From Torpedo marmorata (taxonomy: Eukaryota): a stretch of DNA of 64,000 nucleotides. The notes under the pieces were generated by a model. It had not been told where the DNA came from. It worked only from the letters and a program-made list of their open reading frames with translations, and did not search any database. Positions 1 to 64,000 of this stretch are shown piece after piece. The stretch covers positions 123,566,001 to 123,630,000 of the forward strand of contig OZ360226.1 of the NCBI GenBank assembly GCA_977017645.1. The letters are read 5' to 3'. Each line of letters starts with the position of its first letter. Within the stretch, counting starts at the first letter, position 1. The position numbers and the translations under genes are program-made.

Positions 1-410
1 AGTGCAGATAACCTTTCTACTCATATTTGTAACTATCCACCATTGCAGCTACATCTTCCTTTGCTGAGACTTGGCAGCGTCATCTTCATTGGCAAAGACC
101 AATGTACTTATTTGTTACCTCAGGAATATCCAAAGCTTCCTTACAATATGTCCTTTTTGATTAGTGGTCAGCTCAGCTCCACTTACTGCCCATTAGTTTT
201 AACATAGAGAAGATATTTGAATTCTGTTTTATGTTTGTCACAAGTTGTCATACACTCTTTTTGTACCTCTTATTTTCTTCTATACTTCCCCAATGAACTT
301 TATTTTCTCACTCGTATAATCAACCGGACATCTGTCACAATGCTTTTTAAATGCTTTATTTTTTTTCTCTCTCACTCACTCTTCTCATCCAGGGAGCTGT
401 TTTAATCGCC
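1..410 (-). mobile_element. Highly degenerate CR1-like LINE ORF2 remnant
   Basis: Minus strand near 60-110 reads taagtacattggtctttgccaatgaagatgac, resembling the CR1 'LNKYFASVFT.ED' segment seen intact at ~22585-22620; no open frame. Confidence 0.4.
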
Positions 411-829
411 CTAATTAATTAATTAATTAATTGCTTTAATTATATAGCTCAGTAATTTCTAAGATTGCTCTCCAGCAGATGAATAAGAGTGCCAAGTAAA
501 AGACTAGCATAGGGCAGTCATGCAATGGGAATGGGAAACATCATCTTTCATGATGAAGACCTCTCTTGATGCATAGCTTTGTACTCTAGAAAGCAAGTTG
601 AGCCAGACTGCTGCTGCAGATTGTAAGTTCTGAAATCTACATCTGCATCTCTCAGGCTCAGCTCCTAGAATTTCTTGACAATGGGTATTTCATTAGTGAT
701 TAAGTCACTGAACCTGTTTTTCCCATGTTGCCGTTTGAAAGAACTAAGATACACAAAATAACATTTCAGTTTAGCACTGTAGATACTACATGGTGACTAA
801 AGTGTACTAGTATTTTGATAAAACCACAT

Positions 830-1050
830 CACAGCACAGTAGAGTTTCTTTGGCTCACAATTGTGCCCATTTTACATAAACCTATTCCACAATCAAACTA
901 ACCCTTGCCAACCTCACAGGCCACAACCGTCTTTTTTTTCTTATATCATGTGCCTGTTTTTTAAATGTCCCTACTGTATCAGCCTCTACCACCACCCCCA
1001 GCAGTGCATTCCAGTTACCCATCACTCTTTGTGTAAAAAACCTACCTCTT
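830..1050 (-). mobile_element. CR1 LINE 3'-end fragment
   Basis: accacccccagcagtgcattccagttacccatcactctttgtgtaaaaaa is the reverse complement of the CR1 'FFTQRVV..WN.LP..VV' coding end. Confidence 0.55.
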
Positions 1051-1479
1051 TTCATATGAACAATAAATTTCCTTAATTCTTAGACAACAACAGAATTTCT
1101 CTTGGTCATTGTTAAACTGTAAAAATATAGCCTTTTAAATTTAAACCAACAGGCCTGAACATAATTAATTCTAATCAAGATGCATTTCATGGGCATTATA
1201 CAGTTTATCTTATTCTGGTACTTCCACACCAACCTGCATCACCTTCAGCATCACTATGCCAAAGTTTTAATTAACTCAAAAAGATTTTTCTAATTAGTCT
1301 AGATATAACATTTCATTTTCATTGGTAGTAACCTAGATGCTACACTGAGTTTGGTGATCATGATCATTTTGTTTTGCAGAAACTACCAGGAGAAAAGCAG
1401 CTTGGATGTTTGAAGGATATAGACGTATTACATTCTTACCATTTTCTGAACATCTTCCTGCCCAACTTAGCTAACAAAG

Positions 1480-1940
1480 TTCTCAACCTACATCTGCACT
1501 TCCACTATTTCTGCTCTCATCCACATTCATTAAATCATCTTCAACAGGATCCTATTGCCAGACACATCTCCCCCTTGCTTTACTTTCTGAATTCCTAAGG
1601 GACGATTCTCTCTGTCTGATTCAATCTTCCATCTCCACCAACACCTCCTCCCTTCCCCTTTTCATGGTAACTGCAGGTGATTTAACACCTGCTTTTTAAC
1701 TTTTCTTTTGCTTATCCAGGGGTCTAAATTCCCTCCAAATGAAGCATCAATTTCTGTATTGTACTTCTTTCAATTTGGTGCACATAATGTGGTCTTCAGA
1801 AAACAAAAGATTGGGGTGAACTCTTTGCAGAGCACCCTCATTCAGTCTGCAAGGAAGGCCTTGAGTTTCCAGTTAGCTGTCACATTATTTCTCAATTCCA
1901 CACTCAACCTCTGTCTTTCATCTCTCATTGTATTCTAACA
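1480..1940 (+). mobile_element. Degenerate Penelope-like element remnant
   Basis: Patchy similarity to the Penelope copy at 5265-6530 (caggatcctattgccagacacatct..., agggacgattctctc..., ttggggtgaactctttgcagagcacc). Confidence 0.45.
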
Positions 1941-1944
1941 GAGA

Positions 1945-3070
1945 TTTATGAATGCAGAGTGATAGAGATTGCCTTTATGGACTTTAAGGCATTTGACAAG
2001 GTCCCATATGGTAGGCTGGGCCAGCAGGTTAAGGCATATGGGATCCAAGACAAGATGTCTGACTGTATCTAAAATTGGTGGTAGTGGAAGGTTGCTTTTT
2101 TGATTTTAAGCTTGAGACCAATAGTGTGCCATAGGGATTGGTGTGCCCAGAATCTTTAACATTCATGATGCATATTAATGACTTGGATGCGATTGCCGGG
2201 GGAATGATTGGTGAATTTGAAGTTGACACCAAAGTTGGTGGTGTTGTCGATAGCAAGGGAGGTTGTCTAAAGCTCCAAAAGAAAAGTTGGGTGTAGTGTT
2301 GGGAGATGGCAGAGGTGATAGATTTTGCGAAGTCAAATGAGTGTAGGACATGTACAGTAAATAGCAAGGTACTACAGAATGTTAATGAACAGAGGGACCT
2401 TGGGATTCAAGTCCATAGCTCACTGAAAATGTCAACACAGGTAGATAGGAGGGTAAACTGGGCACAAGCCTCACTTTCATAGGTTGGGGCATGGATTATA
2501 ATACTTGGGAGATTATGTTGAAACTTTACAAAAGATTAGTTGTTGCATTTGTAGTATTGATGGAGTTCTGGTTATCACACTATAGTAAGGATAGGTTGCG
2601 CTAGAGAGAGTACAGAGAAGATTCATCACACTGCAGTTTTTGTTGATTTTTCACTTACTTGCTGCCTGGATTGGATATCCTTTGTTATTGGGAGAGATTG
2701 GATGGGCTGCACTTGTTTTTCCTGGAACAAAGGATGCTGAGGGGTGACCTAATCGACATGCATGGATTAGACAGACAGAATTTATTTTTCCCATGGTAGG
2801 GATATTAAAAACAAGAAGGCATAGGTTTAACGTAAGAAGAAATAGTTTGAAAGGAGATTTGAAGATAAAGTTTTTGGCAGTTAGAGTGGCTGATATCTGG
2901 AACTCAGATATCACTTGCCAGCAGAGGTGGTGGTATGGGATATAATCACTATGTTTAAGAGACGTTTAAATAGATAACTGAATAGCGAGGCAGAGAAGGA
3001 TATGGACCTCAAGATGGCAAACTGGATTCATGTAGATGTGGAGAAAATGTTGGCCTGTGTGGGTCCTTCG
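1945..3070 (+). mobile_element. CR1 LINE, 5'-truncated, degenerate RT and 3' end
   Basis: atggactttaaggcatttgacaaggtcccatatgg (MDF.KAFDKVP), tttgaagttgacaccaaagttggtggtgtt (FADDTKIGG-like) and a CR1-type C-terminus; many stops and frameshifts. Confidence 0.75.
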
Positions 3071-3525
3071 GCCGCAAGTCGCTAGCAGCCCACAGCTTGT
3101 GTGAGTCAAGTCACCGACTGCATGCAGCTTGGGTGGGTCTTTCAGCCACTGAGCCCCTTGCTGGTCCGCTGCTGTGGTCACTGTCCTGTTGGGATGTCTG
3201 TTCTGATTCTCCTTCTTAACAAGGGGGTGTTCTAACCGTTTCTTGTGCCCTGCACCGGTCCGCTGCTCCCCCAGAATCTTCAACCCCTCGTGGCCGCTGC
3301 CGAGCATAGGCGCCGTCATGTTGGGCGCAGACCTCTGTGGTTGCAGGATTTTAATTAAAAGCACCATCATCTCCTTTAGTACGCTATTTAAAGCCTGTAC
3401 TGAGCAGTCAGCATTAGGACTGGAGGGTTAGACCCTGTGGAGCAGTGCAGTGTCTCCGCTCTGCGCTGTCCTGGTTCCACACCAGCAGCACTCTGCCGTT
3501 ATAGCAGCTTCAGCAGCGCCATCAT
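3070..3525. repeat. Unclassified GC/CpG-rich segment, probably repeat-derived
   Basis: Abrupt rise in GC and CpG between two CR1 fragments; no recognisable protein motif in the 134-aa minus ORF. Confidence 0.3.
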
Positions 3526-3574
3526 AAAACATAAAAAGTAAACACACAACATGTTTCTAAAACATAAAAAGAAA

Positions 3575-5150
3575 ACACACAACATAAAGAGAAGCAGCCC
3601 TAACACTGAACCCTATGGAACAGCACTAGTAACTGGCAACCAACCAGAATATGATCCCTGTATCCAACTCTCTGTTTCCTTCCAATCAGCCAATGCTCTA
3701 CACATGCTCGTATGTATCCCGTTATACCACTGGCTCTTAACTTGTTAAGTAGCCTCATGTGCGGCACCTTGTCAAAGGCCTTCTGAAAATCCAAATTCAA
3801 AACATCCATGTTGTCTTTGGCCTATCCTGTCATGCGCCTCTAAGTACTCCATAACCTCATCCTTGACAATCGACTCCAACATCTTCCCAACCACAGGCTA
3901 GCCGGTCTATAATTTATTTTCTGCTGTCTCCCTCCGTTCCATCACTGGAGAGGCATCTGCGATTTTTCAGTCCTCCAGAACCATGCCAGAATCTATTGAT
4001 TCCTGAAAGATCATTACCAATGCCTTCACAATCTCTAAAGCTAACTCTTTCAGAACCCAAGGGTGAGAGACATCTACCCTTAGACCATTCAGCTTTCTGA
4101 GCACCTTGTGCCCTGTAATAGTAACTGCACTCACTTCCCTTCCCTGATACTCTTGGACATCCAGCACAATGTTAATGTTTTCTACAGTGAAGATTGATGC
4201 AAAATACTCGTTTAGCTCCTCAGCCATCTCCTTGTCTCCCATTATTATTTCTCCAGTGTCATTTTCTAGTGGTCCTATATCTCTCTCGCTTCTTTTTTAC
4301 TCTTTAGATACTTGAAGAAGCCTTTTGTATCCTCTGATATTATTTGCTAGCTTACTTTCATACTATACCTTTTCCCTCCTTGTCAGTTTTTAGTTGTTTC
4401 CTGCAAGTTTTTAAAAGCTTCCCAATCCTTGATCTTTCTACTAATTTTTGCTTCTTTGTATGCCCTCCCTTTTGCTTGTACGTTGTCTTTTACTTCCCTT
4501 GTCAGCCACAATTGTGACATTTTTCCATTCGAATATTTCTTCTTTTTTGGTATGTATTTATGCTGCACCCTCAGAAATCCATCCATTGCTGCTCTACCGT
4601 CCTCCCTTCTAGAACCCCCTTTCAATCCACTTTGGCCAGTTCCCTCTCATGCAACTATAATTCCCTTTACTCCACTGAATACCGACTTTAGTCTCTCCTC
4701 GTTAAATTTCAAATTGAACATATTGGGATCACTGCCCCGCAGGGTTCCTTTACTCTAAGCTCTCCAATCACCTCTGGTGTATTACACAACACCCACCAGT
4801 CCAGCCAATCCCCTAGTTGGTTCATCAACAAGCTACTCTAATACGCCAACCCGCAGGCACTCTACAAATTCCCTCTCCTGAGATCCAGCCCCAACCAATG
4901 CTGGTGGATTGCATTAATGTGCAATCTACCAGCACGTTAAAATCCTCCATGACCATCATCACGCTGCCCCTCTGACAAGCATTCTTTATTTGCTGTTGCA
5001 ATTTGTTGTTCACCCCCTGGCTACTGTTTGGAGATCTGTATATAATTGTCAACAGTGTCCTTTTACCTTGCCATTTCTTAACTCAACCCACAACGATTCC
5101 ATATCTTCTGATCCGATGTCATGTCTTTCTAATGATTTAATGTTATTCCT
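3575..5150 (-). mobile_element. CR1 LINE ORF2 fragment (endonuclease to RT, internally deleted)
   Basis: Minus ORFs give IYRSPNSS...EDFN (APE endonuclease), MAEELNEYFASIFTVEN, and LDFQKAFDKVPHMRLLNKL (RT); related to the copy at 21238-24325. Confidence 0.85.
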
Positions 5151-5507
5151 GTTATTTGTGCTCACCAACTCCATGATCCCACAACATAAGCTCAAGGAAA
5201 ATCAACTTGCCTTGCAGTCCTATGGACTCCACTCCAAATTCAACAATTAAGTAAAACCAGCCTTGGAAACTCAAACTCACCTGGTCCATCTCCGATAACA
5301 CTCTCCCCCTTCCTGGATCTCTCTGTCTCCATCTCAGGAGACAAGCTTTCCACCGACATTTACTACAAACCCTCCAACTCCCACAACTATCTGGATTACA
5401 CTTCCTCACACCCTGTCCCCTGCAAGGATTCCATCCCCTTCTCTCAATTTCTCCATCTCTGCCGCATCTGTTCCCAAGATGAGGTCTTCCAGTCCAGATC
5501 TTCTGAA

Positions 5508-6233
5508 ATGTCTGCCTTCTTCCACAAACATGGCTTCCCCTCCACCACCATCAACTCAGCCCTCACCTCCTCCATTTCCCACTCATCTGCCCTGGCCCCC
5601 TCTGCCCCCAGACGCAACAAACATAGAATCCCCCTCATCCTCACCTACCACCCCACCAGCTTCCCCATCCAACACATTATCTGCTGGAATTTCCAGCACT
5701 TACTACAGGATCCCACCACCAGACACATTTTTCCTTCTCCTCCCCTCTCGGCCTTCCGCAGGGACCGCTCCCTCCGCGATTCCCTCGTGCACTCATCCCT
5801 CTCCACCCATCGCACCCCCGGCACCTTCTCCTGTGCCCGCAGGAGGTGCAACACTTGCGCCCACACCTCCCCCCTCACCTCGGTCCGGGGCCCCAAACAG
5901 GCCTTTCAAGTGAAGCTACACTTCACTTGTACATCCAGAGAACTTATTTACTGCATCCGGTGCTCCCTTTGTGGCATTCTCTACATTGGAGAGATCGGTC
6001 GTAGATTGGGAGATCGCTTCGCTGAGCACCTCCTCTCCATCCGCAACAACAGCGACCTCCCAGTAGCCAACCATTTCAATTCCGAGTCACACTCCCACAC
6101 TCACATGTCTGTCCATGGCCTTATGTACTATCCCACCCAGACTACCCGCAAATTGGAGGAACAATATCTTATTTTCCGTCTGGGCACTCTCCAGCCAGGT
6201 GGCATTAACATTGACTTTTCTGCTTTCCACTAA
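5508..6233 (+). pseudogene. Partial PLE ORF (RT thumb plus GIY-YIG endonuclease), 241 aa
   Basis: ORF track; upstream RT portion frameshifted and truncated. Confidence 0.8.
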
Positions 6234-6420
6234 ACCTGCTTGCCTTTTCCTTCCCCTCCCCCCTCATCTGTCCTTCTTGTTTTTTTCCACCCACCCAGCC
6301 ATCCCTCCTCCCCCTCTTTGCTGCTGTCCCCTCCCTCCTTTCTCCACCTATCATCTCCTGCCTTTGCCACCCCCCCTTCCCCCCCTCACTCTTTTGTTCG
6401 GACGCCTGCCGGCATTTTTT

Positions 6421-6461
6421 CATACTTTGATGAAGGGCTCAAGCCCGAAACGTCGGTTATG
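6421..6461 (+). ncRNA. Minimal type I hammerhead ribozyme motif in PLE 3' terminal region
   Basis: catact-TTGATGA-a-GGGC-tcaa-GCCC-GAAA-cg-TC-ggttatg: core (C3 is U here), 4-bp stem II, palindromic ACGT in place of helix III, stem I catact/ggttatg with one bulge. Confidence 0.7.
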
Positions 6462-6534
6462 TATTTCTACCTTTGCTACATAAAAGACACTGTTTGACCT
6501 GCTGAGTTTCTCCAGCATTTGTGGTTTTCACTTG

Positions 6535-6990
6535 GAAACTTATTAATTCACCAGTTCCGATGTAAGATCATCTATCTGTCACATCAACTTTCTTTGTCTC
6601 TCACTACAGTTGCTGTCTGACTACTGTATTTCTAGCACACACTTTCATTTCAGATTTCCAGCAGTTGGAACAGTTTATTGCACATTGTCACACATTTCTC
6701 TTTGTTCTCATTCACTGCCTTCTATTTACTCCTCTTACAGACATTTGTTCATCAAATGTTCATCACTTTTCATAGCCACACCCCACTCAGCAACACAACC
6801 ACTTGTGTCATTCATCCTTTTCTGCACCCTATCACAAACATTCTCTTTGATTTTTTTCAAGCTTCCCTCTCTGCCAATTTCTAACTTCTCCTAATTCTGA
6901 TACAGGTCATTAACCTGAACATTAACTGTTTCTCTCTCCACAAATCCTGCCTGATCTGCTCCTTTTCCAGCATTTCCTGTTTTTTTAAAT
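6535..6990 (+). repeat. Older PLE 3'-tail remnants in tandem
   Basis: Two decayed tail motifs (tgctgtctgactactgtatttctagca...; ttctgatacaggtcattaacctgaac...tgcctgatctgctccttttccagcattt). Confidence 0.45.
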
Positions 6991-8409
6991 CAAAATATCA
7001 TGTATGGCCTATTAACCACCATGCCAGCTGTTTTCTGCACTTCTCTGGATAACCATTTGTTGCAATTTTCATTGTAATTTGCCCTACCCATTCCCCAACT
7101 CAACTTGAATTTAATTGGCTACATTCCTGCCCACCTGACCAGTCCATGGATATCAATATGAAGTCAACAGTTCTGTTTTCCACAATTAATTACAAGGGCC
7201 TATTGTCTCAACTGCAGCTTCTTAAATATGAAGGGCATATTTAAATCTAAAAGTAGTGATACAGATTGCAGAAAAATAATGGATAATGCTGAAACCAGTG
7301 ACAAAAACAGTGAGACCCGCTGAGTTCCTTCAGCATTTCTGTGTTTTTAATACAATCACAGCGTTTGCACTTTTGTGTTTTACTCCTGTCATCCATTCGC
7401 ATTTGTTTCCTGGATTTTGGATCCAACACCACATTGCCTTGGACCTCATGGGGTTTTACATTTCCAGTTAGTCAGCCATCTAAAGTCTTATTGAAAGTTG
7501 AACTAAACTATGCATACTGTATCAAATGTATCCATTATCTCCTCAATAAATCTGATCAACAGGAACTCCTCCACACAAATCCACAGATTTTCCTTGATCA
7601 AACTGTTCTTTTTTAATGATAAATAATATTTTCACACAGAACATTTTCCAATAACTTTCCTGCTTATCACAGTTAGGCTGACTATTGTGTAATTACTCTT
7701 CTAATCTCTTCTCACTTTAGAATCATCATCCTCTGGCACAACACCTGTAGCCAGATTGGATTGGAATGCTATTGTTGGAACCTCTGCTATTTTTTCCCTT
7801 GCATATTTTAAAGGAATTATTGGGGATGTTTGAAACGTTTATTAAGTCCTACATTCTTGATACGAAGGGTGGCTCCATCAACAATCTGTGAAAGGCGGTC
7901 AAGATATTCCATGCAGGAGGGATTATCATCCTCATGTATAATCCATCAAGGCCTCGCTATGCTATGCTGCCCAATTTCAGAATCAGGAGGCCCAGAATGA
8001 TTGCTCAATCCAAAACTCATACTGTCTTATATCATCCACACTTAATCAAGTTTAAATCAGAAGAGGCTGAAGGGGGAAGTTCATAAGTAGCAGTGGTTGC
8101 GTTCAATCTGCTTTTTGCACTGATTCTTATCATCTTTGCACAATGGTTCTGAGGTGCAATTTTGACAATATTTTTAAAGATGGCATCCAACAGATTTCCA
8201 ACAGAAGTGCCTGTAAATCGTGGATCTCAATCTGCCGGAAAGACTAAGTACTAATTAAAACAAGGCTAAGTTTTAAACATGTATCTTCCAATTTGCTGAA
8301 CCTCTAATATATATATCCTCCCCATTTAATTTCACCCTTCTAGGCAGTGAACTGGAACTCTTGATTGTAATTATTCTCTGAGTTAAAAACAACGTTTGTC
8401 ATAGGGAAA

Positions 8410-8748
8410 ATGATATGGAAAAAGACCCTTCAGCCTAATGCATCCACATTGTCCGTCAAACGGCCATTTACCCTACTCCTGCATTAATTCCACTTTTGAT
8501 TCTCCACACATTCTTATCAACTTCTCCTGGATTCTACCACTCACCTACACACTCAGAGCAATTTGAACCGGTCAATTAACCTACCAACTCGCACATCATT
8601 GGGATGTTGGGGGAAACTAAAGTACCTGGAGAAAACCCATGCAGTCACCGGGAGAACATGAAGAGTCCACACAGATAGCACCCAAGGTCAGAATTGAACC
8701 TGGGTCTCTGGAGCTGTGAGGTAATGGTTCGACTAGCTGTGCCGCTGT
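8410..8748 (-). mobile_element. V-SINE/HE1-like SINE, older subfamily
   Basis: Reverse complement shows a tRNA-like head (ggcacagctagtcg...ggttcaattct) and a V-domain-like core (tgttctcccggtgactgcatgggttttctccaggtac). Confidence 0.65.
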
Positions 8749-10247
8749 ATCTCCCCTCTCATTCTTCATGGTACCATTTACCGCAAATATTAAATCCATT
8801 TCCAAGTCATTCAACTATCTACTAATGGGAATAGTATCCATTTATTCTATAAAAAATAATTATGATGTCATACAGCATCATCAAATTCCCTTCACTTCAA
8901 CATCCTGCTTCTGTCCAGTGCACCAACTGCTCCATGCATTCCTAAATCCTATCATAAATTTTCCATTCCCATCTGTCAGAGGTACTGATGCAGGTAGGTC
9001 TCTGGGACCGTCCTCACCCTGCTCTTCAAATTAATAAAACCTCAAAGACCCCAAAATCTCCATTTTTGTTATTGTGTCTGACGTTAAATTTTCTGCATTT
9101 TAACATTTGTCCAGCCTGTTCTGGGTACACGTAAAATTCCAGGTCCATGTCTCACTAAAATAAAAAAATTAGGATTAATCAGATAATAAAATAGGACAGG
9201 TATTTATGATTCTAAAAACAATTTACACTTTGAAATCCTTAATAACTCCTCCTGTGAGGAAATTGCACATGTAAAAGATTTGTTGATGATTCAAAATTTC
9301 AAAATCATCAACTGTGAACTGGAACTAATTGTAAAAAAAAAGAAAAGACCAGAATGAACAATCGATTAAAAATATTACCAAAATCTTTACTTGATTCTAT
9401 ATTATGGTTGAAATGATCTCCAGAAGGGTTTCTTGAGTTGAAATGTGAATTAAAATGTGATTACAAAACAATGTAATAACATTAGTTGGTTTATGCACCA
9501 ATCAGAGCTTGAGGATACACAGTCTTCACAAATTGCCAATTACTGAGAGTTTCATAAAGATCTAAAATGTATTTCTAATAAAAAAAATCAGTTGAATAAT
9601 GACTGCTTGCAATTCATCATCAATTATATTCCAACACCAGGTGCTAGCGAGCTGAACCAGGTCCCATTCACATGGCGGCCTAAAAAAGATCAGCCTATTC
9701 ACACCATACTGCACTAGAATATAATATTACAGCTCTAGATTTCTTTTCTTTGACATACTGAAAGATGCAAGTACTTGTTTTTGCTCTCTTTTTTTCCCAA
9801 CAAGGTTCAATGTAAGCTGTCCTGATCTGCTTTCCAGATATATGCCTCACAGACTTAGATAACATTCTTAATGAGCATGGAGCTGGCCTGAAACAAATGT
9901 GAATCTTCATCAATCTGCAAATAGGAAATTTACAGCTAACTGTAAGAACCAAATAAACTACATGCAGATGAAAGCAAGTCTGTATTGTCTGCACACTCTC
10001 ATTTTACTCTTGGTGTTGAGCTTTTCTTCAGGGGTCCCTGATAGGACCTTTGGAGGCCAATCCAATGAAATCCCATACTAGAACACACTACAAAATTGTT
10101 GGTGTTGAACAGTTACACCTGAAAAAGATTTTACATTTAAATAATTCAACAAAAGCAATTCTACAAATTTGTTTACATGCCTATCATCATGGATTTTCTT
10201 TTCCCCTCAGAAGCTCCTCTGGCAGAATAACATGTTTGAAAACTAAC

Positions 10248-10372
10248 CATAGTCTTCTGCAGACTTCAGTAGGACTTCAGGATGTATGGATCCAAAGGCA
10301 TTACGTATGAATCTGCGCCTGCGACGCAAGTCATCTTCCCAGTAGTCCAGGCGCCAAAAATCATGTTGCTGG
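10248..10372 (-). CDS. NBEA: Internal coding exon of neurobeachin (125 bp; DUF1088-proximal region upstream of PH-BEACH)
   Basis: Minus strand: tgttttgtgttttcAG|C CAG CAA CAT GAT...GAC TAT G|GTTAGT; encodes (S)QQHDFWRLDYWEDDLRRRRRFIRNAFGSIHPEVLLKSAEDY(G). From memory, 'HDFWRLDY' and 'RNAFGS...YG' fit NBEA better than LRBA (RNPLGS). Canonical AG/GT sites; 1 nt + 41 codons + 1 nt. Confidence 0.9.
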
Positions 10373-11839
10373 CTGAAAACACAAAACAGACACACATATT
10401 CATTCTTCTGAAAATTATATTCAAAGAGACTGCAGATTGAACTATATAACTCATTAGAAAGATAGAGCATGTTTTGCGTTAAAAGAACAAATTCACTTTG
10501 AGACATAAATAACAATAAAACAGTCGAGAAATGTATGAAAGAAAACTGCAGTTACAAATGTAAAGGCAAAAATGCATCAGCAGTTATTTGTGTCAATCCA
10601 CATAAGACTTAACTGCTGAATTGCTTTCTCTTCTTGATATATATTCAAACATCATTCATGTACAATTTGAACAAATTGGCTTTTTTGCAATAATTTCTGT
10701 TGCCATAAGTAGTATTAACAAACTGAACTTCCCCAAGTCATAAGGCAATACAAACTGCCATCAACATAAATCAGAGCAAGACCATTAACAAATACAGCAT
10801 CAAATTACATTTATAAATGGCACAGCTTGCCTCCTTTTACAGTGTTTTTTAACAAGGCTTGTAAATCATGCAATAGGACCTCAAACCAAACAGCATGCCA
10901 TTTAATGACTCTAGTCCCTCTGCAGACTGAACTTGGAACCATAAAATATTGCTTTACTTGAGGTTGAAGAATCATGATTAAAATAATGTGTTGAAATATT
11001 CATTGAAATAATTCCCACAGGCGAAATGCAACCGGAGAAAATTGCAATTTTATTCATTATTAATAAAGCCGAGTTAAAGCTCAAAAAGTTCTAGCATGTG
11101 GTAATTGTCTGGATAAATTATTATTACAACATTATTGAAGGCCTTGTATAATACTTTAAGCTTTCAATTAACCCCTTCATGCCCAGTGAAATTTTGTTTC
11201 TGAAGAGCATATTTTTATTTACTGTAAACATTCCATTACAAGAAATAGGTTGCGACACAATATGCCCTCTGTGAGATTCAGATCTGTGCGTCAGACAAGG
11301 ATTATTAAAGTTTCCATATTATGTACCTTATTGGTAGTAATGATCCTGTAGTGGAAAACAGACACAAAGCTAATTTGACATTTTGCAACAGTTCCAGTGG
11401 GATCAGCAGCATATTAGAGAGAAACTCTTCAAAAAAAAAGTTATACTGCAGTACAGGTACTTTGATGAAATTACAATCATGAGCTGGTTAAAAACAGGCA
11501 ATGAATCTTCACCAAATCTCTTACCAATCCCTCGTTTGATTGGAAATGGGTTGCCTACTTATCCACTTAAACACAGAAGACCAGTGTGCAGGGGATGTTC
11601 ACTGCACAAGAGGAAAAGCTGAAGAGGAATCCATGCCAACTTAAGGTTAAAATTGTAATACCTGTGCTTTCAGCTCTGTTCTCGAAATAAGGTATTGAAT
11701 TTTTTTTTTTCAGTTGGTGTTGGTTAATGGAGGAATGTTGGCTGGGAAATTATATTCTCTGCTCTCAATACATTGTTAAATCTACAGATTGCCAGTGAAA
11801 CTTTTCTCCATCAATGAGTGCAAGAATTACAAGAAAAAT

Positions 11840-12190
11840 GCATCATAGAAACTAACATCTCAGGAGATGGCCATCTGCCCCATTTATGTTGAGAAAGATC
11901 TATACAGTCTAATCTTACCCTTCAGCACTCGGTCTACTCGCCTGCAGGTCATGTTTCTTCAGGTCCATGTCTGAACACAGTTTCAATGCAGAGGGAGCTT
12001 CTGCCAGCACCATCCTTTCACCTAGTGATTCCAGATCCCTATCAGCATATGGGTGAAAAAATATTTCCTCATCTCTCTTTTGATCCTACAGGACCTAAAA
12101 GCCTATTAAACACAGTGATTGTCTCTGATTCCACCACCTTCTCTGGCAGTGGGTTTCAGGTATCAACTACTCACAGTGTAAATTTTTTTT
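11840..12190 (-). mobile_element. CR1 LINE 3'-end fragment
   Basis: gtgattgtctctgattccaccaccttctctggcagtgggtttcagg is the reverse complement of the CR1 C-terminal coding segment. Confidence 0.55.
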
Positions 12191-12479
12191 AACAGTAATT
12201 GTGGAAGTGCAGTTGGGCATCAAGCACACTTATTCAGAGGCCACAATTAATGGTGCATGTACACGAGTTCAAAATCTAACAAAAGATAAACCAACTATCT
12301 GGCAGAGACCTCAGCAATGGATCTGCACACGTTATTACACGACCAGCTCTGTTGACCCTGCAAAATCATTCTCAATGATCTCTAATAATTCGTGCAAATA
12401 TTTTGTGAGCTCTCCCATGAAAGTCATGATTATACAGTGATATCTTTAAGACAATTTTCCTGATTCTTCTGTTACTTGG

Positions 12480-12990
12480 TGGATTGTGTGCAGTTCTTGT
12501 CTCTATGCCACAGGAAAGATATGATTGCACTGAGAAGAGTGCAGAGGAGATTCACCACAAAGTGGTCTCGATTGGAGAATTTTAGATATGGGAAGAGATA
12601 AGATAGGCTGGATTTATTTTACCTACAGCGAAGGAGGCCGAGGAGTGATCTGATAGAAGTATTTAAGATTATGAGATGCACCATGGAAGGGGTATCAAAA
12701 ACAACAGGGCATAGGTTTAAGCTGAGGAGAACAAGTTGTAAGAGGAATCTAAATGGTGTTTTTTTTTCATAGAGAGTGGTTGTTATCTGGAGCCCACAGC
12801 CAGAGAAGGTGGTGGAATCAGATACAATCACTATGCCGAAGAGGCTTGTAGACACAATTAAAAAGCCAAGGCATGGAAAGATATGACCCTAATTCGGGCA
12901 AATGGGACCAATGTAGCTGGGCAAAAAGGTTACATGGAGATATGAGCCGACAGGCCTGTTTCTCTGCTGTACAACTTTATGACTTTAATT
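12480..12990 (+). mobile_element. CR1 LINE 3'-end fragment
   Basis: ttgtgtgcagttc...agagtgcagaggagattcacc...gatctgatagaagtatttaagattatgaga (CVQF..., RVQRRFT, DLIEVFKIMR) and tail gccgacaggcctgtttctctgctgtacaactttatgact. Confidence 0.75.
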
Positions 12991-14804
12991 CTGTTTTGTA
13001 GCACCTGCACATACGAGTACATCCTGGCTTATCAAGCTAGAACTGAAAAAATGGTTGCAGTTTATTCTCTAATGTCCTGAATCCATGAGTATATTTGCTT
13101 CCAAATTAAAAAGGTATCAAAATCATTTCATCTGTATATGATAAAGGAGACAAAATAATTCAAATAAATCTTGATTATTGTTATAAAGATGCAAATATAG
13201 CTGAATCATGGTTAGTTGTATTCTAAATAATATGAATTTCTGTAAAATGAACATGAACATTTTGTTTTGGGGGGGGGGGGCGTTGAGTAAACATATTCAG
13301 TTGTGGCCCGCCAACAACATCCTAAAAAGCAGTAAAATCTGTATCAGTTGTGCTTTAAGTTAAACCCACGAATGATACAAAATGAAGAACATTCACAATG
13401 TTGCCATGAACCCTTTTATGCTCCCACTGAGGTGAGCTACTGAGCCAGAAAACTATATAAAATGACTAAATTATACATGAAGATGAAAGCCTTGTATTGA
13501 AGTTATTACTCTATGCTGTTAAAATAAGATTTGAAAGCTTCAGGTTTCTAATGTATTTGCTGAACTAACTTCTTTCTGGACATGTTCAAGAGTGTCTAAA
13601 AAAAACATTGTCCTTCTTCCCATATCCTATTGCTATATTAACATAAAATATTAGGTCTGGTTTCTGAAAGATTAGTTATTATATGCTGAATGTTTGATTA
13701 TGATACAGCCTTGAATTATCACACACTTTGTCATGTCCTCCTGCCTTTCATCTTTGATAATTATTTCTGAATATCTGTAATGACCCAAACAGCGAATTCA
13801 AGCCACAATAAATCTCCGGGCTATAACTCAGAATGGCAGACTATTCATCAGAAAGGCAATCTGTAGAAATAATTAGCTCTCTTGACTTTCACTTCCTTCT
13901 TCCCAATCGTACACAATGACAAAAATATGGTGGTCAAGGTTTATACAAAGCAGGCTAAATTTATTATTCACATCTCCAATCAATCATTGCAAGGCATACT
14001 TGAAAAACGAATTTGCTGTTAAACATTGATAACCATAAACTGCCAGAAATGATTGTTGTTTTGTCCATCTTCACCCACCTTATATCGTGTAAAATTTTAA
14101 CATTGATTATTTATACAATTTATACAATTGGAGTAATTCACTTCCCCATGGAACTAGCCCAGTCCATCAAATTATGTATTTTTATTTAAAAAGGTGGAAA
14201 AAAGGAAAGGAGTCCTGAGCATTTAAATCATTGCTCTTATTATCTGTCTGCCACACAATGAATTTAACATTTTCCATGTGCAAGAAATTTATTTTATTTA
14301 TTAATAATTTTGTTTATTTTTCAGCTTTTTCCAATAAGTGAAAGAATGCCTACAAAACAATGTTATTACACAATATTTGACAGAGTAAGACAATGTAACA
14401 GTGAAACATGGAAGCAGAATGCCATGTTTTGTTGATTTATAATAATGGGAAATGCTGATTTACAAAGGGAAAATAAATTGAGCTATCAATTTTTTTGGCA
14501 GAACCTCTGAAACTTCAAAACTAAAGCTTGCTCTAGGCTATAATATTTCTATATACATTACAACAAAGATAAACTGAGCATGTGTAACGGCCTTGGAAAT
14601 TATTTCTTGCACAATTATGGTCAAAGTTTATAATATCTCACATCAATTCACATCCTTTCGTCAAATAAACTGAACCATAACAAAGGAATCTTAAAGCTGA
14701 CATACCTTATGCTACTTATCTCAATTTGTACAATGTACAGACTATATTTGGTATCAACCTTCACTGGAGTTCAACTTGAATAATGAAAAGATCTCTTAAT
14801 TTAA

Positions 14805-15040
14805 GGGCGGCATGGTTGGTGTTAGCGCAACGCCTTTACAGCGCCAGCGATCGGGACTGGGGTTCAAATCCCGCGCTGTCTGTAAGGAGTTTGTAAGTTC
14901 TCCCCGTGTCTGCGTGTGTTTTTCCCCTGGGGCTCCGGTTTCCTCCCACCGTTCGAAAAGTACCGGGGGTGTAGGTTAATTGGGTGTAAATTCGGCGGCA
15001 CGGGCTCGTGGGCCGTGCTGTATGTCTAAATTTAAAAAAA
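14805..15040 (+). mobile_element. V-SINE/HE1-like SINE
   Basis: tRNA-derived head with A-box-like and B-box (ggttcaaatccc) motifs, V core (gttctccccgtgtctgcgtg...ctccggtttcctcccac), CR1-like 3' tail gtgctgtatgtctaaattt. Confidence 0.85.
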
Positions 15041-15084
15041 AATAAAAACAGTAAGCTAAAACTCAGTTGTGGCACAAAATCAAA

Positions 15085-15375
15085 ACAAGTTGTGCAAGTT
15101 TGCAGATGATACAAAGATTGGTGGAGTTGTGGATAGTGTAGAGTGTTATCGAAGAATACAACAGGATATGGATGAGTTACAAATATGGGAAGAGACATGG
15201 CAGATGGATTTTAATCTAGACGAGTGTGAGGTGTTGCACGTTGGGAGGTCAAATGCAAGGGGAATAAATGGTATGGCTCTTAAAAATATTAATATGCAGA
15301 AGGATCTGAGAGTCCAGGTCCAGAGCTCATTGAAAGTGGCCATGCAAGCAGATAGGATGGTAAAGAAGGAGTATT
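15085..15375 (+). mobile_element. CR1 RT fragment (resumes ~15690-15735)
   Basis: [14 protein letters not shown]...WQMDFNLDECEVLHVG...KDLRVQVQSSLKV. Confidence 0.75.
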
Positions 15376-15424
15376 GATAAAGGTGTAGTGGTAAAGGGCA
15401 TTGTACTTTAACACACAATGCCCC

Positions 15425-15680
15425 GCCCAAACTACTTTCTAAGGAGTCTGAGGAGATTTGGCATGTCGTTGGATGCTATCAAACTTCTACAGATGCACTG
15501 CGGAAAGTATACAGATTGGTTGCATCAGAACCTGCTTTGGAAATTCAAGTGCCCAGGAATGCAAAAGGCAATTTACTATTATATATATATTTTTTACAAA
15601 TACCTGTTTGGCTGCAGCAAGTAAGAATTTTGGAACATATGTGCATTGTACAATGTATATGACAATAAACTCATCATCAT
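15425..15680 (+). mobile_element. Rex1/Babar LINE 3' fragment
   Basis: YFLRSLRRFGMS...NFYRCTAESI.IGCI..FGNSSAQ and tail atgacaataaactcatcatcat. Confidence 0.65.
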
Positions 15681-16581
15681 TAAAAGTCAGTAAGTCATGT
15701 TGCAGCTATACAAAACTTTGGTTAGGCCACACTTACTGTAAGGAGTGCCGGATAATACTAATGGTGACTCTTTGTCTGCCTTACGGCAGGCAGAAGGAAA
15801 TTTTGTATAATATTACATCTTCTGTATTATTACATGACAATAAACTCCAGCATCCTTGGGCTGCTCTACTAGTCAGAGTCTACTCAAAATTCCTACCATC
15901 TGGATGGCTGTACCTGATATACTGCAGTTTACTGCTCACTGAAATATTCCAATGTTAAAAGTTAGAGGACAAGTGATAACTTCTACTTTGACTGAGGACA
16001 CACGATACAGTAGGTTAATAGATATGTCATCACTCGAGGTTTAACAAAGTTCAAGCTTCAGTTCACGGATGCAAAAATCACTGTGTTAGGGGTCTAATGA
16101 TAAACCCCCTAAAATTATGCTTCTTTGCCTGAAAATTACTTCAATCCTCCATAGATCCCTCCGTGAAGGCTCCTCAAAGTAAGTCAGGGTTGAGTCTCAT
16201 CATCATGGCAACTTTCTGCCCATTGTAGTTGATATAATTCTGAAGGCAAGCACAATCTTCTTATGTAACTGTTCCTTCCATTACGATTCCTTGTCTACTT
16301 TGATCAACTGTTATACTCAGGGTGGGGGTTTGGAGTTTGGAATCAATTGGCTCAGGATCAATTCCAACAAAAAGTGGTAGTCGAAAAGATATATATCAAC
16401 TTTAATTCCAATCCAAAATTTACAGTGATATTATCCTAAGGCATAATGGGCAAATATATGAAACAAATTGCCATTGATATCTCCATGGCATTAATTACTT
16501 CCAGGGACAAGGTCTTAAAAGATGCCTTTTCAGCTGTGCAATCTGCCTCAAAAAGCTACATAAGCACTGTGTTCTAAGTCA

Positions 16582-18128
16582 GCAGTATTAAAGATCTGTG
16601 CAGATCAACTTACCAAGGTATTCACGGATATCTTCAATATCTCACTCCAGCAGGGCGTGGTACCCACCTGTTTCAAACAGGCGTCAATCATACCGGTGCC
16701 CAAGAAGAGTGCAGTAACCTGCCTTAACGACTATCGACCAGTTGCACTTACATCAATGGTGATGAAGTGTTTTGAAAGGCTGGTGTTAAGCATATCAGCT
16801 CCTGTCTGAGCGGTGACATGGATCCACTCCAGTTCGCCTATCACGGCAACAAGTCTACGGCGGATGCCATCTCACTGGCCCTACACAAAGCCCTGGAACA
16901 CCTGTACAGCAAAGATGCATACATCAGGATGCTCTTTATCGACTACAGTTCGGCATTTAACACCATCATCCCCTCAAAACTGATCAGCAAACTCCAAGAC
17001 CTGGGAGTTAACACCCCACTGCGTAATTGGATCATGGATTTCCTCACCTCCAGACCACAATCAGTGAAGATTGGTAAGAACTTCTCCTCCACAATCTCCA
17101 TCAGTACCGGAGCACCACAGGGCTGTGTTCTTAGCCCCCTGCTCTACTCACTTTACACCTACGACTGTGTAGCTCAGTATAACAATAACACCATCTACAA
17201 ATTTGCCGACAATACCATGGTAGTAGGTTGTATAAAGGAAGGGGATTAGTCAGCATACAGGATGGAGATTGGAAACCTGGCTGAATGGTGTACCAAAAAC
17301 AACCTTGCACTCAATGTCACCAAAACTAAGGAGCTGATTGTTGACTTCAGGAAAGGAAAGCCAGAGGTATACAATCCAGTGATCATTGGGGGATCAGGGG
17401 TGGAGAGGGTGAGCAAATTTAGGAGGATCTTTCCTGGACCCAACACACCAATGGCATCGTGAAGAAAGCACGTCAGTGCCTCTACTTCCTCAGGAGCTTG
17501 CAGAGGTTTGGTATGACACCAGAAACCCTGGCAAATTTCTACAGATGTGTGGTGGAAAGTATGCTGACCGGCTGCATCACGGTCTGGTATGGGAACACCA
17601 ATACTCCTGAGCGTAAAACCCTCCAAAAGATAGTGGACACAGCCCAGGACATTACTGGCAAAACCCTCCCCACTATTGAGTACATCAACAGGGAACGCTT
17701 CCGTCGGAGGGCAGCAGCAATCATCAAAGACCCACACCACACAGTGCACGCTCAGTTCTCGCTGCTGTCATCAGAAGAGAGGTATAGGTGCCACCAGACT
17801 CACATCACCAGGTTTAGGAACAGCTGCTACCCCTCTACCATCAGAGTCCTCAACGACAAAGTCAAATCAGAGACTCATTTAAGGACTCTTACTCGTGCAC
17901 TTTATTGATTTTTCTTTGCTCTCTCTGTATTGCACAGTCAGTTTCATTTTCAGTTTCATTTGTTACCTGTTAGCAGTTCTTTTGATTGTTTACATGTTTA
18001 CGCTGTGTACAGTTTACTTTTTGCACTACCAATTAGTGGTAATTCTGCTGTGCCCGCAGGAAAAAAGAATCGCAGGGTTGTATGTGACATCATGTATGTA
18101 CTCTGACAATAAATCTGAAATCTAAATC
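16582..18128 (+). mobile_element. Rex1/Babar LINE, 5'-truncated (RT plus 3' UTR)
   Basis: MDPLQFAY...[17 protein letters not shown]...[21 protein letters not shown]...KFADN; LALNVTKTKELIVDFRK; tail gacaataaatctgaaatct; frameshifted. Confidence 0.9.
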
Positions 18129-18771
18129 AAAGGAAATGAAGGCAACACTTTGTGGCTTTCAAGTTTGCATTTAAAGTGATTATTAATGGATCTGCTGGTG
18201 TGACATTTTAAGTCCCTGACCATTGTCTGGGAAGAAAATATTGAGAATGATAGATCAATGAGTGTGAAGCCACTATGATGACTATTGAAGCACTCATTTT
18301 GAGCTTGATCCTTCTAAATTTCCCATTCCAATGCTAAAGATCTCTAAAAGGATGACAGACTCAATGGCATGGATTATCTATGAATAGAATGCCATAATAT
18401 CAAAGTGCGAGCAGTGCATGATGATAATGGGAACTCATTTTTCATTGGAGACAGAGGGCAAAGGTTAGGTCAATGTCAGTGAATTTGAATCTCCTGCGAA
18501 TATAGCTAACCTTCTTCACCCTCATACAGGGGGAGGCAATGTTTTGTGTTTTCTTATTCATCCATGATGCAAAGGCTGCTTCTTACTTTGTGGTTTATAG
18601 TAAGTACAGACGCATCTGTTCAAAGCACTGACCCATCTCTGCCGACCATGGCCATATTGTGCTTGTTTTCCATGTGGGATTCATTATGCTATTACACTAT
18701 AGTGCCCTTACTGTGGCTGGCCGCTGGCATCAAGCTGCAAGAAGGTTTCCCTCAACAAAACATTCCTCTTT

Positions 18772-19975
18772 CTCTGCAATTCGCCTATCGTCACAATCGC
18801 TCCACAGCAGATGCAATATCACTGGCTCTCCACTCAGCTCTGGATCACCTCAAAAACAGCAATTCATACATACGGCTGCTCTTCATCGACTACAGCTCAG
18901 CCTTCAATACCATTATTCCCTCAGTGCTGGTCAAGAAGCTACAAACTTTAGGCCTCTGTACCCCTCTGCAACTGGATCCTTGACTTTCTCAACGGAAGAC
19001 CACAGTCAGTACAAATTGGAAACAACGTCTCCACCTCACTGATTATCAACACAGGCGCACCCCAAGGATGCGTGCTTAGCCCACTGCTCTACTCGTTATA
19101 CACCCATGACTGTGTGGCCAGGCACAATTCCAATGCCATCTACAAGTTTGCCGATGACACCACAGTTGTCGGCAGAATCACAAACGGCAATGAGGAAGCG
19201 TACAGGAGGGAGATAGATCAGCTCGTTGAATGGTGTAACGACAACAACCTTGCACTCAACGTCAGCAAAACCAAGGAGATGATTGTGGACTTCAGGAGGA
19301 AGTCAGGGGAACACGACCCAGTCCTCATCGAGAGCTCAGTAGTGGAGAGGGTCAAGAACTTCAAATTCCTGGGTGTCAACATCTCCGAGGATCTGTCCTG
19401 GAGCCTCAACATTGATGCAATCACAAAGAAGGCTCGCCAGCGGCTATACTTTGTGAGGTGTCTGAGGAGATTCGGTATGTCACCGAAGACTCTCGTAAAC
19501 CTCTATAGGTGTACCGTGGAGAGCATTCTGGCTGGTTCCATCACTGCCTGGTATGGAGGCGCCAACTCTCAGGACAAGAATAAACTCCAGAGGGTTGTTA
19601 ACTCGGCCTGTGACATCACAGGCACCAGACTTCACTCCATCGAGGACATCTATACGAGACGGTGTCATAAAAAGCAGCCTCTGTCCTCAAAGACCCCCAG
19701 GCCATGCCCTCTTCACTCTGCTACCATCGGGAAAAAGGTGCAGGAGCGTAAAGTCGAGCACTCAACGGCACAAGGACAGCTTCTTCCCCGCTGCCATCAG
19801 ATTCCTGAATAATCAATGAACCAAAGACACTGACTTACTTTTCGTGCACTATTATTTAGATATTTTTTTTATAGTTATGTTGTAAGATGGTTATAATATG
19901 AATGTTTGCACTATAATGCTGCTGCAAAACACCGAATTTCATGATTTGTTCACGACAATAAATTCTGATTCTGAT
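18772..19975 (+). mobile_element. Rex1/Babar LINE, second subfamily, 5'-truncated
   Basis: [15 protein letters not shown]...[14 protein letters not shown]; [13 protein letters not shown]...[10 protein letters not shown]; tail gacaataaattctgattctgat. Confidence 0.9.
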
Positions 19976-21237
19976 CTGTATTCCCAGATCCCTCTGTTCT
20001 ACCACACTCCTCAGTGCCCTACCATTTACTGTGTATGTCCTTTCTTGGTTTGTCCTTCCAAAATGCAACACCTCACACTTGTCTGCATTCAATTCCATCT
20101 GCCATTTTTCAGCCCATTTTTTCCAGCTGGTCCAGATCCCTCTGCAAGCTTTGAAAACTTTCTTCACTGTCCACAACACCTCCAATCTTAGTGTCATCTG
20201 CAAATTTGCTGATCCAATTTACCACATTATAATCCAGATCATTGATATAGATGATAAACAACAATGGTCCCAGCACTAATCCCTGAGGCACACCACTAGT
20301 TACAGGCCTCCAGTCAGAGAAGCAATCATCCACCACTACTCTCTGGCTTCTCCCGTCCAGCCATTATCGAATCCAGTTCACTACTTCACCATGAATACCT
20401 AGCGTTTGAACCTTCCTGACTAACCTCCCATGCGGGACCTTGTCAAAGGCCTTACTAAGGTCTATGTACACAACAACCACAGCCTTTCCTTCATCAACTT
20501 TCCTGGTAACCTCTTCGAACAACTCTAAGAATGGTTAAACATGACCTACCACGCACAAAGCCATGTTGACTATCCCTAATCAGTCCATGGCTATCCAAAT
20601 AATTGTATATCCGATTTCTTCGAACACCTTCAAATAATTTACCTTCTACTGACGTCAGGCTCACTGGCCTTTAATTTCCAGGGTTACTTTGAAGCCTTTT
20701 TTAAACAACGGAACAACGTGAGCTACCCTCCAATCCTCCGGCACCACACCCATAGCTAAGGACATTTTAAATATTTCTGCCAGAGCCCCTGCAATTTCTA
20801 CACTAGCCTCCATCAAGGTCCGAGGGAATATCTAATCAGGCCCTGGGGATTTATCCACCCTTATTTGCTTTAAGACAGCAAGCACTTCCTCTTCTTTAAC
20901 CTGTATAGGTTCCATGACCTCACTGCTTGTTTTCCTTACTTCACACGACTCTGTGCCCTTTTCTTGAGTGAATACTGATGAAAAAAAACCATTTAAGACC
21001 TCTCCCATCTCTTTTGGCTCCATACAAAGCCGACCACTCTGATCTTCAAGGGGACCAATTTTGTACCTTACTATCCTTTTGCTCTTAATATACCTGTAGA
21101 AACCCTTTGGATTTTCCTTCACATTGTCTGCCAAAGCAACCTCATGTCTTCTTTTAGCCTTCCTGATTTCTTTCTTGGTTTTTCTTGCATTTTTTATATT
21201 CCTCAAGTACCTCATTTGCTCCATTTTGCCTATACCT
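19973..21237 (-). mobile_element. CR1 LINE (RT half), interrupted by another CR1; 5' half at 24326-25112
   Basis: Minus ORFs: KENPKGFYRYIKSKR...DKSPGPD; VTSGVPQGLVLGPLLF...[10 protein letters not shown]; WQMELNADKCEVLHFG. Confidence 0.9.
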
Positions 21238-24200
21238 GTTGGGGAAGGTTTAAACTAGTGGGGCAGGGGAATGGGAACCTACAATGAAAAAATGAGGAAG
21301 GTGGTACAGAGACCAAAGAAAGTGTTAGGAAAAAGACAAAGAGACATAGAGGGCAGAAAAATCAAAATCAAAAGCAAAGGATACAGAAGTCACTAGATTC
21401 TAAAAGGTCAATGAGCATAAGGGCACTTTATCTGAATGCCCGCAGTATTAGAAACAAGGTTAGTGAACGAGGCGCAAATCGGTACCCAGGCATATGATTT
21501 AGTGGCCATCACAGAAACATGGCTACAAGACGACCATGATTGGGAATAAAACTTTCAAGGGTATCAGGTAGTACTAAAGGATAGACAGGATGGTAAGGGA
21601 GGAGGTGTGGCGCTCTTAATCAAGGATGAGTTCAAGGCAATAGTGAGAGACAAATATAAGATCTAAGGAACATAATGTTGAGTCCATCTGGGTGGAGATT
21701 AAGAATAACAAAGGGAAAAAAATCACTGGTGGGTGTTGTCTATCGCCCACCAAATAACAATAGTATAGTGGCACAGGCAATAAACAGAGAGATAAGTGAG
21801 GCATGTAAGAATGGAACGGCAGTTGTCGTGGGGGACTTTAACTACCACGTAGATTGGGAAAATCAAGTTGGTCGTGGGAGTCTGGAAGAAGACTTCATAG
21901 AATGCATCCGTGATAGCTTTCTTGAGCAGCATGTTAAGGAACCAACAAGAGTCAATGCTATTTTGGATCTAGTATTGTGCAATGAGATAGGTAGAGTAAA
22001 TGATGTAATAGTTAGGGACCCTCTTGGAAATAGCGATCATAGTATTAATGAATTTCTCATACAGATGGAGGGGGAAATAGTTAGATCTAAAACTAATGTA
22101 TTATGCTTAAACAGGGGAGACTATCATAGGATGAGTGAGGAATTGGTCAGCGTGGACTGGGAGCACAGGCTAGTTGGTAGAACAGTTGAGGAACAGTGGA
22201 AGATTTTCAAGGAGATTTTTCAAAATCCTCAACAAAAATATATTCCAGTTAAGAATAAGGGCAGCAAGATAGGGAAGAGTCAGCCGTGGTTAACTAAGGA
22301 AATAAAGGAGAGTATAAAATTAAAAGCTCAGGTGTACAAAGTTGCAAAGAGTAGTGGGAAACTGGAAGATTGGGAAAACTTTAAAAGACAACAAGGGACA
22401 ACAAAGCGGGTAATAAGAAAGGGGAGAATGGATTATGAAGGTAAATTGGCACAAAATATAAAAACAGATAGCAAAAATTTTTATAAATATATAAAACGGA
22501 AGAGGGTGGCTAGAGTTAACATAGGACTCTTGGAAGATGAGAAGGGGAAATTGATATTGAATAATGAGGAAATGGCCGAGGCCTTGAACAAATATTTTGT
22601 GTCAGTCTTCACGGTGGAAGACACGTCCAGCATGCTAAAGAGTGGAGATAGGGATGCGAATGTTGGTGAAGGCCTTGATAAAATAGTTGTTACAAAGGAG
22701 ATAGTAATGAACAAACTAATGGGACTAAAGCCGGAGAAATCCCCTGGTCCTGATGAAATGCATCCCAGGGTTCTGAGGGAAATGGCAGAAGTTATAGTCG
22801 ATGCATTGGTGGTCATATACCAAAATTCTCTGGATTCTGGGCAGGTCCCGGCAGATTGGAAGACAGCAAATGTCATGCCACTTTTTAAGAAGGGATGTAG
22901 GCAGAAGACTGGGAACTATCGGCCAATTAGCTTAACGTCTGTGGTTGGGAAAATGCTTGAAGCTGTCATTAAGGATGAAATAGTGAGACATTTAGAACAA
23001 AAGGGTTCAATCAGGCAGACGCAGCATGGGTTTAGGAAGGGCAGATCTTGTTTGACAAACTTGTTAGAGTTCTTTGAGGACATTATGGGTGCGGTAGATA
23101 GAGTGGAACAGGTTGATGTTGTATATTTGGATTTCCAGAAAGCGTTTGATAAGATGCCGCACAAAAGACTTATCAGTAAGTTACAGGTGAATGGAGTTCA
23201 GGGTAGTATATTGGCATGGATTGAGGATTGGTTGTCTGACAGGAGGCAGAGAGTCGGGATAAATGGGTGTTTTTCTGATTGGCAGACAGTGGTAAGTGGG
23301 GTGCTGCAGGGGTCGGTGCTGGGCCCACAACTGTTCATCATTTACATTGATGATTTGGAGGAGGGGACAAAATGTGGTGTAGCCAAGTTTGCGGATGATA
23401 CTAAATTGAGTGAAAGAGCAAATTGTACTGAGGATGTGGAGAGGCTGCAGAGGGATATAGTTAAGTTAGGTGAGTGGGCAAAGGTCTGGCAGATGGAGTA
23501 CAATGTTACTAAGTGCCAGGTTATCCACTTTGGCAAGAAAAATAAAAGAGCAGAGTATTATTTAAATGGTGAAAAGCTGCAGCATGCTGTTGTGCAGAAG
23601 GACTTGGGAGTGCTTGTGCACGAATCGCAAAACGTTGGGTTGCAGGTGCAGCAGGTTATTAAGAAGGCAAATGGAATGTTGGCCTTCATCGCTAGAGGAA
23701 TTGAATTCAGGAGCAAGGAGGTAATGTTGCAACTGTACAAGGTACTGGTAAGACTGCACCTGGAGTACTGTGTGCAGTTCTGGTCTCCATATTTGAGGAA
23801 GAATATACTGGCCTTGGAGGCAGTCCAGAGGAGGTTTACTAGGTTGATCCCTGAGATGAAGGGGTTGACTTATGATGAAAGATTAAAATGTCTGGGATTA
23901 TACTCGCTCGAGTTCAGAAGAATAAGAGGAGATCTTATAGAAACATATAGAATTATGAAGGGGATGGATAGGATAGAGGTAGGAAGGTTTTTTTCACTGG
24001 CGGGTGAGACCAAAACTAGGGGACGCAGCCTCAAGATTCGGGGGAGTAGATTTAGGACAGAGATGATGAAAAACAGTTTTTCCCAAAGAGTGGTGAATTT
24101 GTGGAATTCTCTACCCAGGGAAGTGGTTGAGGCTGCTTCATTGAACATATTTAAGGTTCAGTTGGACAGATGTTTACATAAAAAAGGAATTAGGGGATAT

Positions 24201-24325
24201 GGGGAAAGGGCAGGTAGGAGGAGTTAGGTCATTGATCAGATCAGCCATGATCTTATTGAATGGCGGAGCAGGCTTGATGGGCCGGTTGGCCTACTCCTGT
24301 TCCTAATTTCTTATGTTCTTGTGTT
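21238..24325 (+). mobile_element. Nearly complete CR1 ORF2 element, inserted antisense into an older CR1
   Basis: Starts near the end of ORF1 (gttggggaaggtttaaactag); endonuclease N-terminus (LYLNARSIRNK, AITETWLQ) frameshifted; long ORF to 24227; tail ggcctactcctgttcctaatttcttatgttcttgtg. Confidence 0.92.
21675..24227 (+). pseudogene. CR1 ORF2 (APE endonuclease C-half plus reverse transcriptase), 850 aa, N-terminally frameshifted
   Basis: VYRPP, VVGDFN, LDLVL, SDH (EN); NYRPISLTS, QHGF, YLDFQKAFDK, LQGSVLGP (usual P is L), FADD (RT). Confidence 0.88.
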
Positions 24326-25112
24326 CTTCCGAACCAGATCCCAAATATCCCTCGAAAAGCAAGGTTTCCTATGCCTTTTAACCATGCCTTTGATCCTGAT
24401 AGGAACATACAAACTCTGTATTCTCAAAATTTCACCTTTGAAGGTCCTCCATTTACCCCGCACATCCTTTTCCGAAAACATTTTATCCCAATCCACGCAT
24501 TCTAGATCCTTTCTCATTTCCTCAAAATTGGCTTTTCTCCAATCTCAACCCAAGGCCCAGACCTATCCTTCTCCATAATTAACTTGAAACTAATGGCATT
24601 ATGATCACTGGACCCAAAATGTTCCCCTATACATACTTGTGTCACCTGTCCTGTCTCGTTCCCTAATAGGAGATCCAGTATTGCACTCTCTCTAGTTGGT
24701 ACCTCTGTATATTGATTTAGAAAACTTTTCTGAACACATTTGACAAACTCCAAGCCATCCAGCCCTTTTACAGTATGGGAAGTTAAAATCTACTTTCACA
24801 ACCTTATGTTTTCTGCAGTTGTCTGCTATCTCTCTACAGATTTGCTCCTCCAATTCTCGCTGACTATTTGGCAGTCTATAATACAACCCCATGAGTGTGG
24901 TCATACCTTTCCCGTTCCTCAGCTCCACCCATATAGCCTCAGTAGACGAGCCCTCTGGTCTGTCCTGCCTGAGCACAGCTGTAATATTTACCCTGACGAG
25001 CAATTCCACTCCTCCCCCTTTCATCCCCCCGTTCTATCGAGTTTAAAGCAACGGAAGCCCGGAACATTGAGCTGCCAGTCCTGCCCCTCCTGCAACCAAG
25101 TTTCACTAATGG
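24326..25112 (-). mobile_element. CR1 LINE endonuclease region (5' half of the element at 19973-21237)
   Basis: Minus ORFs: KGGGVELLVR...EAIWVELRN...GLYYRLPNSQR; LDLLLGNE...GSSDHNAISF. Confidence 0.85.
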
Positions 25113-25160
25113 CCATCATCTCTCAAAGCACCTATCGAAAGTAAAGGGTAACCAATGTTT

Positions 25161-26136
25161 CAGCGTTGGAGCTGCTTCTTTTTACGTTGTATATAAATGA
25201 TTTGGATAATGGAATAGATAGCTTTGTGGCTAAATTTGCAGTTGACACCAAAATAGGTGGTAGAGCTGGTGGTGCTGAGGACACGGAAAGGCTGCAGAGA
25301 GACTTGGATAGATTAGGAGAATGGGCAAAGAGATGGCAGATGAAATACAATGTTGGGAAGTGTACAGTCATACACTTTGCTACAAGAAATAGACAGGCAG
25401 ACTATTATTTAGATGGGGAAAAAATTCAAAATGCGGAGATGCAAAGAGACTTGGGAGTCCTCGTGCAGGATACCCTAAAGGTTAACCTCCAGGTTGAGTC
25501 GGCAGTGAAGAAAGTGAATACAATGTTGGCATTCATTTCCAGAGGAAGAGCATACAAGAGCAGGGATGTAATGATGAGACTCTATAGGGTGCTGTTGAGA
25601 CCTCACTTGGAGTACTGTGTACAGTTTTGGGCGCCTTGTTTGACAAAGGATGTGCTAGAATTGGCGAGGGTTCAGAGAAGATTTACGAGAATGAAACCAG
25701 GAATTAAAGGGTTAGCATATGAGGAGAGTTTGTCGCCTCTTGGACTGTACTCATTGGAGTACAGAAGGATGAGGGGGGACCTCACAGAGACATTTCGAAT
25801 GCTGGACAGAGTAGATGTGACAAAGTTGTTTCCCATATAGGGGAGTCTAGGACAAGAGGCTACAATTTCAGGATAAAAGGGCGTCAATTTAAAATAGAAA
25901 TGCGGAGAAATTTCTTTAGCCAGAGGGTTGTGAGTCTGTGGAACTTGTTGCCAGTGGAAGCGAGGTCGTTGGGTGTATTTAAAACAGAAATTGACAGGTA
26001 TTTGATTAGTCAGGGCATCAAGGGTTACGGGGAGAAGGCCAGGGAGTGGGGCTGAGTGATAATGATCAGCTCATGATTAAATGGCAGAGAAGACTAGATG
26101 GGCCGATTGGCCTACATCTGCTCTTGTATCTTGTGA
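25161..26136 (+). mobile_element. CR1 LINE 3' fragment inserted in the PLE hammerhead
   Basis: ORF 25166-25840 (LFTLYINDLD...KFAVDTKIGG...RPHLEYCVQFW), CR1 tail; flanked by gttt (25157-25160 and 26137-26140), a possible short TSD. Confidence 0.85.
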
Positions 26137-26704
26137 GTTTTGGGCCTGGGCCCTTCATCGAGGTATGAGCAAAAAAGAGGCAGGTGTCTTAATAAAAAGG
26201 TGGGTGGAGAAGAAGGGGCAGGGGGAGGACCACAGGCTAACAGGTAAGAGGTGGATACAGGTGGGAGGTTAGAAGAAATAAAAGCTGAGAAGTGATAGGG
26301 GAAGAGGGTAATTCTCTGAATGGAGAGAGAAGGGAGTGGGGAGCTGGAGGAAAGGAGATTGAGGGATATGGAAGAGAGACTCAGGCGAGGAGTTTAATGG
26401 AAACTGGAGAAGTTGATGTTAATGCCGTCTGGTTGGAGAGAGCCCATACAGAATATTAGGTGTTGTTCCTCCGATTTGCGGATAGCCTCGGTTTGGCAGT
26501 GCATGAGACCACGGTCAGACATGTGGGAATGCTGTGTGGAATTAAAATCATTGGCTTCTGGGAAGTCCTTGTTATTGTAGTGGACAGAGCAAAGGTGCTC
26601 AATGAAACGATCTCCCAGTCTGCATCCAGTCTCTCTGATGTAGAGAAGGCCACAACAGGAGCACCGGATGCAGTACATGACCCCTGTTGCTTCACTTGCA
26701 AGGA

Positions 26705-28702
26705 ATGTTGATGAAGGAAAGGCTGTGGATGTTGTCTACATGGACTTTAGTAAGGCCTTTGACAAGGTGCAGTCACTAACGGACTGGTGCAGAGCCAACA
26801 ACCTGCATCTGGATGTTAATAAAACAAAAGAGATGGTTGTAGACTTCAGGAGGGCCTGGGGGGATCACTCTCCGCTGACCAATGACGGCTCTACCGTTGA
26901 GGTCGTCAAGAGTACCAAGTTTCTTGGTGTGCACTTGGCGGAGAATCTCACCCGGTCCCTCAACACCAGCTCCATAGCCAAGAAAGCCCAGTAGCATCTC
27001 TACTTCCTGCGAACGCTGAGGAAAGTTCATCTCCCACCCTCCATCCTCACTACATTCTACAGAGGATGTATTTAGAGCATTCTGAGCTATTGCATCACCA
27101 CCTGGTTTGGAAACTGTACCATCTCAGACTGTAAGACCCTGCAGAGGATAGTGGAGTCAGCGGAGAAGATCATTGGGGTCTCTCTTCCTACCATGACGGA
27201 CATCTACAACACACGATGCATGCAGAAGGCAAATAATATTGTGAAGGTCTTCACACACCCCTCTTGTAAACTTTTCTCCCTTCTGCCATCTGGAAGGCGG
27301 TATCGTAGCATTCGGGCCCACACGTCCAGATTGTGCAACAGTTTTTTCCCCCAAACCATCAGGCTCCTCAATTCCTAGAACATATGTGTACTAGTATATC
27401 ATGGATTTTCATTGTATTATGACTTAATATTTAACTCCTATTTATGTAAATCTGTTCCATGGTTCGGAGAAACACTATCTCGTCTTTACCGTGCACTGCA
27501 TTTGTAGTTATGGTATGAACGACAAATAAAGGAGACTTGACTTACGGTAACTTGAAGGTCCCACATGGGAGTTTAGTCAGGAAGGTTCAGACACTCGGTA
27601 TTCATGGAGAAATAGTAAACTGGATTCGAAAATGGCTGGACGGGAGAAGGCAGAGAGTAGTGGTGGATGATTGCTTCTCAGACTGGAGACTTGTGACTAG
27701 TGGTGTGCCTCAGGGATCGGTGCTGGGACCATTGTTGTTTTGTCATTAATATCAATGACCTGCGTGATAATGTGGTAAATTGGATCATCAAGTTTGCAGA
27801 TGACATTAAGATTGGAGGCAGCGAAGAAGGTTTTCAAAGCTTGCAAAGGGATCTGGACCAGCTGGAAAAATGGGCTGAAAAATGGCAGATGGAATTTAAT
27901 GCAGACAAGTGTGAGGTGTTGCATTTTGGAAGGACAAACCAAGAAAGGACATACACGGTAAATGGTAGGGCACTGAGGAGTGCGGTAGAACAGAGGGATC
28001 TGGGAATACAGATACATAATTCCCTGAAAGTGGTGTCACAGGTGGATAGGTTTGTAAAGAGAGCTTTTGGCATATTGGCCTTCATAAATCAAAGTATTGA
28101 GTATTGGAGTTGGGATGTTATGGTAAAGTTGTATAAGACATTGGTGAGACCAAATTTGGAGTATTGTGTGCAATTTTGGTCAGCTAACTACAGGAAAGAT
28201 ATCAATAAGATAGAAAGAGTGCAGAGAAGATTTACTAAGATGTTGCCTGGACTTCAGTAACTGAGTTACAGGGAAAGGTTAAACAGGTTAGGACTTTATT
28301 CCCTGGAGCGTAGAAGAATGAGGGGAGATTTGATAAAGATATTCAAAATTATGAGGGGGATAGGCGGAGTAAATGTAAGTAGGCTTTTTCAACTGAGGGT
28401 AGGTGAGATACAAACCAGGGGACATGAGTTAAGGGTGAAAGAGGAAATGTTTAGGGGGAATATGAGGGAGAACTTCTTCACACAGAGAGTGGTGGGAGTG
28501 TGGAACGAGCTGCCAGCTGAGGTGGTGAATGCAGGTTCAATTTTAACATTTAAGAAGAATTTGGACAGGTACATGGATGGGAGAGGTATGGAGGGCTATG
28601 GACTGGGTGCAGGTCAGTGGGACTATGCAAAAAAATGGTTTGTCACAGAGTAGAAGGGCCGAAGGGGTCTGTTTCTGTGCTGTAATGTTCTATAGGCCTA
28701 TG
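26705..28702 (+). mobile_element. CR1 LINE 3' part, itself split by Rex1 at 26769-27554
   Basis: VDEGKAVDVVYMDFSKAFDKV | VPHGSLVRKVQTLGI...VPQGSVLGP...RPNLEYCVQFW...; tail gggccgaaggggtctgtttctgtgctgtaatgttcta. Confidence 0.88.
26769..27554 (+). mobile_element. Rex1/Babar LINE 3' fragment with 5-bp TSD
   Basis: WCRANNLHLDVNKTKEMVVDFRR...; tail aataaaggagacttgactt; AAGGT duplicated at 26764-26768 and 27555-27559, restoring CR1 'FDKVPH'. Confidence 0.88.
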
Positions 28703-29599
28703 ACTGTTTGGTGCTCCGAATGGTGGTGAGGGAAGAAGTGTGGGCACAAGTGTAGCATTTCATGTGGTCACAGAGGTGTGTACTGAGGGGGGATTAGTGG
28801 GAAGGGATGAGTGGACGAAGGAGTCCCGAACTTCATCCTGGAAGCAAATGCGACAGAGGTGGAGGAATTGAGAGAAAGGACTGGAGTCCTTGCAGGAGAC
28901 AGGGCGTAAAGAGGTGTAGTCGAGGTAACTGTGGGAGTTGGTAGGTTTGTAGAAAATATCTGCAGAATTTGTATCCCGAAATGAAGACAGAGAGATCGAG
29001 AAGGGGGAGAGTGTTGCCAGAGATGCGACAAGTGAACCTGAGGTTGGGGTGAAAGTTAGCAGCACTTTGGTTAAAGTTGACAAGCTCATGGGTGCATGAG
29101 GCAGCACCAAAGTAGTTGTCGATGTAGTGGAGGAAGATCTGAGGAGCCTTGCCTGTGTAGGCTTGTAGCATGGATTGCTCCACATAGCCAACAAAAAGGC
29201 AAGCATAGCTTGGAGCCATGCGGGTACCCATGATTACCCCTTTGACTTGGAGAAAGTGGGATGAGCTAAAGGAAAAGTTATTGAGGGTGATAACAAGTTC
29301 TGACAGGCAGAGGAGGGTGGTGGCAGAGGAGAACTGGTTGGGTTTGTTGTTGAGAAAGAAACAAAGGGCTTTGAGACCTTTAGTATGGAGGATGGAGATT
29401 GGATGTCCATTGTGAAAATGAGACAGTCGAGTCCAAGGAAGTTGTTGAAGTGATAGAGGATAGAGGGCATGTGAGGAATTGCGGATGTAGGTCGGAAGGG
29501 ACTGGACAAGGGGGAACAAAATGGAGTCGAGGTAAGATGATACCAGTTCGGTAGGGCAGGAGCACGCAGAAACAATGGGTCTACTGGGACTATGGTACG

Positions 29600-30180
29600 T
29601 GGTGGACCATGAGTTTTGTGCATGTTTCAGACGCAGATCTTCAAATATACTTTCCATAATTTACCAAAGTTTGCGCTGTTGCAGTGAAGGTGAATTTCAT
29701 CATTGATGTCTGCCTTCACTGAGAAGTGGCTGCTGAGATATGGAAAGCTATCCATGTTTTCTAAGGGCTTGCTGTGAACCCTCTCTGTCAAGCAGAAACA
29801 TAATGCAGCAGGAGCAATTTCGTAGAGAACCTTTATCTTGTGAAGGTCGGCTATAATTCCGATCCTCTTTAATGCTTCACTGAAAACATTAACAGTGACT
29901 TGGACACAGACTTTGAGCATGTGGTTCTGCAGTGTAGTTGCTATAAGATGAAAAGCTACCACTAATTCCATGCCAACAGGATGTTGTTGGAGGTGAGATA
30001 TAACATTGTAGTTGGGGGAAAGATTGTGAAATGTTGTGGCAATGATGCCGCCTGTTTGATAACAGTCTTTACTGAGAATGGTTCTGATGCAGATCCATTG
30101 GTTAATATAATAGTTTGCATGTCTTCATAAGGATACAGTCTGCTCCCAAGGCTTTGTACTATTGAATTGGGATACGGCCT
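29600..30180 (-). mobile_element. RTE-clade LINE remnant
   Basis: Minus ORFs: ILTNGSASEPFSVKTVIKQ (xTGVKQG-like) and LENMDSFPYLSSHFSVKADINDEIH...ANFGKL, typical RTE RT motifs; degenerate. Confidence 0.65.
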
Positions 30181-30619
30181 TCTCAACTTCTTGTTAATCC
30201 GGAGCAGCAAAGCAAGGATAGAAGAGAGGTTAAAATGGCCTATGAAGTACCGACTACCCTCTGTTCTTATTGAGTTCACCTCACTCCTAGCTCAAAGGGA
30301 GGACAAGGCTTTAGAAATTAGGCCAAGATTAGGGTTTTTACATCATTTAAAAATCTGCATTCCTCATGGCTGTGGGCAAATTGCTGAGCTTCATCTGCTC
30401 TCTCTATCCATCATTTTAGGTCATGGGTTTTATGCTGGATTTCTGCCTTCAGGTGCTGGTAAATTTATTTCTATTTTCTTGCTACTTGTCAGTGCAGGTA
30501 ATATGGACCTTTGTATCAGTGTCCAAGCAAGGGACATTAAAATTTGATAGCTGGTGATTGGATCGAGGGGGTTTCCATCAAAACTCATGTTTGCTCTCTT
30601 ATGGTTATGACCAATCAGC

Positions 30620-31522
30620 AGTCATTGAGTCACAGCCTTCCAGCATGGAAATAGGCCCACAGACCCAGTTTGTCCGCGCCAAACAATGTGCTCTCCTGCT
30701 TTAGTCCCACTTGCCCGCATTAGCCCCACACACTTCCAATCCCCTCCCATTTACGTCGTTATCCGAGCATTTCTTAAAGCAAGCTTTGTACCTGGCTCTA
30801 CCTCTTTGTCTGGAAGCTCATTCCATATGCCCACCATCCTCTCATATGACCTTTTTAAATAATAACACCATATTTGCCATCCTTCAGTCCTCCAGAACTA
30901 TCTTCAGCAATGAGTTAAAAATGTCTGTCAAGGCCCCAACAATTCCCTTCCTGCCTTCCCACAATGTTCTGGCATGCACCTGGTCTGAGCCTAGAGATTT
31001 ACCTACCTTGATATGATCAAACACTGTTAACACCTCTTCATTACTGATGCAGACATGCCTTAAGCTTTCTTTAGTTACCCCCCACCCCTCCCACTCCTGC
31101 TTATCCAGCTCCACAGTGAACACATTCACAAAATTTTCATTCAAGATCTTCCCCATCTCCTCTGACTCTACACATGGAAGCCCCTCCTGATCCTTAAGGG
31201 AACCCATTATTTCCCTCGTGACTCTTTTGTTCATAATATACATTAAATCTTTTTGGATTCTCCCTTATACTGTCTGCCAAAGCTATGCCAAACACTCTTT
31301 TAGCCCTCCTTTCTTCCATCTTCACTCTGTTCCTTCATGTCCTATATTCCTCAAGAGGTACCTTCAAACCTGTATCTGATATAAACCTTTTTCTTTCTGA
31401 CCTGTGCTTCTATAATTCTTGTTAATCAGGATTCCTTTACCTTGCCATTCCTGCCTTTTACCTGACTGGAAGCAGGTTTATTCTGGACCTTCCTTATCAC
31501 ACTCTTAAACATTTCCCATTTG
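30620..31522 (-). mobile_element. Degenerate CR1 LINE fragments
   Basis: ESEEMGKILNENFVNVFTVE...IKVGKSLGSDQVHARTLWE plus a CR1 3' tail at 30640-30840. Confidence 0.65.
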
Positions 31523-31737
31523 GCAACGTGCCGCCCAATTACACCAATTGACCTACAACTCCTGTACTGTATGTTTTGAAGGGTGAGAGGAAACCGGAGC
31601 ACCTGGAGGAAACCTACGCAGACACAGGGAGAACATACAAACTCATTACAGGCAGGACCAGATTCAAACCCGGGTCGCTGGCACTGTAACAGCATTTCGC
31701 TAATCGTGCTCCCCCTAACCGCTACGCTAACCATACC
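31523..31737 (-). mobile_element. V-SINE/HE1-like SINE
   Basis: Reverse complement of the SINE at 35597-35842 (ggttagcgtagcggttag...gggtttgaatc...gttctccctgtgtctgcgt). Confidence 0.8.
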
Positions 31738-31789
31738 ACCTGACATTTGCATCCAGTCAGCTTTGCTAACTGAAGTAAAACATGAAAAT

Positions 31790-33330
31790 CTGTAGACACA
31801 ATGGTTGAAGTAAAAAACACAAATGCTGGAGAAACTCAGCAGGTCAAACAGTGTCTTTTATGTAGCAAAGGTAGAAATACATAACTGACGTTTCGGGCTT
31901 GAGTCCTTCATCAAAGTATGAGAAAATGCCGGCAGGCGTCCGAACAAAAGAGTGAGGGTGGGAAGGGGGAGGTGGCAAAGGCAGGAGATGATAGGTGGAG
32001 AAAGGAGGGAGGGGGAAGCAGCAAAGAGGGGGAGGAGGGATGGCTGGGTGGGTGTAAAAAAACAGGAAGGACAGGTGAGGGGGGAGGGGAAGGAAAAGAC
32101 AAGCAGGTTTAGTGGAAAGCAGAAAAGTCAATGTTAATGCCATCTGGCTGGAGAGTGCCCAGACGGAAAATGAGATGTTGTTCCTCCAATTTGCGGGTAG
32201 TCTGGGTGGGATAGTACATAAGGCCATGGACATACATGTGAGTATGAGAGTGTGACTCGGAATTGAAATGGCTGGCTACTAGGAGGTCGCTGTTGTTGCG
32301 GTCAGAGAGGAGGTGCTCAGCAAAGCGATTTCCCAATCTACGACCGGTCTCTCCGACGTAGAGAAAGCCACAAAGGGAGCACCGGATGCAGTAAATAAGT
32401 TCTCTGGATGTACAAGTGAAGTGTAGTTTCACTTGAAAGGCCTGTTTGGGGCCCCAGACCGTGGTGAGGGGGGAGGTGTGGGCGCAGGTGTTGCACCTCC
32501 TGCAGGCACAGGGGAAGGTGCCGGGGGTGTGATGGGTGGGGAGGGATGAGTGCACGAGGGAATCGCGGAAATAGCGGTCCCTGCGGAAGACCGAGAGGGG
32601 AGGAGAAGGAAAAATGTGTCTGGTGGTGGGATCCTGTAGTAAGTGCCGGAAATTCCGGCGGATAATGTGTTGGATGCAGAGGCTGGTGGGGTGGTAGGTG
32701 AGGATGAGGGGGATTCTATGTTTGATGCGTCTAGGGGCAGAGGGGGCCAGGGCAGATGAGCGGGAAATGGAGGAGATGCGGGTGAGGGCTCAGTTGATGG
32801 TGGTGGAGGGGAAGCCATGTTTGTGAAAGAAGGCAGACATTTCAGAAGATCTGGACTGGAAGACCTCATCTTGGGAACAGATGCGGCAGAGATGGAGAAA
32901 TTGAGAGAAGGGGATGGAATCCTTGCAGGGGACAGGGTGTGAGGAAATGTAGTCCAGATAGTTGTGGGAGTTGGAGGGTTTGCAGTAAATGTCGGTGGAA
33001 AGCTTGTCTCCGGAGATGGAGACAGAGAGATCCAGGAAGGGGAGCGTGTTATCAGAGATGGACCAGGTGAGTTTGAGATCAGGGTGGAAGTTAGATGCGA
33101 AGTGGATGAAGTTGACAAGCTCATCGCGGGTGCATGAGGATGCCCCGATGTAGTCGTCGATATAACGGAGGTAGAGATGAGGGGTCTTGCCTGTGCAGGC
33201 TTGCAACATGGATTGCTCCACAAAGCCCACAAACAGGCAGGCGTAGCTGGGACCCATGCGGGTACCCATGGCTACTCCTTTGATTTGGAGGAAGTGGGAT
33301 GAGTTGAAGGAGAAGTTATTGAGAGTGAGG
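31790..33330 (-). mobile_element. Penelope-like element, same subfamily as 5265-6532
   Basis: RT (GVAMGTRMGPSYACLF, YLRYIDDYIG, LPFLDL), GIY-YIG (LIYCIRCSLCGFLYVGETGRRLG), near-identical UTR and tail; frameshift near 32790. Confidence 0.9.
31880..31920 (-). ncRNA. Minimal hammerhead ribozyme motif (PLE)
   Basis: Reverse complement: catact-ttgatga-a-ggac-tcaa-gccc-gaaa-cg-tc-agttatg; one stem II mismatch. Confidence 0.6.
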
Positions 33331-34069
33331 ACAACTATTGTGTGTTGGTTCTGTGTTAAAATGATACAACGGCATTCACAAACTCTACAGAATGAGTTGC
33401 TGAGATGCTGGGCTAACTCATTCATGATGGAAAAGCTTATTCTCTGAAGATGTATCCATAGTCATGTTCTTTAAATTAGATGTCTCTTGCCTGTTGTGTC
33501 TCGCTCAGTGTGGCAATATTGATATCAGAGCATCATTTAGGTCTGTCACTGTGAGGATTGTCCTTGAGAGTCTTGATATTACAGGCTTCAAACTGAATAT
33601 GGTGGACTGTAAGATGTTTCTTTTAACATGGAATAACTGTTGAACACCAGCCAGCAAAGGGGTCTAATGCCAACCCTTCCAATTATCTACTAAACACAAA
33701 GTTTTGAATTAGCTAGACCAATGCAATACTCAACCAAATATATGCCAGAGAGAATGGCAACCTCATTATAATTAGTAAATCTTCTTTAAATGGGACAATA
33801 AAAAATTTAAATATCAACTGAACTAGGAATTTTATCAGTGTCGGAAAGGTTGTGCTGAGATTAAATTTAAACATCCAAGATACCCAATTATAAAGACTTA
33901 ATTAACATTCCATAAAGATGTTCACTGCTTCAGTAACCATCTTCTCACTTGCACTAATTAAGATATTGAGAAGGTATCTATTAAATTTGGATCAAAGTTG
34001 CAACTTTACACATTTTAATCCAGACATTTTAATTGAATTGATGACTATTAAAACTAACCTTTATCCTAG

Positions 34070-34960
34070 ACGAAGGCACTGGAGGTATGGTTGCTAAATT
34101 TACTGAAGACACAATGTAGTTGTAAGAAGTTGTGAAATGGACAGAAAGAGGATGGAAAGGGATATAATATAGATTAAATGAATGGGCAACAACTATTTAG
34201 TAAGTGGAGTCGGAAGTGGGAAAATATGAAATTGTCCATTTTGGCAGGAAAAATTAAGAAGCATAGTCATCTAAATGGTGAGAGACTGTTGGGTACTGAG
34301 ATGCAGAGGGATATAGGTGTCCTATTGCATGATTCATGCAAGTTTAGTCAGCTAGCAAGCAGCAAGTAATTCGGAAAGCTAACAGAATGCAATCAAATAC
34401 AAAAATAGTGAAGGTGTGCTTCAGTTAAATAAGGCATTGATGAGAACGTTACAAGGTCGATAAGGTTCGATAGCTTAGAGTCTCGATAAAGGGTTCTGAC
34501 CCAAAACGTTGACTGACCATTTCTACCCATCGATGCTGCCTGACCCGCTGAGTTCCTCCAGCAGCTCACTGACCTGAAAGATAATTTGTCTTATGGAAAG
34601 AGTTGGACAGGCCTGGATGTACATACTGGAGAGTACAAAAGTGAGAGGCTCTTGAATAAAATATTTTTAAAATGCTGAGGGGTCTTGACATGATAGATAT
34701 TGAGAGAGTGTTTCTTTTTGTGGGAGAATCTAGAACTCAGGAGTCAGTGTTTTAAAATAAAAGGTCATTCTTTTAAGACAGAGACAAGATTAAACCTTTT
34801 ATTCAGAGGTCTGTGAAGGAAAGTGGAAGCAGAGTTAATATAGCCAAGGTGGATAAATATACAGTATGTCAATAATAAAGAATTCAAAGTTGATGTTACA
34901 ATCCTATGAATGGAGGAACAGAGTCAAAGAGCTGAGTCACTTGCTCCTGTTCTAAATTTG
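34070..34960 (+). mobile_element. Degenerate CR1 3' region interrupted by a PLE tail (34480-34570)
   Basis: gctaaatttactgaagacac (AKF.DDT), gagatgcagagggatatagg, CR1 tail ttgctcctgttc; inserted tail agtctcgataaagggttctgacccaaaacgttgactg...gatgctgcctgacccgctgagttcctccagca. Confidence 0.6.
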
Positions 34961-35596
34961 TAAATTCAAATCATGATTTATAATAGATGCTCATTATTAT
35001 TTTTTCTCACTATTCTCCTGCCATTAAATACTCTTCAATTAGAATTTATTCTAAAACAGGTTAGACAACGCCCTGGAGAAACAGAATTAGTGTTTCAGTG
35101 GATGATTCTTTGTTAGAAAGAGGAAAATGCAGATGGTAGAAATCTGAAACAAAGACTGAAAACGATGGGAAGGCCAGGCAGCAATTGTGGGGAAAGAAAT
35201 GTGGACTGGAAGGGACCACCCTGCAGAATACCTCTGTTCAGTCTGCAAGGGTGACCACGAGTTTCCGATTGATTGTCATTTTAATTCTCCATCATCCTCC
35301 CACTCCCACTCTGACCTTTGTCTTTGGCCTCTTGTGCTGTTTATTGTCTAACCGTTGGATAATGATATTATTTGTATTTTATCAAAGCAGAAACTGATCA
35401 AGAGGGAAAGTTTAACTGTGTTCAATTAGAGCCAATGTACCTCAATATCCATTTGAACAGCAAATTACATAACAACACAAACATCTACAAAATGTGCAAA
35501 CTGTTAAACTGATGATTGCAGACTTTTAATTATATCAGATCAATCAACCTTTCAGGAGGTATATCTGCATTTCTGTCCAGATATCCTAACCCAACA

Positions 35597-35842
35597 GGGC
35601 GGCACGGTTAGCGTAGCGGTTAGCGCAATGCTGTTACAGTGCCAGCGATCGGGGCCGGGGTTCAAATCCCGCGCTAAGGAGTTTCTACATTCTCCCCGTG
35701 TCTGCTTGGGTTTTCCCCGGGGGATCCGGTTTCCTACCACCCTTCAAAACCTACGGAGGTTGTAGGTCAATTGGGTGTAATTGGGCGGCACGGACTCGTG
35801 GGCCGAAAGGATCTGTTACCGTGCTGTATGTCTAAATTTTAT
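35597..35842 (+). mobile_element. V-SINE/HE1-like SINE
   Basis: gggcggcacggttagcgtagcggttagcg...ggggttcaaatcccg...ttctccccgtgtctgc...gggccgaaggatctgttaccgtgctgtatgtctaaatttt. Confidence 0.85.
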
Positions 35843-36295
35843 ATATTTTTTTAAAATAGAAAATCCTGCTATTTACAGCCAACAAATCTACATTCTATTT
35901 CCAGTAATCATGTCAGAAACTGGTGGCTGACAAATGACAGAAATGACTGTGAGAGCAATGACATTCATCTGCATTTAGTTTAGACAGGTATTGATTTCAC
36001 TTTGATTGTGACAATGAGACGCCAGTTATAGCTTAGAATAAAAGCAAATAGTTTAGGCTAACCTCGGAGTAATCTGTTCAATATTCTATTAATTTCTCCC
36101 AATATGAAAGAAACACTGCATGACAATGATCAACTACAACCAAACAACCAAAACAAACCCTTCAGATTTAAAATTGGAAAGCATAAGGGCCTCACAAGAC
36201 AACTACATTAAAAAAATTATTCAAACCACTGTAGTCATTAAGGCAGTCCTGTTACTTTAATAAAGCATTCTTTCCAAGTTAGAAAGAGAGAATGA

Positions 36296-36479
36296 ATTTA
36301 AATTAAATTTAAATTTAGACATACAGCACGGTAACAGGCTATTTCGGCCCACGAGTCCGTGCCGCCCAATTAACCTACACCCCCGGTACGTTTCGAACGG
36401 TGGGAGGAAACCCACGCAAACACGGGGAGAACATACAAACTCCTTACAGACAGCGCTAACCGCTACGCCAACTGTGCCG
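36296..36479 (-). mobile_element. V-SINE/HE1-like SINE, internally deleted
   Basis: aatttagacatacagcacggtaacagg...gggaggaaacccacgcaaacacggggagaac...accgctacgccaactgtgccg. Confidence 0.8.
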
Positions 36480-37249
36480 TGAAAGGGAAGAGTAATCAGA
36501 ATGTAAGACTGAAGAAAAGAGAGAATGCATTTACTTGGAAAAAAAATTCCAGGTTCTTGTCAACTTGCTGGCTTGAAAATTAAGAACACTGGCCAAAATG
36601 CAGGAATAAATTATCATAATCAAAAATCATTAATTAGAATTGTGTCATAAACAATACAAGGGTATTTTTGCTGTTTGATTATTATCCTGTGTCTTTCTAT
36701 GAATTTTTGATGATATTATTTCCAAAAGCTGAAAGGGCAATAATGAATCTTTGTGAGCTGTGAGCACCTCTACTTCCTCAGAGTTTGTGGAGGTTTGGTA
36801 TGACATCGGAAACCCTGGCAAATTTCTACAGGTGTGTGGTGGAAAGTGTGCTGACTGGCTGCATCATGGCCTGGTATGGGAACACCAATACCCCTGAGCG
36901 GAAAGCCCTGCAAAAGGTAGTGGACACAGCCCAGAAGATCACAGGCAAAACCTTCCCCACCATCAAGAACATCTAGAGGGAACGCTGCCGTCGGAGAGCA
37001 GCAAAAATCATCAAGGATCCACACCACCCAGCACACGCTCTGTTCTTGCTGCTATCATCTGGAAAGAGGTATAGGTGGCACAAGACTCACACCACCAGGT
37101 TCAGGAATAGCTGCTACCTCTCCACTATCAGACTCCTCAACAGACTCATTTAAGGACCCTTACTTTTGCAATTTATTGATTTTTTTTTCTCTCGGTATTG
37201 CACAGTTTGTTTACATGTCTTTATTTGTTTACATGTATACGTATCTTCT

Positions 37250-37497
37250 TGTGGTAAACCACTTTATATGTATTGTGGCCTGAGGCAGGTATGACCATGA
37301 CCTGTCTGTCTGTCCCGGTGACCCCTCCCCTTTTACCTGGAATAAAGGCCTTGAGCCCGCAACTCCTCCCCCAGTTCCGGGACAATCCAGCAGGGATCAT
37401 CAGGTCAGGTCATAGTCAGCCCTGGCTTGATTCTGCTAATAAAAGCCTGTTAATTCCTGCACTTCTAGACTCGTGTTGGTTATTGATAGGTACGTCA
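37250..37497 (+). repeat. 5' LTR of Gypsy element 1
   Basis: tgtggtaaaccac...aggtacgtca; direct repeat of 41733-41980. Confidence 0.97.
37341..37375 (+). promoter_or_regulatory. Putative LTR core promoter (TATA-like gAATAAAg plus Inr-like cAGT)
   Basis: AATAAA at 37341 and the A of cagt at 37373 (32 nt); same spacing in the divergent element 2 LTR (42544, 42576). Confidence 0.5.
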
Positions 37498-37498
37498 A

Positions 37499-37510
37499 TT
37501 TTATTAGCAG
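37499..37510 (+). other. Non-tRNA PBS-position motif complementary to the LTR
   Basis: ttttattagcag, 1 nt after the LTR end, is the exact reverse complement of ctgctaataaaa at 37433-37444. Confidence 0.8.
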
Positions 37511-37528
37511 TTTCAACGAAAACGATCA

Positions 37529-40500
37529 ATGGAAAATTTGTTGAAGCCAGACAAGCTGGACATCGACCCCCTGGCCCAAGACGCTGCCAGCGATTTCGAA
37601 CTTTGGCAACGCTGCTTCTTAGCCTACATGAGATCGTCTGGAGCAACTACGGACGAGCAGAAACTCGATATCCTCATGTCCAGGGAAAGCAAGCGAGTGT
37701 ATGGCGCCGTCAGAGACTGTAAGACTTTCGATGATGCCTTGGTCGCCCTCCAAACGCTGTACCTGACGCCCGCGAACGAGATTTTTGCAAGGCACCGGAT
37801 ATCGCAGCGGTACCAGCGCCCCGGAGAATCGGTCTCCGAGTACATCCAAGACGTGATGTTAATGGTGCGAGCGTGTGCATGTCGAGCCCTGACGGCTGAG
37901 CAACACTCCGAGATGCTGGCAAGGGACACTATTATAAAAGGGATCAGGTCAGGCTACATTCGCCAGCGATTGCTGGAACACGCTGACCTGACCCTGAAAT
38001 CGACTGTCCAGAACATCCTGAATCTGGACTCAGCCCTGAAGAACGCTGACGCTATGCAGGCTCAGCCTGTGTCTTGGATCGCCCCAGCCGTCAGCCCTAC
38101 AAGCAACGCGACCGCCGCTGCCGTCTACCGGGACCCGCTTGCCGCCGCCGACGCTATCCGTGAGTTGGCCGCTGCCCGAGAGCCCGCCGCTACCTGTGAG
38201 TTAACCGCTGCCGCTATCTCCCGGGAGCCCGAGAAGTGCTACTTCTGCGGGCTCGACAAGCACCCGCGCAAGCGCTGCCCGGCCCGAGACGCGACTTGTT
38301 CTAGCTGTGGCAAGAAAGGCCACTACGCTAAGGTCTGCCGCTCCAAGTCGCGCACGGGTCCGAGCAGCGCCGCGTGCGAGGTACGGGAGCGGCCATCTTC
38401 CTCGACTCCACTTCCGGCGGAGACCTCGTGCGAGGTCTGGAGGCGGCCATCACGGCGCACCGCACATCCGGTTTCCAGCGGCGCCACGTGCGACGGGAGG
38501 GGGCGGCCATCTTGCATGACGTCACTTCCTGCGGGGACCTCGTGCGAGGACTGGAGGCGGCCATTTCCGATCGCTACATTTCCGGCGCGGCCATTTTGTA
38601 ATCTCACCGCAGCACTTCCAGCACTTCCAGCTCCATCCTTCCATAGCGACACATATGAGCTACGGGAACTACCAACGGATCAAGACGTCTCGTCGGATCA
38701 AGACTCCGTCTCGACCCTCTCGTCGGATCAAGACTCCGTTTCGACCCTGGCATCTGTGACGCTGGACCAGAGCGCGCCCCATCAACTGTCCAGGTCGATG
38801 ATGGACATCTTCGTTGAGGGGCATAAGACCACCTGCCTGTTCGACACAGGCAGTACTGAAAGCTTTATTCATCCGGACACTGCCCAGCGCTGTGGCCTCA
38901 CCATTGTACCGGTAAGCCAGAGGGTGGCCATGGCGTCTGGAACGCACACAACAGACATCCGGGGGGGTTGTGTGGCGAATATAGTGGTACAGGGCACGGA
39001 ATACCGAGAATTTTCAATGTTAATCATGCCTCGTTTGTGTGCTCCTGTACTGCTAGGGTTGGACTTCCAAAGCCACCTGCGTAGCGTCACCATGCACTAC
39101 GATGGGCCCCACCCCCCAATCGTAGTGACTAACCCCCAATACACTAACACGCCCCAGACTACCTGTGGTCTCTCCACGCTAAAGACCCAACCCCCGCCAC
39201 TCTTCGCCAACCTGACCCCTGACTGTAAGCCCATCGCAACTAAAAGCAGGCGATACAGTACAGGGGACAGGGCATTTATTAAGGCGGAGGTGCAGCGTTT
39301 ACTGGGGGAAGGGATCATTGCACCCAGCAATAGCCCCTGGAGAGCTCAGGTAGTGGTGGTGAAGAACGGGGCTAAGAGCCGGATGGTGGTGGACTATAGT
39401 CAGACCATCAACCGGTTCACACAACTGGACGCCTATCCGCTGCCAAAGATCGCGGATATGGTCAACCAGATTGCCCAATTTAAAGTGTTCTCCACCATCG
39501 ATCTTAAGTCGGCGTACCATCAGCTCCCGATCCGCCGGGAGGACCGAGTATACACCGCTTTCGAGGCGGACGGCAGATTATTCCATTTTCTGCGCGTCCC
39601 CTTCGGGGTAACAAATGGGGTATCCGTGTTCCAAAGGGAGATGGACAGGATCATTGACCAGTTCAAGCTCACTGCCACCTTCCCGTACCTGGACGACATC
39701 ACCATCTGTGGTCATGACCGCCAGGATCACGATAGGAACCTTCGGAAGTTCTTACAGGCGGCCGAGACGCTGAACCTCACATATAATAAGGAGAAATGCG
39801 TGTTCGGGACTACCCGACTCGCTATCCTGGGGTGCGTCGTGGAAAACGGGGTGATTGGACCCGACCCCGACCGCATGCGCCCCCTGTTGGAACTTCCGAT
39901 CCCCGTTACCCCCAAAGCACTCAAACGATGCCTCGGGTTTTTCTCCTATTATGCGCAGTGGGTCCCCAACTACTCGGACAAAGCCCGACCCCTCGTCAAG
40001 TCCACCAAGTTTCCCCTTGCAGCGGAGGCACGTGAGGCTTTCGACCTCATAAAAGGGGACATCGCCCGAGCAGCGATGCACGCGGTGGACGAGTCGGAAC
40101 CTTTCCAGGTGGAGAGTGACGCCTCGGACTTCGCACTGGCTGCTACTCTCAACCAGGCGGGAAGACCGGTAGCGTTTTTCTCCCGCACCCTTCAAGGCCC
40201 CGAAATTCGGCACTCCGCGGTAGAGAAAGAGGCCCAAGCCATTGTCGAGGCTGTTCGGCATTGGAGGCACTATCTCGCCGGGAAACATTTTACCCTGCTG
40301 ACGGACCAGCGCTCCGTCGCTTTCATGTTTAACTGCCAGCAGCGGGGTAAAATTAAAAATGACAAGATCATGAGGTGGAGGATAGAGCTCTCCACCTACA
40401 ATTACGACATCATTTACCGGCCCGGGAAGCTCAACGAGCCCCCTGACGCTCTATCCCGGGGATCATGCGCCAGCGCGCAGATCGACCGATTATACTCCCT

Positions 40501-41632
40501 CCATAACGACCTCTGCCACCCAGGAGTTACCAGGCTGTTCCATTTCATTAAAGCACGGAACCTGCCTTTCTCCCTGGACGAGGTCAAGACCATGACCAGC
40601 AGCTGCCGAGTCTGTGCGGAATGCAAACCGCAGTACTACCGCCCCGACAGAGCACAGCTGGTCAAAGCCACCCGCCCGTTCGAACGTCTCAGTATAGACT
40701 TCAAGGGCCCCCTTCCATCCACAAACCGCAATGTGTACTTTCTTAATATCATCGATGAGTACTCGCGGTTCCACTTTGCCATCCCCTGCCCAGATACCTC
40801 GGCGGCGTCGGCTATCAAGGCTCTCCACCAGGTTTTCACCGTGTTCGGGTTCCCCAGCTACATCCACAGCGACCGGGGGTCCGCGTTCATGAGTGGGGAG
40901 CTGCGACAGCACTTGCAGACCCGAGGCATCGCTACCAGCAGGACCACGGGGTACAACCCACGGGGGAACGGACAGGTGGAGAGGGAGAACGCCACAGTAT
41001 GGACAGCGACACTACTGGCCCTCAAAGCAAAAGGGTGGCCAGTGGCTCGCTGGCAGGAGGTTCTCCCGGACGCCCTCCACTCTATACGATCCCTCTTATG
41101 TACCGCCACTAACACTACCCCTCACGAGCGTATCTTTTCCTTCCCCAGGAAATCGACCACTGGAACTACACTCCCTGCCTGGCTGACGTCCCCGGGGCCC
41201 GTGCTACTCCGCAAACATCTTCGGAGTAGCAAGTACGAGCCCTTAGTCGAGAGGGTGCAGCTGATCCACGCGAACCCGCAATACGCATTCGTTGTTCTCC
41301 CCGACGGGCGGGAGGACACGGTGTCAATACGGGACCTGGCGCCTGCAGGAGCGTCTGAAGAGGTCCCCGACAGCGGAAACACCGGGTCGCAGCTGCCCCC
41401 TCCGGACCATCAGCCTCCCAGCACGACGTTGTCTCCGTCACAGCTGGTCTGGCCACTAGCCAGGCAGGAGGTGAACCACCCTACTGTACCTACTCCCACT
41501 CCACAGCCACTACCACCTCCGCAGGTACCACAATTTCCTACCCGTACCCTCATTCCACAACCATTACCATCACCGCTGACGCTACGCAGGTCACGGCGGC
41601 ACATCCGGCCGCCGGCGAAACTCGACCTGTAA
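37529..41632 (+). CDS. Gypsy Gag-Pol polyprotein, 1367 aa (Gag with two CCHC knuckles, PR, RT, RNase H, IN)
   Basis: CYFCGLDKHPRKRC and CSSCGKKGHYAKVC; PR LFDTGS; RT IDLKSAYHQL/VPFG/YLDD; RH ESDASD/EKEAQA/LTDQ; IN HNDLCH..CRVC, SIDFKG, HSDRGS, QVERENA; Gypsy order RT-RH-IN; no chromodomain or env. Confidence 0.96.
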   Translation: MENLLKPDKLDIDPLAQDAASDFELWQRCFLAYMRSSGATTDEQKLDILMSRESKRVYGAVRDCKTFDDALVALQTLYLTPANEIFARHRISQRYQRPGESVSEYIQDVMLMVRACACRALTAEQHSEMLARDTIIKGIRSGYIRQRLLEHADLTLKSTVQNILNLDSALKNADAMQAQPVSWIAPAVSPTSNATAAAVYRDPLAAADAIRELAAAREPAATCELTAAAISREPEKCYFCGLDKHPRKRCPARDATCSSCGKKGHYAKVCRSKSRTGPSSAACEVRERPSSSTPLPAETSCEVWRRPSRRTAHPVSSGATCDGRGRPSCMTSLPAGTSCEDWRRPFPIATFPARPFCNLTAALPALPAPSFHSDTYELRELPTDQDVSSDQDSVSTLSSDQDSVSTLASVTLDQSAPHQLSRSMMDIFVEGHKTTCLFDTGSTESFIHPDTAQRCGLTIVPVSQRVAMASGTHTTDIRGGCVANIVVQGTEYREFSMLIMPRLCAPVLLGLDFQSHLRSVTMHYDGPHPPIVVTNPQYTNTPQTTCGLSTLKTQPPPLFANLTPDCKPIATKSRRYSTGDRAFIKAEVQRLLGEGIIAPSNSPWRAQVVVVKNGAKSRMVVDYSQTINRFTQLDAYPLPKIADMVNQIAQFKVFSTIDLKSAYHQLPIRREDRVYTAFEADGRLFHFLRVPFGVTNGVSVFQREMDRIIDQFKLTATFPYLDDITICGHDRQDHDRNLRKFLQAAETLNLTYNKEKCVFGTTRLAILGCVVENGVIGPDPDRMRPLLELPIPVTPKALKRCLGFFSYYAQWVPNYSDKARPLVKSTKFPLAAEAREAFDLIKGDIARAAMHAVDESEPFQVESDASDFALAATLNQAGRPVAFFSRTLQGPEIRHSAVEKEAQAIVEAVRHWRHYLAGKHFTLLTDQRSVAFMFNCQQRGKIKNDKIMRWRIELSTYNYDIIYRPGKLNEPPDALSRGSCASAQIDRLYSLHNDLCHPGVTRLFHFIKARNLPFSLDEVKTMTSSCRVCAECKPQYYRPDRAQLVKATRPFERLSIDFKGPLPSTNRNVYFLNIIDEYSRFHFAIPCPDTSAASAIKALHQVFTVFGFPSYIHSDRGSAFMSGELRQHLQTRGIATSRTTGYNPRGNGQVERENATVWTATLLALKAKGWPVARWQEVLPDALHSIRSLLCTATNTTPHERIFSFPRKSTTGTTLPAWLTSPGPVLLRKHLRSSKYEPLVERVQLIHANPQYAFVVLPDGREDTVSIRDLAPAGASEEVPDSGNTGSQLPPPDHQPPSTTLSPSQLVWPLARQEVNHPTVPTPTPQPLPPPQVPQFPTRTLIPQPLPSPLTLRRSRRHIRPPAKLDL
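38385..38600. promoter_or_regulatory. Repeated YY1/ETS/CRE/E-box motif cassette inside the gag-PR linker
   Basis: GCGGCCAT at 38389, 38443, 38503, 38557, 38587; CACTTCCGG at 38409; CACGTG at 38485; TGACGTCACTTCCTG at 38517-38531. Confidence 0.5.
38691..38750 (+). repeat. 30-bp in-frame tandem duplication before the protease
   Basis: cgtcggatcaagactccgt(c/t)tcgaccct x2, encoding SDQDSVSTL twice. Confidence 0.85.
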
Positions 41633-41732
41633 ACGAAGATAATTGTATATATTCTATGTATATGTGTTTTTTTTTCTCCCTACGGTATCCACTTCACCCC
41701 CCCGTCGGACTTGTTCTAAAAGAAGGGGTGAA

Positions 41733-41980
41733 TGTGGTAAACCACTTTATATGTATTGTGGCCTGAGGCAGGTATGACCATGACCTGTCTGTCTGTCCCG
41801 GTGACCCCTCCCCTTTTACCTGGAATAAAGGCCTTGAGCCCGCAACTCCTCCCCCAGTTCCGGGACAATCCAGCAGGGATCATCAGGTCAGGTCATAGTC
41901 AGCCCTGGCTTGATTCTGCTAATAAAAGCCTGTTAATTCCTGCACTTCTAGACTCGTGTTGGTTATTGATAGGTACGTCA
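41733..41980 (+). repeat. 3' LTR of Gypsy element 1
   Basis: Direct repeat of 37250-37497, preceded by the PPT and followed by TSD cttct. Confidence 0.97.
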
Positions 41981-42449
41981 CTTCTTGAGTACAGTTTTTT
42001 GCACTCCAATAAGTGGTAATTCTGCTTCGTCCGCAGGAAAAAGAATCTGAGGGTTATGTGATGTCATGTATGTACTCCGACAATAAATCTGAACTTTGAA
42101 CCTCGGGGTTCCAGTTCACTGTTCCCTGAAAATGGCTACACAGGTAAGTAGGGTGATGAAGAAGGCACATGGGATGCTTGCATATGTCAGGGCACAGAAT
42201 GTAAGAGTTGGGATGTTACGTTGAAATTTTAAACACTGATTGGCAAAACCTGAAGTATTGTGTGTAATTCTGATTGGCAAACATTAGGAAGGATGTAATT
42301 GTACTGGAGAGCGCAAAGGAGATTCACCAGGATATTGTTTGAATTGGAGGAATTAAGTTATGAAGAGAGATTGAATAAGCCGGACTTGTTTTCACTTGAA
42401 TGATGGAGGCTGAGGAGTGAACTCATAGAAGTACTCAAGATTATGAGAG

Positions 42450-42683
42450 TGTGGTAAACCACTTTGTATAGGTTGTGGCTGGGTGATATGTCTGGACATG
42501 CCCTCTGCTGACTGTCCCGATGGCTCCTCCCACAGACCCCCTGAATAAAGACCATTGTGCCACCACTCCTCCCCCAGTCCGGGACAGATTACCAGCACGG
42601 ATGTAGCTCCATTATTTTGCTAATAAAAGCCTTTCAGTTCAAGAACAACTTCTAGTCTTTTGAATTTATTGATGGGCTCATCA
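42450..42683 (+). repeat. 5' LTR of Gypsy element 2
   Basis: tgtggtaaaccac...gggctcatca. Confidence 0.93.
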
Positions 42684-42706
42684 ATTTTATTAGCAAAATT
42701 GTAAGC

Positions 42707-45700
42707 ATGGAGAATGTCTTGAGACCAGACAAACTGGACCTCGATTCACAAACACCAGTGGCCGGCAACGCTTTTGAACTCTGGCTAGCCTGCTTTGAGT
42801 CGTTCCTGGAGGAGATCAAGGTACAAGAAGACGCTGCAAAATGCAAGGTCCTCCTCTCTAGGGTAAGCCCACGAGTCTACTCCATGATCCGAGATCTGCA
42901 GACTTACGAAGACGCCATGAATGCCCTTAAAAGACAATATATACGGCCTGTTAATACGGTATATGCACGACACGGCAGCAGCGGCCCGGGGAGTCGAGCA
43001 CTGAGTTCGTCTGCGCCCTACAGACACTCGTGCGGGCCTGCGACTGCCAGGGATTGACGGCCGAACAACACGCGGAGCTTCCAGTAAGAGACGCTTTCGT
43101 TACGGGGACCAGGTTGGTGTATGTGTGCCAGCGGCTGCTGGAACAAGCTGACCTCACCTTCCGTTCGGCGATAGAGCTGGCCGATACACTGGAGGCCTCG
43201 TTGCAGAACGATGCTATCCAGGCGCGCGATCTCCCGCCGGCTCCGTGGATACCGCAGACCCCACACCACGCTGGTGAATCGACCACAGCTGCTGTCAGCC
43301 GCGAGTCTGAGAAATGATACTTCTGCGGACTCGAAAAGCACCCCCGGAAACGTTGCCCGGCCCGAGAAGCGACCTGCTCCAGCTGCGGGAAGAAAGGCCA
43401 TTTCGCCAAGGTCTGTAGGTCTAAACCGCGAGCGGATTCAAGCAGCGCCGCGTGCGAGGCATGGGGGTCGCCATTGTTGCCGTTGCCATCTTGCCCGTCC
43501 GCCGCCACCACGTGTGAGACATGGGGTGGCCATCTTGTGTGTCGTCACTTCCGTCGCTGCCATCTTACTTAACCGCGGCCAACACGTGAGAGTCATGGGA
43601 GCGGCCATTTTGTTCGACGCCATCGCGCCGACACAGGGTGCCGCCATCCCAGAACACCAGGCACTCCATCGCGTCGGATCAAAGCAGCGACCCACGGGTG
43701 CCGCCAACCCGGAACACCCGGCACTCCATCGCGTCGGATCAAGACAGCGACTCAACGTTGGCATCCGTTACACTCAACCAGAGTGCACCCCACCAACTTG
43801 CGAGGTCGATGATGGACATCCTGGTCGAGGGACACAGGACAAACTGCCTGTTCGACATGGGCAGCACAGAGAGCTTCATCCACCCAGACACTGCACAGCG
43901 ATGTGGCCTCACGATACAGCTGGTAGGCCAGAGGGTTGCCATGGCTTCTGGGTCGTACACAACAGACATCCGGGGGGGTTGTGTAGCGACGCTAGTGGTG
44001 CAGGACACTGAATATCGGGACTTTACGCTATTGGTCACGCTATTGTGTGCCCCTGTACTACTGGGGCTCGACTTCCAGAGTCACCTCCAAAGTGTGACAA
44101 TGGAGTATGACGGGCCCTTTCCACCAATTACTGTCGGTAACCACCAATTTCTCAAAAACAGCAGACGTATTTCGTCACACCACAATACTTGCGGCCTATC
44201 CACCCTCAAGATCCCGCCCCAACGCTGTTCGCCAATCTGACCCCTGATTGTAAACCCCTGGCAACCAAAAGCAAGAGATACAGTGCAGGGGACAGGGACT
44301 TCATTAAGTCAGAGGTGCAGCGGTTACTTGGGGAAGGGTACATTGAGGCGAGCACGAGTCCCTGGAGGCCCCAGGTGGTTGTCATCAAGAACGGGGAGAA
44401 AAATAGGATGATGGTAAATTATAGTCAGAACATCAATAGGTTCACACAGCTTGACGCGTACCCTCTCCCATGCATTACAGATATGGTGAACCAGATACCT
44501 CAGTACAAGCTATTCTCCACCATAGACCTCAAACCTGCCTACCATCAGCTCCCCATCCGCCGGGAGGACCGCACCAACACCGCTTTCGAGGCGGATGGCA
44601 GGCTCTATCACTTCCTGCGTGTCCCTTTCGGGGTCACAAATGCAGTATCCGTCTTCCAGAGGGAGATGGACAGGATGGTGGACCAGTGCAAATTAAAGGC
44701 CACGTTCCCATACCTAGACAACATTACTATCTGCGGTCACGACCGGCAGGACCATAATAACAATCTGCGAAAGTTCCTCCAAGCGGCCAAAGCACTTAAT
44801 CTCACCTATAACAAGGATAAGTGTGTGTTCAGAACCACCCTACTCGCTATCCTGGGGTGCGTTGTGGAGAACGGGGTCATCGGCCCCGACCCCGACCGCA
44901 TGCGCCCCCTGCTGGAACTACCGCTTCCCCACACCTCAGAGCCCTCAAAAGGTGCTTGGGCTTCTTTTCGTACTATGCACAATGGGTCCCTAATTATGCG
45001 GACAAGGCCCGCCCCCTAGTCAAGTCCACCACTTTTCCCCTCGCAGCGGAGGCACGCGAGGCCTTCAGCCTCATAAAAGGGGACATTGCCAGAGCAGCAA
45101 TGCACGCGGTGGACGAGTCCACTCCCTTCCAAGTGGAGAGCGACACATCCGACTTCGCACTGGCTGCTACCCTCAACCAGGCGGGAAGACCGGTGGCGTT
45201 TTTCTCCCATACCCTTCAAGGCCCAGAAATTCGGCACTCAGCGGTGGAGAAAGAGGCCCAGGCCACAGTGGAAGCTATCAGGCACTGGAGGCACTATCTC
45301 GCCGGCAAAAGGTTTACCCTGCTGACTGACCAGCGCTCAGTCGCATTTATGTTCAGCAACCAGGGTAAAAATCAAAAATGATGAAATCCTGAGGTGGAGA
45401 ATTGAACTCTCCACCTACAACTATGACATAATGTACTGGCCCGGGAAGCTCAACGATGCTCTATCCCGGGGAACATGCGCCAGCGCACAGATCGACCGAT
45501 TATATGCCCTCCACTGCGACCTCTGCCACCCTGGAGTCACCCGGCTTTTCCACTTTGTGAAAGCCCGTAACTTGCCGTACTCCCTGGAAGAGGTCAGGAC
45601 GATGACCAGGAGCTACCAAGTCTGCACAGAGTGCAAACCGCACTTCTACGGACCTGACAAGGCACAATTGATAAAAGCAACCCGCCCATTCGAGCGACTG

Positions 45701-46610
45701 AGCTTCGACTTTAAGAGCCCCTCCCTTCCACTGACCGCAATGTGTACTTTCTCAACGTCATTGACGAGTACTCGTGGTTCCCTTTTGCCATTCCCTGCCC
45801 CGATACCACTACCACTTCGGTCATAAAAGCACTACGCAAACTCTTCACATTGTTTGGATACCCCTGCTATATCCATAGCGACCGAGGGTCCTCGTTTATG
45901 AGTGACGAGCTGCGCCAATACCTGCTGGCCAGGGGTATCGCGACTAGCAGGACCACGAGTTATAACCCCCTGGGGAATGGACAAGTGGAGAGAGAGAACG
46001 CCACGGTCTGGAAGGCTACACTCTTAGCCCTCAGGTCTAAGGGATTACCAGTCTCCCGCTGGCAAGAAGTCCTTCCCGAGGCACTCCACTCCATCCGTTC
46101 CCTGCTATGCACATCCACCAATGCCACCCCCCATGAGAGACTCTTTTCCTTCCCCAGGACGTCGACCACCGGGACTACCCTACCAGCATGGCTGACGTCC
46201 TCAGGGCCAGTGCTGCTCCAGAAACATGTCAGGAGCAATAAATACACCCTGATGGTCGAGAGGGTTCAACTACTACATGCGAACCCCCAGTACGCCTACG
46301 TGGTTTTTCCTGATGGACGGGAAGACACGGTCTCCATCCGGGACTTGGCGCCCGCAGGAGCACTGGAGCCCACCCCCGTACATTCCATGGTTACTGTCAC
46401 CCCCGCACCTACCATTAGAGACACACAGGAGGCACCACCCAATTCAAACCTGACACCAAACGAGACCCCCGTACTGGCATACACACACGAGGTTTTACGG
46501 ATGCCAGACATGCTGGTACCCCAAATCAGGCAGGAGGCAGCACCGCCGCCTGCCCCATCACCACAAGTACCGCGCCGATCATAGCGGTGGACTCGACCGC
46601 CTGATTGACT
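42707..46610 (+). pseudogene. Disrupted Gag-Pol of element 2
   Basis: ORF fragments 42707-43057, 43030-43317, 43638-44240 (PR), 44189-45019 (RT), 44821-45381 (RH), 45431-45826 and 45742-46584 (IN). Confidence 0.9.
43635..43755 (+). repeat. ~60-bp tandem duplication before the protease in element 2
   Basis: gggtgccgcca.ccc.gaacacc.ggcactccatcgcgtcggatcaa x2. Confidence 0.8.
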
Positions 46611-46688
46611 CTACCTGTAATTTGTAATTTCTTTGTAAATATTGTTACACCCTTCACCCCGTGGGACTCTTTTAAAAGGAGGGGTGAA

Positions 46689-46922
46689 TGTGGTAAACCA
46701 CTTTGTATAGGTTGTGGCTGGGTGAGATGTCTGGACATGCCCTCTGCTGACTGTCCCGGTGGCTCCTCCCACAGGCCCCCTGAATAAAGGCCATTGTGCC
46801 ACCACTCCTCCCCCAGTCCGGGACAGATTACCAGCACGGATGTAGCTCCATTATTTTGCTAATAAAAGCCTTTCAGTTAAGTACAACTTCTAATCTTTTG
46901 AAGTTATTGATGGGCTCATTCA
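46689..46922 (+). repeat. 3' LTR of Gypsy element 2
   Basis: Direct repeat of 42450-42683, followed by TSD gagag. Confidence 0.93.
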
Positions 46923-48481
46923 GAGAGGCGCAGAAAAGGAAAATTGTAATTTTTCCCCTTGGTAAGGATATCAAAATCAAGATGGTACCGGTTTAAATTG
47001 AGAGGGAGGTGGTTAAAATGGATCTGAGTTATATTTTATTTTACCTACATACAGAGTGGTTAAGTGATTTTACTGGGGTTTGTGGCACCTGGAAACAGTT
47101 TGGTTCTTCAACCAATTGGATTGAAGGTTAATCATTAAAATAAATTCTGAACTAAAAAGTACAGATTAGATTTAAAGAATGCACAGAAAGTAGGGATTAG
47201 ATTCAGGGAGCGGGATAAAAGAAATAGGCAGATTACATTCAGAAGACCAATTTCAAACACCAATTTTCTTCATTGAAAAGTAAATCCAAGATCTTCAAAC
47301 TTAAATTTGTCAGGCTAGGTTCAGTAATAGTTAGTAATAACACTGAAAACTCAATTCATGTGTACATGCTGCAGCCATGTTTTTACATGTGGTTTATAGT
47401 GCAAAACCAATGTATAACCTCTCCAAGATCATACTATTGTTTTTATTTCAATGCAGCCCATCAGTAAAAATTAGAACAGCGCATCTTATTTATTTCAGTA
47501 TGCACATATTACAGAAGTTGCTGTCAGATTTTCTTTGTAATAACATTGAGCAATAATAATTGCACCATTACTCTGATCTCAATCTCCACTGTGTCCATTA
47601 TTATTTCATGTTCCTGGAATTTATTCTTCCACAGTCTGGGGAGACTTTTAATTGTTGGTTGCTCAAAAAGCTATTTCGTACAGTTAGAATCTGATAAGGA
47701 TATTGTGCACCCAGTTCAAAGCTTGAATCAACTTTAAGGTATATTTTTAATGGGCGATCAGTACTCCACTTTATTTAGATATAATGACTGCTGTGTCTGT
47801 TTTAGAACTTCAATAACTCCTTTCATAGGAATAGATGATCATGCATGTCAAAGAGTTTCTCCAATCAGTGAGAGACAACCACAGAAGGGAGCATCTAGTA
47901 ATTACTTCAAAAAGTTTGGTATTTTTTCCTAGTTTTTTCATGAGGTCAGGAGGAACATTAATTTGAAAAACATTCACAACTGAAGCTTTTTTCTTTCACT
48001 AATAGATGGAAATTGTGTTGATAAAGTATATTATTTTTCACTAATAATCTTCTTGCAATTGTTCTTTGTACTGATCAACGATCTGTGTTCATCAGAAGCA
48101 AAATCATTTGTGAGATTTCTTTTCGAGTCTGCATGGGCTTGGCATGTGGTAAATGAGATGCACAGATTTGCAAAAGTGGCAACATAACTTTTCCAGGTAT
48201 CATGGTGCAAATTCAAAGCACATAAAAAAGCCCTGTTACAAAGGAGCACTCTCACTTCAACTTAATTCTTCAGAAAGTGCAATACGAGTCTTGTGCAAAA
48301 TCAAGCTAGAAAGAGTTCAGGCAAAATGCTGGACAACTTCATTATTCCATTTATGAAATTATAGAAACTTCAATGTTATGACAGTGTGTATAAAAATAAC
48401 TATCATGCATAATTAGAGTGTATATTTTTACGTAGTTAGAGCCTGAAAGTGTGCATTCTGCATATTTCAAGATTTAAAAAA

Positions 48482-49850
48482 TATAACTGTTATTATTGCA
48501 TTTGAAAATGTTTCCGGTAGAGAATGAGATTCCGTTATTTGTTTTAACACCTCCATATATGGAGGTATCAATAAATCTTTAAATTCCTTATAAAATTCTG
48601 GTGGGAAACCATCCTCCCCCGGAGACTTTCCACTTGTTAAGGAACTAAGAGCATCATTAACTTCTCTCATTGTAAATTATGCGTCTAAAAATTTTTTACT
48701 TTGGATATTTAATCTAGGTAACTTGATTTTAGATTAAAATTCATTAATTTTAGATTCATCTTTATCAGCTTGAGACTTATATAAATTTAAATAAAATTCG
48801 AGGTTTATATGTTATTTTATTTGAATTCTCTTTTATAGCACTTATAGTTCTAGAAATTTGTTCTTTCTTTAGTTGCCACGCTAACACTTTATGAGCTCTT
48901 TCTCCCAGTTTGTAATATCTTTGCTTAGTTCTTTCAATTAACTTTTCCATTTTATATGTTTGTAATGTATTATTATGCAATTTTTTCTTAATTAAATTTT
49001 TTCTCTTTTCTTCTGGTTCCCTTTTCTTGCAAATCTTTCTCCAAAAACTCAATCTCCCTCTCCAAATTATCCAATTCCCGAATATATTCCTTCTTAACTT
49101 TTGCTGAACAACTTATTATTTGACCTCTTAAATAAGCCTTTAAAGCTTCCCAAATAATAAATTTATTATTAGTCGAATTAGAGTTAATCTGTAAAAATTC
49201 TTGAATTTCTCTTCTTATATAATTACAAAAATCCATTCTTTTCAATAAGTAAGAATTAAATCTTCATCTATATATCACTTTTTTTCTTTTTCTGGAATTA
49301 TACATGACATTAAAAGAGGTGAATGATCTTAAATTATTCTAGCTTTATATTGCGCTTGAGTCACCCTCTCTTCTAATTGTGATGACAATAAAAACATGTC
49401 TATTCCAGAATAAGAATCGTCTAAAAGAGTAAAAGGAATAGTCTTTTTCTTTTGGATTCAACTTCCTCCAAATATCTATTAAATTTAAATCTTTCATCAA
49501 AGTAAGAATTATTTTAGCAGTTTTAGTTCTAATAATTGATTTCAATGTTTTATCCATTATTGGATCTAAACAACAATTAAAATCTCCACCAATTAAAATA
49601 TTATCATTTGCTTCCGACAAATGCATAAAAGATTCTTGAATAAATTGTTCATCTTCCATATTTGGCACATATATATTCATAAGTGTTCACATTTCTGAAT
49701 ATATTTGACAATTTATTAAGACAAATCTTCCTGCAACATCTATAACCACAGATTGTATTTTAAAAGGTAACTTTTTATTAATTAATATAGCAACTCCTTT
49801 TGCTTTTGAATTAAATGAAAATGCTACCACTTGGCCAACCCATTCTCTTT
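48482..49850 (-). mobile_element. L1/Tx1-clade LINE, inverted 5' segment (endonuclease to start of RT)
   Basis: Minus ORFs: GVAILINKK...GRFVLI; NIYVPN...ILIGGDFN...LIDIWRKLNPKEKDYSFYS; WEALKAYLRGQII; SGKSPGEDGFPPEFYKEF...FSNAIITVI. Confidence 0.88.
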
Positions 49851-52370
49851 CAACAATAATGCAATAATAAGTTATACCTAAAAAAGATAGATTTGTTGAA
49901 AACAGAATCATATTGACCAACTTCATTGTTAAATGTGGATTATAAGATAATGGTGAAAATTTTAGCAAATAGAGTGGCAAGATATTTACCAGATTTAATA
50001 CATGCAGATAAAGCGGGTTTTATTAAGAATAGATATTCAAAGGATAATATTGCCAGATTGATTAGTTTAATAAATGTGGCACAAAAGAGAGAGGAATTAG
50101 CACTAGTATTAACATTAGATGCTGAAAAGGCTTTTGATAGATTAGAATGGAATTATTTATTTAAAGTGTTGGAAAAATTTGGTTTTGGTTTTGGACAAAT
50201 TTCTTCAAAATTTTTGTTGACTAGGTCAACTAGACAAGGATGTCCTTTGTCGCCAGCATTGTTTATTTTAGCAATAGAACCTTTAGCAGACATAATTAGA
50301 CAAGATATTAATATTGTAGGTATTAAAGTTGGAAAAGAAGAACATAAAATTAGTTTATTTGCAGATGATGTATTGATTTACATGACAAAACCTATTAATT
50401 CTTTAACACAATTGACTGTTTTATTGAGAGAATATGGGGAAATATCTGGTTATAAGATTAATTCTGATAAAAGTGAAATTATGCCATTGACACAAGGAGA
50501 CTATAATAAATGTAAAGAAATTACTCGATTTAAATGGTCAAATAATGGAATTAAATATTTGGGAATAAAAATAGATACAAAATTAGGTAATTTATATAAA
50601 TTAAATTATTTACCTTTAGTTACTAATATTAATAAGGATTTAGAGAGTTGGAAGGATTTACCTATAACTTTAATAGGAAGGGTAAATTGTTATCAAAATG
50701 AATGTTTTTCCAAGAATTCAATACCTTTTTCAATCAATTCCTTATGAAATTCCTCAAAAATTCTTTCAGGATTTAAATTTAATTATTAGGAAATTTTTGT
50801 GGAAGGGAAAGTTGGCCAGAGTAGGTATGGAGACATTAACTTGGAATTATGAAATGGGAGGTTTACAACTTACCAATTTTCAAAATTATTATAAGGCAGC
50901 TCAATTAAAATTCATTAATGAAATGTTTGATTTATAAAAATCTTCTGCTTGAATCAGAATAGAATTAAATAATGTAGGAGAGGATTCGAAAGAAGAAGTC
51001 ATTTATAAATGGAATTCTAAATTATTATTAAGTGGAGGTAAAATTCTCCTATTTTAAAACATTTGTTATAAATATGGAATAAAGTTGATGGGGAGATAGG
51101 AGGGAAAGGGTTAATTTCTTGTAAAATGCCTTTATACCAAAATAAACATCCCATTTACTATTGATAATCAATTGTTTAAAATTTGGTTTCAAAAAGGGAT
51201 TAAAAAAGTAAATGATTGTTTTGAAGCTAGTAAATTTATTACTTTCCAAAGAATGAAAGAAAAGTTTAATGTACTAAATAATACACTTTTTGCTTATTAT
51301 CAAATAAGAGCATTTTTAGTTGAAAAGTTGGGTCATAGTTTAATTTTACCAAGTGAATTGGAATCATTAGTTACTAATGGGGGTATAAATAAATTTATTT
51401 CTCAAATGTATAGATTGTTACAGAAAAAAATACCTAAACCAGGAATTCATAAATCAAGATTAAAATGGGAATCAGATTTGAATGTAATAATAGATGAAGA
51501 ACATTGGAAAGAAATATGTAAACAAAGTATGATGAAAATTATTAATGTTAGATAAAGGTTGGTGCAATATAATTTTTTGCATCAATTATATTTAACGCCT
51601 AAGAAACTAAAGAAATTTAATTCGAGATTATCAGATTTATGTTTTAGATGTAATAGAGAAGAAGGCTCTTTTGTACATTCTACACGGCTTTGCCCAAGGA
51701 TACATGTTTTTTGGCTGAAAGTTTAAAATTTTTTAGACAAAGTATTAAGGATTACACTCCCAATGAATCATTTGATATTTTTGTTTGGAGATATTAGAAT
51801 CAGAATCAAAATTTATTGTCATGAACAAGTCATGAAATTCAGTGTTAATATTAAAAGAATTAGTATTAGAATGAGATTAAATATGTATCAAATAGAATTT
51901 TTGCGAATTGCTTTAGCTGTTTCAAAGAAATGCATTGCTATTACATGGAAGTCTGATGTAGATCTAGGGTTAGAAAGATGGCATGCAGAACTTCGTTCAT
52001 GTATACCACTTGAAAAAATTACTTCTAATTTACGTAATAAATATCACTTCTTTTTGAAAATATGGAGCCCATATATAAAGACTGTGGGTTTAAGGATTTG
52101 AGGATCTCTCGATACCAGATCTGACTGGTGAACCTGTGTTCCACAATAAAATTAATGTATAGCTGTTTTTTTTCTTCTTTAGATTGACATTCTCCGATTA
52201 CTATCTTTTTTTTTCTTTCTTTCTATATATTAGAGTAGTGGGGGTTGGTGGGTTTGGGAGGGGAAAGGGAGGGAGGGAAGGGCGAAAATATATCACATGT
52301 ATTTTGATAATTTTACATTTTATAAATATGTACTATCGTGTGATTTAAAATTTTAAATAAAATTTTAAAA
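49851..52370 (+). mobile_element. L1/Tx1-clade LINE, sense 3' segment (RT, C-terminal Cys/His motif, UTR, A-rich tail)
   Basis: LLNVDYKI, LDAEKAFDRLEW, TRQGCPLSP, SLFADD, IKYLGI, GGLQL; CFRC...H near 51640-51680; A-rich end; candidate 13-bp TSD aagatttaaaaaa (48469-48481) / aagattttaaaaa (52371-52383). Confidence 0.88.
51797..51847 (-). mobile_element. 51-bp Rex1/Babar tail insertion with 6-bp TSD
   Basis: Reverse complement matches the tail at 19928-19975 (aacac.gaatttcatga.ttgttca.gacaataaatt.tgattctga); ATATTA at 51791-51796 and 51848-51853. Confidence 0.8.
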
Positions 52371-52449
52371 AAGATTTTAAAAAGTGATTAAAACAATGCA
52401 GTTCTTACTGGCCTCAAAATGAAAAAACTCATCAGTTATTTATTTGGCT

Positions 52450-52915
52450 CTGATGCATCTCTCCTGTCAACAGACCAAGTCCCCACATGCTTCAAGAAGG
52501 CCACCATCATACCAGTACCGAGGAAAAGCATAATAACGAGGCTGACTACCACCGTCATTAAATACTTTGAGAGGTTGGTCACGGTTCATATCAGCTCTAG
52601 CCTATTAGCCAGCTTTGATCTACTTCAATTTTCCCACCAGCCAAACAGATCCACACCAGATGCCATCTTCCTGACTCTCTACTCGGCCCTAGAACACCTC
52701 GATGCCAAGGACATGCATGTTAGACTACTGTTCATGAACAATAGCTCTGCCTTCAATGCCAGAGTCTCCAGCAAACTCATAACCAAGCCAGAATACAGGC
52801 CTCAGTGCCAACCTCCCCCCACCCCACCCCACCCTTCCTGCAACTGGATCCTGTCTAACTGAATGCAATCAGTGAAGATGGGTAACAACATCTCCTCCAC
52901 AATCACACTCAATGA
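52450..52915 (+). mobile_element. Rex1/Babar RT remnant
   Basis: VPTCFKKATIIPVPRK...KYFERLV...LQFSHQPNRSTPDAI...VRLLFMNNSSAFN. Confidence 0.75.
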
Positions 52916-55411
52916 CCTAGGTTATGGCAATCCCTCCAAAGGTTACAGCAATCAAGTGAAAACTTTCCTAAAATTACTCAAAATCATGGATATTCATCTA
53001 AAGGTGAAAACATGCATTGAAGTTTTCAAGACCATTTCACAAATAAAAAAATAGCATTTTATTGAAAGACATTTCCTTGAGGGTGAAGTATGTCTGACCT
53101 ATGTCATATAGTGCTTCAAATTTGAAGTTTAATAGATGATATCAGCTGCAAAGATTATCTTGCCTCATTTATTCTCCACATGATAGGTGGATATAATGGA
53201 ACTCATTTTTAAATTTATTTCCCATTTTCTTTCTAATTATCTTGTATTTCTACAGAAAGGTTAGTCTCTATGGTAGATAATCCCTCTGTAGTGTGTATAT
53301 TTAATCAATAATACAACCAGTTTAAGGTAAAATAAAACAGATTCAATCATTTTAATCCCAGTTCCAAATTGGAGCTGTAAACTATTAATCTTCCAAATGA
53401 CAACCTACAGTTCTATTTTAACGAAGACTTGAGGTTAAAACGGCCCTTAGGGTAGACCTCTTAAAAGCAATTAGTGGCAGAAAAGAGAGTAAAAATAGTA
53501 CATACGCACAATGAGTATTTTATTCACTAGCCTTAGGAGAGTCAGGTATCAGTGTGCCTGTTTTCATCAAGGACATCTATAAATTAAGAATCAACACAAT
53601 TGTATAATTGCAACCCAGTTAACTAAAATCAATAGCTTAGTGATTTTTCCTCAGAGTTGAAGATTATAGGATATTACAATACAGGGAAGATGAAAGGTTC
53701 ATTCCATCGGCAAGTAATTATGCCACAACAGATTGTTACCATTCATCATTGCTGAAAGATGACACTCACTGCTAGTCAAGGGAAACAGTTGCTCAAATGC
53801 TTCTATCCAGATCAATACCTGCCAGATTTTTTCTCTGGCAAAAAATATACAATAAAAATGTTTCAGATCAATATCAGCACATTAACTGAGGCTTTGGTTC
53901 ACATATTGCAATGTACTGTCATGAAATGTGCATCGACGAGTTTCACAGCATTACACCAAATTGAGATTTCAAGCTTTCCTTGTCCCTTCCACAAATATTT
54001 TATATTCATTCATCCAATAAAGTGTTTACTGTATTAGAAATGAGTGTCCATAGAACCTTAGGTTTCATGAGAAGCAGATTATTGGACAAAAATGGGGTAC
54101 TACCATATAAATAAGAGTCCATGAATAAGAATTGCAATAATTGCATAAACTAAGAACAGCTCATACAAATCAAGAATTGGCCTTGGACCTGAACTTGCTA
54201 CAAGTGCAAGTATCAAATGACAAGATGCCAAGCAATACAAATAACACTGACCTTTGCTGAATCAAAATGAAAATTCAGTAGGAAAAGAACATATGTATTA
54301 AGCTCTTTGCTTGGGTAAAATATATTAAAATACAACATGCTTGCAGTTTCAACTATGGATCACATTGAATTTGAATCTTAGTTTCCATGAAATTCAGACA
54401 CATTAACGTAAATGTCAATCACAGCAATCACTTCCTGATGTCTATGCTTAGGCCTATAACCCAATCTAATAGGTCAAGTAAGGTTAAAAGGGCAAGAAAA
54501 ATCAGCGCTCTAGCAGAAAAAAAAATGGCATCCAATTTTCAAGCTGATTTATCAGTGGAAAGCTCAAATTGATAGTTTGTCCATTAGAGGTAGCAACCTG
54601 TCTAGAAAAGCTGTTAAAAAGCCCTTAGTTTTGATTTAGCAGCATAGATCAATATAAAACCATACTGTTTCAATTTTGCAAACATTGATTTTCTGATATT
54701 ACTTCAATACAGGAGCATAAATCACTAAGGCTGCTTAAATATTTGATCCAATAATAGCAATTTTATAAACTATACATTTTATATTTTGCATCAAAAAATA
54801 GATGGGTTAAACAAATGGTAAGAGTTTAAAACATCCCATGATGGTAGACTTTAAGAATGATTCAGTCACCCACCGGATTTTGCTGTTGAAAATATTCACA
54901 TGGGAAGGCACATTGCTAAGAAATCACAATAAAAATGCATAATAATAACAGGAATTAAGTTGATACAAAAGATTAAGCTTTTCCAAAATGAAAAACAATT
55001 CACTTAAAAATATATTTTTGTTGCAGACTTATATCAGTGCAACTGCAATACTAAAATTATTTTAGTTATTTGTTTTTCAGTATAAGGGGGTCGCAGACAA
55101 AGCCAACACTAATTGCCATTCACAAAGCTATGGTGGGCCACCTTCTTGAATCAAATGCTTCTGGCAAAGATACTCTCATGATCATATTGCACAATTAGGT
55201 ATTAAATTTATTTGTTATGAAATATTTTACATACTACAATAAAGCACATATTACATATACTAATAAAATTCTTCATATAATTTACCTAAAAGCAGCAGCT
55301 CAAAGAAAAATTGTGCCTCTTTAGTAAATATAAACCGAAGCGAAAGAAAAGCTTGCCATTCAGCTCATGAAGCTACTTTTCTATACAGACCATGCACAGA
55401 TCACAACAACT

Positions 55412-58400
55412 CAGTAATAACCCTCAATAACTTCTCCTTTGACTCATCCCCCTTTCTCCGTCAAATGGGTAGCAATGGGTACCCGCATGAGTCCCAGCTA
55501 TGCCTGCCTTTTTGTTGGCTAAGTGGAGCAATCCATGCTAAAAGCCTACACAGGCAAGGCTCCTTAAATCTTCCTCCACTACATTAGCGACTATATCGGT
55601 GCTAACTCCTGCACCCATGATAAGCTTGTTAACTTTATCCACTTTGCTCTTAACTTTTACCCTGACCTCATGTTCACTTGGTCCATCTCTGGCAACACTC
55701 TCCCCTTTCTCGATCTCTCTGTCTCCATCTCGGGAGACAAAAAACTCTCGACAGATATTTTCTACAAACCTGTCAACTCCCAGTGTTACCTTGACTACCC
55801 CTCTTCACATCCTGTGCCTGTAAAGATTATATTCCTTTCTCTCAATTCTTCCACCTCTGTGGCATCTGGTCCCACGATGAGGTCTTCCATTCCAGAACAT
55901 CCAAGATATCCTCCTTCAAAAAATGTGGCTTCCCCTCTACTGCCATCAAATCAGCCATTACCTGATCTAGTCTATTTCCTGCATATCCGTCCTGGCCCCT
56001 CCGCCCCTTGATGCGACAAGGACAAGATCTGTCTTGTCCTCACCTACCACCCCATCAGTCTCCATAGCCAACATATTATCATAAATCCACAATTTCTGCC
56101 ACGTACAATGTGATTCCACCACCAGACACATATTTCCCCCTCCTCCCTCTCCGCTTTCCATAGGGACTGCTACCTCCGGGACTCTCTCAAACACTCATCC
56201 CTTTCCACTAATCGCCCCCTCGGTACCTATCCCTGTTAACGCAAGAAATGCTACACTTGCACGCACACTTCCTCCCTCACCACCATTCAGGGCCCCAAAC
56301 ATTTCTTCCACATGAACTTCACTTGTGAATCTGCAGGGATTCTCTACTGTATTTGGTGCTTCCGTTGTGGCCCCCTCTACATCGGACAGACTGGACACAG
56401 ACTGGAGATTGTTTCGTTGAGCACCTTCGCTCTGCCCGCTGCAATAATGGGGACCTCCCAGTGGCCAAACATTTTAATTCCACTCCCCATTCCCACACCG
56501 ACCTGTCTGTCCTTGGCCTCATGCACTGCCATGCAAATTAGAAGAACAACACCTAATATCCACCTGGGCATTCTCCAACCAAACGGCATTGACATCAACA
56601 TTACCAGTTTCCATAAGGCCCCTCCCCCGTGTCTCTCTCTTTCCCTATCCCTCTGTCTCCTTTCCTCTAGCTCCCACCCCTTCCCTTCCCTCTCCAGTCA
56701 GAGCACTACACCTTCCCCACATCACCTCAGCTTTTTTCTCTTCTGCCCTCCCATCCATACCCACATTTGACAGAACTATTGAACCATAGAACACTAGAGC
56801 ACAGAAAAAGGGCCCATCTGCCCTTCTAGTCTGTGCCGAACCATTTTTTTTGCCTAGTCCCACTGACCTGCACCCAGTCCATAGCCCTCCATACCTCTCC
56901 CATCCATGTACCTGTCCAAATTTTTCTTAAATGTTAAAATTGAGCCCGCATTCACCACTTGCAGCTGGCAGCTCGTTCCCCTCATGTTCCCCCTAAACTA
57001 TTCCCCTTTCACTCTTAGCTCATGTCCTCTGGTTTGTATCTCACCTACCCTCAGTGGAAAAAGCCTATCTACATGTACTCTGTCTATCCCCCTCATAATT
57101 TTAAATACCTCTAACAAATCTCCCCTCATTCTTCTACGCACCAGGGAATCCTAGTAAATCTTCTCTGCCCTCTTTCTATCTTATTGATATCTTTCCTGTA
57201 GTTAGGTGACCAAAACTGCACACAATTCTCCAAATTTGGCCTCACCAATGCCTTATACAACTTAACCATAACATCCCAACTCCTATACTCAATACTTTGA
57301 TTTATGAAGGCCAATATGCCAAAAGCTCTCTTTACAACCCTATCCACCTGTGATGCCACTTTCAGGGAATTACGTATCTGTATTCCCAGATCCTTCTGTT
57401 CTACCGCACTCCTCAGTGCCCTACTATTCACCGTGTACGTCCTTTCTTGGTTTGTCCTTCCAAAATGCAACACCTCACACTTGTCTGCATTAAATTCCAT
57501 CTGTCATTTTTCAGCCCATTTTTCCAGCTGGTCCAGATCCCTTTGCAAGCTTTGAAAACCTTCTTCGCTGTCCACAACACCTCCAATTTTAGTGTCATCT
57601 GCAAACTTGCTGATCCAATTTACCTCATTATCACCCAGATCATTGATATAGATGAGAAACAACAATGGTCCCAGCACCGATCCCTGAGGCACACCATTAA
57701 TCACAGGCCTCCAGTCTGAGAAGCAATCATCCACTACCACGCTGTCTTCTCCCATTCAGCCAATTTTGAATCCAGTTTACAACCTCTCCATGGATACCTA
57801 GTGTCTGAACCTTCTGAACTAACCTCCCATGTGGGACCTTGTCAAAGGCCTTACTAAAGTCCATGTACACAACATCCACAGCCTTTCCTTCGTCAACTTT
57901 CCTGGTAACCTCCTCGAAAAACTCTATAAGATTGGTTAAGCACGATTTACCACACACAAAGCCATGTTGACTATCTCTTATCAGTTTCTGGCTATCCAAA
58001 TAATTGTATATCCGATCTCTTAGAACACCTTCCAATAATTTACCTACTACTGATGTCAGGCTCACCGGCCTATAATTTCCAGGGTTACTTTTGGAGCATT
58101 TTTTAAACAACGGAACAATATTAGCTACCCTCTATTCCTCCGGCACTGCACCTGTGGCTAAGGACATTTTAAATATTTCTGCCAGAGCGCCTGTAATTTC
58201 TACACTAGCCTCCCTCAAGGTCGGAGGGAATATCTTGTCAGGCACTGGGGATTTATCCATCCTTATTTGCTTTAAGACAGCAAGCACTTCCTCCTGTTGT
58301 CCTGTGCTCCTCCCCCTGTCCCTTCTTCCCTCCTCTCCTCTTCCCACCTTTTCATTCAGGTGCCTGGCTGCCTTTTGCTCATACCTTGATGAAGAGCTCA

Positions 58401-58480
58401 GACTCAAAACGTTGGTTACCCTTTGCTTCCAATAGATCCTGTGTGACCTGCTGATTTTCTCCAGCACTTTTGTGTATTGT
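55412..58480 (+). mobile_element. Degenerate Penelope-like element (55412-56770) with its tail (58296-58480) displaced by a CR1 insertion
   Basis: MGTRM.PSYACLF, FTWSISGNTLPFLDLS, FTCESAGILYCIWCFRCGPLYIGQTG; tail with decayed hammerhead catacc-ttgatga-agagctcagactc-aaaacgtt-ggttacc at ~58380-58420. Confidence 0.8.
56775..58295 (-). mobile_element. CR1 LINE, 5'-truncated (RT plus 3' tail)
   Basis: [45 protein letters not shown]; tail at 56775-56900; same subfamily as 26705-28702 and 19973-21237. Confidence 0.9.
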
Positions 58481-58699
58481 ATCTCAGTACTTCATCAATT
58501 GTAATTACACTTTTGATGAATTTTATAATGAGTAAAATGGATTTGGAAAGTGCTAGATAGTAAAATTCTTGAGCTTTGTAAAGTGTTCTGTTATATCCAG
58601 GTGCTATGAAAGACAGTTTCATTTGTCACTGATACCTCTACTTTATTGGAAATATAATGAAGTTTGGATTGTCCTCTGTGTCACTCAACAACGTATACA

Positions 58700-58980
58700 G
58701 ATGCACCAGTGCATCACAGAGTGGTACGGAAGATGTTCCGCCCAAGATCAGAAAAAGCTGCAGAACATGGTGAATGCAGCCCAGAAGGCTACACATACTT
58801 CCCTGCCCTCCATCTACACCTCCTGCTGCATAGGTAAGGCAAACAACATACTGAGGGACCCATCTCACCCTGGACACACTTTCCTCTCTTTCCTCCCATT
58901 GGGAGGAGGTTCAAGAGTGTGAAATCACGTACCAACAGTTTCTTTCCCTTGAGCATAAGGCTACTGAATGAACACCACAA
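58700..58980 (+). mobile_element. Rex1/Babar 3' remnant
   Basis: CITEWYGRCSAQDQKKLQNMVNAAQK...LPSIYTSCCIGKANNILRDPSHPGH. Confidence 0.7.
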
Positions 58981-59429
58981 CAGTACACTTATGCCGCACT
59001 TGCTAAGTAGTAATTGATCTTTTTGCAAATCTATTGCTCTTGTCTTTGCTACAATGACAATGACTTTAAATAGCTTCAAGATCCTTGGGCTTAACTTCAT
59101 ATCTGTTCTGATAACACTGAGCAATCTATTCCAGGCACTCAACCATGCCAGCATCTCATCTTTTTCTTCAGATTGTTCTTTGCTCCTCTGCAATCAAAGG
59201 TGGGCTTTCAGTCTTAGCCTAAGGGCTGGAAATTTAACCCTTGATGCATTTTATGATGCTTTTGAACCCAATTCCTATAAATGACCACAGTTTGTTTACA
59301 CACATCATGAAAACATAATTTTCTTCCTATCTTTGATCACTTTACATGTTTGAAATATATATTATCCTAAAATGAGAATTACAACATATTATGCATGTTA
59401 CAAATGCTTTATAATGTTGACTTAATTGC

Positions 59430-59780
59430 TTGTTATGTTAGTGGTTAAATTCCTGGACTAGCAGCCAGAACAATGGATTATTGATCCAGAGCCATGAGTT
59501 GAATCCCACCATTACATAAATTATCCCATCTGGATAATTTAAATTCAAGTACCAGTAAATTAATCAATTTAGAATTGAAAAACAAATCCAAATCTCAGTA
59601 ACAACAACCATGAAAATGCTGGATTGTTATTATTTTCAAAAACACACATGGTTCACTAATGTCCTACAGGAAAGACTGTCCTCAACTGGTGGGCCGATAT
59701 ATGACTCCTAAGGCACTCACGTCATTGAGACTCAACTGTCTCTTCAATTCAGAGGAAATTGAGGATAGACAATAAACAGC
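59430..59780 (+). mobile_element. Ancient SINE-like repeat (family not assigned)
   Basis: B-box-like gagttgaatccc and core accatgaaaatgctggattgtt...tggttcactaatgtcc, recalled from old vertebrate SINE-like repeats; very decayed. Confidence 0.35.
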
Positions 59781-61049
59781 AGCATAACTAAAACTTATAT
59801 ATGTTCCTGTGAATTCAATGCACAATGACATGCACCAAAAAATTTTCATCCAGATGTCAAGAAGGAAGTTGTATAAATTACAGGTGCAAGTATATATAAC
59901 CTATTCTTTTATTAACCCAGATTTATTAAAATTTCATCTTGAGTCTCATATTTAGCAATGTGATTCTTATTTCAGTTTCTATCTAATTATAATTATATAA
60001 AAATGTCTCACAGAAATTATAAAAATACATTAAATTACTTAACCATTTAAAACCAGGATTCAAAACAAAGGATTGATGAATAACCTCAGTGAAAATGAAC
60101 AACTGTACACAGTGCTGGGCCGAAGGGCCTGTACTGTAATGTTGTATGTTATATAACTTCATATTCTATATATATTTTTGAAATATTGGTAAATGGATTC
60201 AGTTTGTCTTGGAACATCTTTTTAATGCACATTGTGTCTATGAGGCCTTTGAAGTCTCAAATCTGACTTCCTGAAACCTGCTTTGGTCTTGAATATGCAA
60301 TCAATATACTTCAAAAATTGTTACTTTTATCCACTTTTGTACCATTGAAAGCTAATGTCAGACCTTTTTTTTAAAAACTAAAGTTCTTGCATAAGTAACA
60401 TTAAAAAATGGCATCCGCATAAGGAAACTTCAGAGCGCTAAAGGGCTCTCATATTTTACAACAGAAGCAATAATGGAAAAGTTAATGTAGCATTGAATAA
60501 GACTGAGTTGCTTAGCTGCAACAGTGCCTATTACACCTTGAAATTATGTCATTTTTCTTGCCTGGGCATCTTTTACAATGTAAATTAAGACAGGAAAAAT
60601 ACAGACTTAGTATTACTCTAAGCCATTTGGATTACCTTGGAAGTTACTTGGACAAAAATCTCTGGTGAACTATTGGAATTTAGTTAAAAATGTGTCCTCT
60701 TGAATAATCCTCTTAATAGTGCAAATTTTGAATATTACATTGCACGTAGAACTTGGTTTTATCTGAACTTGCAGTGCTACTGTCTGACCTGATATTTTGA
60801 AGATATTTTTTGCTTCCATAAACAAACACCATTCCTCTGCCTACACAAAGAAATACTGCAAAGCCATGAAAATCATTCAACAAATATACTTTTACAATTA
60901 TATTTATGTCTATTTGTTTCATTAACTGCATATGCACAGCATAGAACTGGCAGATCCACATGATACTATATATAAATGATGATGACTACATCTTCAGACT
61001 AATGCAAATCAAAGGATTAGGGGCAGAAACAAGGAATGACCACAAATTG

Positions 61050-61755
61050 TGAAAATAGCCAATTAAATTAAAGAAATGGAGGTTGAGTTATTCTGATTAT
61101 TGTCAAAAGCCTTTTTTTAGCAAAGCTAACAGATCAAAATTAACTAAAATTATTTATAAAACTTATGAGATTAAAGGAGCTGTGGTTTGGTGGATAAAAA
61201 ATTGCCTTAGGGATTGAAAGAACAGTGGCAGTGAATTCAAATTGGAGGGGAGTGGGTGATGGTATCTCCCAGCCACACAGTGGGGAGCATTGCTATTCTA
61301 ATGTAAATTAATGGTAGAAACTCAAGCATGTGGAACATTTCAAAGCTGATATGAAACTTGGAGTTGCAATAAACAATGAGGTGGATGGTGAGTGACTTCA
61401 AGATTGGCAGACACATGGTCGGTGAAGTTTAACACAATATATAAAATGATTCATTTGGGAGGAATAACATAAAAAGAAAACAATAAACAAAATTATGCAG
61501 TGCTCTTGGGGTTCACAAAAAAAACCAGTAAGATCCACATCCACAAATCTGACAATGGTAGGAAATAAGAAAGGTTTAGTAAAGAAATATAAGGGAATCC
61601 TTGGCTGTATTAAGATAATAAATTTGCAAAAAATGTGAAAAAAATCATAAAATATTGGTTCAACCACAACTCCAATATTGGGCACCTTCTTATGAAGGAT
61701 GTCAAGATCTTGGAGGGGCACAAAGAAATTAACAAGAATGATAGCAAGGCTAGTT
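61050..61755 (+). mobile_element. Very degenerate CR1 RT remnant
   Basis: Traces of tggataaaaaattg, gctgatatgaaacttgga, attcatttggga, and ttggaggggcacaaagaaattaacaagaatgata. Confidence 0.45.
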
Positions 61756-61759
61756 ATAA

Positions 61760-62482
61760 TAGAACATAGAACATTACAGCACAGTACAGGCCCTTCTGTC
61801 AACAATGTTGTACCGACCAATGTAAACGTACTCCACAACAATCTAGTTTTTCCCTACCTCACACCCATAACTATATTCTTACATCCATATGCCTATCAAA
61901 GAGTCTTTGAATTCCCTATTCTACCAGACTCCATCACCACTTCCGACAATGCATTCCAGGCACCCACCTCTGTGTAAAAAAAACGTACCTCTGACATCTC
62001 CACTAAACTTTCCTCCACTCACCTTAAACAGATGTCCTCTGCTATTTCTGTTGTTGCCCCAAGGAAAAGATTTAAAATTTTAATTTTAGACATATAGTAT
62101 GGTAACAGGCCATTTCGGCCCACGAGTCTGTGCTGCCCAGTTTACACCCAATTAACCTACAACCCCCCGGTACGTTTCGAACGGTGGGAGGACACCAGAG
62201 CCCCTGGGGAAAACCCACACAGACATGGGGAGAAAGTACAAACTCTTTACAGACAGAGCAGGATTCGAATCCCGGTCCCGATCGCTGGCGCTGTAAAGGC
62301 ATTGCGCTAACCGCTACCCCAACCGTGCCACTCTAACTGCTGGTTAGATGCTGGTTGTCCAACCTATCTAAGCCCCTCATAATCTTATATATCTCTGTTA
62401 AGTCACCTCTCATCCTTCTTCGCTCCAATGAGAAAAGTCCTACCTCTGTCAACCATGCCTCATAAGAGACGTTCTCCAATCC
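61760..62482 (-). mobile_element. CR1 3' end split by a SINE
   Basis: agaacatagaacattacagcacagtacaggccctt (CR1 tail, reverse complement) ... aagtcacctctcatccttcttcgctcca. Confidence 0.75.
62069..62330 (-). mobile_element. V-SINE/HE1-like SINE
   Basis: Reverse complement of the 35597-35842 family with B-box ggattcgaatcc. Confidence 0.85.
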
Positions 62483-62489
62483 AACACCT

Positions 62490-63600
62490 TAGCCGGGTGC
62501 TTCTGGCCTTTAATACTCCCTTTCAACCCAAATCAGGGTATCTACTCGTCCCCCCTTGCAACTCCCGTGTGCCCCTGGGCATGGTGACGGTTTAAAGAGG
62601 CAACATCTGTAACTGGGTTCTGGACTTCCTAACGGAAAGGCCACAGTCTGTCCGGGTTGGCAGCAGAACGTCGAACACCGACACGCTGACCACTGGTGCA
62701 CCTCAGGGCTGAGTGTTCAGCCGCTCCTGTTCACGCTACTGACCCACAACTACAACGCTAGATCCAGTTCCAACAGAGTCATCAAGTTTTCAGATGGCAC
62801 AACAGTAGTTGGCCTCATCAGCAACAACGATGAGTCACACTACAGAGAAGAGGTGGAATATCTTGTGATATGGTGCGAGAGTAACAACCTGAGTCTCAAC
62901 GTAGACAAGACAAAGGAGATGACTGTAGACTTCAGGAGGACCAGGGACGACCACCCTCCACTACAAATTAATAACTTGGTAGCGGAGAGAGTAGAGAGCA
63001 CCACGTTCCTCGGAGTCCACTTAAGAAGTAACCTATCCTGGACACACAACATCTCCTCACTTGTCAGGAAGGTGCACTTTCTGAGAAGACTGAGTTGGGC
63101 AAGGCTACCCGCCACCATCCTGTCAACTTTCTACAGGAGCTCTATCGATAGCGTCCTGGCCGGCTGCATCACAGTGTGGTACAGTTGCTGTACAGCATTG
63201 GATCGGAGGTCAATCCACAGACCATACGAGTGGCAGAGAGGATCACTGGGGTTCCCCTCCCCACCATCGACGTGATCTACTGGGATCATTGTTTGAAGAG
63301 GGCTCACAAAATCGTTGAGGACCCCTACCACCCCACACACAGCAGCTTTCAGTTACTCCTGTCCAGAAAGAGATACGGGAGTATTAGAGTCAGAACCACC
63401 AAGATGAGAAACAGCTTCTTCCCACGGGCAGTGAGAATGCTGAACAACTGAATGAACTGCTCATACAAACCCTCCAAGACTCTACTATTTATTCAACAAT
63501 ACTGTATTTATTTAATACATGTATATGTGAACTGCATATGTATCATTTGTCTGTATGCGTGTTTGCATGTTTTTGCACCGAGGACCAGAACTGAACGTAA
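62490..63600 (+). mobile_element. Rex1/Babar LINE, 5'-truncated, degenerate
   Basis: TGAPQG..., WCESNNLSLNVDKTKEMTVDFRR, FYRSSIDSVLAGCITVWY, RNSFFPRAVRMLN. Confidence 0.85.
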
Positions 63601-63664
63601 TATTTCAAATGTGGTCTATCCACAGTTTTATAGAGCTGCAACATTACCTCACGGCTCTTGACCT

Positions 63665-64000
63665 CATGCTCTTTATCGACTACAGTTCGGCTTTTAACAC
63701 CATCATCCCCTCAAAACTGATCAGCAAACTCCAATTCTGGGAGTTAACACCCACTGTGTAATTGGATCATGGATTTCCTCACCTCCAGACCACAATCAGT
63801 GAAGATTGGTAAGAACTTCTCCTCCTCAATTTCCATCAGTACCGGAGCTCCACAGGGCTGTGTTCTTAGCCCCCTGATTTACTCACTTTACACCTACGAC
63901 TGTGTGGCTTGGTAAGACAATAACACTATCTACAAATTTGCCGACGATACCACAGTAGTGGGTTGTATAAAGAAAGGAAGGGGATGAGTCAGCATACAGG
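63665..64000 (+). mobile_element. Rex1/Babar LINE fragment running off the window end
   Basis: Near-identical to 16930-17262 (atgctctttatcgactacagttcggc...tacaaatttgccgacgatacc). Confidence 0.88.

Follow-up and report, generated by a model that had tools for sequence, protein, structure and literature searches.

Factor words encoded in frame in the Gag–protease linker of a shark and ray Gypsy clade: a candidate internal enhancer

Regulatory DNA inside the reading frames of retrotransposons is already known, and in the yeast element Ty1 the internal regulatory region lies within the gag coding sequence. The activator sites of this LTR retrotransposon, described for Rap1, Mcm1, and Tea1, are situated downstream of the 5' LTR (PMC10968565), and antisense RNAs are reported to start in gag (PMC7175516). 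The element described here (element 1) likewise appears to carry factor words in a coding region under DNA-level constraint. However, Ty1 belongs to the Ty1/copia elements of yeast, a host with no DNA methylation, and its sites do not form a tandem array, whereas element 1 belongs to a vertebrate Gypsy clade and holds vertebrate CpG-island words in an apparently purpose-expanded linker. A similar overlap of regulatory DNA and reading frame is found in the ORF1 antisense promoter of mouse L1, which is destroyed by synonymous recoding and whose description makes no mention of YY1 in its main text (PMC3985663). L1 is a non-LTR element and its antisense promoter has been shown experimentally to limit mobility, while the present cassette is known from its sequence. 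The use of YY1 by retroelements is also described for a human L1 site and for ERV LTRs (PMC10879037, PMC10968565), although those sites lie in the 5' UTR or LTR, are non-coding, and are mostly single. CpG-island promoters, with their ETS-CRE, YY1/TISU, GABPA, SP1, and MYC words, resemble the cassette in composition (GC 0.67 and CpG observed/expected ratio, CpG o/e, >1.1 in the cassette), but the latter is placed in a coding frame, ~1 kb from the predicted transcript start, and in four repeats. Moreover, element 1 matches 14 of the 15 letters of the CpG-island ETS-CRE word CCGGAAGTGACGTCA, and a neighbouring element (element 2) contains its core, CGGAAGTGACG, as the word is given in PMC3464117. 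Concerning the element itself, the short LTRs, the 5-nt target duplication, and the often single ORF reported for the Mag lineage of Ty3/Gypsy are shared by element 1, and Mag-lineage elements differ in using tRNA primers (PMC3286476). In the sequence read after the 5' LTR of element 1 no tRNA-Leu/Ser/Arg primer site was found: this sequence has no TGG start and can pair with the LTR of the element, a complementarity that recalls Tf1 (PMC7175516). A literature search covering titles and abstract openings found no tandem, clade-wide, vertebrate housekeeping-type cassette in the Gag–protease linker of Gypsy elements.

The window, i.e., the whole 64-kb stretch of DNA analysed, contains the following features.

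10258..10372, minus strand: neurobeachin-family host exon, 28 kb away from the cassette, with an acceptor AG directly ahead of 10372
37250..37498, plus strand: 5' LTR of element 1, ~245–250 nt, TG...CA
37433..37444, plus strand: 12 nt able to pair with the primer-binding position and covering a poly(A) signal, putative start of the sense transcript
37499..37511, plus strand: primer-binding position of element 1, self-complementary to the LTR, with no recognisable tRNA site
37529..41632, plus strand: single Gag-Pol ORF of 1367 aa (Gag, two CCHC knuckles, linker, protease, reverse transcriptase (RT), RNase H, integrase)
38234..38341, plus strand: the two zinc knuckles, which show ordinary purifying selection when elements 1 and 2 are compared (pS 0.65, pN 0.08)
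38371..38418, plus strand: unit 1, with CGCGTG (E-box variant) at 38371, GGGAGCGG at 38385, GCCATCTT at 38392, and ACTTCCGG at 38410
38425..38472, plus strand: unit 2, with CTCGTG at 38425, GGAGGCGG at 38439, GCCAT (no TT) at 38446, and ACATCCGG at 38464
38485..38532, plus strand: unit 3, with CACGTG at 38485, GGGGGCGG at 38499, GCCATCTT at 38506, and the CRE-ETS overlap TGACGTCACTTCCTG at 38517
38539..38598, plus strand: unit 4, with CTCGTG at 38539, GGAGGCGG at 38553, GCCATTT at 38560, ATTTCCGG at 38578, and an extra GCCATTTT at 38590
38630..38750, plus strand: second, acidic linker repeat with a 30-nt period and the word CGGATCAAGAC, third-position identity with element 2 high (10/12)
41733..41981, plus strand: 3' LTR of element 1
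42451..46920, plus strand: element 2, a decayed sister subfamily with paired LTRs, frameshifts, and stops
43444..43625, plus strand: cassette of element 2, with CGCGTG at 43449, CACGTG at 43509 and 43583, four GCCATNTT, and CGTCACTTCCG at 43543

Element 1 (37250–41981, plus strand) is a young Ty3/Gypsy LTR retrotransposon. Its paired LTRs, with TG...CA ends, are 100% identical over 251 nt, and the element is flanked by the 5-nt target duplication CTTCT. The ORF, which ends ~100 nt upstream of the 3' LTR, encodes protease, RT, RNase H, and integrase in this order (residues 426–513, 612–770, 833–957, and 1048–1144) and no env. Its best protein relatives come from rays and sharks, which, together with the low CpG o/e of the window outside the elements (0.33), makes a cartilaginous fish the very likely host. 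The LTRs of element 2 show seven differing positions and one gap in 235 nt. The host exon was recognised by its DUF1088 match (PF06469, E 1.1e-15).

An earlier note on this DNA had placed YY1, ETS, CACGTG, and CRE-ETS words in the linker between zinc knuckles and protease, and all of them were located there in both elements. The assignment of words to factors follows consensus sequences, and the relaxed ETS variants are presumed to be valid sites. In element 1, GCGGCCAT occurs at 38389, 38443, 38503, 38557, and 38587 (steps of 54, 60, 54, and 30), although only three of these five YY1-type words, all counted as such before, extend to GCCATNTT; further words are CACTTCCGG at 38409, CACGTG at 38485, and TGACGTCACTTCCTG at 38517. 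Tandem Repeats Finder made no call of the 54/60 period of the linker. The linker of element 2, interrupted by one frameshift and one stop, contains GCCATCTT at 43485, 43529, and 43559, GCGGCCATTTTG at 43601, CACGTG at 43509 and 43583, and CGTCACTTCCG at 43543; it had been described as differently arranged, but consists instead of the unit found in element 1, with its reading frame unchanged, and is not an independent case. All four units of element 1 share one layout, in which GCCAT follows the E-box variant by 21 bp, after a G-rich box, and the ETS word stands 18 bp further on. The seven E-box positions of the window read CACGTG, CGCGTG, or CTCGTG without exception, i.e., CACGTG, CACGCG, or CACGAG on the minus strand, and CACGTG as well as the non-canonical CACGCG and CACGAG are named as MYC/MAX sites (PMC5515408). 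The ETS positions encode PLPA, AHPV, SLPA, and TFPA in the four units and all match A[CT][AT]TCC[GT]G, and a full CRE occurs only once. The single orientation ascribed to the YY1 words is borne out, with GCGGCCAT present six times on the plus strand and never on the minus strand of the 64 kb, all six inside the two linkers; GCCAT[CT]TT is found seven times on the plus strand and never on the minus strand of both elements, and nine times on each strand of the whole window. The antisense repeats reported as KMAA read EMAA, KMAA, VMAA, and KMAA in element 1. An NRF1-like word at 38266 of element 1 is missing in element 2, and neither BANP nor ZNF143 words turned up in a word search of the window.

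The excess of these words was evaluated by synonymous-codon shuffles preserving the peptide, under three nulls with 20,000 shuffles each. In element 1, GCCATNTT was observed 3 times against 0.03–0.77 expected (p 5e-5 to 0.002) and the relaxed ETS word 4 times against 0.22–0.69 (p 5e-5 to 0.001), p-values that count tandem copies as independent and are too small because the units are duplicates. In element 2, where the reading frame slips within the tested stretch, GCCATNTT was observed 4 times against 0.03–0.71 expected and CACGTG twice against 0.11–0.20, and the relaxed ETS word scored 0. The codon-shuffle comparison proposed in the earlier note upheld YY1 and ETS in element 1 and YY1 and CACGTG in element 2, but not the CRE half-site, which showed no enrichment over synonymous shuffles (p 0.19–0.59). 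The single CACGTG of element 1 was not significant under two of the three nulls, nor was the CpG count under five of six. The motifs of the linker are real and beyond chance.

Comparison of elements 1 and 2 reveals where constraint has acted. Outside the linker, silent sites are near saturation, with pS 0.63–0.66 in Gag, knuckles, protease, RT, and integrase and 0.42 in RNase H. In the linker, aligned with gaps and at low complexity in a region picked after inspection, fourfold third positions are identical at 25 of 29 sites, compared with 249 of 476 outside it (Fisher p 3.6e-4), while composition only would give 0.31 and 0.28, respectively; the first 28 codons, which align nearly without gaps, reach 12/14. 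Amino acid identity is 44% in the linker vs 76% elsewhere. Moreover, identity in the linker is highest at third codon positions (0.75, vs 0.71 at first and 0.64 at second positions), whereas outside it third positions are the least conserved (0.55, vs 0.84 and 0.88). Comparing the four element 1 units with one another gives a pN/pS of 1.23. The neighbouring acidic repeat displays an equal silent-site excess without a known word. The DNA analysed comprises the two copies of the window and four loose-end consensuses, the other lineages being read from their peptides. Taken with the clade-wide test below, these values support the earlier proposal that the DNA words, rather than the peptide, are the thing under selection, which is likely, and the cysteine of the unit may have a role as well.

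The distribution of the unit was followed in 298 collected proteins, 163 of which could be parsed for the linker and placed in a quick tree with a midpoint root. A long linker is present in 36 of the 163, 31 of them forming one clade (SH-aLRT 100) and the remaining five standing elsewhere in the tree without the unit. This clade comprises seven deep branches and its named members are all sharks and rays (Hypanus, Mobula, Hemitrygon, Narcine, Scyliorhinus, and Mustelus); the named short-linker relatives come from corals, nematodes, a sea cucumber, and a sea slug. None of the 79 loci of a metagenome scan had a long clade-type linker, and the nine pattern matches of a viral-contig scan included no relatives. 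Where a fixed GCCATNTT is read as x-Pro-Ser/Phe-y, y is limited to residues with a T-starting codon. In 20 in-frame proteins, hand-picked from the seven sub-lineages, such a residue follows P-S/F in 49 of the 65 distinct contexts, against an expectation of 19.7, compared with 16/50 outside the linker of the same proteins and 120/374 in 127 short-linker relatives. Six sub-lineages lie above expectation and Mustelus/Narcine is at chance (4/12 vs 4.0 expected). In strict units the proportion is 29/33 (17/19 in non-rays only), and the residues involved (S, W, C, Y, and L) are chemically unlike, with a mean BLOSUM62 score of -1.8. In addition, 27 of the 33 strict units have T, A, S, or M directly before Cys (background 0.37), as the E-box variants predict.

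ETS-frame peptides occur in some lineages, one of which uses a different frame, and are missing from most linkers of Hypanus, Mobula, Mustelus, and one further lineage. As they are so confined, and as the full CRE occurs once, the clade-wide core, as read from these sequences, is E-box plus YY1; the YY1/ETS/CRE cassette of the earlier note stands for its YY1 part, joined by the E-box. The contigs of three organisms part from the window directly after the last T of GCGGCCATCTT, and the ETS word follows in them at equal spacing. Frameshifted annotated copies display these DNA words translated in other frames, as the peptides AAIL, AAIF, SAIL, RHLG, and HHVR in four clade proteins (185 examined), and AAI-L/F-type peptides are also present, by chance, in three non-clade proteins. 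A single GCCATNTT was also found in a short linker (seven near-identical loci).

The LTRs contrast with the linkers, since their CpG o/e is 0.33 (element 1) and 0.23 (element 2) vs 1.13 and 1.10, and the words of the linker are absent from them; the 5' LTR of element 1 contains no GCCATNTT, ETS, CACGTG, or GGGCGG word. An internal enhancer is plausible and in keeping with this poverty in motifs. The region 37601–38800, with GC 0.54–0.67 and CpG o/e 0.98–1.18, qualifies as a CpG island (GC >0.5, CpG o/e >0.6, >=200 nt), a criterion that is non-specific because most of the young element passes it too. Reading the complementarity between LTR and primer site by analogy with Tf1 (PMC7175516), we infer a sense start near 37433, ~950–1170 nt upstream of the cassette.

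The linker words suggest that the element carries its own activating switch. The most likely main job of the cassette, with a probability of about 0.5, is that of an intragenic enhancer acting on the promoter of the 5' LTR. The linker would be dual-coded. As protein, it would form a disordered spacer between the nucleocapsid knuckles and the protease, tolerating almost any residue; as DNA, it is a tandem array of E-box variant, G-rich box, and YY1 word, with 21 bp from E-box start to GCCAT, to which the subfamily of element 1 adds the ETS word and, once, a CRE. Factors of the bHLH-ZIP (USF or MYC/MAX), SP/KLF, YY1, GABPA-type ETS, and CREB/ATF families could bind these words, and such ubiquitous vertebrate factors would then act on the short, CpG-poor LTR promoter. 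The internal location would favour the 5' LTR of full-length copies over 3' LTRs and solo LTRs, and the module may have been gained once, on the stem of a clade that inhabits the heavily methylated genomes of sharks and rays. However, YY1 and MYC are described as non-opening factors, unlike GABPA and SP1 (bioRxiv 10.64898/2026.05.04.722487), and YY1 is reported to be most effective just downstream of a start and not 1 kb away (PMC13017510), which tempers the enhancer reading and keeps a local promoter in play. YY1 can also act as a repressor (PMC10968565).

A wider scenario can be put forward tentatively, at somewhat less than even odds: when a Gypsy lineage of invertebrate type entered the methylated genomes of vertebrates, it would have expanded its Gag–protease linker into a protein-coded mimic of a housekeeping promoter (E-box, GC box, YY1, and optional ETS/CRE). 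This mimic would now stand in for the LTR, either as the source of most of the transcriptional drive or as an internal promoter active in both directions. The array would have undergone repeated turnover, with the order of its words and the 21 bp between E-box and YY1 preserved in the various lineages of sharks and rays. If true, an LTR retrotransposon would have adapted to vertebrate gene control without a longer LTR by placing host promoter words in a tolerant stretch of its own protein. It would be a clear example of dual coding that can be read even in protein databases, would amount to a library, resampled many times by nature, of the spacing rules of E-box, YY1, and ETS words, and would be a candidate origin for enhancers or cryptic promoters scattered over the genomes of sharks and rays.

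An antisense or bidirectional internal promoter is an unlikely alternative to this internal enhancer, in which the minus-strand words AAGATGGC and CCGGAAGT would start transcripts back through gag that limit the element or enter host genes. Its precedents are the mouse L1 ORF1 promoter (PMC3985663) and the Ty1 antisense RNAs beginning in gag (PMC7175516); moreover, downstream YY1/TISU words (AAGATGGC) are described as strictly one-directional (PMC2518114), distal GABPA-bound sites as able to start transcription (bioRxiv 10.64898/2026.05.04.722487), and the neurobeachin-family exon lies on the minus strand. However, the majority of YY1 sites have no set position or orientation (PMC2518114), and the common orientation seen here carries little weight because tandem duplication in a fixed frame yields it. 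Firing in the neurobeachin direction is unable to explain clade-wide conservation, since host context differs with each insertion, and a search with the 81-aa antisense frame among 153 candidate proteins (143–2000 aa) gave no match at E<=10, a weak comparison. It is improbable that the peptide repeat C-x5-P-S/F has been kept, e.g., for metal binding, assembly, or cleavage timing, with the DNA words as by-products of descent. The spacing is fixed in 7/7 lineages, Trp stands at -3 in 21/57 contexts, and Cys at -6 in 29/57; Trp takes this last position only once, although it would keep CACGTG, which leaves room for a peptide role. Nevertheless, this reading is at odds with the pN/pS among units and with third positions kept better than first and second ones, the reverse of what is seen elsewhere. 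The Trp position is also occupied by Arg (12/47) and Gly (4/47), with only NGG in common, linker length and unit number vary widely, and the linker has no Pfam family above cut-off.

Neutral tandem expansion of a GC-rich unit with a chance YY1-like word would fit the common ancestry of the copies, the pN near pS among units, which is also expected under neutrality, and the single YY1-type word of short linkers. Nevertheless, the words are intact between elements 1 and 2 while other silent sites are near saturation, and the signature recurs in 6/7 lineages whose representatives share 33–48% Gag identity, which already strains this very improbable reading. An RNA or cDNA signal (packaging, dimer formation, or integration complex) is given as little weight. 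LTR elements often keep cis signals in this region and the words are strand-specific and in a single orientation, but the 275-nt stretch folds with z +1.35 relative to shuffles, 186 of 200 of which fold at least as well, and four different words for factors of double-stranded DNA in fixed order fit promoter grammar better. Little credence is also due to an anti-methylation module keeping inserted copies unmethylated in the germ line, as the earlier note had considered. CpG o/e is indeed higher in gag (1.03 and 0.97) and in the linkers than in pol (0.85 and 0.65) or in the window outside the elements (0.33), and reaches 0.68–0.72 in short-linker relatives from a CpG-poor host; YY1-bound L1s are reported to be less methylated in embryonal cells (PMC10879037) and transposons to be hypermethylated in a cartilaginous fish (PMC5437953). 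A high CpG content is by itself weak evidence, because axolotl CpG islands are reported to be highly methylated (PMC7618676). The module is unsupported because the cassette region has undergone CpG-type change no less often than pol, by counts of low power throughout: CpG-to-TpG/CpA polarity is 12:4 in the core vs 45:16 in pol (p 1.0), CpGs lost vs shared are 12:38 against 45:82 (p 0.16), and CpG-type replacements, counted in 14 close Hypanus proteins vs one natural copy, make up 10/31 in knuckles plus linker, 13/46 in Gag, and 15/43 in protease–RT.

Among the collected proteins, P0211 contains element sequence amid a host protein and is uninformative on promoters because the insertion is in sense orientation. 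P0083 and P0084, two Hypanus proteins that bear the names of host genes, were considered as chimeras and rejected, as they consist of element sequence only.

No recognisable tRNA-type primer site follows the 5' LTR in both retrotransposons of the window and in five of the nine other loci tried. The 11–16 nt downstream of the 5' LTR are instead the reverse complement of a stretch located 51–72 nt before the LTR end, which covers the poly(A) signal.

Features in the window (LTR elements on the plus strand)
5190-6533 and 31808-33461: two near-identical, mutually inverted copies, presumably Penelope-like (from translations)
10258-10372, minus strand: neurobeachin-family exon (DUF1088)
17000-19800: RT fragments, taken from translations to be Rex/L2-like
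21660-24227: 855-aa RT frame, assumed from its translation to be CR1-like
37433-37444 with 37499-37511: complementary pair, element 1
within 42451-42700: complementary pair, element 2
38630-38750 (element 1) and 43629-43751 (element 2): second repeat of the linker; both copies contain the word CGGATCAA

Among the nine other loci, five (L002, L004, L006, L020, and L007) share this complementarity, only 8 nt are complementary in L021, none was found in L005, and an LTR pair was not found in L011 and L047. The paired letters differ between lineages. This self-complementarity points to self-priming of the Tf1 kind, to concealment of the 5' poly(A) signal, or to both, in a lineage that lacks a chromodomain.

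Since its LTRs are identical and its 1367-aa frame is uninterrupted, element 1 (37250-41981) is, judging by sequence, a very recent insertion. It lies within another repeat, and both flanks are joined in contigs of sequencing run X3. The neurobeachin-family exon is antisense to both LTR elements, a common orientation of LTR elements in introns.

In the Gag-Pol linker, the second repeat, which has no assigned factor word, is identical between elements 1 and 2 at 10 of 12 fourfold third positions. In the Narcine proteins P0211, P0299, and P0300, Gag-knuckle-linker sequence occurs mid-way in gene models of zinc-finger host proteins, composites reflecting either exonisation or an annotation artefact. 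The linkers of the Scyliorhinus proteins P0002 and P0147, read from peptide, carry six VTSG repeats, the peptide that an ETS or CRE-ETS word would encode if read in a different frame. Short linkers, 2644 aa in all, contain TSG two times.
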